DNA from: Scyliorhinus canicula
Lineage: Eukaryota
Length of the DNA: 64,000 nucleotides
Assembly (NCBI RefSeq): GCF_902713615.1
Contig: NC_052149.1
Coordinates: forward strand, 71,103,443 to 71,167,442
Reading direction: 5' to 3'
A program made the translations under genes and the position numbers. The notes below the pieces were generated by a model that saw only the letters and a list, made by a program, of their open reading frames with translations, did no database searches and was not told the DNA's origin. Below are positions 1-64,000 of the stretch, in pieces. Each line of letters opens with the position of its first letter. Positions within the stretch are counted from its first letter, which is position 1.

Positions 1-498
1 TATTTATAGTCAACTACCACTGTTCGCAGGGGTTCTGTTCCTGCAAATTCAGGAACGTTGACTGTAATTGCAATTGGAGTGAATAGAATAACTTGGCAGT
101 TAGTCACCAATCAACTGCTTCCCCGTACTTCCCCTGTAACAAAATAGGAGCCAACCATTAAAAGGTATGTAACAAAGAAAAAAACACCCCCATTTCCAAA
201 CTCCCACTTTACAATCTTGTGCATCCAAAGCAGGGCACTGGTTACAAAGCTCTGGAAGGCCTGTTTTTGTGCTCGCTGATGCAAGCTTCTAAAAACCAGT
301 TTAAGCTAGCTAGCTGCCTAATTAACAATCTGCAGCAGCTTTCAGAGAGCTTGTATACCACTGTTTTGAAATTAGAATCAAACTTAACCTTTCGGAATTT
401 TTAGTTATTCACTAAATTAAAGAAATTACACCAGATAGAAATTTAAAACTCACTCAATAGCTCTCAATGCAGACCAGTTATTTAATGAAATTAAGTGA

Positions 499-564
499 GT
501 TAATAAAGGGGCTTTTCACAGTAACTTCATTTGAAGCTTGTGACAATAAGCAATTTTCATTTAA
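499..564 (+). mobile_element. SINE 3'-tail-only insertion with 21-bp TSD
   Basis: ggggcttttcacagtaacttcat..gtgacaataag tail flanked by ttatttaatgaaattaagtga at 478-498 and 565-585. Confidence 0.8.
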
Positions 565-961
565 TTATTTAATGAAATTAAGTGAATTACCTTGTACCTA
601 AAATGCAGTCTACCCCTTTCCTATATCACGATCCTTATATTCTCCGCAGAGAATTGGTGTACGAGCCTTCTGAATGCAGTAATTCATGTGTATGGATGTA
701 GCAATGAGGTAATGGCTTTGCATGGCTCAAGAAGTGATATTGCAAGTATTGCTCAAGGTTCGGGGGAGGAAGAGATGAGAGAATCTGTTCTTAATTCATA
801 AAGAGGTTCTTGCTGAATGTCCAACTTGAGGCCAGACACAATCTGAGAACTGCATTAAGTCATTGTCATTTAGTCTTTAATCACAAGAGTCTCCATGTAA
901 GTTGAATTTATAGCATGGTGCAAGGGTTCATACATTGTTCATTCATGGTTTAGAATCAGAC

Positions 962-1606
962 GGGTCAGCACGGTGGCGCAGTAGTTAGCATTGCTGCCTC
1001 ATGGCGCTGAGGTCCCAGGTTCGATCCCGGCTCTGGGCCTGTCCATGTGGAGTTTGCACATTCTCCCCGTGTTTGCATGGATTTTGCCCCCACAACCCAA
1101 AGATGTACAGTGTAGGTCAGGGGTGGGCAAACTTTTCCGTGCAAGGGCCACATTCAGAAATTCACAATTCACAAAGGGCCGCATAGTATATTAAGTAAAA
1201 TAATTACTTCACCCGGTTATGATTCTGGGCGCCTCATATAGAACATAGAACAGTACAGCACAGAACAGGCCCTTCGGCCCTCGACGTTGTGCCGAGCAAT
1301 GATCATCCTACTCAAGTCAATGTATCCATCCTATACTAGTAAGTAACTCAACAGCCCCCCCATTAACCTTAAAAAAAATTTTCAAAAAAAAAAAAAAAAA
1401 AAATTTTTTTAAAGAAAATTTTTTTTTTTTTAAATGACTTGGAGGGCCGCAGAAATACCTTTGGCGGGCCGCATGCGGCCCGCGGGCCGTAGTTTGCCCA
1501 CCCCTGGTGTAGGTGGATTGGCCACGCAAAATTGCCCCTAAATTTGAAAAAAATGAATTGGTACTCTTTTTTAAAAAAAAAAAAAAAAAAAAAAAATTCT
1601 TTTTAA
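962..1606 (+). mobile_element. HE1/V-SINE-like tRNA SINE (A-rich tail), split by an hAT MITE
   Basis: tRNA-like head ggtcagcacggtggcgcagtagttagc, V-domain body and poly(A) tail; approximate TSD atggtt.agaa.tcag. Confidence 0.88.
1118..1506. mobile_element. Non-autonomous hAT/Charlie MITE, copy 1
   Basis: TIRs CAGGGGTGGGCAAACT / AGTTTGCCCACCCCTG; perfect 8-bp TSD gtgtaggt (1110-1117, 1507-1514). Confidence 0.95.
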
Positions 1607-3416
1607 ATGGTTCAGAAATCAGGCAAGTAATGGAGTAACTGAGCTGAACGCTATTCTTTCTGAAAAAGCAAGCAACTCTATGGATGGTGGGCTTGGCCGA
1701 CTTCAATCTTTCGCTGAATGACTTGTGACTTTTTAATTTTAGAAGTAGATAATGTTGCTGAGAAAAGTGACATGTTATCAAAACTTTTTGTTTTGCATTC
1801 ATCATGGCAGCTGCGCAAGATAACCAACAATAAAGGGAACCGTTTATACTGCATGAGAAGAGAGTGCTGATTGGTTGACAATTGAGAACAAGTGAAAACT
1901 CGTCATTAGTACCTGAGGCAGGAATTAAGCTTTCAGAATGCTATTATGAGCTTTGTTTGAGAATTCAATCTGGACTAAATTTCAACGCTTTTGACCTTTA
2001 GTGGGATTGTACCTTTTATAGCAGCAAGTTACTTTGTTTACTTGGCTTCAGCTGCAATCAGCGAGTGGACTGCTCTTTTAACAGTAACCTGAAGTATAAA
2101 ATTAGGTCTGATCATGTGGACATTACTATGTAAATATTGTGAATCAGGATATCTATTTCGGAACATTTGGTTGCTGATAAGTGCATTGGGTTAAATTTGA
2201 AACCACCTAAGCACTTTAAATATTGATAGTCAGTACTGTAGGTTATTTGCTTTAGCAAGGAGTTTGAACTATATTACAATGCAAGTAGGAGTGGGTTTCA
2301 AAAATCTCGTTATGAAGCCAGTGATAAATTAAATGGTGTGATTGGATGTTCAGTGGAATTTCTGGGCTGGTATTTACAATGGTCTGGCTGAGTACTGAAT
2401 TAAAGTCCAGAAGGTAGTTTGCATAATTCTGGGAGATGAGTTATTGTCCTCACACAGGGCATCCTCCACCATGTAGTGTAGCACCACCATCTTATGAAGT
2501 ACAGTTTTCTGAAAGTAATGTGATTGGTTTTTTAAAACGATATCGGGAATACTGGCACGGCCATATTTCTCACCAATTGTTATTTTCCATGTGCTGGTTG
2601 TGGGACTTGAACTGAACTGTAGTTCTGATAAACCTTCCCTATTTCTTTTATGGAGCAGGTGAGCAATTTAAGTGCATGACTTATAAATTGTGCATAATTT
2701 ATAAATTGTGCATAATTTCAAAAGATGTTTTGTGCGCAACCTTCATAGTAACTTTCAGGGACTTGCTCAGTTTAGGAACATTGGTAGTGAGTTGTGTTGA
2801 GCAAGGAGATTCAGGATAATTCTGACTATGAAGGTCTGGTTGATATGTGCCCTGGGTGAAATGGATTGTGACATGGAGGTGATGGTGCTTTGTCCTTTGA
2901 AACCACCTAGGCACAACGATGAAGGTTGTGGCTGATGAAATGCCACAGTTGCTGCAATAATCATCAGCGGTCGGCATATTAAAAAGTATCCACTTTGGAT
3001 TGTGACTGTTGGTCCTTTGTATGCTGTATGCTTTTTGTATTTATTAGTAGTCATTAACTGTTGCACGTGTCATCCCAGTATGTTTCTCTCGGGTTTCTTT
3101 GTTTTTTTAAATAAGTTATTCTACGCACTTCTACTAATTCCAGTGTTTAGTCCTGGTCTGAGTGAAAGGAAACTTGTGCATAGTGGTTCACTGCTTCTGA
3201 AAGAGAATAGTTAACATTCCCTTAACTTGGGACAGGATCGCCTACTGGTTTAGACTAGCAACTTGAGCATGCATTCAGATGGCAAGTTGCGAAACTGAAT
3301 TCAGCAGATTTGGTGAATCCACTTTGGATTCTGTGCTCTGACCAGAAAACCTAACCACAGGTTCAGATTATAATACTCTTTTAGTGTCAAGTAGGCTACT
3401 GCAACGACTGAAAATC

Positions 3417-3643
3417 ACATAGTTGCCACACTCCGGCGCTTGTTCGGGTGCGCTGAAGGAGAATTCAAAATGTCAAATTCACCTCGGGGCTTGTGGGAGG
3501 AAACCGGAGCATCTGGAGGAAACCCATGCATATAGGGGGACAGCATGCAAATTCCGCACAGACAGTGACCCAAGCTGTGAATTGAACCCGGGTCCCTGGC
3601 ACTATGAAGCAACAGTGCTAACCACTGTGCTACGATGCTGCCC
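3417..3643 (-). mobile_element. HE1-like SINE with truncated 'gtgacaataaa'-type tail
   Basis: Reverse complement of the same head and body as the other copies. Confidence 0.8.
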
Positions 3644-4357
3644 GCTTTATTGACTGGGTCAGTAATGGTCAAGGGAAATGAACCTGCAACCAATACAAAT
3701 CTGGTCTAATTGTGGAACCAATCTCGCACTCGTTGACTCTTTAAGGCCGTAAAAGGGACCTAGCAGTCAAACCAGTTAGAAGAAATCACGACCGTAACAA
3801 AGTTTGATGGACTTGCCTACACTGATCAGGATGCGACAGTAGCAGTCAATCCTACAAATTCCTTGCATTGAGGCTGGTTGAAGGAGTTGTCTCGGAAAGT
3901 TCCTGGGTTACGGGGATAGCATGGAGGTGTGGGCTTGCGTAGGGTGCTCTTTCAGGGGCTAGTGTAGACCCGATGGGACGAATGACCTCCACTGTAAATT
4001 CTCATTCCTGAAAGTGTTCATTCACAGGATGTAAGCTGGCTAGGCCATTTACTACTCGTCCCTAATTGCCCTTGAGAAGGTGGTGGTTGTGCCATCACAT
4101 TGAACCACTGCAGTCCATATGGTGTAGGTACGTCCACAGTGTTGTTAGGAAGGAAAGTCCAGGACTTTGACCCTGTGACAGTAAACGGAATGGAAATGTA
4201 GTTCCAAGTCAGGATATTGGTTGAAGGGCAGCTTGCATGTGGTGGTGTTCCTATGCATCTGCTGCTCATGTCCCCCTAAGTGGTAGATGTTGCAGGTTAG
4301 GAACGTGCTTTAAAGTTGGAGGGAATGGATGTTAATGGTGCTGGATCAGGTGCCATT

Positions 4358-4576
4358 CAAATTTATTGTCACATGTACAGAGGTACAGTGAAAAGTATTG
4401 TTTCGCTCCATACATGAATACATAGAATATATGTATATATTCTATAAGAATAAGAAGTTAGAATATACGATAATAATTATAGAACATACTATAAATAATG
4501 GTTATAAAAGATGTAGGAAGAGGATCTGTAGGGGAGAGCTCGCAGAGAGTCACCGCGCTCTGGCGCCATCTTGGAA
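4358..4576 (-). mobile_element. Short non-autonomous Rex-Babar-derived element
   Basis: Reverse strand starts caagatggcgccagagc and ends tacttttcactgtacctctgtacatgtgacaataaa, the tail of the Rex copies at ~21120 and ~55790. Confidence 0.6.
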
Positions 4577-5011
4577 AACATTTTTAAAAAATATTAAATC
4601 CAGCCGCAGCCTGTGTTTTTTGGTCATAATGTGGAGATGCCCGCGTTGGACTGGGGTGAGCACAGTAAGAAGTCTTACAACACCCTTTTTAGTAGTTTTT
4701 TTTTAGTGGTGCACTAAGGCAGCCCTTTGTCTGTTTGCATAGCTAGTTATTCATGGAACAGGTGTGTCGCCAGATGCTGACAGCTCTGCATCAAATATGG
4801 CTGACCAGGTGTGTCTCCCACTCTTGCTGCCATTCATTGACGTGTTGGGAGGACTCGCAGGTTCACACTCCACCTGTTTGGCTGCGCTATGAATGCACCA
4901 TCCCTGGCTGTCAAGTTCTGGGGTGGCACTCAAACTCGAGAGCTTCTGGCTCAGACAGGGACATTGCCCATTATGGCACAAGGCCCCCTTCGATCTTGGT
5001 GTGCAGGGGAC

Positions 5012-5845
5012 GATTTCAAAATGTGCGGATGGTGTGAAACTGGGAAGTATTTTAAACTTTGAAGAGGACGGTGCAGAACAAAAGGACATAGACAAGTTGG
5101 CGGAGTGGGCAGATGAGTGGCAGACAAAGTTAATTGTGGAGAAGTGTAGGGTGATGCATTGTTCGGAAGAACATGAAAGGCAATATAAAATAAGGGGTAA
5201 AATTCTTTAAAGGGGTGCAGGAGCAGAAGGACCTAGGTATATATGTGCATGGAAGGTGGTAGGACTGGTGGAGAGCAGTTAATAAAGCATAGAGTACAAA
5301 AGCAAGGAGGTTATGCTGAACTTGTACAAGACACTAGTTGGGCTTCAACTTGGAGTTGAACTGGGTGTTCACTAGGAAAGTGAACACATTGGAGAGAGCG
5401 CAGAAGAGGTTTACAAGAACTGTTGCAGGGATGTGAAACTTTAGTAATGAGGATAGATTGGGACAGTTCTCCTTTTGAGAAGAAGGGTATGAGGCGATTT
5501 GGTGGAGGTGTTCAAAATCTCTAGGGAGCTGGACTGAGTAGATGGGACAAAACTGTTCCCACTCATAAAAGGATCAAGAACGAGCAGATACAGATTTAAA
5601 GTGATTTGCAAAAGAAGCAAATCTGATGAGAGGAAACATTTTCACCCAGTGGTTTGGGTCTGCAATGCTTTGCCTGGAAGTGTAGTGGAGGCAGGTTCAA
5701 TAAGGGCATTCAAGACGGCATTAGATACTTTTATTCAAAATGTGTAGGGGTGCAGGAATTACACCGTCATGATACTCATTTGGGAGAGCCGTGCAGACAC
5801 GATGGCCAAATAGCAGCCTCCTACGCCATAGCAATCCTGTGATCA
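5012..5845 (+). mobile_element. Degraded CR1 LINE 3' fragment
   Basis: ORF2 remnants ISKCADGVKLG..LAEWADEWQ..EKCRVMH plus a CR1-type 3'UTR. Confidence 0.85.
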
Positions 5846-6614
5846 CCATAAAGATGAAACAAACAATATATTGCGTTAACAGTTTTATTTAAAACATGGT
5901 AACGAGTTGCTTTTATGCTAATATGCTTAATCAACTATTTCTTTATATTATGGTTGCAATTCAGGATTTACTGTTATATTTGCCAGTGAAAATTAATAGC
6001 CATGGCTCCAGTGCCAACTTATGAGGTTCTGTGCATTTTATGCCCGCCACTATGCACGTGTTAATGTACTTCGTCATTGCAGGATGCTGTCAAGGAAATG
6101 GCATATTATACAGCTGGTTCAATGCTTCAGCTGAAGTCTTGTTGCTACATACTCTGCTGTCACTTGGTTTTCAATTAATTGAAAAAAAACAACTCCTAAA
6201 AATGATTAAGCATTTCAAAAGCAGTTAACACTACCGTATAGTATTTTTAGTATTTCAGGAGATACTTCACAGAAATCCATCTGGGTAGTAACGGGTTCCC
6301 TATTTCAATCACTGAAGAAACAAATACTTGTGTGCTGCATTTATCATTGAGACAACTCTGGCATTGAGATTTTGTTAATGCTATAGTATCAGATGATTAA
6401 TTCTGGTCAGAACCAAAGAAATTTAAGCATAGACGGAGGTTGATTGTACAACACAGGTACTTATTCTTTAGTTCCATTTCTCTGAACCCATAATTTTCTT
6501 GATGATTTTTTAAATTCCTCTTTAAATGTTAGAATGATTATCTTCATAGGCATATGCTTATATATGCTGTACTCTTAATCTATTGCATGCAAACCTCCCG
6601 TTAGGAAAAGAAAA

Positions 6615-9010
6615 ATAAATTCTATTCATATTTTTCACTTTATATAATACAAAAATACCAAAACAGAATGAAACACCGGTACGAACATAAAGCCTAAAAC
6701 ACTGTCGCCCCCCCCCCCCCCCCCCCCCCCAAACAACGAAGGATGACCAACTACTTAAAGCAAACAATGAACAGCTGCTTTTTTCAGTCAAACTCCTCAA
6801 TTACTTCTCTCACAGGGCACTTGACTTTCTCAAGGCGTAGGAATACCAGCAGATCTCCCAGCCATACTGAGGCACTGGGCAAAAAGGCGACTCATTCTGG
6901 ACTTGGGTGTGCCCAATAAACTACTTTGAGTTGAATTAAACAAAACCGCGTGCACAAGGATATGGAGTTTACCCTCTGCAGGACCTCAATCCACACCTCA
7001 TCATGTAATATGGGCCTTAACTGCTCCCCTCCTCCACCTGACCTTAAACCCCCCCCCCCATTGATATGAAATCCTCCCACATAATCCGACCATAATTTTT
7101 AAAAGATATATTTTTATTCAAATTTTACAAACGTAAAATATTCAACCAGATCCATACAATATATCCCCCACCCTCCACATCTGATGGTGACTAACTCTGA
7201 AAAAGGAAATTAATCGCTGCCACCTGAGGTAGAATCTTTCAGCCGACCCTCTCATTGGGTACTTGATTATTTTTCGAAGTGTAAAATTTTTGCCTATGGG
7301 CTATCAAAGGAAGCAAAGACAAGAGTATCTGCCCTCGCCCCTGTCTATAACTGTGGCAAGCTTGAGATCCCAGAAATTGCCACCAAAGAAATGCGTCCAT
7401 AAATACAGAATGCTCCTTTCTTCCGACACTGCAAGTGAAAGAGCCCTCTCCATTAGAGAGGTTGGTGGCGTCGTGGAGAATGTCAGGAAAATCTGTTTCG
7501 CAAAATTGTGTGAATATCTAATTGAAGACCAGATGTGGGAGCCCAAACCTTTCCGACAGTTCCCCCAGACTGGCAAACTGCCCCCTCCAGGAACAAATCA
7601 CCCACTCTATCCAGCCCCTTCCCCTCCCACCCTCCCCCAAAATGGCATCCAGTCTCGCAGGCTTGAACAGATGGTTCACACAAATGGGAGCCAGCTTCGA
7701 CACTGACCCCAATTTGAAATGCTGTCAGATTTGTCTCCATATAGAACAGTACAGCACAGAACAGGCCCTTCGGCCCTCAATGTTGTGCCGAGCAATGATC
7801 ACCCTACTTAAACCCACGTAACCCGTATACCTGTAACCCAACAATCCCCCCATTAACCTTACACTACGGGCAATTTAGCATGGCCAATCCACCTAACCCG
7901 CACATCTTTGGACTGTGGGAGGAAACCGGAGCACCCGGAGGAAACCCACGCGCACACTGGGAGGACGTGCAGACTCCACACAGACAGTGACCCAGCCGGG
8001 AATCGAACCTGGGACCCTGGAGCTGTGAAGCATTGATGCTAACCACCATGCTACCGTGAGGCCCCTAATCTTTGTGCTGGAGGCAACCACTGGATTTGCT
8101 GAATACTTTGCCGGTGAGAATCGCAGTGAGGCAGTCGCTAATGCCCTCCAATCAGACCATCTACACACTTTTGATTCCAACTGCATCAACGTGCTCCCGA
8201 ATCACTGCACCAACCCAGCACTTACCCCGCATTAGCTGCCCAGTAGTAAAATATCTGGTTCGGCAACGGCAAGCCCTCTTACTCTCTATCTCTTTGAAGG
8301 ACTGCCCTATAAATGCTTGCGGTTTTGTCCACCCGTAAAATGGTCGTAAACAGCTTTTTAACTTCCTCCAAAAAGGATTTGGGGAGAAAGACATTAGACA
8401 CTGGAACAAAAACAATAAAAATTGGCAAAATGTTCGTCTTTTATTTCCTGAACCCACCCACAGATCTGTCTTGCCCCTACCTACCAAGCTCGTATAGTTC
8501 AGTTTACGGAGAGGGCCCAATTCCGACCTATTTGGAGCCCAAGTACCTAAAGCTGGAACCAGCCATACGCAAAGATAGTACCCCTAGATTAACTCACGGC
8601 TTTCCATGCTCCTTCACTGGCTGCACAATCCTTGCCACTCTCTCTTATTGGGCCTAGCACATCCTCAACAAACTTTTTGAGGATCTCCCTCCCTTACCTC
8701 TAAAAGTGCTTGCTGAATTGTGTCTACAACTCTAGTGCCGTTAACTCCATTAGAGTTTCTACTGTGATAGGCGCGACCCCACCTGACCCGGTTGCCTCCA
8801 CCATCTTTGCTCCCGACGAGCTTCGCGCCTTCTCCGTCTCTGCTGAAGGGCCACCACTTGTACCCTTCTTTCCAACACTTTCACTGCTTTCAACCAGTTT
8901 CCCTCGGTTCTGGGCTAAAAGGATCAAACCATAAGGACTTTGGGAGGAGCTACCTTATGTGCCAGAGTTTGAACAAAGCCAGCAAGGAAATCTGGGGAGG
9001 CAATTTTCAG
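6615..9010 (-). mobile_element. Degraded L1/Tx1-clade LINE fragments (ORF1 and ORF2 C-terminus)
   Basis: LQRVNSISLCTRFCLIQLKVV and ORF1-like pieces; similar to the L1 at 30192-33790. Confidence 0.75.
7741..8065 (-). mobile_element. Young HE1-like SINE with CR1-derived tail
   Basis: atagaacagtacagcacagaacaggcccttcggcc... tail; near-identical to copies at 18125, 25674, 30316 and 57549. Confidence 0.92.
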
Positions 9011-9446
9011 GCAGACTATTTATCCAAGCGAGGGAGTAAGCCAGGCAGTGTTAACAAAATCATTGGGTCAAAAGTAATAAAATAACTAATATTCTTAATC
9101 TGCATTTTAGTCTATTAAATTGTTAAAACGCACTTGGTGGTCAGTGTATAGTGTCATGCAACCACCAGTAAAAAGGAATTTTTTTTGCACCAATTGTACT
9201 GATATTTTGGAAACTTTTATCATAGTACCATCTGTAGATGTAAAAGGTACTAAGTATTGACGCTTACGTGGTGGAGGCAGCTTTATTGAACCTGCCTCCA
9301 CCAACTTCCCGTTCTCAGAGGAACATAGGAGTTTACAATGCATTTTCAAATGGACTGTTGTGGCCTATTTGTCATTCTTAGTGTATATACCAATCACTTG
9401 ATGTACATTTTTTTCATAACTGAGCCAAGTGACTGAATTTTAAAAA

Positions 9447-9728
9447 TAATCGTTATTAGTGTCACAAGTAGGCTTATATTAACACTGCAATTAATCTCCT
9501 CCTAGTCGCCACACTCCGGTGCCTGTTCAGGTACACTGAGGGAGAATTCAGAATGTTCAATTCACCTAACAGCGTGTCTTTTGGGACTTGTGGGAGGAAC
9601 CCGACGCATCCGGAGGAAATCCAGGCAGACACTGGGTGACCGTACAGAGTCCGCACAGACAGTGACTCGAGCTGGGAATCGAACCTGGGTCCCTGGCGTT
9701 GTTAAGCACTGTGCAACCGTGCCACCCC
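9447..9728 (-). mobile_element. HE1-like SINE with 'gtgacaataaa' tail
   Basis: Shared head and body; tail gtcacaagtaggcttatattaacactgca. Confidence 0.85.
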
Positions 9729-10870
9729 TTCAAAGAAACTAATAATAATAGGTTACTTTCTAAGTGATGTCAGTGCTATGATCTCAAGGGAGACCATTAA
9801 CATTACAAACTCTGAGTTATCAATTGAGAATTGGGCCTCAAGGATTTTTGGGTTTTAAACAAAAGTTACGGGAATTAAACAAGTAAATCAATTGAATGCT
9901 ATATTGCAAACCGTCATTCTTTAAACCTATAAATCTTAATGGATCACTTCCCATTCTGTTATTTCTCTCTCATTTTCAGGATTTTGAGGGTTGTTACACT
10001 TAGGACCAAACCAAGGGAGCCACAAACCAAACCAAGGGGACTCCCAGCTCTAGGAATTCACTTGTGATTCTCCTCCGTATTCCTGAACAGAGTGCCTCCC
10101 CAGAAACCTATGCCCATGGCAATGTGGCGCCCCGGGATGTTCCAGATGAAGATGGAATAATTATCTTTACCATGCCAACCCTGTACATGGCTACTTCATG
10201 AACTTAACCTATTGTCCAGTTCATGTCCAACCTTGCTTTGATCTGTGGAATTACTTGAGTAATTAACATCTCTTTTTGAAGATGGGGCAATTCTCCAAAT
10301 TGTTGTCTTCAGTTTCCTGGCTAAACAGGCCCACCAGCCATTTTATGGCCACCTCACTTCTGCCTCTGACCTTGTAGGTACACATAGAAGAACCTTTGAG
10401 TAAATAATATGGTTACTCTAGCAACACCTGAATTCCAAAATCTCAATGACCTTGCATTTACAAATTTAATCTGCCCCAAGACGGTAAGCTATTTTCCTAC
10501 GACATGTAAATCATGAAATTAGACTTTTCCTACAAGACCGGATCCGCTGATTAAGATCATGCTCCAAAATATAAAAAATTATCGCACCAAAATTTTGTTT
10601 TTAAAAATGCAGCCCCAGACCTACCTAAGAACCACATCATGGGAGATGAGAGTTTAGTCCAATTCTAGCATTATGTTCTGGAAATTACTTTACACCCTTT
10701 TAATCTAGAAATTTATTTGTTTAATTTGTTCAGCTGCTTCATTTTGTTTTTTGGCTCCATTGCTGTGATGTACCCAACTTTGGTGACAATTATTATATGT
10801 ATATTATATGTAGCACTGAATGGTAAATTTCTGTATTCTGTCTAATTCATTGTTCTATCTACCATAGTAG

Positions 10871-11002
10871 GCCACTTGATCGTGAAAGACCGCTGCGCGG
10901 ACGTGGAAGGGGACGCGGCCGTGGTCGTGGTATAGGAAGAAGTGATGGTTTTGACTCCCGTGGAAAACGTGAATTTGACAGGCATAGTGGAAGCGACCGA
11001 TC
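10871..11002 (+). CDS. SERBP1: SERBP1 internal coding exon (human exon 3 equivalent; central RG-rich region)
   Basis: Acceptor ...accatagtag|G and donor TC|gtaagt. Translates (R)[44 protein letters not shown], matching the SERBP1 motif [19 protein letters not shown]. Confidence 0.96.
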
Positions 11003-11409
11003 GTAAGTTGATATAACGATGAACTATTGTGATAAAAAAAAATCCTTGCACTTGTTTGCTTTGTGCACCAGAAATGCTAATCTGAAAATTAATTATAATC
11101 CTGACGGCAAACAAAATGGTTATTGACGAATATAAAATCTCTTGACAGTAACTTGGCAATTCAAATAAAGATAAAATGAGTTTGCGTATGTAGCTTTTAT
11201 TTAAGTACGCATACTCAGTTTTCAATAACAAGGTTGTCTGCTGGAGATAGAATGTTAGTTTAAGTTAATTCAATACTTTCATTGCTGTGAATTAATAGAA
11301 AGTGTGCTAATATTGCAGGGTGCCTATACTTGTAGAAATGCTAATGAGTTTTTAATTGAGTGGTTATGCATATACAGCAGATATATAGAGAGAATAGTTT
11401 CTCTTCCAG

Positions 11410-11481
11410 TGGCCTGAAACCAGAGGACAAACGGGGTGGCAGTGGATCACACAACTGGGGAACAGTGAAGGATGAACTTGG
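11410..11481 (+). CDS. SERBP1: SERBP1 coding exon (HABP4/PAI-RBP1 domain)
   Basis: ctcttccag|T acceptor and GG|gttagt donor. Encodes [24 protein letters not shown]; phase 2 fits both neighbours. Confidence 0.96.
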
Positions 11482-11588
11482 GTTAGTACAAGGACACGCT
11501 GCTTGTTTTTGTTCAGTTTTAAATGTAATTTTCTTTTTGTCTCTGAATGCTGTCTTTATGAACTAATTTTTTTTCTCTCCTATCATAG

Positions 11589-11663
11589 TGAACTTGATCA
11601 GTCAGCTGTTACCGAAGAGGCACCTGAAGGAGATGAGCAACAAGTAGTCGACTCTGAGAACAA
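11589..11663 (+). CDS. SERBP1: SERBP1 coding exon
   Basis: Long polypyrimidine tract plus catag|T acceptor and AA|gtgagt donor. Encodes ELDQSAVTEEAPEGDEQQVVDSENK (human [26 protein letters not shown]). Confidence 0.95.
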
Positions 11664-12199
11664 GTGAGTTTTAGAATTGATATGATTTAGAAATCTTAAT
11701 CTAACGAAACCTCCTGCCAAAATCTATTACAATAATCCCAGGAATAAGTAGAAAACTGGTGGAAATTTAATCATACAAAAAATTTTCACCTGGAAGGTTC
11801 AGTATATGATATGTAGAACTGAAAATTAAGCTTCAACTTTTCGCATGTATTGCAATGGTTCTATAATTCAACTTCATTGTCTTGTAAATCAGACATGACC
11901 ACACAAACTATTTCAGAGCTCGAGGGCAGAAAACTTTCTAAAGTGAATTTATTTTACTGCAAATTATTGAGATTAGTTAACTAAAAATGGGTAATCATGA
12001 GCATTTTGCTGGCTTACGCTCCCCACCCCACGCAAAACTGGGAAAGATGAGAGAACAACAAAACATGATGGGGGAAGATATGTTAAACAGGTTTGCACTG
12101 AATGCCTGCAGAGGCACGGGAACTTGGGTGGGAATGTTATTCACTACACACAGCACTGGAAATAAGGACGATCCAAGGAAAGGTGCAAAAGCTGAATCT

Positions 12200-14430
12200 G
12201 TCTTTTGGTAAGAGAGCTGTTACACAAGATGTATTTAACTTCAGGGTAAAGGAAAGCAACTAAGATATGCTGGAAAACGTGAAAATACAGGAAAATTAAG
12301 GCCATATTAATGGCCGATTTGAATAATTTAACAGACCAGTAGATGTAAATGGCAAAGAGGGGGATTGGTTTCCGTCATGCAAGAAACGTGAAGTGAATAG
12401 CCTGGAAGGATATGCTAAGAAATGATGACCATAGAACTCTTGGATGAAATATAAATAGAATAGCCAAATGATAAAGGCACTTAACTCTAAGCAAGCCAAA
12501 TTTCAATTTGATCAAAAAAAATAAACACTGATCAATTGTATTGGAAAATTGGTCAATAAAGTAATGCAGGAAGTGGCGCTGTGAAATCTGTGATTTCTTT
12601 TTCAGTAATAAAATTAAAATGATACTTTTAACAAATCTAGGGCTAATGCAACAGAGATTTGAGCATATTGAAGAGAGATGAAGCACAAGGAGTGATTAGA
12701 ATGGCCAAGAGGAGACTTGAAGAAAGACTGGCGGGTAATGCAAAGGGAGATAGTACAAAGATTTTAAAAGCACCTGTAAGTAAAGTAGTAGAGCAGGGCT
12801 GATTAAATTTGAAACAGTAAAGGAATGGTTAAGATCATAAATGTATACTGCATTAAAGGGTGTAATAGTGGAAATGTAGGCCAACTACATTAGCTATGGA
12901 AAAAAGAGCGTTAAAACATTGAATAAAAATGCACCAGGTCAGACCCATGCATCTTAGAAGTCCGAAGGAAGGCAGAAGGAAATTGTAAAAGCACCCAACA
13001 ATCTTGCAAACATCTTTACATAACATTGTGCCAGAGGACTAGAGGGATGCCAATGTAACCTTTGTTCAAAAAGGGAGAAAGAGGTAATCGCGGACCAGTC
13101 AGCCTAATGGGTAAGATTCTAGAGGCCTATAAAATATTCTTCTAATTAAGGTGGCTGGTATGGATTTAAGAAAGCAGGTTATTGGGGATAAAATGAAGTG
13201 CATTGACAAATGAAATGTGCGTATTGATTTTCAGTCTCGATAAGATGCTACAGAGGACTTAATGATATTGAGGCACAGGGTGCGAGATGGAATGGTAGCA
13301 TAGATTAAGGCTCAAGGCACGAGGGGGAATGTCGGCTTGTATAGGAACATATCAAAGGACCAAAAATGGTCGAGTTGAAAGGGAGACCATTTAAATAGTG
13401 GTTTTATTAACAACTCAGCGTTGGAACTGCTGCGTTTCTCTGCATGAATTTCTCTGCATGCATATGGAACTTGCATGTCGGTATAGCAGCACAGGATCAG
13501 AAATTGCCCGGGACATAAATAGGGAATGCGGTTTAATTGGCTTCAGCAAAGCATAGATAAATTAGCAACTTGGTCAGATAGACGTTGGGGGAAATTTAGT
13601 ATGGGAAATGCAATGCATTCTGGGTGGAAGGTTTGAACTGGTTTGATGGTGAAGAATAGAGAGACTTTCACAAATATCCAAAAACAAGTGTGAGTTAATG
13701 AAGCATTTCTTAAAATAGATTGAGAAGCATGTGGTATTTGGCTTTATAAATGGAGAACCAAAACTCTGGTAGTGTTAAAGAAATACAACAATTGCTTAGA
13801 TTGCATGTTTCTGTCTTTAGAAAGATTCACGATTGGGCGCCACAGTGGCAGCAGTGGTTAGTACTGCTGCCTACAACGCTGAGGACCCGGGTTCGATCCC
13901 GGCCCTGGGTCGCTGTCCGTGCACATTCTCCTGTTTCTGTGTGGGTTACTCCCCACAACCCAAAGATGTGCAGATTAGGTAGATTAGCCACGCTAAATTG
14001 TCCCTTAGTTGGAAAAAAATAATTGGGTACTCTAAATTTTAAAAAGAATAAAGACTCACGACCCTGGAGAGAGGGTGCAGAAGAGATTGGCCATGGTACA
14101 GGGTTGAGAGGTTTTGTTAACACAGCGTGTAGACAATCTGGGGATGATTGAACGGTTTCTCAAAATAGAGTAAATTGGAGGGGTGGGGGAACTGTTTCCA
14201 ATGATCATTGAGTCAGAAATTGGGGGACATGCAAATTTTCGGAGGGTTGAAATGCTGGACCATAAAGGCCAACAGGAAGCCAAATCTATATACTTTTTAA
14301 ATTGTGGATGAATGCATTAAAAAAACAATTTTCAAAGGATATGGGAAAAGATTTGGGGAATGGAACTGGTGTAGTTGCACAGATATGATGAGGCAATGGG
14401 ATCCTAGCAGTGCTATAAAATTATGATTCA
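12200..14430 (+). mobile_element. Highly degraded CR1 LINE in a SERBP1 intron
   Basis: Remnants such as gtgccagaggactagagggatgccaatgtaacc (VPEDWRxANV) and a CR1 3' end; edges approximate. Confidence 0.7.
13835..14050 (+). mobile_element. HE1-like SINE, A-rich tail, ~11-bp TSD
   Basis: TSD aagattcacga / aagactcacga. Confidence 0.85.
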
Positions 14431-14728
14431 TACATACAAGAGGCTAATGTGTTTTACTTTAAGGCATTTGGGGTAAGATGAGTTATTGTCAACATTTCTG
14501 ACTTAATATAAAACAAGGTACGGAGACCATGCTTGGTTGTTTAAAATGGCTATCTTTATGGAAATGCAAATATTTAAAAAATAAGGATCTAGCTACAAGT
14601 TAGCCATGGTTAATTGATGTCCGTACCCTTGGGGGGGGGGTCCCTATGCAAGCTAATCATTTAAACATTTGCAACTCTGATTCATGTTTATTCATTGCAT
14701 CATGTGCCTAATACATATCTGTCTACAG

Positions 14729-14909
14729 GGAAAACGAAGTAGAAGAAGTTAAAGAAGAAGGCCCAAAGGAAATGACCCTGGATGAGTGGAAAGCCATGCA
14801 AGATAAAGAACGGGCAAAAGCGGAGTTTAATATCCGCAAGCCTAATGAGGGTTGCGATAGCAGTCAGTGGAAAAAGGGTTTTGTTTTGCGCAAACCCAAA
14901 ACTGAGGAG
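14729..14909 (+). CDS. SERBP1: SERBP1 coding exon
   Basis: gtctacag|G acceptor and GAG|gttggt donor. Encodes [60 protein letters not shown]. Confidence 0.97.
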
Positions 14910-15298
14910 GTTGGTTTGGCACAACTGTGTTTGTGGAATTAACTGGTCCTGTATTGTATAATCATGAGTAGATATTCTTACAGTTATTGTTCTATTTGAA
15001 AAATGTAATATTGCCATGCCATAGTTTCACTTGGTACGCATGTGTCATTGTAGCTAGACAGCTGGTTTACAAATCATAAAATGTCAGTTTGTAGAAATGG
15101 GCCCAGTTAAATTGGTAGTTGTGAAACCCACAACTTACAATTGATGCATAGTTCAGAAATATTGCATGATAAAAGGCAGTTGTGCAGTATGTTACTTCTG
15201 ATTTTTCATTGTCCTATACTTTTTACAGTAGCTTGTATTTTTTATCTTGTCTATGCCAAAAGTGTGTTCATTATTTAAACTATATTTTCATTTACTAG

Positions 15299-15343
15299 AA
15301 GCGTTTTGAAAGTGAAGCAGATGTTCAGACCTTGGAATATACG
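15299..15343 (+). CDS. SERBP1: Candidate 45-nt in-frame SERBP1 cassette exon (KRFESEADVQTLEYT)
   Basis: tattttcatttactag| acceptor and ACG|gtaatt donor; phase 0/0, open frame, in a TE-free stretch of intron. No counterpart in canonical human SERBP1. Confidence 0.6.
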
Positions 15344-16720
15344 GTAATTAATTTCCAATGCTGTTGTAATTTTCCAATTTAAAAAAATGTCTGTTGCTGT
15401 ACTTTGTTATATGTTGTGATGGCTGGAATATTAGAAGTCCATCACTTTGCATGATATTTCTGCAGTAGTTGAAATTCAGTAGAAAGGCCAGTTGCAGCTA
15501 AGTAAAAACTGCATTCCAAAATATACCAGTAGAAACTATTTTCATTCCTAGAGCTGTGACCATACAGATAGAGCATGTTTGGAACAGTGCTCGAACTTGC
15601 TGGTGCTGTAGATCTTTTGGATCAGTATGTAGCACACAATGAATGGTTGGAGACTTATCCAGTGTGTTCTTTGTGCTGGGTCAGGCTTAGTGTTTGAAAG
15701 CACTTATTAAACCTGGCAAAGCTCCCTGGGTTTGTCTGTATCTATTGTCACTAAAAATGCTTATTTAAAGAAATTTTGGATTATCAGCATTACAGTTGAA
15801 CAGATCCTTTCTTTTGAAAGTTATTGCATAGTAAGCTGAAATCAGGCAAGCCTATTTAATCATGAGTGGTAATTGGTGATGGCCTTTAATTGCACTAGGC
15901 TCACAATTCAGTTTGTGTGCATGTTTTTTCCAAATGCATAACTTCTGTAATTTGTAATTCCGTACCATTCCCCTTCAAGAATGTGTTGGGGTAATGCAAG
16001 TGACAGCTGGTCAATTAATACCATGGCTTCCCCAGTATATTTGTTTGAAGGTTGTTGCTTTAAATTGAAGATGCTATGAAATATAAATGCAATTCTTTAA
16101 TATGCGTGTGCCTTTAATCAGGCCCTGCCAGTGCAGCTTGTGGAGTAGTAGTACCGCAACCTCACCATTAGATGGCCTAACTGCTTCTGGACATCTGGAA
16201 ACCCCATTTTATTTTTGTGGCCATGTCAATATGGAGCTTAAAACTAGTACAGCTCATCTCCTTCCTTGATGAGTTTTGAATTTACAAAGAAAGCAATAAT
16301 CTCGGGATTTCCAGAATTGCATTTGTTTCAATAGTTGAGTGTTAATTTTTTCGGTTTTGCCGTCACACATTCTGGGAAGCATTTTCACTTTAAGAGAAAT
16401 ACATTCATTTTAGAACTTCTTTTGAATTTGTTTCCCACTTGAATGCTGATATAGGTATTGGTCACAGCCCTTTTAGTTTATTTTAACACTTTGAAGTGCC
16501 TGCATCTTTAATATCTATTAGCTTTATTTTTCTGTTTTAAAACGTAGTGACACCTTTGGTTAAACCTTCCCCCCCCCAAAATATTTTGATCTAGCAGCTT
16601 TAGTGTATGTTCAGTGACGCGAATATATATCTACTGTCTTGAGAATTAGCATTGATTTAATTTTTGAGATTGAAGGTCTTTTTGTGTCTCTCTCTACAGT
16701 TTGTCATGATGCACAATTAT

Positions 16721-16891
16721 TTTTAAAAAAATTTACAGTACCCAATTATTATTTTTTTCCAATTAAGGGGAAATTTAGTGTGACCAATCCACTTAATCTG
16801 CACATCTTTGGTTTGTGGGGGTGAAACCCACGCAGACATGGGGAGAAGGTGCAAATTCCACACTGACAGTGACCCAGGGCCGGGATGTGAA
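16721..16891 (-). mobile_element. 5'-truncated HE1-like SINE with 15-bp TSD
   Basis: atgatgcacaattat at 16706-16720 and 16892-16906. Confidence 0.88.
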
Positions 16892-17537
16892 ATGATGCAC
16901 AATTATAACTCAGTTGTATTTTTAAAATTTCTGGTGGTAACCAAGTCCCTGCAATTGCCTATTACCTCAGCATCAAGGTGCATTTAATTGGAGTTAATAG
17001 TCAAATTGCAATTTGGTTACTGTTTTTCATAAAATGCATTTCCAGTCAGTTGGATCCCTTTACCACAGTACTTCCTTCAGCTTCTGCACAGATTACACGT
17101 TTTCTTCAGTCATTTTGGGAAATGGTGTCAACAATGTTATCCTGGCACACTAAGGATATGCCAAATAGTTCTTCTGCAATTCTACTCGTTATATTTCAGA
17201 ATTGCATTTTGTATTTTTGTCATTTTCCAGGGCCTTCAGTCAAGTTGCTTCTGATACCTGTCACTGAGGTGCTTGAAATAAGAATGCCCCACTAAGTGAA
17301 TTCTCTGGGCTTGCTCTGGTCTCGCTCAATTTTTCCTCCCCTACCCACCACCCAAACACTTGTGAAGGATTATATTCGGTATTTGAATTTATGTCTGACT
17401 AATAGTTGTCTTTAAATACAATTTAAGCTAATTAAAAGCTATCTGTCTGTAGCACAGTTGAATATTTGCACACTGCTCTAGACTGTGATTAATTCTAGAT
17501 TAATTTAATTGCAGATTAGTTTTGAGTTTTCAAAGTT

Positions 17538-17780
17538 AGGGTGGCACGGTGGCGCAGTGGTTAGCACTGCTGCCCCATGGCGCCGAGGACCCGGATTCAA
17601 TCCCGGCCCTGAGTCACTATCTGTGTGGAGATTGCACATTCTCCCCATGGCTGCGTGGGTCTCACCCCCACAACCCAAAGATGTGCAGGGGAGCTGAATT
17701 TGCCATGCTAAATTGCCCCTTAATTGTAAAAAAAGAATTGGATACTCTTAAGTGTGTATATATATATATATTTTTAAAAA
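17538..17780 (+). mobile_element. HE1-like SINE, A-rich tail
   Basis: Head gggtggcacggtggcgcagtggttagc plus V-domain. Confidence 0.85.
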
Positions 17781-18037
17781 TTCTTCTCTCTCTTAACCCC
17801 CAGTTTGCATTCAAATTTCCTAATAATTCCAAATGATTAAATTTAAACCTGATTAATAAAAAGTATACTGAAGAACAGTGTAAACTATTTCCGTTGAAAA
17901 TTCTATACTCATCAAAATCTTAAGACTATCTTGAAGAATTTTGAATTAAAAATAAAATGTAATATAGGAAAATTATTTTTATACACCACAATTTCATGTA
18001 TTTTGTTCTCCACATAGCTTGAAGATTTGAAGGATCT

Positions 18038-18590
18038 TGGGGTTGGCACGGTGGCTCAGTGGTTAGCACTGCTGCATCACAGCGGCAAGACCCTGGTTCG
18101 GTCCAGGTCCCGGGTCACTATCTACATAGATAGAACAGTACAGCACAGAACAGGCCCTTCGGCCCTCGATGTTGTGCCGAGCAATGATCACCCTACTCAA
18201 ACCCACGTATCCCCCCTATACCCGTAACCCAACAACCCCCCCTTAACCTTACTTTTAGGACACTACGGGCAATTTAGCATGGCCAATCCACCTAACCCGC
18301 ACATCTTTGGACTGTGGGAAGAAACCGGAGCACCCGGACGAAACCCACGCACACACGGGGAGGACGTGCAGACTCCGCACAGACAGTGACCCAGCCGTGA
18401 ACTGAACCTGGGACCCTGGAGCTGTGAAGCATTTATGCTAACCACCATGCTACCGTGCTGCCCAAATGTGTGGAGTTTACACGTCCTCCCCGTGTCTGCT
18501 TGGGTCTCACCCCACAACCCAAATATATGTGCAGGGTAGGGTGATTAGCCACGTTAAATTGCCCCTTAATTGGAAAAACATTTTAATAAA
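18038..18590 (+). mobile_element. HE1-like SINE containing a nested antisense SINE (18125-18463)
   Basis: Outer TSD gatttga.ggatcttg; inner CR1-tailed SINE on the minus strand. Confidence 0.88.
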
Positions 18591-18745
18591 TGATTTGATG
18601 GATCTTGTATTTCATGGAGCGCATTGAATGTGCATGTCTTTTGGGCGGGTAGACATAGTGTCCGCACGTAGTAGGTCTCCATTTAGTGATTTATTGAATT
18701 AATGCATTTGAGGTGTGAAATAAGAACTGAATATCTTTTTAATAG

Positions 18746-18943
18746 GTTTCTGCTGATGAGTCTGGTTTGGAACATCACTTCCGCAAACCAGCAAATGATA
18801 TAACCTCCCAGCTGGAAATCAATTTTGGTGATTTGGGTCGCCCTGGCCGTGGTGGCAGAGGAGGCAGAGGTGGACGTGGACGTGGTGGCGGCGGAGGCGG
18901 AGGCGGCGGCAGCAGGAGCATCCGTGGCATGAGGCCTGATAAG
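18746..18943 (+). CDS. SERBP1: SERBP1 penultimate coding exon (C-terminal RGG box)
   Basis: tttttaatag|G acceptor and AAG|gtataa donor. Encodes [66 protein letters not shown]. Confidence 0.97.
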
Positions 18944-19367
18944 GTATAAACTGCACCTTGATGTATCTATCATTCGATGGGAGTGGTACCTGTATCCAAG
19001 TTATTAAACCTGACAAGTTAAAGATTTAGAAAACACAAACATTGTTATTAATTTATAATTGCTTTGTCCAAAATGGTACCAAACTATAGAGATCTGAAGG
19101 TTTTTAAAAGTGGTTCTTGCTGAATTTACTTCAGTCAAGAAAGCAGTTGGTATGGTACCATTGGCTTTAGTGTGTTGGACTGAGGAAAGACAAATTGAGC
19201 TACAGTTTCTGCTGTTAATCATGATATAGTGACATCTGCTGGAATGTGCTAATAAATGGTTATCGGTAAGGCCAGGGAGGCAGCGGTGACCTCCTTGGAC
19301 GCTGCATGCACTTGTCTCGATTCACATGTGAATAATGGTTTGTTGGATTAGATACTTTGCTTCAGAA

Positions 19368-21165
19368 AGCAAAATACTGTACACACCCCTGTCAGCATCA
19401 ACGGGGCCGAGGTGGAGATGGTTAGCAGTTTCAAATTCCATGGGATACACATCTCCAAAAATCTGCCGTGGTCCACCCACGTTGGCTCTACCAGCAAGAA
19501 AGCACAACAGCGTCTATACTTCCTCAGGAAACTAAGGAAATTCGGCATCCCCAGATTAAGTCTTAACTTTTACAGATGCACTATAGAAAGCATCCTATCT
19601 GGCTGCATCACAGCCTGGTATGGCAACTGCTCGGCCCAAGACTGCAAGAAACTTCAGAGAGTTGTGAACACAGCCCAGTCCATCTCACAAGCCTACCTCC
19701 CATGCATTGACTCCATCCACACCTCCCGCTGCCTGGGGAAAGCGGGCAGCATAATCAAAGACCATTCCTACCCGGCTTACTCACTCTTCCAACTTCTTCC
19801 ATCGGGAAATACAAAGGTCTTGAGAACATGCACAAACAGACTCAAAAACAGCTTCATACCCACTGTTAACAGACTCCTAAACGACCCTCTTATGGACTGA
19901 TCCTTATAAAGAACTGGTTGGGCAACAGGAGACAGTAGTAGTGGAAGGGAGTTTCTCAAAATGGAGAACTGTGACCAGTGGTGTTCCACAGGGATCCATG
20001 CTGGGTCCACTGTTGTTTGTGATATACATAAATGATCTGGAGGAAGGTTTAAGTGGCCTGATTAACAAGTTTGCAGATGACACTAAGATTGGTGGAGGAG
20101 CAGATAGTGAAGGGGACTGTCGGAGAATACAGCAGAGTATAGATAGATAGATTGGAAAGTTGGGCGGAGAAATAGCAGATGGAGTTCAATCCGTGCAAAT
20201 GTGAGGTGATGCATTTTGGAAGATCCAATTCAAGAGCGAACTATACGGTAAATGAAAAAGCTCTGGGGAAAATTGATGTACAGAGAGATCTGGGTGTTCA
20301 GGTCCATTGTACCCTGAAGGTGGCTGCGCAGGTCGATAGTGGTCAAGAAGGCATACGGCATGCTTTCCTTCATCGGAAGGGGTATTGAGTACAAGAGCTG
20401 GCAGGTCATGTTACAGTTGTATAAGACTTTGGTTCGGCCGCATTTGGAATACTGCGTACTGTTCTGGTCGCCACATTACCTAAAGGATGTGGATGCTTTG
20501 GAGGAGGTTCACCAGGATGTTGCCTGGTATGGAGGGCGCTAGCTATGAAAAGAGGTTGAGCAGATTAGGATTAAAGACGGAGGTTGAGGGGGGACCTCAT
20601 TGAGGTCTACAAAATCATGAGAGGTATAGACAGGGTGGATAGCAAGAAGCTTTTTCCCAGAGTGGGGGACTCGATTACTAGGGGTCACAAGTTCAAGGTG
20701 AGAGGGGAAAAGTTTAAGGCGAGATATGCGTGGAAAGTTCTTTACGCAGAGGGTGGTGGGTACCTGGAACGCATTGCCAGCAGAGGTGGTAGAGGCGGGC
20801 ACGATAGCGTCATTTAAGATGTATCTAGACAGATACATTAATGGGCAGGGAGCAGAGGGATACAGATCCTTAAAAAATAGGTGACAGTTTTAGATAGAGG
20901 ATCTGGATCGGCGCAGGCTTGGAGGGCCGAAGGGCCTGTTCCTGTGCTGTAATTTTTCTTTGTTCTTTTCGTTCTTTGACCTGATTAACACCACCCCTGT
21001 ATGCTTCACCCGATGCCGCTGTTATCTAGTTACATTATGTACCTTGTGTTGCCTTATGTATTTTCTTTTATTTCCTTTTCTTTTCATGTACTTAATGATC
21101 TGTTGAGCTGTTCGCAGAAAAATACTTTTCACTGTAACTTGGCACACGTGACAATAAACAAATGC
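19368..21165 (+). mobile_element. Rex-Babar LINE 3' fragment split by a CR1 insertion
   Basis: ORF 19412-19900 KKAQQRLYFLRKLRKFG..FYRCTIESILSGCITAWYG; the 3'UTR resumes at ~20978 and ends gtgacaataaacaaat. Confidence 0.88.
19901..20977 (+). mobile_element. CR1 LINE 3' ~1.1 kb
   Basis: [30 protein letters not shown] motifs and a (gttcttt)n tail. Confidence 0.92.
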
Positions 21166-21634
21166 AATATACCAGTGCTAGTCTCTGAAGTGAGTCAACT
21201 CCTTTTGAGAGATGGGGAGAAGGAACTATGCATCGATCATTTAGGGTTTTCTCAGGCTAATTGACTGGAACCCGGAATACTAGCAGTCTACCCATGATTA
21301 GAGATTTGTGTGTCAGGAGGATGTGGGTTCAATTTCCACATGCTATGCTTGAGCATATAATCTAGGCTGAAAAAGAAAAAAAATAGTCAATGCAGCACTG
21401 TCTTTTGAATGCAATATTTGACATTGCAGCTGGGCATGGAAGACTCCATAGCACTATTTTAAGAGAAGCAGGCAAGTACTCCACCCACAATTGAGCATTA
21501 TCTTGTTGCAATCGAGACCTTGTTTGTAAATTGATTGCTATCTTTCCCTACATTTCAACTGCAGTTCAAAAGTATTTCATTACCTGTAGGGTTCATTGAA
21601 ATATTTATATAGTCCCTTTTACGATTTCTGAACA

Positions 21635-21791
21635 TCCCAAAGCACATCTTTTTGGTTGTGGGGGCAAAACCCAAGCAAACACGTGGAGAATGTGCAAACT
21701 CCACATGGACAGTGACCCAGAGCCGGGATCGAACTTGGGACGTCGGTACCGTGAGATAGCAGTGCTATCGACTGCGCCATCATGCTGCCCT
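21635..21791 (-). mobile_element. HE1-like SINE, partial
   Basis: Reverse complement of the shared head and body. Confidence 0.8.
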
Positions 21792-24700
21792 GAGGTGAGC
21801 CTGCTTTAAAGTGCAGAGAGAGAGAGGCAAGCCTTCATTAAGAGCGCTGAGTGAAAGGGGCGAGACTTCAGTAATGCGCATGGAGAGACGAGGTGAGACT
21901 TTAATAAAGAGAGCGGAGAGAGAGGTGAGACTTTAATAAAGAGCGCGGAGAGAGGCAAGACTTCAGTAAAGAGCGTGGAGAGAGGCGAGACTTCAGTAAA
22001 GAGCGCCGAGAGAGAGGCGAGACTTCAGTAAAGAGCGCCGAGAGAGTCTCCAGGAACCAGTTTCGGAGGGCAGAGCAGTGAGTATAAAGTAATTTACCTC
22101 TGGTGAGGTTTGGGGATTCCACTGAAATTGGAAACCCTGAAAAAGTGACATCTCAGTAAAGCTCCAATCTGATTGGCTGGTAGGGAAACTGCACTAAATT
22201 TGAAAAAAATTGAACCACTAATTAATTAACTAAGCAGAGGGGTAACCAAACCAGAGGGCAGAGATTATTGTATTTATCATTTGATGTTTTCCTTTTTTAA
22301 TTTAGAGCCCCCAATTCTATTTTTCTAATTGAGGGGCAATTTAGCATGGCCAATCTACCTGCCCTGCACATCCTTTCGGTTTATGGGGGGTGAGACCCAC
22401 GCAAACACTGAGAGAATGTGCAAACTCAACACGGGCCGGGATCGAATCCGGGCCCTCAGTGCCGTGAGGCTGCAATGCTAACCACTACCAACGTGTTGCC
22501 CTTTCATTTGATGTTTATAGTAGAAATCTAGCGAAAGAGACCATATGGTAATTGTAACTTGATTTTATAAGTATTTTTATTTAGTGCTAGAAATGTCTGT
22601 TGGAGGGTAAAGTGTTTCACTTGTGAGATGTGGGAGATCCATGACATGACAGATCCGGCGTTCTGGACAATTACATCGGCAGGAAGTGTACCCAATTGTA
22701 GCTCCTCACAGACTGCATGGATTGGTTGAAGTAGGAGTTGGATGCACTAAGGAGCATGCAGGTGGCGGAAAACAACATAGACAGGAGTTTTGGAGACGTG
22801 GCCACATCAAAGTGCATCAAAGCTAGAAGGGGCAGGCAGCGAGTGCAGGAATCCCCTGTGGATGTCCTCTCTAACAGCTATACACGTTTGGATACTGGTG
22901 GGTGGGTGCGTACAGTAGCCAGAGCCGTGGCAGCACGGCTGGCTCTGTTCAGGGGGGGGTCAAAGTGCAGAAGAAGAATAGTTGTAAGGAACTTAATAGT
23001 CAGGGGCACATTTAGGTGCTTCTGTGGACATGAAAGAGACTCCAGGATGGTATGTTGCCTCCCTGGTGTCAGGGTCAAGGATGTCTCTGGGCACGGGCCA
23101 TTCTGAAGGGCGAGGGTCTTGATGCAGAAGTCATTGGGCATATTGGTACCAATGACATAGGTAGAAAGAGGGATGAGGTCTTGCATCAAGAATTCAGGGA
23201 GTCAGGTAGTAGACTTAAAAAGTCTTGGGTGTAATCTCTGGAGTACACCCAGTGCCATGTGCTAGCGAGTACAGAAATAGAATAGTGCAGATGAATGCGT
23301 GGCTTAAGAGTTGGTGCAGGAAAGAGGGTTTTATATTCCTGGACCACTGGGACAGTTTCTGGAGACCTGTACAAGTGAGATGGGACAGTTTCTTGAGACC
23401 TGTACAAGTGAGATGGTGAACATTTGAACCAGAGCGGGACTAACATCCTTGCTGGCGGATTTGCGAGTGCTGTTGGGAGGAGTTTAAACTAATTTGGCAC
23501 GGGGAGAGGACGCAGACCGTTAGCAGAATAGGGACATAGCATAACACAGAAAAACGATCAAGTCGGGGGAATACAGTGATAGTGAGTTTCAAGGGAGTAA
23601 GACGAGGCTGGATGGCCTCTACTTTAATGCCAGGGGTATTAGAGGTAAAATGGATGAGTTAAGGGAGAGGATTGACATGTGGAATTGTCATATAGTAGCC
23701 ATCGTGGAGACGTGGTTGAGGGAGGGGCAGGATTGGCAGCTTTACGTCCCGGGATATAGACACCCCGGTCATTGTTAATTGGGATTGTCACAGTTAAGGG
23801 CTTGGATGGAGTGGAGTTTTAGCCCAATATGTAAAGGCTCCAACAAGGGACAGTGCAGTGTTGGACCTAATTCTGGGGACCTAACGGACAAAGAAATGGA
23901 CAAGTTGCAAAAAAGGTTGTGGATTGGGGGAGAGTGGATTTTAGTAAAATAAGGCAGTACCTGGTCAAGGTAGACTGGAAAGAGTTACTTGTGAAGAAAT
24001 CTACAGAAGAGCATGGGGGAGTGGAGAACGGAGAGAGAGGGGAGGGTGTTCAAAAAGGAAATGGGGGAGGTACAGGTCTGATATAGAACATACAGCGTAG
24101 AAGGAGGCCATTTGGCCCATTGAGTCTGCACTGACCCACTTAAGCCGTCAGTTCCACCCAACCCCGTAACCCAATAACCCCATCTAACCTTTTTTGGTCA
24201 CTAAGAGTAATTTATCATGGCCAATCCACCTAACCTGCATGTCTTTGGACTGTGGGAGGAAACCGGAGCACACTGAGGAACCCACGCAGACACTGGGAGA
24301 ACGTGCAGACTCCGCAGACAGTGACCCAGCAGGGAATCAAACCTGGGACCCTGGCGCTGTGAAGCCACAGTGCTAATCACTTGTGCTACCATGCTGCCCA
24401 TGTTCCCCTTAGGGTAATAGGAAGGAGTAACCATCCCAGAGAACCTTGGATGACCAGAGATATCCAGGATACAATGAGCAGGAAATGAGAGGCTTTTAGC
24501 AAGTACAAGGGGAGGACATCAATGGAGGCACATTAGTGGAGTACAGAAAGTGCAGGATGGAGTTTAAGGAAGCAATTAGGAGAGCAAAGAAGGGATGTAG
24601 GAAAGCTCTGGCTGGTAAATGTAGGGAAAATACTACATTACAAGATATTCTAGAAGTATATTAATGCGAAGAGAGTAAACCAGGGAAAGAGGGACTAACA

Positions 24701-27040
24701 GGGAAATCTCTGCTATTACATTGGTAGGGTGTTGAAAGAAGACTTCATGTCTGTCCTCCACCCAACAAAATGAGGAAGTAGATATAGAACTCGTGGAGAG
24801 AGACTGTGAGGTTCTTGAGCAAATTGTCAGAGGTTGTGACTAAGTATTGGAGGTGTACAAATCTCCAGGCCTGTTGTCCCAGGCTGCTGTGGGAAGTGAG
24901 GGAGGAGATTGCAGGGGCTCTAACCCAAATTTTTAATTCCCCTCTGGCCTTGGGGGAAGTGCCAGAGGACTGGAGAACAGCTAATGTGGTCCTACCACTT
25001 GAGAGGTTGTAGAGATAAGCCAGGGAACTACAGACCAGTGAGTTTCACGTCAGTGTTAGCGAAAGCATTGGGAAAATTTCTGAAGGAGAGAATCTGTCTC
25101 CACTTGGAGAGGCAGGATTTGATCAGGAATAGTCAGCATGGCTTTGTCAGAAGGAGGTCATGCCTGACAAATTTGATTGCATTTTTTGAGCATGTGACCA
25201 GGTGTGCAGATGAAGGTAATGTACATGGATATCAGCAAAGTCTTTGACGAGGTCCACATGGGAGACTTATAAAGACGTCAAATGCATATGGGATACAGGG
25301 TAACTTGGTTGTTTCAAAATTGGCTTGGCTGTAGGAAACAGAGTGTGATGACAGATGGCCACTTTAGTCACTGGAAGCCATTGCCTAGTGGTATACCACA
25401 GGGATCTGTGCTGGGTCACCTGTTGTTTGTCATTTATATAAATGATGTGGATGACGGGGGGGTAGGATCAGTAAGTTTTTGTTTGGGACACAAAGATTGG
25501 CTGGGTGATTAACAGTGAGGTTGAGTGTCTTGCTTACAGAAAGATAGACGGGATGGTCAAATGGGCAGAAAAGTGGCAGAGGGAATTTAACCCTGAAAAA
25601 TGTGAGCTGATATGCTTTGGAAGGAGTAATGTGACAAGGATGTATTCAATGAATGGCCTGACACTGGGAAGTTAGAACATAGAACAGCACAGAACAGGCC
25701 CTTCGGCCCTCGATGTTGTGCCGAGCAATGATCACCCTACTTAAACCCACGTAACCCGTATACCCGTAACCCAACAATCCCCCCATTAACCTTACACTAC
25801 GGGCAATTTTACCCGGAGGAAACCCACGCACACACTGGGAGGACGTGCAGACTCCACACAGACAGTGACCCAGCCGGGAATCGAACCTGGGACCCTGGAG
25901 CTGTGAAGCATTGATGCTAACCACCATGCTACCGTGAGGCCCCTCAAGTTCCGAGGAACAAAGGGGCCATGGTATGTTTGTCCATAGATCTCTGAAGGCA
26001 GAAGGGCAAGTTAATTGGGAGGTGAAAAAGGCATGTGGGACACTTGCCTTTTTCTTTTTTTTTGAAGAAAATATTTTATTAAGGCACTTTTAAAGTGGAA
26101 AGATCCAACAAAGACAAAAAAACCCACATGAACATAGCCAACCCCCCCCAAAAAACACAGACCCCAAACAACATGGTCCTTATAAACGCTCCGTCTCGCT
26201 GCCCTCCCGTCGTTGGTTTTGCTTCCCTTATTTGTCGTCTCCCCCCCCCCCCCCCCCCAGCAGCAGAATAATTTTCTTTAAAGAAGTCGATGAACGGCTG
26301 CCACCTCCGAGCGAACCCCTTAAGGCAAATTTTATTTTCTCCACCCTGAGAAACCCCACCATATCGCTGACTTGACGTCTGCAAATCCTTTTCAAAAGCC
26401 TCTCAACCTCGTGTATGCCCAGAACATGTGCACATGGTTCGCAGGACTTCCCGCACAGCGCCCACACCTGCCCTCCCCCTCTATAGAACTTTGGTGAGGC
26501 CATAGCTGGAGTACTGTGTGCAATTCAGGTCGCCACATTATAGGAAGAATGATTGCTTTGGGGCAATTGCAGAGGTATTTCACCAGAATGCTGCCTGGGA
26601 TGGAATAAAGTTATGAAGAGAGGTTGGATATGTTTGTGTTGTTTTCGCTGGAGCAGAGAAGACTGAGGGGTTACCTGATTGAGGTGTACAAGATTTATGA
26701 GTGTGGGTAGGGAGCAGCTGTACCCCTTAGTTGAAGGGTGAGTTACATGGGGACATAAGCTCAGGGTCAGGGGGTTTTGGGGGGGGGGGGGGGCGCAGTT
26801 TGAGGAAAGGAGGGTGGTGACCGTCTGGAATCCAGTGCTTGGGAGGGTGGTAGAGGCAGGATGCCTCACACCCTTTAAAAAAAAAAAAGTACCTGTATGA
26901 GCACTTGGCACGTCATAATATTCAAGTTATGGACCAAATATTGGCAAATGGGATTAGGTAGGTAGGTCAGTTGTTTTTCATTTCAGTGCAGACTCGATGG
27001 GCCGAAGGGCCTCTTCTGTGCTATATTATTTGTGATTCTG
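21792..27040 (+). mobile_element. Near full-length decayed CR1 LINE (tandem-repeat 5'UTR, Zn-finger/esterase ORF1, ORF2) with nested SINEs and an L1 3' fragment
   Basis: ORF1 remnants CxxC, MVCCLPGVRVKDVS and HIGTNDIGR (SGNH esterase); ORF2 EVPEDWRTANV, PGNYRPVS, GIPQGSVLG; CR1 tail at ~27000. Nested SINEs 22292-22502, 24084-24399 and 25674-25944; L1 fragment ~26052-26480. Confidence 0.88.
21845..22045 (+). repeat. ~30-bp tandem repeat in the CR1 5'UTR
   Basis: About 6 units of gagaggcgagacttcagtaaagagcgc.ga. Confidence 0.85.
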
Positions 27041-27249
27041 TGGATCCAACTCCTGATAATATGAACCTGCTTGGGATGATTTTCTGCAAGTGTGGCCTTA
27101 TGCTAAAGAGATGCGCATGGATTGCTGTTTATTGCTCCTTTCCTAGGTTTTGCAAACTTCCACAGCTCTGAAGACAAATGATGAGCAGCTTCATGTTGTC
27201 AATTTCAGCATTGGTGATGCCAAACTTGCAGAACGCACAGCAATGTCAC

Positions 27250-27410
27250 CACATGGTAACAAGCCAGGCCCCTTCCCCAACCCTGGTAACAACCATGGTG
27301 CCAGGCCCCTCCCCACCCTGGTAACACCATGGTAAAAGTGCAGATCCCGCCACGAACCCTGGTAACACCATGGTAATGTGGCAGGCCCCTTCCGGTAAGG
27401 ACTGGTACCC
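27250..27410. repeat. Imperfect 35-41-bp repeat with a recurrent ccctggtaacaccatggtaa core
   Basis: Cores at 27252, 27281, 27316 and 27357. Confidence 0.75.
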
Positions 27411-27906
27411 CGGCCGCGCACCTCACACGCAGCTGTCCCTCCCTCCCCAGCCACTCTTCCCCTCTCACTACCCAGCCCCCTCCTCTTTCATGGCCAGAGT
27501 TGCCTCCCTGTCTGGGCAGCAGATATGTCCCATCTGGCCCTCCTCTGCCCTCACTCTCAGGAGAGCAGACATATAACCGCTTTGGATATGGTATGTGTTG
27601 TACAAAGATCAGAGGAGAGTAGGTGTGATTTCTGAACAAATACCTTGAATAAAGTCTAATTTATCAAGATAAAAAAATCCTTGCATATTGTTGAGCCATG
27701 CCAAAGGATACCAGTCATAACAACTTTCTGTGCCGTGCAATGCAAGTTTTAAAAAAGCAATTAAGGCTAGCAAAGTTGGTTAGCACGGTATCTTTTCACC
27801 TCCAGTATGCTGGCTTCAAATCCAGTTCATGGCAATGGAGTGAAAACCTAAACAGACAGCCATGTCAATTTGAAAGTTCAAATCGAATTCCTCATGAATG
27901 TAGTAA

Positions 27907-28126
27907 GGGGCTCAGTGGTTAGCGCGGGACAATGGCGCTGAGGACCTGGGTTTGAATCCCGGCCCTGAGTCACTATCCGTGTGGAGTTTGCATATTCTTC
28001 CCGTGTCTGCGTGGGTTTCATCCCCACAACCCAAAGATGCGCAGTTTAGGTGGATTGGCCATGCTAAATAGCCCCTTAATTGGGAAAAAAAATAATAATT
28101 GGGTACTCTAAATTTATTCTTTTTAA
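27907..28126 (+). mobile_element. HE1-like SINE, A-rich tail, 14-bp TSD
   Basis: atgaatgtagtaag on both sides. Confidence 0.87.
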
Positions 28127-28212
28127 ATGAATGTAGTAAGAACTGTTGAGCTACTCAACGTGCAATACATTAGCAGATTTATTCAGGAGCTAAAGAATGT
28201 TAGTATGGTCAG

Positions 28213-28483
28213 AGATTCCCGGCTGGGTCACTGTCTGTGTGGAGTCTGCACGTCCTCCCCGTGTGTGCGTGGGTTTTCTCCGGGTGCTCCAGTTTCCTCC
28301 CACAGTCCAAAGATGTGCGGGTTAGGTGGATTGGCCATGCTAAATTGCCCGTAGTGTAAGGTTAATGGGGCGATTGTTGGGTTACGGGTATACGGGTTAC
28401 GTGGGTTTAAGTAGGGTGATCATTGCTCGGCACAACACCGAGGGCCGAAGGGCCTGTTCTGTGCTGTACTGTTCTATCTATGT
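28213..28483 (+). mobile_element. 5'-truncated CR1-tailed HE1-like SINE
   Basis: Body and tail match the copy at 30316-30650. Confidence 0.87.
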
Positions 28484-29419
28484 TAGAAGGTAAGGAACCC
28501 TCTTGGATTAGTTACCAAGGAGCCTTGTTTGAAAAAACAGTGTTTTGATGCTGCCATGTTATGTTAAAATGGGCATTGTTTTATTTCTGGAACGTAGCTC
28601 AAAACTAAAAGAACGTTAAAGGAGCATCATATTCGGCTGCTTTATATTAGGCCGCATTGCCTGAGCTTTCAGATTTGAGTTGCTGGCTGATGTGATGCAG
28701 TTTAATGACACTTCTGAAAACTCTTCACAAATTTATTATACTAGAGACTGAAATGAAAAATAGGCTACCGCTATTCAAAATTACTCATTACCTTTATGTC
28801 CCACCTGTCTTGGTTATTTTTGAATCCAGGTCCGGGATGTGAAAGTCCCTTTTAGTAGCAAAGTGCATCCTTGAAATGAGCATCAGTCTATTTAATGGCC
28901 ATAATTTGGTACTAAAATTGGATTGTTGGTGTGTGAAATGGAATGTTGCACTGGTGCAGCATGCCCTCTACTTAAAATGGGGTTAAGACCCTTATTGGGA
29001 TTGAACAGGAGGAGAGTTATTGATTTAGTACCTGGTCTGACATTGGGTGCCCATAATAAAAACATTTCATTTGCTGGTTCATTGATTACATGAGTACGGA
29101 GTGTAAGTTGAGCTCTAATTTAGTGAGCATTAAGTTTTTGATTTTGAGGCATGTTCTGCTACTTTTGAATATGCAGTAAGCTTGTTTTGTCAATTGCGAT
29201 CCAAATATCCTTTACAGTCTTAACATCTCGATTGGCGTTCAGTGTGTAGGAAAGCTGTTTTCACACCGCTTGCCTTGTATCAGTGCTAGAGATGACATTG
29301 TCTCAAACAAATAATATTTTTGTTTTCATCTTGGAAACTTACACAGATTTCTTGGTTTTCTCAGCAGGCGCTTTGTTCTCACGACTTACTGGTTACTTGC
29401 TCTTGTATTGAGCCTTTCA

Positions 29420-29700
29420 CAACTACCAGATATAAAGCACTTTACAGCGAATTGCGCTTCTCAATGGGCAATAAATGCTGGCTTAGCAGAGACATTCCTA
29501 TCCCATGAACTAATTTTTAGAAAGTGCTTTTTTTTTTGAAGTGTAGTCACATGTAGGAAACATAACAGCCAATTTGCAAACGCCAAACTCCCACAAATAG
29601 CAACATCATAATGGCCACACATCTGCTTTTGTGATGTTGATTCATAAACACATATTGGTTAGGACACTGGGGATAACTCCCCTGTTTTGCTCAATAGAGC
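29420..29700 (-). mobile_element. Old Deu-domain SINE remnant (SacSINE1-like)
   Basis: tttgaagtgtagtcac..taggaaac..cagccaatttgca..cccacaaatagcaa resembles the Deu domain; similar remnants near 58810-59005 and 63455-63830. Confidence 0.65.
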
Positions 29701-29899
29701 CATAATTTTGTAACACTTGGAATACCAAAATTGCATCTTTAATAATTTTCTTGGGTTAAACAGATGTTTTGAAAAATTGAGTCAAGCACGCATCTTATGC
29801 TCCCTGTAGTAAGAGTGGACAGTCTAATTTGTTTTCATCAAAATATGGACATTAGTAACCTGTGACTTGACTTTCAAGGTGAACTTGCAAGCATTCAGG

Positions 29900-32800
29900 T
29901 CGAGGATCTTTCCGAGCACTAGATACTGCAAAGTCTATGGGCCCTGCCAATATCCCAGCATTTGTACTGAAGACTTGTGCTCCAGAACAAACCGCACCCT
30001 TAGCCAAGCTGTTCCAATACAGCTACAACACTTGCATCTACCCGGCAATATGGACAATTGCCCAGGTGTGTCCTGTACACAAGAAACAGGATAAATCTAA
30101 GTCAGCAAGTTACTGCCCTATCACTGTACTCTCCATTAGCAAAGTGATGGAGTCATCAACAGTGCTCTCAAGTTGGCGCCTACTCAGCAATTTTTTTTTG
30201 GAAATGTTTTTTATTGAGTTTTCATGTTATATCCAACAAATTATTAGAAAAAAAAAACGCAAAAATTAACATGTATATTTACAGGTAAGCATCTTCATAA
30301 TAACAACTAATAATAGGGGCAGCACGGTAGCTTGGTGTTAGCATAAATGCTTCATAGCTCCAGGGTCCCAGGTTCGATTCCTGGCTGGGTCACTGTCTGT
30401 GTGGAGTCTGCACGTCCTCCCCGTGTGTGCGTGGGTTTCCTCCGGGTGCTCCGGTTTCCTCCCACAGTCCAAAGATGTGCGGGTTAGGTGGATTGGCCAT
30501 GCTAAATTGCCCGTAGTGTCCTAAAAAAAAAGAGTAAGGTTAGGGGGGGGGGTTGTTGGGTTACGGGTATAGGGTGGATACGTGGGTTTGAGTAGGGTGA
30601 TCATTGCTCGGCACAACATCGAGGGCTGAAGGGCCTGTTCTATGTTCTAACTGTGGCCACCCCCTTTAACCGGCATACATATTTGACTTTCCGGAATATG
30701 GCCGAGGCACATGTTTATAGGCATTTATTTACAATTTGGTTTTGGGCCATAGCTTGCCATCAGACTGTCGCTTGCGGCTTTGTCCTTTTTTTTTTCCGGA
30801 ATACTTTTTATACAAGTTTTCAACAACAAATTTTATCACAACAGAGAAAAACAGTAACCCCTCCCCTCCAATACAAAAACAATAAATTAACAAGAAAAAG
30901 AAATAAGCATAAAACCATGAGAACAAACCCCCATAACGAACCCGTAGTGCCCCCCCCCCCCCCCCCCCCCCCCCCCGGGCTACCTTCCCCCGATTCCCGC
31001 CCATTTTCCCCTGATTCTTGGCCACCCGACTATTCTTCCTCTTGTTCGTTGGTCACAAACAGGTCCCGGAACAATTGCATGAATGGCTCCCACATTCTGT
31101 GGAAGCCGTCATCTGACCCTCGGATGGCGAATTTGATTTCCTCCATTTGGAGAGATTTCGAGAGGTCGGACAGCCAGCCTGCAGCTCTGGGTGGTGCTGC
31201 TGACCGCCAGCCAAACAGGATTCTACGGCGGGTGAACAGGGAGGCAAAGGCAAGGGCGTCCGCCCTTCTCCCCAGGAATAGATCTGGCTGGTCTGAAACC
31301 CCAAAGACCGCCACTATTGGGCATGGCTCCACCCTCACCCCCACCACTTTGGACATAGCCTCGAAGAAGGCTGTCCAGTACTTCACAAGTCTGGGGCAAG
31401 ACCAGAACATGTGGGCGTGGTTGGCCGGTCCTCTTTGGCACCGTTCACATCTGTCCTCCACCTCCGGGAAGAACCTACTCGTACGGTTTCTTGTTAAGTG
31501 GGCTCTATGAGGGCAGCACGGTGGCCTAGTGGTTAGCACAACCGCCTCACGGCGCTGAGGTCCCAGGTTCGATCCCGGCTCTGGGTCACTGTCCGTGTGG
31601 AGTTTGCACATTCTCCCCGTGTCTGCGTGGGTTTCACCCCCACAACCCAAAAATGTGCAGAGTAGGTGGATTGGCCACTCTAAATTGCCCCTTAACAGAA
31701 AAAATAATTGGGTAATCTAAATTAAAAAAAAAAAAAGTGGGCTCTATGTACCACTTTTAGTTGCGTCAGGTGGAGTTGACCCTATGCAGTGCTTCGCTCC
31801 AGAGTCCCCACCCTATCTCAATCCCCAGGTCATCCTCTCATTTCTTTCATGTTGCGTCCAGTACGGTGTCATCCCTTTCTACCAGTCGGTCATACATGTC
31901 GCTACAGTTCCCTTTCTCTAGGATACTTGCGTCCAGTAGGTCTTCCAGTCGTGGCGGTTGTGGGTACGCCCTTGTCTCCTTTCGTAAGAAGTTTTTGAGC
32001 TGCAGATACTGTAGCTCGTTCCCCCTGGCTAGCCGAAATTTCTCTGTCAGTTCGTCCAGTGTTGCGATCCTGCCGTCCGTGTATGGGTCACTGACTGTCA
32101 GTGTCTCCGTCCTGCCTCCACCTTTTGAAGGTGGGGTCAGTCAGTGCTGGTGTGAACCTATGGTTGTTGCAGATGGGAGCCTTGTCCGACATTTTGGTCA
32201 GGCCAAATTGCTGCCGCAGTTGGTTCCAGGATTGGAGGGTGGCTGTCACCACTGGGCTGCTGGAGTGTTTTTTGGGTGGGGGTGGGAGTGCTGCCGTGGC
32301 GAGGGCCCGGAGGGAGGTCCCCATGCAGGAGTCCTCCTCCGCATGCACACACTCGGCCTCTGGCTCCTGGATCCATCCCCTTACTCGCTCGGCTGTTGCC
32401 GCCCAGTGGTAGAATTGTAGATTTGGGAGAGCTAGCCCCCCCTGGATTTTGTTTTTTGTAGGACCTTCTTTGGGACCCTAGCATTCCCCCCCCCCCCCAC
32501 CATACGAACGCCACGATTAGTTTGTCCAGCGCTTTGAAAAAGGCCTTGGGGGATGTAGATCTGAATGGATCTAAGTAGGGAGAGGTACCTGGGCAGTACG
32601 TTCATTTTGATCGTCTGGACTCTCCCCGCGAGGGAGAGTGGGAGTGTGTTCCATCTTTGCAGGTCCTTTTTTACTTCCTCCGTCAGACTGGTGAGGTTCT
32701 GTTTGTGGATCCCTTTCCAGTCATGGGCTATTTGGATCCCCAGGTAACGGAATTTGTGTCGGGCTTGTTTGAATGGCAGCCCCTCTAGTGCTGCCCCCCC

Positions 32801-35220
32801 CCCCCCCCCCCCCCGTGGGTGTACTGGGAAGATCTCATTTTTGCTCATGTTGAGTTTGTAGCCCGAGAAGGCTCCAAACTCTTTCAGGAGCGCGATGATT
32901 CCGTCCATGCTGCTTCGTGGGTCCGAGATATAGAGGAGCAGATCATCTGCATAGAGTGAGACTCTGTGCTCTCTGCCTCCCCTTCGGATCCCCCTCCAAT
33001 TTTTTGCTGCCCTGAGCGCGATTGCTAGCGGTTCGATTGCTAGTGCGAACAGCAGCAGGGACAGTGGGCATCCTTGTCTGGTGCCCCTGTGCAGCTGGAA
33101 GTATTGGGAGTTGGTATTGTTGGTCCGTACACTCGCCATGGGAGCGTTGTATAGGAGCTTTACCCAAGCGGTGAACCCTGTTCCAAGCCCGAACCGCTCC
33201 AGTACCTCAATGAGGTATTTCCATTCGATTCTGTCGAAGGCCTTTTCTGCGTCCAGGGAGACGATCACCTCTTGTGTTCTCTCCCCGGAGGGGGTCATTA
33301 TCACGTTCAGCAGGCGCCTGATGTTCGCGGTAAGCTGTCTACCTTTGACGAAGCCCGTCTGGTCCTCTGTGACCACCTCAGGTACACAGTCTTCTAGCCT
33401 TTTGGCTAGGATTTTGGCCAGTATTTTGGTGTCTGCGTTCAGCAGAGAGATAGGTCTGTATGACTCACATTCCATTGGGTCTTTGGCTTTCTTAGGTATC
33501 AGCGAGATTGAGGCCTGTGCTAACGTGGGTGGCAGTGTGCCCCTAGCTAGTGAGTCTGTGAACATCTCCTGCAGGTGCTGTCGCAAATTTTTTGTAGAAG
33601 TCCGCCGGGAATCCGTCCGGTCCCGGCGCCTTCCCTGTCTGCACGGAGCTAATGCTGTCCATGATCTCTCCCAGTACTAGTGGTGCTTCCAGGTCCCGTT
33701 TTCTGCCCTCTCCCACGACTGGTATGTCCAGTCCATCAAGGAACCGGTTCATCCCAGCCTTCCCTGTTGGGGGCTCTGAGGTGTACAGCTGCGCTTACTC
33801 AGCAATGACCTGTTCATGGGCACTCAGTTTGGTCATTCTGCTCCTGTCCTTATTACAGCCTTGGCTTAAACATGGACAAAGTAGCCGTGCCCGAGTTGAG
33901 GTGAGTGACTGCCCTTGATATCAAGGCTGCATTTGACTGAGTATGGCATCAAGGAGCTCTAGCTAAAGTGGAGTCAATGGGGCGCGGGGAAAACTCTCCG
34001 CTGGTTGGATTCATACTTGGCACAAAGGAAGATGGTTGTGATGGTTGGATGTCAATCATGGCTCCAAGACATCACTGCAGTGGTTCCTCAGGTAGTATCC
34101 TTGGCCCAACCATCTTCAGCTGCTTCCTCAATGACCTCACTTCCATCACAAGGTCAGAAATGGTGATGTTTGCGGATTACTGCACAATGTTTACCATTTG
34201 CAACTCCTCAAATAATAAAGCAGTCCATGTCCAAATGCAGCAAGACCTGGACAATATCTAGGCTTGGGCTGATGAGTGGTGAATTATGTTTGTGCCACAC
34301 AAGTGCCAGGCAATAACCATCTCCAAAGGAGAGGATCTAACCACTGTCCAGTGACATTCAATGGCATTATCATTGCTGAACCCCCCACAGTTAACATCCT
34401 GAGGGTTACCATTGATCAGAAACTGAACTGGATTAGGTGTATTAATACTGTGGCTACCAGGGCAGGTCAAAGGCTAGGAATCCTATGGCAAGTAACTCAC
34501 CTCCTGACCCCCTCTCCCCAAAAGCCTGTCCACCATCTACCAAGGCACAAGTCAGGAGTGTAATGGAGTACTCTCTACTTGCTTGGATGAGTACAGCTCC
34601 CAACAACACCCGAGAAGCCCGACACTATCCAGGACAAAGCACACATCTTATGCTCCCTGTAATAAGAGTGGGCAGTGTAATTTATTTTCATCAAAATATG
34701 TAAATCAGTATCCTGTGACTTGACTTGGTGAGTTACTGTAGTGCATCTTGTCGATGGTACACAGTGGTGGTGGGTTTGAATGTTTGTGAAAGGGGGAGCC
34801 GTTGATTGCTCCCTCTTCCACAAACATTCAAACCCATCATAACCGACGAACAGTGGCAGCCATGTGTACCATCTACAAGATGCACGACAATAACTCGAGG
34901 TTCCTTGGACAATATCTTCCAAACCCACAACAACTACCATCTAGAAGTACAAGAGCAGAAAATATCTGGAAACCCCACCACCTGGAGGTTCCCCTCCCAA
35001 GTCACTCACCACCCTGACTTGGAAATATATCACCTTTCCTTCACTGTTGCTGGGGCAACATCCTGGAACTCCCTCCATAACAGCACAGTGGATGTACCTA
35101 CACCTCAAAGGACTGCAGTGGTTCAAGAAGGCAACTCACCACCACCTTCTGAAGGGCATCTAGGGATGGACAATAAATGCTGGCCTAACCACCGATGCCA
35201 GCACCCCATCAATTAATTTT
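29900..35220 (+). mobile_element. CR1/L2-clade LINE split by an L1 and rearranged near its 3' end
   Basis: GPANIPAFVLKTCAPE..LAKLFQYSY (29937-30190) continues after the L1 with GSILGPTIFSCFLNDL..MFADYCT; tail ggacaataaatgctggcc. Confidence 0.85.
30192..33790 (-). mobile_element. 5'-truncated L1/Tx1-clade LINE with near-intact RT
   Basis: ORF 32432-33586 YRPISLLNAD..SLDAEKAFD..GTRQGCPLS..YADD; C-terminal CxxC/HMFWSC; 16-bp TSD gcgc(c/t)tactcagcaat (30176-30191, 33791-33806). Nested SINEs 30316-30650 and 31510-31736 (TSD aagtgggctctatg). Confidence 0.93.
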
Positions 35221-35588
35221 AAAAAACTAAAGCCAATAAACTTGTTGGGTTAACATTTTTGTTACTCGACATTAGTGCTCAGAATGTTAGTGTACAAGCA
35301 AGTTTTACTTCATCTTGTTATTGTAATGCACTCTGATCATTTATTGGTACTAAATTGTTGCAGAGATATTGATTTACACTTGTTACTTTTCTCAAGTTCT
35401 TGGTATGATAGTTGCAGTGAAATTAGCTGATCAGATTTACAAAATAAATCACTGGAAACCTGGGTGACTCCAAGATTGCATTTAGTGTTTTGTTCCTGAA
35501 ATAGTATTTCTGAATTGATGTTTTATAATGCTACTTTTCTTGTACACCTGTTACAGTTTTCTGATCACATTTCTTTTTCACTTTGCAG

Positions 35589-35645
35589 TCTAGCATCTCT
35601 GTTCCAAATGTCGATGACCCAGAAGCTTTCCCAGCTCTGGCCTAA
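35589..35645 (+). CDS. SERBP1: SERBP1 last coding exon with stop
   Basis: ttctttttcactttgcag| acceptor. Encodes SSISVPNVDDPEAFPALA* (human ends APDVDDPEAFPALA*). Confidence 0.97.
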   Translation, partial: SSISVPNVDDPEAFPALA

Positions 35646-36012
35646 GTGGATGTTCTCAGCCTGGCCTGAAGTCCTCGGTGGGCCCCCTTCTATGAGGCTT
35701 GCATGCTTAAGGAACCCTTCTCAACTATATTAATAGAAAAATGGAAAAAAAAGACTGTCATCCATGCCATTCACACCTACAAACTGTCCACAAGGAATTG
35801 TTGAAATGGACTTCTCTTGCTACACAGAAGCAACAAATATTGGTAGCTGGTTTTATATCCACAATAAAGTAAATGGTAGCAGAGGAAAAAAAGCTGTTTT
35901 CATAATAAATTTTCAGAAATTATTCATTCTTCATGGATTGATACTTTTTTGTATTGCTGCTTGAAAATGATGCATTTCCAAGCTTGAAATATAGGTGTGA
36001 AGAGTGTGTATC
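35646..36012 (+). promoter_or_regulatory. SERBP1: Proximal SERBP1 3'UTR with conserved blocks and candidate poly(A) signals
   Basis: Directly follows the stop. Blocks such as aaagactgtcat..ccattcacaccta and tgtattgctgcttg..tgcatttccaa.cttgaaatataggtgtgaa resemble the mammalian SERBP1 3'UTR as I recall it. AATAAA at 35863-35868, with further copies at 37118 and 37166. Confidence 0.7.
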
Positions 36013-36369
36013 AATGAATTCCAGTAGGGTGGTTTATTTCAAAGTATTTCGAATCATCTTGCCTTTATTGGGTGAATTCTTTCCTAATGCAATTTAGAAT
36101 GCTGCTGATCTGTTACTTACCTGGTGCAGTTCCAAGGAAATGCGCCCCTGTTTCAGAATGGAAATGGTGCAAACTGTCTCAGATTTTTCAGCAAATAAAT
36201 TGTCCTTTTTGGTTTGACATTGCAAGAGCTAGGATTCCAATGCCTTCCCATCTCCATTCCCTTCCCCAGTATTTTGGCTAATGGAGCAGATATCATTGAA
36301 ATGGACATTGTTTCTTACCAGTTTTTAAAGTGTTGTTATAAGTATTATGAATCCGATTACATAGTGGTT

Positions 36370-36740
36370 GTGTTACTGGGCTAGTATTTCAAAAGCCTGG
36401 ACTAATGATCCAAAGGTGCGAGTACAAATCTTACCACCACAGTGGGGGAAATTGAATTCAGTTAATTTAATAAGTTTGGAATAAGAAGTGACCATGAAAC
36501 TGCTGAATTGTAATCCCAACTGGGTCAGTAATGTCCTTTTTAAGGAAGGAAATGTGTCCTTTGCGGTCCGATTTACTTGTGACCCCAGACCAATAGCAAT
36601 GTAGTTGGTTCTTAACTGTCCTCTGAAATGGCTAGAAGCCACTCAGTTGTATTCAAGAAGACTGCTCAGCACCACCTTTTCAAAGGTAATTGGGGATGAA
36701 CAGTAAATGTTGGGCTTTGTCAATGACACCCACATTCCCA
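36370..36740 (+). mobile_element. Older shark SINE family with a CR1/L2-like tail
   Basis: gcctggactaatgatcc..caaatc..ggggaattgaattc..cacattcccatgaatgaa; antisense relatives near 45100-45360 and 47820-48245. Confidence 0.65.
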
Positions 36741-38295
36741 TGAATGAATTTTTAAAAAAAGCTTCTCCCTTCTTCCCACCCGTTTCTAATCCACTCTTCA
36801 TATACAGGCTTCACTGGACCATGTGCCATCTGTGTCTGCGAGGATGTGGGAAATCATTCTGTTGGACCTTTGACAAGCTGTGTTTAGCCCTCTGTTCCAC
36901 CAATGTGTCCAGGCAGCTCTGGCATCTTCTATTAACAATTCTCCTCTGTTCCTAAGGAGGTGCTGAGAGGAAACTGGCAACTTAGAACAGCAGCCTACAT
37001 TATCTACTTTTTTAAGGCACTGGATTTGTACTTGTTTTCTGAGTCACCTTGATGGTGCAGTTTCTTGTATTTTTAGTATTTATGGTGACCCTGAAAGACT
37101 GGAAACTAGGATTTCAAAATAAATGCTGTAATTATGCAAGTCTAACTTGCCATTGCTGAAGTTCCAATAAAAGAGTACTTTTGAAATGTTACAAAAACAA
37201 GTGAGGTACCATTTTGCATATCAATTAACATAAAAGGTGAAATGGTATTTCATTTCCTAAGCCGCAAATTCCAACTTTAAATATGCATATATTTTTTAAA
37301 GTTCAACAAGTTAAAATTACCTGTGTAGTTGTTGCCAGATAACAAATTGCCAGTTTTGGTTTGAACCGAACAAGAAGATCTTTAGACAATCAACATGGCC
37401 ATTTTTCTATTTGCTTAACACCCTTTTGCAAACTGGTACGCCGTGAAAGCTGTTACGAGAATTATGTTTGCAGAAGTTCAAAGCACAACATTGCTCATAG
37501 TTTAGTACTATAACAAATGGGAAATCTTGGCACTAGGAAGACCAACGTGAGTAATATTGAATGCAACAGTATTTCCTGACATGAGGATAAGGCATGTTGT
37601 TGCAAAGTCAAGAAAGGCTTGTTTTTCTAACTGCTACACCTGACTGGATTACCTGATCTGGATACTAGATGTTCAAAAAGTGAACTATCTAGTGCTATTT
37701 TTAAAAATACCATAAATTTCATTCAAAGGCTTCATCATCGTATGAAAGACTTGAGCCAGAGGATGTCTAAAAATAAATATTTCCATTTATGGGTGATAAC
37801 TGCTAATTTTTTAAAAGGGAAATCTTCTGTTGACCGTGATCCTTTCAGTAGTGATAATGAACCTATAAGCATTAATAGTTACCAACAACATGCTATTAGA
37901 GCGAGCAGTCATGCATTACTGGAGGTACACCAACTCTGGTCTACTGAATTGCTCTATTCTAGATTTTTTAAAAGTGAGTGTTTCATGCCTCTACTGCAGG
38001 GTACCCTTTATGCATTTGGAATTGCTGTTTACAGATGGGATATGGAGTGGTGCTTTTATGAATTTTATCCTGCCTATGATGAATGGGAAAAGTAGTTGAG
38101 TATACCATACTAGGAGGTTCATGCTTCTGGACTGACTGTTGTGAACAGCCTTGGAAGTCAGAGTTACTTGTAAGTGTATTGCTATCTCGACAACACATTA
38201 CTGTAGGACTTGAGCACTAGTTAGGTTGGCACTAACACATTTTTTTGGATGGTATAAACCTACTTTGATAGTTTGGATGCTGATTAATGATCTCC

Positions 38296-38470
38296 GGGGC
38301 TGGTTTAGCACAGTGGGCTAAACAGTTGACTTTTAATGCAGAACAAGGCAGCAGCGTAGGTTCAATTCCTGTACCAGCCTCCCCGAACAGGCACCGGAAT
38401 GTGGCGACATAGGGGCTTTTCACAGTAACTTCACTGAAGCCTACTCGTGACAATAAATGATTATTATTCA
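38296..38470 (+). mobile_element. Short tRNA SINE with a different head and the 'gtgacaataaa' tail
   Basis: ggggctggtttagcacagtgggctaaacag..ggttcaattcc head; second copy at 63245-63423 (-). Confidence 0.85.
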
Positions 38471-38744
38471 TAGGATTTAACGGCTATTATCTGCTTTCAA
38501 TGGTTGAAGGAGGGACAGTAAACGTTTCTCCCTCTATCACTATCACCAAAGATAACTTAACTTGTTATCTAATTGTGGCAGTTTGCTATGTGTAAAAGTG
38601 GCTGCTTAATTTCTTTATGTTCCAGCAATTTAATTCTATGCACACTGAAATGTGGACGGTGCACTATATAATATACGTCTTCATATTCTTTTGCCCATTC
38701 ATAAACTATTCCTTTGTCTTTGTTCTTGCTGGCACACAACCCCA

Positions 38745-39340
38745 GATAAGGTGGTTAAGAAGGCATATGGGATACTTGCCTTGATTGGTCAAGGCAAAGA
38801 ATGTAAGAGTAGGGAGGTTATGATGAAGCTGTATACAATGCTCGTTAGGCCACAACTAGAGTACTGTGTGCAGTCTGCTCACCTCACTATAGGGAGGATG
38901 TGATTACACTGGAGAGGAGGAGATTCACCAGCATGTTACCTGGCTGGAGCGTTTCCCTATGAAGGGAGGCTGGTTAGGCTATAATTCTTGGCAGAGAAGA
39001 CTGGAGTGGACCTGATTGAGGTGTACAAAATTATGATGGACATGAGGTAGATGGGAAGAAACTTTCCCCCTTGAGATGTCAATAATCGGGGCATTGATTT
39101 AAAGGGGATTTGAGGAAAGCCTTTTTTACCCAGACTGTTGGGAATCTGGAACTCGCTGCCTGAAAGGGTGCTGGGGCGGGAACCCTCACAACTTTTAAGC
39201 ATTTAGATGAGCATGTGAAAAGCCAGAGCATACAAGGCTACGGACCCAAGTGCTGGAAAATAGGATTAGAATAGATAGGTGCTTAATGGCTGGTGAAGAC
39301 ACGATAGGCTGAAGAGCCCCTCGGTGCTGTAAAACTATGA
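38745..39340 (+). mobile_element. Degraded CR1 3' fragment
   Basis: VVKKAYGILA..LYTMLVRPQLEYCVQ. Confidence 0.82.
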
Positions 39341-40049
39341 CCTCCCTATGCTGTTCAGATATCTTGGTGTGTTCAAGATGTATGCCAATCTTAGCCATAA
39401 CGATTTAAATAATTGATCATGTTTTAGTCTCCCCCCCCCTTCAGCACTGATGCAGACTAACAATCATAAATTACATTCAATGATTCATTCTCTCCTTGGC
39501 CACTCCAGGTTCCTTAAATAAAGTCCGGTCATATGTGCTGCACCACCGCCTATTGTAGTAGCCAGCTAAGTGGATCTGTGGTTGGTTACAGTGTCACCAA
39601 TCTGAAGTTTGACGATTTTTACAACAGCTTTCTCCATCCCTAGTTTTAGCAGCTTTTTCATCATACTCCTACAACAAAGATCCAGCAGAACCTATAGATG
39701 TACGGTCAGCTTGCACATGTATCCTGATGATGCTCCACTCTACCGTTGGCACCTCTTAAGCCCTCTACTAAATTACTTACCATAATTTTGTTTTGGATGT
39801 GCCATAATGTCTAGCAGCTTAAACATTGGGAAGGTTAATGCCATATACTTTAGCACCTCGTGCAAACTCCATATATCTGCATCCTTTGAACTGGCCACTT
39901 TGTATGTCTTCAGCATAATGTTCTGAACTTTTACTTCTGCCATTCGCCCATCTGGTGCAACCCTCACATGTAGCTTTGCTCGCTCATTATTTAATCTGGC
40001 TAGCTTGATTGTCTCTGCCCATATTTACTTTGCCTACCACCATCTAACT

Positions 40050-40495
40050 CAGGGGTGGGCAAACTTTTCCGTGCAAGGGCCACATTCAGAAATTCACAAT
40101 TTTAAAGGGCCGCATAGTATATTAATTAATTGTCCCGGTTGTAACCAATTAGCGTGCGACATATACCTCAGCGCTTCCCCCGGCGGCATCCTGCCTTTAG
40201 CCCTCTTTTTCTCTACTTTTCAAAAATGGCGCTTCACCCGGTTATGATTCTGGGCCTCATATAGAACATCGAACAGCACAGAACAGGCCCTTCGGCCCTC
40301 GATGTTGTGCCGAGCAATGATCACCCTACTCAAGTCAACGTATCCACCCTATACCAGTAACCCAACAGCCCCCCCCATTAACCTTATAAAAAAAAAAATT
40401 TTAAATTTTAAAAAAAATGACTTGATCTTGGTGGGCCGCATAAAGACCTTTGGTGGGCCGCATGCGGCCCGCGGGCCGTAGTTTGCCCACCCCTG
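40050..40495. mobile_element. hAT/Charlie MITE, copy 2
   Basis: Same TIRs; perfect TSD atctaact (40042-40049, 40496-40503). Confidence 0.95.
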
Positions 40496-40799
40496 ATCTA
40501 ACTCATTGACCCTACATTTATTTATCTGCTGGTCTACAATGCTTGAAATTTGACATTCACCTCTTCGTGCCCAAGTTCCTCCATGACTATGCTAATCCCT
40601 ATTTATAACTTAAGGAGTACTTCCCTTCCCCACAAGCCAGATTTTCTTCCTGACTGGCCTCTAACTGCCCCTGTATAAGGGATCTCAAGATTCCTCTAAT
40701 TATAGTAAATAGTCCATTTGGATGAAAAGGAACACAATCTATCATTGTGGGTTAAGTGCGCGAGATGTAATACAGTTTACAAGCTGCAACACAAACTTA

Positions 40800-42600
40800 T
40801 GAAATAGGAGAAATAGGCCATTCGGCCCCTCACCTGCTCCAACATTCAATCAGATCATAGCTGATCTGTTTGCGTTGGGTTCCACTTTCTCATTTATCCC
40901 CAAAAACTTTACCCAGCCTTCAGTGGCAGTGAGTTCTGTGAGTTTCAAAGCCGCATTGTCCTCCGAGAATAAAATTCTCCATCTCTGTCCTATAAGGGTG
41001 ACTGACTCTTAGTTCTAAACTCGCCCATGAGGGAACATCTTTTCCGTGTCTTATCTTGTTAATATAATTCAGGATCTTCTCCAAACGAGTGGTGACGAGC
41101 CCAGACTTTCCAACCTACCCTAAGACAACCCTCTTATTACAGGTATCACTCTAGTAAGCCTCTGAACTACCTCCAACATATTTGCATCCTTCCTTAAATA
41201 AGGAGGCCAAAATTGCGCACTGTACAAGATGTGGTGCCCTGTATAACTGAAGCTTAGCCTTTTTATGTTCAGTTCATCTTGTAATAAAGGATGGCATTTT
41301 ATTCAACATAGAATTTACAGTGCTGAAGGAGGCCATTTGGCCCATTGAGTCTGCACCGGCCCTTAGAAAGAGCACCCTACCCAAGCCCACCCCTCCACTC
41401 TGTCCCGTAATCCCACTTAACCTTTTTGGACATTAAGGGCAATTTAGCATAGCCAATCCACCTTACCCACACATTTTTGGACTGTGGGAGGAAACCGGAG
41501 CACCCGGAGGAAACCCACGCAGACACTGGGAGAACATGCAGACTCCGCACAGACAGTGACCCAAGCCGGGAATCGAACCTGGAATCCTGGAGCTGTGAAG
41601 CAACTGTGCTAACATTATGCTACCGGGCTGCCCTAAATTAGCCTTATTTATTTGCTGTACCTGCATACTAACGTTTTGTGACTCATACACAAGAACACTT
41701 AGATCCTTCTACATTCTTCAGTCATTCTCCATTTTAAGTAATACTCTGCTTTTTAATTCTTCCTACCAAAATGAACAACTTCATATTTTCCTGCATACTT
41801 TTTAACTGCCAGATTTTTCCCACTCAACTTATCTATATCCATCTGCAAATTTGATGTTGTCTACACAAGATACATTCCTTCCGGGCGGCACTGTTGCTTC
41901 ACATCTCCAGGGTCCCAGGTTCGATTCCTGGCTTGGGTCAACGTCTGTGCGGAGTCTGCATGTTTTCCCTGTGTCTGCGTGGGTTTCCGCTGGGTGCTCT
42001 GGTTTCCTCCCACAAGTCCAGAAAGACGTGCTGTTAGGTGAATTGGATATTCTGAATACTCACTCTGTGTACCCGAACAGTTGCTGGGATGTGGCAACTA
42101 GGGGCTTTTCATGGTAACTTCAATTGCAGTGTTGATGTAGGCTTACTTGTGACAATAAAGATTATTATTATCTTTGTGCAGTCTACCATGCCTTTGCTCC
42201 CCTCAGAAAAGTCATTGATGTAAATTGTAAAATGTTGAGGCTCCAGCACAGACCTCTGCTAGACTTCACTCTTATCCTGTTACTCCGACAAAGACTATTT
42301 CCTGCCAGCCAGCCAATCTCAATCCAGGCCAATGTTGCTCCCTACACCGAGCTTTTATTTTTTGCAATAACCTTTGATGTGGCACCTTATCTAATGCTTT
42401 CTGGAAATCCATGTACAGTATGTCTACAGGCCTCCCTCTACCCACAGTACATGATACACCTTCAAAGAACTAGTAAGTTGATTAAACAAGATTTTCCTTT
42501 TATAAAACCATGGCAACTCTTCCCGATTACCTTGAACTTGTCTGTCCAGCTATAACCTCTTTAACGATCAACTCTAACATCTTCCCCACGACAGACATCA
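40800..42600 (-). mobile_element. Degraded CR1 with nested SINEs (41306-41633 on -, 41883-42170 on +)
   Basis: CR1 tail aggccattcggcccct and ORF2 remnants (reverse of ccttatctaatgctttctggaaatcca). Confidence 0.75.
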
Positions 42601-43149
42601 ACTAACCTCCATGTTGCATGTTGGTAACCCTAAGGGTAGTCGCATCGGTGGAGAAAATAAAACTTAGTTACAATTAAAATATTATTGGCCAACTCACTGG
42701 CTATATACTAGGTGTTCTTTTTAATAGAACTGGTGAGGACTCTATATGGATAACCATAAAAAATGTATAATAGAGTTACTTTCTGTCTGCTATTGGGTAC
42801 AGTATATAGGAACAGGAGTACACTATTCAAGTTGCTTGAGCCTATTCAGTCATTGTTTGATCATTGCTCACCTGTACGTGAGCACCATTTGCCCACCTTG
42901 GCTTTAATCTTTAATATTCTTGCTGTACAAAACCTACCATCTCAGCTTTGGCATTTAGTTAACCTAGCCTCACAGCCTTTTTAGGGGGAGGGGGCAAAGT
43001 TCAGATTTCTGGTACACTTTAGAAATTCTTCCAGACATCACCCCAAACTGCTTAGCTCTAATTTTAAGTTCATGCCCCTTGATTTGGTGCTTCCTCACCA
43101 GTGAAAATATTTTACCTGTTCCTCAAATCCTAATTAGATAACCCCTTAA

Positions 43150-43275
43150 TAAAAGCAAATTACTGCGGATGCTGGAATCTGAAAGAGAAAATGCTGAAAA
43201 CTCTCAGCAGGTCTGGCAGCATCTGTCGGGAGAGAAAATAGCTAACATTTCAAGTCTAGATGACTTTTTAAGCAG
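43150..43275 (-). mobile_element. Penelope-type terminal repeat (solo pLTR-like)
   Basis: aaatgctgaaaactctcagcaggtctggcagcatctg..gctaacatttc; relatives at 63526-63648 (+), ~48690 and ~50670. Confidence 0.65.
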
Positions 43276-43369
43276 TTTTAAGATTACGCAACCTCCAGTA
43301 ATCATTTAAACTTTCTAACCCCGGTTTCCCGATGAATGTGTTGCATTCCTTCCCTCACCCATGAACCTC

Positions 43370-43928
43370 GAATACCCAATTATTTTATTTTCCAATTAAG
43401 GGGCAATTTAGCATGCCCAATCCACCTAACCTGCACATCTTTGGGTTGTGGGGTGAAACCCACACAGACATGGGGAGAATGTGCAAACTCCACACTGACA
43501 GTGACCAAGGGCTGGGGTTCGAACCCGGGTCCTCAGCACTGTAGTCCCAGTGTCAACCACTGCGCTGCATGCCGCCCTATCCCATGAACCTTCTGAGGTG
43601 CAGTGGCTAGAACTGAAGACACATCATAGAATTTGCAGTGCAGAAGGAGGCCATTCGGTCCATCGAGTCCGCACCGGCTCTTGGAAAGAGCACCCCACCC
43701 AAGGTCAACACCTCCACCCTATCCCCGTAACCCCACCCAACTAAGGGCAATTTTTGACACTAATGGCAATTTATCACGGCCAATCCACCTAACCTGCACA
43801 TCTTTAGACTGGGAGGAAACCGGAGCACCCGGAGGAAACCCACGCACACACGGGGAGGATGTGCAGACTCCGCACAGACAATGACCCAAGCCGGAATCGA
43901 ACCTGGGACCCTGGAGCTGTGAAGCAAT
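43370..43928 (-). mobile_element. Two HE1-like SINEs (43370-43580 and 43624-43928)
   Basis: Shared body; the first has TSD cccatgaacct. Confidence 0.82.
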
Positions 43929-44039
43929 AGGTGGACTTTAATCAGAGCTCTTGAGTATAACTAGCTATGCCTATTATATTCCAGTAGCCAGGACGTAATG
44001 GCCAACCTTTCATTTGTCGTCTTGATTTGGTTTTTAAAA

Positions 44040-44890
44040 TTAATTTTTATGGATTGTGGGTGTCACAGGATGTCACAGGCCAGCATTTGCTACCCACACC
44101 TAATTCTCATTGAGAAGGTGGTGGTGAGCTGCCTTCTTGAATGCTGAAGTCCATGTGGTGTAGGTATGCCTACTTTGCTGTTAGTAAGGGAGTTCCAGGA
44201 TTTTGACCCAGCAACAGTGAAGGAACGGCGATATAATTCCAAGGTTTGTGATTTGGAGGGGAACTTACAGGTGGTGGTGTTCCCATGCATCTGCTGGCCT
44301 TGTCCTTCTAGGTGGTTGTGAGTTGGGAAGGAGCCTTGTTGAGTTTCTGCAGTGCATCTTTGTAGATGTTGCACACTTCTGCTGCTGTGCATCGGTGATG
44401 GAGGGAGTGAATACTTGTGAAGGGTGTGCCAATCAATCGGCTGTTTCGACCTGGATGGTGTCGAGCTGCTTGTGCTGTTGGAGCTGTACTCGTCCAGGCA
44501 AGTGGGGAGTATTCCATCACACTCTTGACTTGGGCCTTGTAGATGGTGGACAGGCTTTGGGGAGTCAGGAGATGGGTTACAGGCCTTTGACTTGCTCTTG
44601 TAGCCTCAGTATTTATGTAGCTGGTGTAGTTCAGTTTCTGGTCAATGGTAACCCCCAGGATGTTGATATTGAATGATTCAGTAATGGTAATACCATTGAA
44701 TGTCAAGGGGTGATGGTTTCATTCTCTCTTATTGAAGATAGTCATTGCCTGGCACTTGTGTGCCGTGAATGTTACTTGCCACTTGTCTGTCCAGGCCTTG
44801 CTGTATTTGGATGTGAATTGCTTCAGTGTCTTCAGGAGTCACGAATGGTGCTGAACATAGTGCAATCATCAGCGAACACCCACACATCTA
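44040..44890 (-). mobile_element. CR1/L2-clade LINE 3' fragment
   Basis: INILGVTIDQKLN..LSTIYKAQVKSVMEYSPLAW; same family as 33800-35220. Confidence 0.85.
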
Positions 44891-46342
44891 ATCGTATGTT
44901 TGATATATTCACTAGTTTTTATTGACCTCTGTGCATTAACTCAAATCTCTGCTCCTACTTTCCTAGCTACTCACCATTTAGAAAATACCCTATTTATCTG
45001 TTTTGGGTCCAAAATGGATGCCTTTGCATTATCCCCACTAAACGCCATCTGCCAGTTTTGCCCAATCATTATATCTGTTAATGGTAGTTGGAAATAGTTT
45101 AAGACCAGGTAAAGGTGACTAGTTTCTCTTCCTAGAATCTTGTGGTATATGTTTGGCCGATTATGTCTGTTTAGTCCCTAAAGGGCATTCAACAAGTTGG
45201 GTTTTTCCAACATTCCAATTTATGGCCGTTTTCTGATACTTGCCCATAAATTGCCAGATTTATTGAATTCATTTTTTTACCTAATGGTGGTGGTTGGGGA
45301 GGGGGGATTTAATTTTATCTATTACTAGTCAATTACTATAACCACTAGGCTAGTGTACCTTAAATAATTCAGCAAGGTTTTGACACCTTTTTGCTATTAT
45401 AGGGTATTAAACCTAAACTTTAACATGATGATAAATCGATGTTCTCCACGGAGGGCAGATTCACATTTCTATCACTAGGTGAAGGTTACAGGAGGTTTTT
45501 GTAGTATCGGAAGCAAGTTCTGAAGTCTGGTGGATGAAGAGGCTGGGTGCAAAATACAAAGGCACCCAGGAATGTGACTTACTATTTTTGAAAAGCAGGA
45601 ACTCATACACTCAACATCAATTAAAACTGATTTGAAGTTACTGTGGTCAAAGGCATAAGGGAGCTGAATTTGAAGAGCAGCAGATAGAATTATATTTACA
45701 CTGTGCTTTAATATTCACTGGAGCCGCCTGATCTCAATGTGTGATACTTTGTAAGTATCATGCTCATGAGAAATTGACTGGTAACGTAAAAGCCTACCAT
45801 TTTATTTGAAAATTGTAATTTCCTCTGAATCTTACAATTTTGTTGTGTAATAAGCGATGTACTACTTCATTAGTGTGGAAGTGCTGCATTAAATACCAGG
45901 CATTGTTGGTCACTTATAATCATTTTAAAGGCGTTCTTGGTGAAATATTGTGGCAAACTACGCCCAATGGCATGAGGAAAAGGGATAAAAATTGTGTGCT
46001 TGTAATTACATCTTGCGTCACTGACTTATTTTTCCAGTGAAATTAAAGGCTCAACTTTCTCTTGGACAGTACTTTTTAAAGTGCCCCCAATTTCCTTTTA
46101 GTAGCAGATTAAATAAACTGCCTCAAATTGAGGGGCACAGCAAGCAAACAAATGGGGATGGGGTGGAAGGCTTAAGGGTATTTATTAAGGGAAGGTTGAA
46201 TAAAAGTTGCAAACAGAAGGTGGTTCACGAGAATGGGAATAATTTCAGATTGCTCCGACTAAAGACTGGCATCATGAGTCAAAGAGCCTCCTTTGTTGTA
46301 AATGTGTAAAATGTCACTTCATGGTGATGGGTCCCTCTAAAG

Positions 46343-46847
46343 CAGGGGTGGGCAAACTTTTCCGTGCAAGGGCCACATTCAGAAATTCACAATTTTAAAG
46401 GACTGCATAGTATATTAAGTAAAATAATTAATATTTAAAATAGCCAAAATAAAAGGTTTTTAAAGAAAAAAAAAAGCAATTAATTTTTATTACTTAATAT
46501 TTTAAAGTAGAAATTTTACATGAAACACATGTATTTGAAAAACAAAGTAACTCAGTTTAAAGAAAAAGAAGCAATTAATTTTTTTAAATTAATATTTTAA
46601 AGTAGAAACTTCACATGAAACACATGTTGTGCCGAGCAATGATCACCCTACTCAAGTCAACGTATCCACCCTATACCAGTAACCCAACAGCCCCCCCCCC
46701 CCATTAACCTTAAAGTTAAAAAAAATAATAAAATAAAAAAATAAAAAAGAATTAAAATTTTTTTTTTTGTGATTTGATCTTGGTGGGCCGCATAAAGACC
46801 TTTGGCGTGCCGCATGCGGCCCGCGGGCCATAGTTTGCCCACCCCTG
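46343..46847. mobile_element. hAT/Charlie MITE, copy 3
   Basis: Same TIRs; TSD ctctaaag/ctctaagg; internal ~65-bp AT-rich tandem duplication. Confidence 0.93.
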
Positions 46848-47481
46848 CTCTAAGGAAACCACATGAGTTGTATTTGGTTTGTCAGTAACTGTATTAGTAT
46901 GTTTTTTGTGGTTCAATTTCATTTACAAAATTACTCCATTTCCTGAATACTATGCCATCATCACCTACAGCTGAATGCATATAACTTTTGCCCCCAAAAA
47001 TGGTTTGTTTGGAAAAATAGGATTTCTTCCATGTTTCACTACTCAATTGAGGAAATTCAGCTGAATAATGGTATCTGACATAGCGCAACAGCTTTAAGTT
47101 ATCAAAGGATGAGACTAATAGTTCCTTATAGATGGGGTTTCACACATCTGATGGGTACTGATAGTTCCAGGATACTTGGGTACAGATCATTTGCCATATC
47201 ACATCTGCAAAGATTGCTGTTCAGCAACTCATCCCTAAAAATAGGATCAGCTTAAAAAATTACCTCTACATCACCTCTTTTAAGTATTGATTTGTATGAG
47301 CCACAATTCTTTCTTTGCTCAAACTCCAACATAACACAAACTATTTGACCACTAACAATTTTGCCCCATAGCCAGGATTATTACCTGCTTCTGGCTTCTA
47401 GCTCAGGTTTTTCAAACAAAGGATATGTAACCTCGGTGTTGGGGAATAGCATTTAACCCCACATTCAATCCAGTCTAAATA

Positions 47482-47719
47482 CTTTTAAAATTTATTTATT
47501 TATATAAATTTTGAATACCTAAATCATTTTTTCCAAATTAAAGGGCAATTTAGCATGGCCAATCCACCTACCCTGCACATCTTTGGGTTGTGGGGGCGAA
47601 ACCCACATAAACACAGGGAGAATGTGCAAACTCCACACGGACAGTGACCCAGAGCCGGGATCGAACCTGGGACCTTGGCACTGGGGCAGCAGTGCTAACC
47701 ACTGCACTACTGTATTCCC
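47482..47719 (-). mobile_element. HE1-like SINE, A-rich tail, ~16-bp TSD
   Basis: caatccagtc(t/c)aaatac on both sides. Confidence 0.87.
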
Positions 47720-48317
47720 CAATCCAGTCCAAATACAAATGATGTATCTCTACCTTCCTCCTTGAGCATCAGAAATGTTCAGTTGCACCGTGACCACTTC
47801 ATTGCTTTTATTTGTGTATGGAATATGAACATCACATACAAGGTCAGCATTTATTTTGTTTCTGTGGTTGTGAGCCACCTTGAACCACCCAAGTGTGTGG
47901 TGTAGGTTATATTTTTTAATGTTTTCACAGTTTGATGCAACTAAGTGGCCTGCTAGGCCATTTTGGATGACAGTTAAGAGTCAACCCCATTGCTATGGGC
48001 CTGTAGTTACATGTAGGCCAGACTGCAGAAGGAGGGCAGATTTCCTTCCATAAAGGGGCATTAGTGAATCCAATTACTTTTACAACAATCTGGTGATTCC
48101 AGTGTTACGTAGCTGATATTAGCTTTTTATTCCTTACTTATTTAATTGAATTTTAAATCTCCCAGCTGCCATGCTGGAATTTGAACTTGTGTCTCTGGAT
48201 CAATAATCCAAGCCTCTGGTTTGCTAGTTTTTAATGTAACCATTATGTTCCTGGTCCTGGACTTGCTGATTTCACCCTACGCACATTCTGAATTCATCAG
48301 AAATAAAAATAGGAAGT

Positions 48318-48686
48318 AGAACATAGAACAGTACAGCACAGAACAGGCCCTTCGGCCCTCGATGTTGTGCCGAGCTTATACTGCTGACGATTGACTGCCC
48401 GGGGAAAGTTTTTCTTTACAAAAAAAGGAGCACTTCTTGCTCTTTTCCATCTTCGTAACATCATGTAACAGTTTAGGATGGTTGCAAATTTGTCTTTCAC
48501 TGGATTACACAGGTACTGTACTGCAAGGATAAGCATTTGAGACCAACTGTAATGTAACTAAGTTCTGAGTACATAAAATGAGTTGTCATTCTGGTGTGCT
48601 CCATGTGCCTATCCAATAACCGCTTGAAAGTTCCTAAAGTGTCCGACTCCACTATCACAGCAGGCAGTCCATTCCACACCCTAACT
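48318..48686 (-). mobile_element. Chimeric CR1 3' end containing a 215-bp copy of the IL12RB2 3'UTR (48372-48586)
   Basis: CR1 tail 48318-48375; reverse complement of 60634-60848 at 48372-48586; CR1 ORF2 end (RVWNGLPAVIVESDTLGTFKRLLDRHM) at 48587-48686. Confidence 0.9.
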
Positions 48687-48689
48687 ATT

Positions 48690-49615
48690 GAGAGAGCAGC
48701 AGAGTTTACGTTCCATGTCTGTGCCCTTTGATCTGAACTGGGAAAAATTAGAAATGTTATAGATTTAAAGACGTGATGAAAAACAACAGAAGAGAAGATC
48801 ATTGACAGGGTGAAAGGGAGAGGAGACAATAGTGGTGCAAAGCCAAAGGGAGTAAAAATAGGGCAAGTAAAGAAAATGTATTTCGAGAGATGGGTAGTTG
48901 ATTGATTAACAAATACAAAATCAAAATTAAAACAAATATGAGGAAAATGAGAGCAAGTCATTGCCTGCAAACAAAATGGAGGCCGCGATTGCAGTGTGAA
49001 ATTGAGTCCACAATTCTAAAGGCCTGTTTGAAACATTAGGTGCTGTGGGTTGAACTTGGAATGCTGCAGGAGGCCAAGGACAGTGTGCTGTCAGAGAGCA
49101 AGGTGGAGATTTAAAATATCAGGCAGCCCGAAGCTGAGGTCACGCTCACAAACTGAACAAAGATGTTCCACAAAGCAGGCGCACAACCTGCTTTTGGTTC
49201 TCCCAGTATAGAGCAGTGAGTACAATGTGCTAAATTAACATGCATGTCTTTTAAGTGCCTTAGGTGGTGAGGAGAGGAGGAAAAAGGGCAGGTGTTGAAA
49301 GGTGCTATGGGTAGGGAGTGGGATGTTGGGAGGTGACTGGAGTGTGGACTAGGATGTTAGTGAGGAGAACGCTCTCCTCGGAATGCTGAAAGGGGAGGGA
49401 GGGGGCAGATATGTTTGGTGGTGACATATTGCAGGTGGCAGAAATGGTGGAAGATGATCCATTGAATATGGAGGCTGGCGAGGTGAAAGGGGAGGATGGG
49501 GGAAAGCCTATCATGGTGCAGGGAGGATGGGGATGGGGTGACAACATAGTGCTGGGAATAGAGCAGACGTGGTTGGGTGGAGGGTGAAATCCTTGGTTGA
49601 ATTCATCAGAACTAT
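48690..49615 (-). mobile_element. Degraded Penelope-like element 3' part (GIY-YIG remnant)
   Basis: Reverse strand ctctatactgggagaaccaaaagcagg (LYTGRTKSR, like LYIGETKRR) and SVLGLLQH remnants next to a pLTR-like repeat. Confidence 0.65.
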
Positions 49616-51284
49616 GCTGCCTGCATCCACTATCCTGCTCACTTATACCCCTTGACCTTGTGGCCCCATCACTTTGCCCTGATCTATAGACTCCAATGTG
49701 GCATTACCCTATTTCTGTAATCACTTGCTACCCATCTGCAGTTTGAACTGCCTGTCCTTCCATTTCATACCACCTGTTCCTTCTCCTCTAACAGTAGTAA
49801 AGCCTGCAAGCATCAAACTGTGGTCCTCTGAAACTTTTATTCCAAATCCCTCAAATTTGCTGCAACTTTTACCAGCTTCAAAATTCTCTTCAAACTAAAG
49901 TTGAATTATACAATACCGAATGGTCCACTGGTCTAACTGCACTATTCTTTTACTTATCTGATTTGGGTTTGAAATAAGCCCAGATGAATGAAATGAAATT
50001 CTTTCCTCTGTTGATGAATGGGTGTCAACCTTGGCTCTAGTAGCATCAGTCAAGGTCAAAGGTTCACGTCATATCCCAGAGACTTGATAGCAAGTGCAAT
50101 ACTGAAGTTGTATTGTACTGCTGAAAGGTGCTATCTTTCAGATGAGACGCTAAAGTAAGGTGCTGTATTGCAAAAAGATAGAACAGTCCAGCACAATACA
50201 GGCCCTTCGGTCCACGATGTTGTGCCGACCATGACTGTCAAAAGTATTGGATAGTACGGTGGAAATGTCACAAAATTATTAATAGCTTTGCGGAAGAATT
50301 TCATTATATTAAAAAAAATTATTCTAAAATGAAAAATAATTGGCAACTGAATCTTGAATATTATAAAATGGCTGTACACTTCTATGTCTCGATTGCCTTT
50401 ATTGTTGTTTTTCTCCCCTTGATGATTTTCCTGAATCCAGCGCATGGTTTGAAGACCCTTCAATACCTCACTTAAATGGTTATTCTTGATTTGAGCCGAG
50501 ACATTGAGTGCTAATAGAGTACTTGATCATGAGCACCTGAGCTTGCCCTTCACCAACATTCAAGTTCAGATTTATCATTAGGAATCACTGGTCATTATTT
50601 GCAAAACCTTGTTGATTTTCTCCAACTGCTCCCCTGCCTGGGAATTAAATAGCACTTTCTCAAACAACTGAAAATCTTGGAAATAATCAGTTCTGGCAGC
50701 ATCCATGGGAGAGAAACATGTACGGTTTTAGGTTGTTCTTTCATCAAATTGTTGAAGGAAAGTGGAATATTGAAAGGGGTAGAGCAAGTAAATGATATTG
50801 GGCCAAGGAACTGAAATGTCATGTGTGCTAAAACACTTCGAAAAGGCTTGTGAAATTAGGGAAAGTGTTGACGTTAAGCTGTCGTGGGAGTACAGAGAAT
50901 GGCAAACAAAGAATGTATCTGTCAGCGGAGTAAAATAAATGAAGTAGGATGGGGTGAGTTCACCAGAGTATTACAGGAGGGAAATAGTGATTTAAAATGT
51001 ATATACCTTTTGGGGTGTAACTAGGTAGATATTGCCCAGGCAATATTTTCTTCTGATCATCGAATTCCACTTGAAAGCCACAATTGAACCTGCGGTTATA
51101 GGGGTGAAACACATGCAGACACGGGGAGAATGTGCAAGCTCCACACGGACAGTGACCTGGGGCTGGGATTGAACCTAGATCCTCAGCGCCGTGAGGCAGC
51201 AGTGTTAAGCACTACCCACCCCACCGTCCTGCCCGTCCTCCAGATCCTAACCAATGACTGCATTGAAAAAGTTTCCCTCATGGG

Positions 51285-52270
51285 TTTTCCTCAGAAAGGT
51301 AGCATGGATAATCCTGGAAACTATAGGTTGGTGATCCCCACGTTGGTAGTAGGTAAATTATTGGAGAGAATTCTCAGGGACAGGATTTATACCCATTTGG
51401 AAACAAATGGACTCATTAGCGATAGCATGGTTTTGTGAAGGGGAGGTCATGCCTCACCAACTTGATCGAGTTTATTGAGGAGGTGACAAAGATGATTATG
51501 GGGAGGAAGATGGATGTTGTTTACATGGACTTCAGTAAAACCTTTGACAAGGTGCCTCGGTACAAAAGGCGAAGTCACACGGAATCAGAGGTGAGGTGGT
51601 AAGATGGATACAGAACAGGCTCGGTCACAGAAAGCAAAGGGTAGCAGTAGAAGGGTGCTTTTCTGAGCTGAAGGTTGTGACTGGTGGTGTTCCACAGGGA
51701 TTGGTGCTGGGACCACCATTGTTTATAGTACACATAAACAATTTGGAGGAAAATGTAGCTGGTCTGATTAGTAAGTTCGTGGATGACACCAAGGTTGGTG
51801 GAGTGGCAGATAGTGTTGAGGATTAGGTTGGAGGCTTGGGCAGAGAAATGGCAAATGGAGTTTAATCCGGACAAATGTGAGGTAATGCATTTTGGTAGGC
51901 CTAACATAGAGGGTAAATGGCAAAACTCGTAGAAATATAGAACATCAGAGAGATATGGGTGTGCAGGTCCACAGATCTTTGAAGGTGCAACACAAGTGGA
52001 CAAGGTAGTCAAGAAAGCATACAGATAATTTAGTACTGAGATGAGCCATTTCTTCATTCAAAAGGTTGTGAATCTTTGGAATTCTCTACGCCAGAGAATT
52101 GTGGATGCTCCATTGTTCAATATATTTAAGGCTGTATTAGACAGATTTTTGGTGTTGCAGGAAATCGAGGGATATGGGGAGCGGGAGGGAAATTGTCATT
52201 TATGCAGAAGATCAGCCATAACATTGAGTGGTGGAGCAGGCTTAAGGGGCTGGAGGGTCTACTGCTGGCA
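51285..52270 (+). mobile_element. CR1 LINE fragment with internal deletion
   Basis: PGNYRLV..GKLLERILRD, GVPQGLVLGP, KFVDDTK. Confidence 0.85.
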
Positions 52271-55200
52271 TTTAAATGGTAAGAGCAGAGACTTTATTAA
52301 ACGATGGCTTGCAGACCATGAAGGTACAAACAAGAGCTTTACTGGAAAAATGTTTAACTCAACAGGCTGTTAGAATAGACTGACTATAGCCTGCCCAAAC
52401 TGCTGCTGATGTCATCAATGTCATGTGATCAGACTCTTATAGTGACCTTGTTCCAACTAGGAACAAACATGAATACTCAATACTCTTCCCACTTTACATG
52501 AGAGATCCCTGCAATGAAACACAATATGACATTATCAAAACTTACAATATGACAATAAATTAGACCATTTCGGAGGATGTCAATTTGTGTGTGCTTGTTG
52601 GCGAACCTCGGGCATCTGTGTTTATATTGACTGCAACAGGTTTTCGGTGTAGTTTGAACGTCGTCCATAGTTGTCTCCACTGGAGTCAATATAGTGTTTG
52701 GAGGTTGACTCAGTGTTGAAATGTCCTCAACTGGAGTACTGTCTTCCACAGTTGTTTCTGGAATTGTCAGGTCCTCAGGAATGTCTAGGTGTTCATTTGG
52801 CACAGTTTGTTGCGGAATCTCATTTGACTCTGTCTCTGGCAAACTAGTTCTAGTGGCTAAAAGTTAATCAACGTGTCTCTTCCACACTACATTATCCCGA
52901 GTTTGAAATGTGTAACAGGCAGGTCCTGTATGTGCTAAGACGGGGATAGGTATCCACTTGTCACTGGTGGTATAGATCCTTCGCAGTACTTCCTGACCTT
53001 CTGAAAAATATGGCGCTTTGCCCTGTTCTCGCATTGCAAAACCTGACTTAGTGTTTCCTTTCAATAATTTTGCATGTCCAAAGGAACTTCAGCAAATCAA
53101 ACGCTGTGCACGTAATTGCCATTTTGTCATGAATAACGCCGGAGAACTTTGGATTGTCGAATGTGTTGTAATCCTGTTTGTCATCAGGAATTGGCTTACG
53201 TCAGTGTCACCATGATCCTTTCTCATGAATCCCCTTCAGTGAATGCTTCATTGTCTGAACAAACTAGCCCGTTTGTGGCAGGATAAGGGGCGGATCGGAT
53301 GTGTTGAATTCAATTTTCCTTTAGTTAATTTGTGAATTCTTGCAAAATCAACTGTGGCTAACAAATGGTTCAGGGTAACCGAATCTTGCAAAAATTTCAC
53401 CTAGCCTTTCCATTGTTCTCTCGGAGGATGTAGTCTTCTTAATGGTGACTAGGCCATTTTGAATGTGCGTCTACCACAATGCAAAACATGCCGTCAATAT
53501 GGACTCTTTGCCATGGCCCTTCTGGCCATTCCCATGGATGTAATGATGCTAGTGGAGGCAGGTTTCAGACCTTTGCACAAGCTGAGCACATTCGCGGCAT
53601 TCTCAATTTCACCATCGAGCCCTGGCCACCAAAAATAGCTTCTAGCTATCTCCTTCATCCTTACTATCCCACAATGATCTGCAAGAAATTGGTTTAGTAC
53701 AAGCTTCCTTAACAGTGGCGGAATGGTGACCCTCGTTCCCCAGAGGAGACGACCAGCCTGTATGGGCAGTTCATGTCTTCGGGTAACATATGGCTTCAAC
53801 TCGCTGAACAAAGTACCATGTCCATAACTTCTGACAGTAGTGGATTATTTCTGGTATACGTAACTTGTCCTGCGGTTACAGGAGTGTTATCAACTTCTTC
53901 GAAATAGGAATTAATTCCCATTCAATATTCATTGACTCATTAGGTAAAGGTAATCTAGAGAGTCCATCCCATGGAGATTTGAATTATATTTTATCGTGTA
54001 TGTGCTGACAACAGCAAAGCCCATCTCTGCATCTGGCTCACTGCTAGCAATGGAATACCAGTGTGCAGCCCAAGCATCATTGTCAATTGTCGATGATCTG
54101 TTTAATTTCCTTCCATATTAGGTATTGGTAAAAACATTTGAATCCTAAAATGATGCCTAGAGCTTCCTTCTCTATCTATGCACAGTTCATTTCTGCTTTG
54201 TTCAAGAATCCTAATGTAAATACTATTGACTTCTCTTCACCATTGGGCATTAAATGAGAAAACACTGCTAACACCCATAAGGTGATGCGTCACAAGCCAG
54301 TTGCAAGGGTAACTGCGGATCAAAGTGAGTCAGGACTTCTGACTTTAGCCTCATTAGCTTGTACAAAGCCTTCTCAAACTGATCTACCAACTTAAATTTC
54401 CTGTTTTGACACAATAAGTTGTGTAAACACTTAAAAATATTTGCTAGATTAAGGAAAACCTTCCAACTAAGTCCAAAAATGATCAAAGTTGATTTACCAT
54501 TTGAGGTTCAGGTGCGTCAGTTATAGTGATTTCTGCAGTCCCTTTGCATCCATGGCGTGCCCTGGACTTGTGGCAGGTATTCAATAGAAGATTTGAAGAA
54601 TTCACGTTTATCCTTCCTTGCCCTTAGTCCTTAATGTTCTAGTCTCTGGAGTGTAACATCTACATTTTGAAGATGCTCTTCATTCTTTCCACCAACTAAG
54701 ACATTGTCTAAGTAGCACTGCACTCCTTCTAGTCAGTTTAGAATTTGACCCATGGCATGTTGGAACAACGCAGGTGCAAGTGTGATGCCAAATGGAAGTC
54801 TTTTATATCTGAATAGCCTTTGTATGTCACGATTGTCAAATATTGTTGTGAATCTGTATCCACATTTATCTGGAGGTCAGCTTGACTAAGATGAACTTTA
54901 CTGAAATGCTGGCTTCCAGCTAACCCAGCAAATACTTCTTCTGGGGTAGTCCCTCAGGGTCGAGGATGACTTGATTCCACTCCAGGGAGGTGAGTCCTGC
55001 GGTGGCTGGTTAGTCCGATCCTGGAGCGCAGACTCTGCCACAGGTTTGGCAGGTGGTGCTTGATGAGGTGGGTAGGTGGGATGTTTCGGCTTCAGCATTC
55101 TCGTTCCTCTGTTTACACGTGGCTTCCTATGACCCTCTAGATGATTGGCACCTTCGCAGATGCTTTTTATCCAACTTGTGTGTTCCAAGGCAAGCGATTC

Positions 55201-55649
55201 ACATGGATCAGTGGAAATGTTGCATTTATTTAAGGAGGCTTTCAGAGCGCCCTTGTAGCTTTTCCTCTGCCCTCTGGAGCACTTCTTTTGGGAGTCTTGT
55301 GTCGAGAATGTGGGCAATGTGGCCTTCCTATTGCAGCTAGTCGAGTGTTGGGGCTCTTGGCCTGGGAGAAGACACTCACATTGGTATGCCTATCCTGCCA
55401 GTGGATTTGCAGGATTTTAGGGAGGCAATGCAGGTGATATCTCACAAAGGATTTGAGGTATCTGCTGTACATTGTTCATGTTTCTGATACATACAGGAGG
55501 GCGGGGATCACGGCTGCTCTGTAGTCCATTAGCCTGGTGCTGGGTTTGACGTCTGGTCTTTGAATATTCTGCTCCTCACCGTGGTCTGTGATAGGGGACC
55601 CCTCAACGATCCCTGTAACAGGGGGACTCTCCAGGGACCCCTGTAATTG

Positions 55650-56579
55650 ATTTATTTATATTTATTTTCCAATTAAAGGGGCAATTTAGCGTGGCCAATC
55701 CACCTAACCTGCACATCTTTGGGTTGTCGGGGTGAAACCCACGCAGACACGGGGAGAATGGATTGGATTGGATTGGATTGGATTTGTTTATTGTCACGTG
55801 TACCGAGGTACAGTGAAAAGTATTTTTCTGCAAGCAGCTCAACAGATCATTCAGTACATTGGAAGAAAGGGAATTGAACAGAATTCAAGAAAGTACATGA
55901 GAATACATAATAGGGCTACACAATATATACAATGTAACTACATAAGCATTGGCATCGGATGAAGCAGACAGGGTGTAGTATTAATGAGGACAGTCCATAA
56001 AAGGGTCATTTAGGAGTCTGGTGACAGTGGGGAAGAAGCTGTTTTTGAGTCTGTTCGTCCGTGTTCTCAGACTTCTGAATCTCCTGCCCGATGGAAGAAG
56101 TTGGAAAAGTGAGTAAGCCGGGTGGGAGGGATCCTTGATTATGCTGCCTGCTTTCCCCTGGCAGCGGGAGGTGTAGATGGAATCGATGGATGGGAGGCAG
56201 GTTCGTGTGATGGACTGGGCGGTATTCACGACTCTCTGAAGTTCCTTGCGGTCCTGGGCCGAGCAGTTGCCATACCAGGCTGTGATGCAGCCCGAGAGAA
56301 TGCTCTCTATAGTGCATCTGTAAAAGTTGGTAAGGGTTAATGTGGACATGCCAAATTTCCTTAGTTTCCTGAGGAAGTAAAGGCGCTGTTGTGCTTTCTT
56401 GTTGATAGCGTCGACATGAGTGGACCAGGATAGATTTTTGGTGATGTGCACCCCTAGGAATTTGAATGTGCAAACTCCACACTGCGAACTCCACACTGAC
56501 AGTGACCCAGGGCCGGGTATCGAGGCCGGGTCCTCAGCGCCATAGTCCCAGTGCTAACCACTGCACCACGTGCCGCCCT
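55650..56579 (-). mobile_element. HE1-like SINE inside the RTE, itself split by a Rex-Babar fragment
   Basis: SINE halves at 55650-55760 and 56464-56579. Confidence 0.85.
55761..56463 (-). mobile_element. Rex-Babar LINE 3' fragment with (ccaat)n tail
   Basis: KFLGVHITKNLSWSTH..KKAQQRLYFLRKLRKF; TSD gaatg (55756-55760, 56464-56468). Confidence 0.9.
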
Positions 56580-56812
56580 TACCGTGGATGTTGGGGGGGC
56601 AGTTTAGTCTAAGGCCCATTCTCTCGTATGCTTTGGTGAATGCGCTGACGATGGTTTGTAGCTTAGCCTCTGAATGTTCACACACACCGGTGTCGTGTGG
56701 TCACTGCAGCTCGGTGACAGAGGTTGGGATGGTCTTGGTTCTGGCCCAGAGATGGAGGTTGAACAGTTTCCCACTTGTCCGGTAGGTTAGTTCCACTCCA
56801 GTAGGGAGCTTC

Positions 56813-57890
56813 ATAATAATAATAATCTTTATTCTCACAAGTAGGCTCACATTAACACTGCAATGAAGTTACTGCAAAAAGCCCCTAGTCACCACATTCC
56901 GGCGCCTGTTCGGGTACATGGAGGGAGAATTCAGAATCGCCAAATTACCTAACAGCACATCTTTCAGGACTTGTGGGAGGAAACTGGAGTATCCAGAGGA
57001 ATCCCACACAGACACAGGGTGAATGTGCAGACGGCACACAGACAGTGACCCAAGCCAGGAATCGAACCTGGGACCCTGGTGCTGTGAAGCAATAGTGCTA
57101 ACCACTGTGCTACGTGCCACCCATGGTGACGAGGTAGAGTGTTGCTGCAAGGAAGATGGAGAAGAGCGTTGGTGTGATGATGCAGTCCTGTTTGACTTGT
57201 TTGCACTCGTATTGGGCCTCTGATGGTTCGTTGGTGAGGATTATGGCTTGCATGTCATCGTGGAGCAGGCGGAGAATGCGATGAATTTCTACGGGCAGCC
57301 AAATTTGAGGAGGATGCTCCACAATCCCTCATGCTTGACAAGAGTCGAAAGCCTTTGAGAGATCGAAGAAGGCAATATCCAGAGATTGATGCTGCTCTCT
57401 GCACTTTTCCTGGATCTGTTGCGCACTGATCATGTCCATTGAGCCTCTTGATGGGCAGAAACTCCACTGAGACTCCAGGAGGATCCCTTCAGCCGCTGGG
57501 AGGAGGCGGTTGAGGAGTATTCTCGCGATGACCTTTCCCGTGGCAGAGAGAACATAGAACAGTACAGCACAGAACAGGCCCTTCGGCCCTCAATGTTGTG
57601 CCGAGCCATGATCACCCCACTCAAACCCACGTATCCACCCTATACCCGTAACCCAACAACCCCCCTCTTAACCTTACTTTTATTAGGACACTACGGGCAA
57701 TTTAGCATGGCCAATCCACCTAACCCGCACATCTTTGGACTGTGGGAGGAAACCGGAGCACCCGGAGGAAACCCACGCACACGGGGAGGACGTGCAGACT
57801 CCACACAGACAGTGACCCAGCCGGGAATCGAACCTGGGACCCTGGAGCTGTGAAGCATTTATGCTAACCACCATGCTACCCTGCTGCCCC
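56813..57890 (-). mobile_element. Two more SINEs nested in the RTE (56813-57122 and 57549-57890)
   Basis: One 'gtgacaataaa'-tailed and one CR1-tailed HE1-like copy. Confidence 0.87.
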
Positions 57891-58394
57891 CAGAGTAGTG
57901 AAATGCCTCTGTAATTTCCGCAGTCGGACCTGTTTCCTTTCTTGAAGATGGTCACAATTAAGGGGCCTCTGAGATAATCCGGCATGCTCTCTTCCTTCCA
58001 GACAAGGGTGATGAGGTTATGTATTCCTGTCAAGATTGCCTATCCGCTGCATTTTAATACTTCTGCGGGGATTTTGGTGGAGCTGCCAGTTCAGGAACGC
58101 CTCACGCTTGCAGTCAAGGAGATCCTGGATCTCCTGACCATTCTTGTCAAACCAGTCTTTGCGTTTCCTGGTCGAGAGCACGAGCATCTTCTCACAATGC
58201 TGAATATGGTGGCTTTTAACGTGGACCAGGTGCTGTGGATGTTCTGCGGCTCTGTCTAGTTGATTGTCGCCAGGTTCTCTGTGAACAAATAAATCATAAA
58301 TTAAAGGCAGAGGGTATTGCTCTGCACACAGTACCGCTTTGGTAGTGATTTTAAAATAGCACCATACTTGTACTGAACCATTTTCGTTCATAAT

Positions 58395-59250
58395 AAAAAT
58401 AATAATAATAATAATAATAATAATAATCTTTATTATTGTCACAAGTAGGCTTACATTAATACTGCAAAGTCACATGAGGGGTCTTTTCTGTGGTTTAAAG
58501 TACAAGTTACCTACAAAAATAGCATTAGTCAATGTTGCTTTTAATTAGTTACAGTAAAAATCTTAGAACTTGAAATCTTCTTTTTAGTTGGTCATTATTT
58601 TTCTACAGTTACCAGTCTCTATACGGATCTTAACAAAAATGAAACATTATTTGTTGAGTTTTACACTGTTTGGAGTTAAAATAATAATAACATTTATAAT
58701 TAACGTATTTTAAAAAAAGGACTTTTGCAATCAGGGAATCAGTAACATTTCATAAATAGGTTGGAGAAATGTTGGAGAAATGATTGGCAATCGTGTAGCA
58801 CATTTCACCAATTTTGAAGTCTAGTCACTGTTATTATGTGGGAAAACACAGCAGCTAATTTTGCACAAACAAACAAACGAATAAGCAGTAAATTTCTTTT
58901 GGAGAGAACTCCCTGCTTGCTTTGAAAATGTGCCATTGGATGTTTTCCATTCACCTGAACAGGCAGATGGAGCCTGAGTTGAATTTCTCATCCACAACAC
59001 ACGACCTCTTAACACTGCAGTGAAGTTACTGTGAAAATCCCCAAGTCGCCACATTCCAGTGCCTGTTCGGGTATACTGAGGGAGAATTCAGAATGCCCAA
59101 TTCACCTAACAAGCACATCTTTCGGACTTGGGGGAGGAAACCGGAGCATCCGGAGGAAACCCACGCAGACACGGGAGAACGTGCAGACTCCGCTCAGACA
59201 GTGACCCAAGCCGGGAATCGAACCCAGGTCCCTGGCACTGTGAAGCAACA
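58395..59250 (-). mobile_element. HE1-like SINE in Gypsy pol, interrupted by a 542-bp foreign segment (58467-59008)
   Basis: Tail (aat)n..gtcacaagtaggcttacattaatactgca at 58395-58466 resumes as ttaacactgcagtgaagttactgtg at 59009. Confidence 0.82.
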
Positions 59251-60881
59251 GGGGGTGTGACCCAATCACTTACATTGATGGTTTGAGCACTGCCCTCTCA
59301 ACCAGCCTGTCTAATTCTGCCCTGACCTTGGGCCTAATGGCATACGACACTGACCTATCCTTTAAACATCTTGCTTGGCTTCCGTCCTTAATCTTTAGCT
59401 TTACTGAGCTCTCTTTCATGCTTCCCAGCTCGCCATGTTTCTTTAAAATCTTCAGTAGACCTCCTTCAGACCCGACATGAGTTTCACTTTGGCCCAATTT
59501 AGTTTGATTCACTCCAGCCAGGTTCTCCCCATTAGGACTGGATAGTTACCGTTGACGACGTGCAGGGACAAGTCTGCTATCTGTCCATTGCGCCTTCAAT
59601 GGCCAGTACGTTCAACAACAGTTTGTCATTGTCATTAAATGGCAGGAGAGGCTTGAGGGGCTGAATGGCCTACACCTGCTACTATGTTCCTGTGACCACC
59701 TCATCGGCAGTTTTCTTTGTGGTATTTTTAAAAGAAAGGCTTGCGGATCACGAAGGGAAACAAACAAGAGCTTTTATTGGAAAGGTGTTTACTCAATAGG
59801 CTGTAAAGTCAGACTGACCATTTGCCTGCGCAAACGGCTGATGACATCATCTATACATCACGTGATCGAACTTTCAAGGTAACAAACATGAATACACAGC
59901 ACCAGGCACGTAATGGATGGGAGTGTAGGTTTAGAACATATGGAGAAAAGGATATAACACATTTTGCATGAGATCCAGTTTATGGAGGCTGGAAACGGGG
60001 ACGTTTGGATAAGATGGCATTCATAGTTACGCACTGAGATGGTGATCACATGGAGAATTACAACAGTGATAGCAGTGGAACGGAAGGAAGGCACCGTTCA
60101 TGACCGAGCAAATTAAACTTGAATGATGTCAAGGTTCAGCATTGCTGATTGGTGAAGTCGGTGGGTTAAGCAGAGAGGCAGGCATCAGTTAAAGGGAAGA
60201 GAAAAGGATGGTTTTTACTTTAAGGAAATGTTCATGCATCAATTGCAAAATAAAGTGCAGCAACTTTAAGAAACTCAAAAGGGATCTTCGTTCAAGGTTC
60301 ATGGTCCTGTTTTGTGTGGCTAATGGTGAAGTGGTTGAAATCAAACAGCAACTGTCGTGATTTACAAAGTTGCTGTTTCCTTAAGTTGTTAAACTGTTGG
60401 CTGGAGAAGCCTAAAGTGTAAACCTCTGACATTATGAATTTTTAAAAGATATTCCAGGGTCATGCCTAATGGGAAGAAATGTTCACAAGTATTACCTCAT
60501 TGCATGAGAGCAAACATTCCTGATGTCACTGAAAGAAATCTACAAATCTGCTCCGAGACTGTCCACAGATAATTGTTTTACAGGTTGCAAACAATGTTCA
60601 AGGTCACTGAGATATACAGCTCTCTCACCTTTTACAACTCATTTTATGTACTCAGAACTTAGTTACATTACAGTTGGTCTCAAATGCTTATCCTTGCAGT
60701 ACAGTACCTGTGTAATCCAGTGAAAGACAAATTTGCAACCATCCTAAACTGTTACATGATGTTACGAAGATGGAAAAGAGCAAGAAGTGCTCCTTTTTCT
60801 GTAAAGAAAAACTTTTCCCGGGCAGTCAATCGTCAGCAGTATAAGCTCTCAAAATACAAAATGTTAATAATCGTGATCATC

Positions 60882-61412
60882 TCATTCCACAAGCGAACTG
60901 CAGTCGATTCTCACTACATCTAATGTCAGCTTCCCTCCGCAGGGGATTTCCGTTCTAGCCAAGGAAGGAAGAGGCATGAATGTAAAGGAATCTGCAAAAA
61001 AATCACCATCAGCCTCTTTAGTGTTGTCAGTAGCATGGAGAAAATTGGAGGGGATGTAACCAGTATTTTGGCTTCTTATGGAGTTGTTTGAATCCGTGAG
61101 GTCCGGGTTAATTTCCACAGAGGGCAATTTTTCAATGTATAAACAAGGGAGCTGGCACTTGTAATCCAGAATTCTCCCTTCGCTGTCCGCTGGTGAAAGA
61201 GCTCCAGGATTTAGTTCCTTGCTCTGGTGCAACTTACTAGCTGTGGACTGAATTAATAGGGATTTCAGGCTATGCTGTTCTTGGTCACCAATCTCTCTAT
61301 TGATGCAGAATTCCTGCTCGGGTGATATTTCCTCTACTTGTAGAGTCTCAGGATCTTCATAAGTGAATGTTGATCCAGTTTGGAAATCAGCATATGTTAG
61401 ATCCATCCTGTC
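60882..61412 (-). CDS. IL12RB2: IL12RB2 last coding exon (cytoplasmic tail)
   Basis: Minus-strand acceptor cacttttcttactgcag|GAC. Encodes DRMDLTY...YEDPETLQVEEI...GYIPSN...CGGKLTLDVVRIDCSSLVE*, matching human GYLPSNID (STAT4 site) and CGDKLTLDQLKMRCDSLML*. Synteny with SERBP1 supports it. Confidence 0.92.
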   Translation of the reverse strand, partial: DRMDLTYADFQTGSTFTYEDPETLQVEEISPEQEFCINREIGDQEQHSLKSLLIQSTASKLHQSKELNPGALSPADSEGRILDYKCQLPCLYIEKLPSVEINPDLTDSNNSIRSQNTGYIPSNFLHATDNTKEADGDFFADSFTFMPLPSLARTEIPCGGKLTLDVVRIDCSSLVE

Positions 61413-61855
61413 CTGCAGTAAGAAAAGTGAGCAAATTCAGAAACATATGCAGCTGTTGGTCACATTTCAAAAGTGGAACTAAGTACATTTTATCATTTTT
61501 TTTAGTGGTCCTTTTAGATAGCTTTTCCCTTTCCCCACCCTTACCTGGTCCTATAATTTTAAAAAGAACCCCATATAGGCTAGATGTTTGCAACCAAAAA
61601 GATGTGCTTCTCACAGGAAGGGAACTGCTATTTCCTTGCAATTGGTTGCCATGAAACAATAGAGACTAGGAAAGTCTGACTGATTTTCAGCTTATGATCT
61701 ATTGCCAATTTATGTTCCACACATTTCCAAAACAGCTGAACCAAAGGCTTCTATTATAATATGAGTGACAATCCAAAGGCTGCATACCACCCAGTGAGAG
61801 ATAGTGAATCTGGTTTAAAATCAAGACATTATTCTCCAGCTCATCAATCCCCTTC

Positions 61856-62083
61856 CTTTTAAAAAAAATGTAGAGTACCCATTTCTTTTTTTCCCAATTA
61901 AGGGGCAATTCCACGTGGCCAATCCACCCACCTTGCACATCTTTGGGTTGTGGGGGCGAAACCCATGCAGACACAGGGTGAATGTGCAAACTCTACGCAG
62001 ACAGTGACCCGGGGCCAGGATCGAACCCAGGTCCTCAGCACCATAAGGCAGCAGTGCTAACCATTGTACCACCGTGTCGCCCA
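61856..62083 (-). mobile_element. HE1-like SINE in the last IL12RB2 intron, ~15-bp TSD
   Basis: catcaatcc(c/t)cttcct on both sides. Confidence 0.87.
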
Positions 62084-62931
62084 TCAATCCTCTTCCTAAC
62101 TGAGGACAGTAATTTTACCTGCACAGTCTTATAAACCAGGTTGTCCTCCTGCTAAAGTGCTAGCCTGGCTCAGTTAAGGCATTCACCCTTGAATCACAAC
62201 ATTGTGGGTTCAAGTCCCACTAACAGACTTGAGCACATAATTCAGACAGATACTTCTGTACTTAAAGGATACAATCTTACGGATGAGGTGTGAAATTGAG
62301 AACCTGTCTGTTTGCTCAGGGGGAGGTAGCAGACTCCATTGAATTATTTGAGAACTTCAAGAAACGTAACTAAAATAAATAGTCTGGTCATTTATTTTAC
62401 GGATGTTTGTGGGACCCCAATCTGGAAACTGGCTGCTTGTGTTCCCTACATTACAAGAAAGGTCCCTTGGGAATGATAGGCCCAGATCAAAGAAGATGGG
62501 TAAACATTTGCAGGATTGTGTGAATAGGATGTGGGACAAATTGGATAGTCTTTCAAAAGGCCGCCAGAGGCACAGTAGTTGAACGGCTTCCTCTGTGCTG
62601 TATTGGTCTATGATTTTATGTCAGGGTGTGTAACCTAAAACCTGGTCAAAGAGGCAGTTTTTAAGCAATGTCTGGAGACGCAGAGAAATGGAAAGTGTTG
62701 AGGAATTCCCGAGTTTGGCCCCAGGACAAGTGAAGGAACAAGTGTGAATGGTTGGGAAAATGATGGCGACCCGGGGGGGGGGTGCAACGGGAGACCCATT
62801 GTCAAGTTCCAAATGGTTAAAGATTCCTTTTTGACCCATACATGGCTTGGAGTGGATAGCACTTGCAAAGTGCTCCATCTGGTGGCTTAACCAAGTACTG
62901 CTAAAATGTATTCAATGTAAGACTTGCATTT

Positions 62932-63423
62932 AATAATAATCTTTATTGTCACAAGTATGCTTCCATTGCAATGAAGTTACTATGAAAAGCCCCTCGTCGC
63001 CACATTCCGCCGCCTGTTCGGGTACACAGAGGGTGAATTCAGAATGTCCAAATTACCTAACAGCACGTCTTTGGGGACTAGTGGGAGGAAACCAGAGCAC
63101 CCGGACAAAACCCACACAGACATAGGGCGAACGTGCAGACTCCGCGCAGACAGTGACCAAGCCAGGAATTGACCCTGGGACCCTGGCGCTGTGAAGCCAC
63201 AGTGCTAACCACTGTGCTGCCGTGCTGTCCTAATATTTAATAATATAGTAATAATAATTGCTTATTGTCATAAGGAGGCTTCAATGAAGTTATTGTGAAA
63301 AGCCCCTAGTCACCGCATTCCGGCGTCTGTTCTGGGAGGCCGGTACGGGAATTGAACCCGCACTGCTAGTCTTGTTCTGCATTGCAAGCCAGCTGTTTAG
63401 CCCATTGTGCTAAACCAGCCCCT
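62932..63423 (-). mobile_element. Two adjacent SINEs sharing the 'gtgacaataaa' tail but with different heads
   Basis: 62932-63230 has the HE1-like head; 63245-63423 has the ggggctggtttagc head. Confidence 0.85.
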
Positions 63424-63936
63424 ATTTCATGACTAAAATAAGCTTTAAAGCCAAATAAGCACTTTCAAGTGTACTAGTGTCGTAATGTAGAACTGAAGCA
63501 GCCAATCTGACCACAAGCTCCCACTAAGAGTCACCAGACTCGAACGTTAGCTCTGTTCTCTCCCCACAGATGCTGGCAGACCTGCTGAGATTGTCCAGAA
63601 CTTTCAGTTTTTGTTTCAGCTTCCAGCATCCGCAGCAATTTGCTTTAATCCCACAAACAGCAATTTGGCGATGACTAAACTACCTCTTTTTGTGTTGATT
63701 GAGTGATGAATATTGGCCGTGGCCCAGAGGATAGCTCCCCAATCATCCCTGAATTAGTGCTGCGTGATCTTTCACATCCACCGAGACAAACGGGGCCTCA
63801 GTTTAACATCTTATTCAAAAGATGAAGCATTTTGAAAATGAAAGAGGAGAATTTTCCAAAAAATGTACTATTACTGACACTGTCCCAACAGCAGAATTTA
63901 CATAATTGAATGGAAGGTTCTTATAACAAATGTTAC

Positions 63937-64000
63937 CTTAATTGCAATATATTCCTTTGCCCAAGTGCAGTTAGCTGGATCAGGAATGTTTCTCACATAC
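63937..64000 (-). CDS. IL12RB2: IL12RB2 penultimate coding exon (Box1), cut by the window edge
   Basis: Reverse strand reads YVRNIPDPANCTWAKEYIAIK|gtaaca; IPDPAN is the Box1 JAK-binding motif. Phase 0 joins the last exon. Confidence 0.92.

Follow-up and report, generated by a model that had tools for sequence, protein, structure and literature searches.

A one-off, probable template-switch scar places an inverted copy of part of the IL12RB2 3′UTR inside a young CR1-type LINE of the catshark Scyliorhinus canicula

Insertions of the MMB-TI kind can be recognised by three signs, in that the copy is inverted, its template lies nearby and microhomologies flank it (PMC8421209), and the frequency of point mutations is raised at MMBIR junctions (PMC4352052). 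In primates, short-range template switches have been described in which synthesis transiently switches to the opposite strand and back, so that a reverse-complement copy of tens of bases, taken from within ~100 bp, replaces the original bases (PMC7954356). LINE 3′ ends joined to foreign sequence are also found in LINE chimeras such as U6/L1 and WEIRD/Mg-SINE/MGL, which need two template switches (Gogvadze et al. 2007, PMC2104539). As for the CR1 group of LINEs, its members typically end not in poly(A) but in a hairpin and, after it, a short microsatellite (PMC8665684).

Here, we describe a locus of the catshark S. canicula in which a 215-nt patch, an inverted copy of part of the IL12RB2 3′UTR, lies inside a single CR1-type LINE copy. 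The features are given below, in positions of the window, by which we mean the whole 64,000-nt stretch of DNA that was analysed.

48318–48687, minus strand: CR1-type LINE copy, young, 5′-truncated at 48687/48688
48318–48371, minus strand: LINE tail, last 54 nt, with GTTCTAT 7-mer repeats in the sense strand and a GGCC...GGCC hairpin at 48346–48358, seen in the fold
48372–48586, plus strand: patch, reading as IL12RB2 sense on the plus strand and including the junction bases GAGC (48372–48375) and TGT (48584–48586)
48587–48687, minus strand: end of CR1 ORF2, 101 nt, coding ...VRVWNGLPAVIVESDTLGTFKRLLDRHMEHTRMT, 100% identical to several genomic copies
60634–60848, minus strand: donor, nt 34–248 of the IL12RB2 3′UTR, contiguous with the last exon
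60882–61436, minus strand: open frame of 184 codons holding the last coding exon of IL12RB2, with its TGA at 60882–60884
35628–35645, plus strand: SERBP1 coding end (...DDPEAFPALA), with its TAA stop at 35643–35645

The closest match among the described systems is MMB-TI (Osia et al. 2021, PMC8421209; Beck et al. 2015, PMC4352052), with which the locus shares an inverted nearby template, a donor that is retained, microhomology at two junctions, the replacement of a few tens of recipient bases and point differences near a junction. Three features of MMBIR/FoSTeS, namely a retained donor, microhomology at each junction and an inverted template in cis, are present, here as a long-range case. However, the template lies 12 kb away, compared with at most 100 bp in the operational definition of MMB-TI (the MMBSearch limit, PMC8421209); the 208-nt insert stands alone, with no accompanying copy-number change; and the variant is a possibly fixed one of the shark germline, whereas MMB-TI was described in yeast, patients or tumours. 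The likeness to the primate switches (PMC7954356) lies in the transient opposite-strand switch and return and in the reverse-complement copy that replaces bases, but the catshark patch is an order longer and its template two orders more distant. With the LINE chimeras (PMC2104539) the locus has in common the junction of a LINE 3′ end with foreign sequence, the need for two switches and a breakpoint that adjoins the enzyme-recognised tail module. In contrast to them, the patch is internal rather than 5′-terminal, consists of a fragment rather than a full-length RNA, is antisense, is followed by an in-register return to the same LINE template and does not recur in the family. Co-orientation, a full-length RNA at the 5′ side and, within the spacings surveyed, recurrence or a preferred site were not found, and co-orientation would hold only for an unannotated plus-strand RNA. 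Finally, in its general description the recipient resembles HE1/HER1 of sharks and rays, as tabulated in PMC3747384, in having an RT-bearing LINE with a very short 3′UTR, a hairpin and a 7-mer tail, together with a tRNA-type SINE that has the same last ~58 nt.

Self-comparison of the window recovered a single inverted pair, in which 48372–48586 is the reverse complement of 60634–60848 over 215 nt, with 99% complementarity, the two arms being 12,047 nt apart. For both patch and donor, similarity breaks off sharply at each end. There are two patch/donor mismatches, at 48404 (G vs A) and 48421 (A vs G), which leave perfect blocks of 32, 16 and 165 nt; given the length of the match, chance is no issue for this pair. 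A BLAST of the window against itself gave no further two-copy segment that was 80 nt or longer and reached 95% identity, and in the 4.22-Gb genome a whole-genome search found exactly two copies of the 215-nt segment, the patch and the donor. The first-pass annotation, made from the letters alone, had described a 215-bp inverted copy with only two substitutions and had predicted two genomic matches, and both the inverted-repeat and the whole-genome searches agree with it.

The two flanks of the patch (48318–48371 and 48587–48687) match one high-copy LINE family on the minus strand, at 97–100% identity. We oriented 29 family copies onto the window and compared their anatomy, which in all of them consists of a variable flank, (ATAGAAC)n, the 54-nt hairpin tail, a 42-nt stretch (gagcattgtcc...ctccctgt in intact copies) and a body of more than 1 kb. 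The tail at 48318–48371 is 100% identical to the tails of other copies, its left boundary meets variable flank in 29 of 29 copies, and the GGCC/GGCC hairpin and GTTCTAT repeats are found at the 3′ end of every one of them. The stop codon of ORF2 falls inside the 42-nt stretch, ~75 nt from the end of the element. Family copies were examined over their 3′ 1.5 kb, and RVT_1 was detected on the minus strand in L014 (E = 1.9e-23) and L005 (E = 2.8e-12). The GTTCTAT 7-mer resembles the amniote 8-mer ATTCTRTG (PMC8665684). Judging from the RVT_1 domain of family copies, the hairpin-plus-microsatellite end, the very short 3′UTR and the 5′ truncation, the recipient is a CR1-type LINE. Its last ~58 nt, up to GAGC, are common to a 45,000-copy SINE family, copies of which are also present in the window. 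As both flanks belong to one family and are in register, the patch lies inside a single CR1 copy, as initially annotated, except that homology reaches 48687 rather than ending at 48686. The 155 CR1 bases of the window copy show 0 differences from the best genomic copies, indicating that the CR1 insertion is very young. Clear target-site duplications are often absent from CR1-type elements.

At the two junctions, intact family and donor, written in the same direction, read as follows.

Left junction: intact family ...GTGCC GAGC attgtcc...; donor ...ttga GAGC ttatactg...
Right junction: intact family ...ctccc TGT CATTCTGG...; donor ...gagt TGT aaaagg...

Microhomology is therefore present on both sides, 4 nt (GAGC) on the left and 3 nt (TGT) on the right, and either can be assigned to either source. 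Under the usual random-join model, the joint null probability of at least 4 nt and at least 3 nt is ~0.0013. Since the recipient repeat is known in its intact form from thousands of copies, both microhomologies can be read directly. The flanks are 42 nt apart in 2,473 intact copies; here, 35 nt of CR1 were lost and 208 donor-only nt were gained, and the patch removed the last ~six codons of ORF2, the stop and the first ~17 nt of the CR1 3′UTR. Whereas the GAGC common to the left junction and the CR1/SINE tail had already been pointed out, the alignment to CR1 that had been proposed at that stage added the right-hand TGT and the 35 replaced nucleotides with the ORF2 stop. The two-sided microhomology rules out a blunt capture and points to synthesis primed by annealing, i.e., a double template switch.

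Counted from the left junction, the two mismatches are at 33 and 50 nt, and the other 165 nt contain no further one; such clustering has a chance probability of 0.05–0.11. Both are located at homopolymer borders. Their clustering near one junction fits error-prone MMBIR synthesis, although at p = 0.05–0.11 the signal is marginal. We also considered ADAR editing as their origin, but read in the IL12RB2 sense they comprise one A to G and one G to A change, with no consistent signature.

The frequency of such events was assessed by a whole-genome pattern search with exact 13- and 16-nt anchors that flank the 42-nt stretch, which gave the following counts.

LINE anchor spacing 30–49 nt: 2,473 copies
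LINE anchor spacing 50–80 nt: 2 copies, with a 22-nt tandem duplication and a 15-nt snap-back inverted duplication (L039), both self-templated
LINE anchor spacing 81–141 nt: 0 copies
LINE anchor spacing 142–202 nt: 0 copies
LINE anchor spacing 203–263 nt: 1 copy, the present locus, doubling as positive control

Hence, among 2,476 subfamily copies surveyed up to a spacing of 263 nt, only the present locus exceeds 80 nt. For the partner SINE, which has the same tail boundary, 45,158 copies showed normal spacing and 23 a spacing of 60–120 nt. A second cognate tail, or a restart within the tail, was seen in all 23, and foreign DNA with in-register resumption in none of these 23. The patch is thus not a dispersed repeat, there being only two copies genome-wide, and it is not a normal part of a CR1 subfamily, as no comparable patch was found in the 2,475 other LINE copies; both had been named at the outset as findings that would speak against it. 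Nor do the LINE and SINE spacing surveys support a reverse-transcriptase hot spot at the tail boundary. Altogether, the patch is genuine and was seen only once, and it is best read as the scar of template switching by a polymerase, a type of mutation already described. A true short-range switch also occurs in the same CR1 family, namely the 15-nt snap-back of L039.

Regarding the genes on either side, proteins named IL12RB2 align with the open frame at 60882–61436 from frame residue 7 onwards, covering the C-terminal 178 residues through the last one, with identities of 98.9% in Scyliorhinus canicula, 91.6% in S. torazame and 80% in Mustelus asterias; weaker matches of the exon reach lungfish and caecilians. 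The donor begins 33 nt past the TGA, in agreement with what had been annotated, as the frame, the position of the stop and the alignments to named proteins concur. On the plus strand, matches to the HABP4_PAI-RBP1 domain (PF04774) at 11402–11479 and 14736–14849 of the window belong to SERBP1, which is upstream of and convergent with IL12RB2 across a gap of 25 kb. Both exon homology and SERBP1 synteny therefore identify the donor as IL12RB2 3′UTR. Within this gap the patch has a central position, the stop codons of SERBP1 and IL12RB2 being ~12.7 kb and ~12.3 kb away, respectively. Downstream of IL12RB2, the first AATAAA is found at 59773, ~1.1 kb from the stop codon, which places the donor in the proximal 3′UTR and the patch far outside the mature message; the mature mRNA probably ends at about this point and would not come near the patch.

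We then looked for the patch in other sequencing data, using a 276-nt probe over both junctions. Of its 246 31-mers, 109 (44%) are patch-specific, as they span a junction or cover a mismatch, and the other 137 (0.557) are also present in the UTR copy; 24 words were sampled per run. Six runs, two of DNA sample S3 (study P2) and four of different samples of study P1, contained 23/24 words. Five same-species runs from four other studies (three RNA-like and two DNA-like) reached a plateau of 15/24, close to the predicted 0.557 and thus corresponding to a UTR-only word set. Patch-specific words in two studies and at least five samples make an assembly chimera, an artefact that had been considered from the start, very unlikely. 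Of the same words, 16/24 were present in a run of a second, related organism and 7/24 in a third. The plateau in RNA-like runs and these partial word sets fit an expressed, conserved UTR donor, and the presence of the UTR-copy word set in runs that we guess to be RNA suggests that the donor is probably transcribed. In a search for an assembly haplotig of the locus, the right flank, an old and diverged repeat, gave only its self match. Three runs, X9 (DNA, sample S7) and the RNA-like X6 and X11, appeared to match the patch-positive runs in their number of flank words while containing no patch-specific words, and so did X10, a run of the patch-positive sample S3. As a lead only, the patch or the whole insertion could be polymorphic; the pattern of X10 means that allele or path dropout during contig building is also a possible cause.

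As to how the scar arose, we favour, with a probability of about 0.5, a germline templated insertion-deletion at the DNA level, of the MMBIR/FoSTeS or polymerase-theta class. We infer the order of events, the kind of polymerase and the use of DNA rather than RNA as template, as follows. A young 5′-truncated CR1 would first have come to lie halfway between SERBP1 and IL12RB2, which are convergent, and later its 3′ end would have been the site of a break or a stalled fork. The nascent 3′ end (...GAGC) would then have left its template and annealed by 4 nt to the transiently single-stranded plus strand of the IL12RB2 3′UTR, 12 kb away, where 208 nt would have been copied in inverted orientation before synthesis returned to the CR1 by the 3 nt of TGT, 35 nt further along. 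The CR1 would be a bystander, and the resulting 215-bp inverted repeat is probably neutral. Several observations support this DNA-level reading. The donor is in cis at 12 kb, and by our own arithmetic a random donor would be that near with a chance of ~6e-6; it has been retained, it is the sole other copy in 4.22 Gb, and 35 nt were lost at the recipient. CR1-group elements constitute 22–34% of elasmobranch genomes (PMC13343379), so that landing inside one requires no special link. The absence of foreign patches from the SINE at 60–120 nt spacing, against 45,158 normal copies, speaks against a reverse-transcriptase hot spot at the tail site. In addition, the DNA-level reading requires no unannotated RNA, and within the spacings surveyed there is no recurrence in the ~47,000 elements that use the tail. 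Against it, no allele with an unpatched CR1 was seen at the locus. Furthermore, the left breakpoint coincides with the point, ~58 nt from the 3′ end, beyond which LINE and SINE tails are no longer homologous; just 101 nt of CR1 follow the patch, so that the copy is unusually short; and the CR1 flanks, with 0 differences in 155 nt, are very young, as is the patch, with 2 in 215 nt. These three coincidences would be easier to explain by a single messy retrotransposition. Moreover, the 12-kb template distance is far beyond that of a typical MMB-TI event, and no simple single-fork geometry exposes the required strand. Nor did we find support for a hairpin of the skipped 35 nt that would bring the departure and return points together, as the folding of the CR1 3′ end did not surpass that of shuffled sequence.

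In a retrotransposition of this kind, the CR1 reverse transcriptase would have changed template twice within one round of target-primed reverse transcription. The enzyme would have copied the 58-nt tail, jumped by GAGC to a local nucleic acid of plus-strand sequence, copied 208 nt, returned by TGT 35 nt upstream in the CR1 RNA, added 101 nt and aborted. Polarity limits the possible templates. The nascent plus strand, or first-strand cDNA, grows rightwards from 48318 when the CR1 is read in sense, and the patch needs the plus-strand sequence of 60634–60848 as template, so IL12RB2 mRNA cannot have served; the first-pass annotation had likewise disfavoured a simple switch onto that mRNA, the patch being antisense to it in the CR1 sense. 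Candidates are chromatin-tethered SERBP1 read-through RNA, some other antisense RNA or exposed single-stranded DNA. SERBP1 read-through RNA had been suggested in the annotation and does have the right polarity, since SERBP1 is upstream on the plus strand and convergent, but read-through would need to extend over 25 kb. In favour of the reverse transcriptase, both flanks come from one CR1 copy and are in register, the left junction coincides with the end of the tail module common to LINE and SINE, the 5′ truncation is severe, and neither CR1 nor patch is anything but very young. LINE reverse transcriptases are known to jump twice between templates (PMC2104539), and tail restarts after poly-C in L047, L051, L056 and L057 suggest that the enzyme restarts on other templates. 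These restarts, however, go to cognate tails and not to foreign sequence, no such patch was found in the 2,475 other LINE copies or, in the 60–120 nt class, among ~45,000 SINE copies, and the enzymes of CR1 elements are considered to be strict in requiring the 3′ hairpin and microsatellite of their own RNA (PMC8665684). In known LINE chimeras, the parts share one orientation, the cellular RNA at the 5′ side is full-length and synthesis does not go back to the LINE (PMC2104539), whereas here the foreign 208 nt are internal, run antisense to the annotated mRNA and have CR1 on both sides. We found no notable fold at the breakpoints, in either the CR1 3′ RNA or the donor. A donor that is itself a small structured RNA, retro-copied like U6, was rejected, as Rfam gave no match and folding nothing notable. 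The annotated idea of a polymerase that jumped out and back is therefore still the best reading, in view of the two microhomologies and the uniqueness of the patch; as to its choice between a reverse transcriptase and a repair enzyme, a repair or replication polymerase is the likelier, and the CR1 enzyme the less likely but still plausible candidate.

The other explanations are less likely still. Microhomology-mediated end joining might have linked a free copy of the UTR segment, by each of its ends, to the CR1 where this had suffered a double-strand break; such a copy could be a nascent strand that had been displaced, a fragment of Okazaki size, microDNA or cDNA made from an antisense RNA. 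The intact donor, the microhomology at both junctions and the small recipient deletion agree with this, the cis origin fits a local release of fragments, and 208–215 nt is close to the size of a nucleosome or an Okazaki fragment. By sequence alone, such a capture is indistinguishable from copy-and-return synthesis, but microhomology at both ends would need chance or trimming; we consider it improbable. Much less credible is the reverse direction, in which the IL12RB2 3′UTR received the segment from the intergenic site, or a third source for both. Here the polarity is a matter of parsimony: the segment at 48.4 kb splits, with exact borders, a repeat known intact from 2,473 copies, and at 60.7 kb it runs on into unique sequence directly after the stop. 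UTR-copy words were found in the second (16/24) and third (7/24) organisms, with nothing suggesting the patch there, and the genome holds no third copy. Hardly any weight is left for the last possibility, that the patch is not real and represents an assembly chimera, a dispersed repeat or a normal CR1 subfamily part, given 23/24 words in six runs from two studies and five samples when UTR-only runs stop at 15/24, only two genomic copies, and a gap of more than 80 nt in 1 of 2,476 subfamily copies.

No function is indicated for the patch, which is located in a 5′-truncated CR1 without promoter, and whether or not the patch is there, any plus-strand read-through would run antisense to the UTR. 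In principle, a transcript spanning both arms could form a hairpin or dsRNA (longest perfect block, 165 bp), and the 215-bp, 99% inverted repeat could be a candidate substrate for a 12-kb inversion. The repeat brackets the distal IL12RB2 3′UTR and its polyadenylation region. The locus provides a natural, base-resolved example of an inverted templated insertion that is both long-range (12 kb) and long (208 nt). As events of this type have mostly been described in yeast, patients and tumours, a germline case from a shark with a 4-Gb genome adds a useful observation. If the reverse-transcriptase reading were true, stringent CR1-type elements could pick up and disperse fragments of nearby genes.

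A second patched retroelement is present in the window, ~10 kb from the first. The SINE at 58395–59250 is interrupted near its 3′ end by a 549-nt insert (58468–59016), which has one other full-length copy, on the same chromosome 1.13 Mb away, in direct orientation and with 93% identity, the homology being confined to the 549 nt. The junctions of the insert show microhomology (TTAACA, and one or two A), and there is an 11–12-nt target duplication. We count this second cis-templated patch as support for the DNA-level reading, and long-range templated insertion may not be rare in the catshark genome; were the reverse transcriptase responsible instead, the SINE patch would be another instance of the same process. 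Two patches 10 kb apart suggest that young repeats could record, genome-wide, the rate of templated insertion and whether retrotransposon enzymes have a share in it. The self-BLAST of the window also gave one 90-nt pair at 90% identity, which is probably an old repeat.

The window appears to hold a second, older cis-templated insertion besides the patch at 48372-48586, which is an inverted copy of an IL12RB2 3'UTR segment inside a young minus-strand CR1. A 549-nt insert breaks a SINE 45-70 nt from the SINE 3' end; the insert has a single other full-length copy, which sits on the same chromosome at a distance of 1.13 Mb and in direct orientation. The features are as follows, with G000 denoting the species' own assembly.

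Window 58395-59250: interrupted minus-strand tRNA-type SINE with an (AAT)n tail; insert at 58468-59016
L034:1499-2049 = G000:C4:72288434-72288982: donor of the SINE insert, direct orientation, 93% identity to the insert

The donor copy has no SINE sequence at its flanks. The junctions of the insert show microhomology (TTAACA; A/AA), and the SINE target is duplicated over 11-12 nt.

The patch replaces a stretch that spans 42 nt in intact copies of the CR1 subfamily, and only two other copies showed changed spacing (50-80 nt) at this site. The first of these is a classic short-range template switch.

L039, G000:C11:30599073-30599151: 15-nt snap-back inverted duplication of neighbouring CR1 bases
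L040, G000:C17:21809466-21809558: 22-nt tandem duplication

In the partner SINE, a high-copy family sharing the 3' tail of the CR1, 23 copies (L042-L064) carry another tail 60-120 nt past the first. Most of them consist of a heavily 5'-truncated SINE adjoining the 3' end of another SINE, and in four (L047, L051, L056, and L057) the sequence restarts within a cognate tail, immediately past the SINE poly-C run. These double tails suggest either jumps of the reverse transcriptase to cognate tails or insertions into tails.

To the right of the CR1 insertion, the flanking DNA (window 48688-49400) itself consists of old repeats, with 68-82% identity to many loci; the young CR1 was therefore inserted within an ancient element, and its pre-insertion site could be rebuilt from paralogous copies of this flank. 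Among sequencing runs, X9, X13, and X15 (all from sample S7), X6, and X11 apparently contained words from the locus flanks and none specific to the patched copy, in contrast to X3 and X25 (sample S3) and study P1. These k-mer shares suggest that the patch, or the entire CR1 insertion, may be present in some individuals of the species and absent from others, albeit from an unreliable signal, as one run of a patch-positive sample likewise had flank words without patch-specific ones.

Three further CR1-linked sequences stood out.

L006, G000:C1:125589692: CR1 copy ending at …CCCTAACTC
L020, G000:C1:136894653: CR1 copy ending at the same base, …CCCTAACTC
L009:2092-3099, minus strand: tandem array of ~1 kb with repeated translated units (...SLYQSRQSVPEH/TVCTRA...)

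Past their shared break, L006 and L020 run on into one and the same unrelated sequence (caattaacatttctaatg...), and they are probably pieces of a larger composite repeat or have a nested insertion in common. The array in L009, directly upstream of a CR1 3' end, is a minisatellite inside or adjoining the element.
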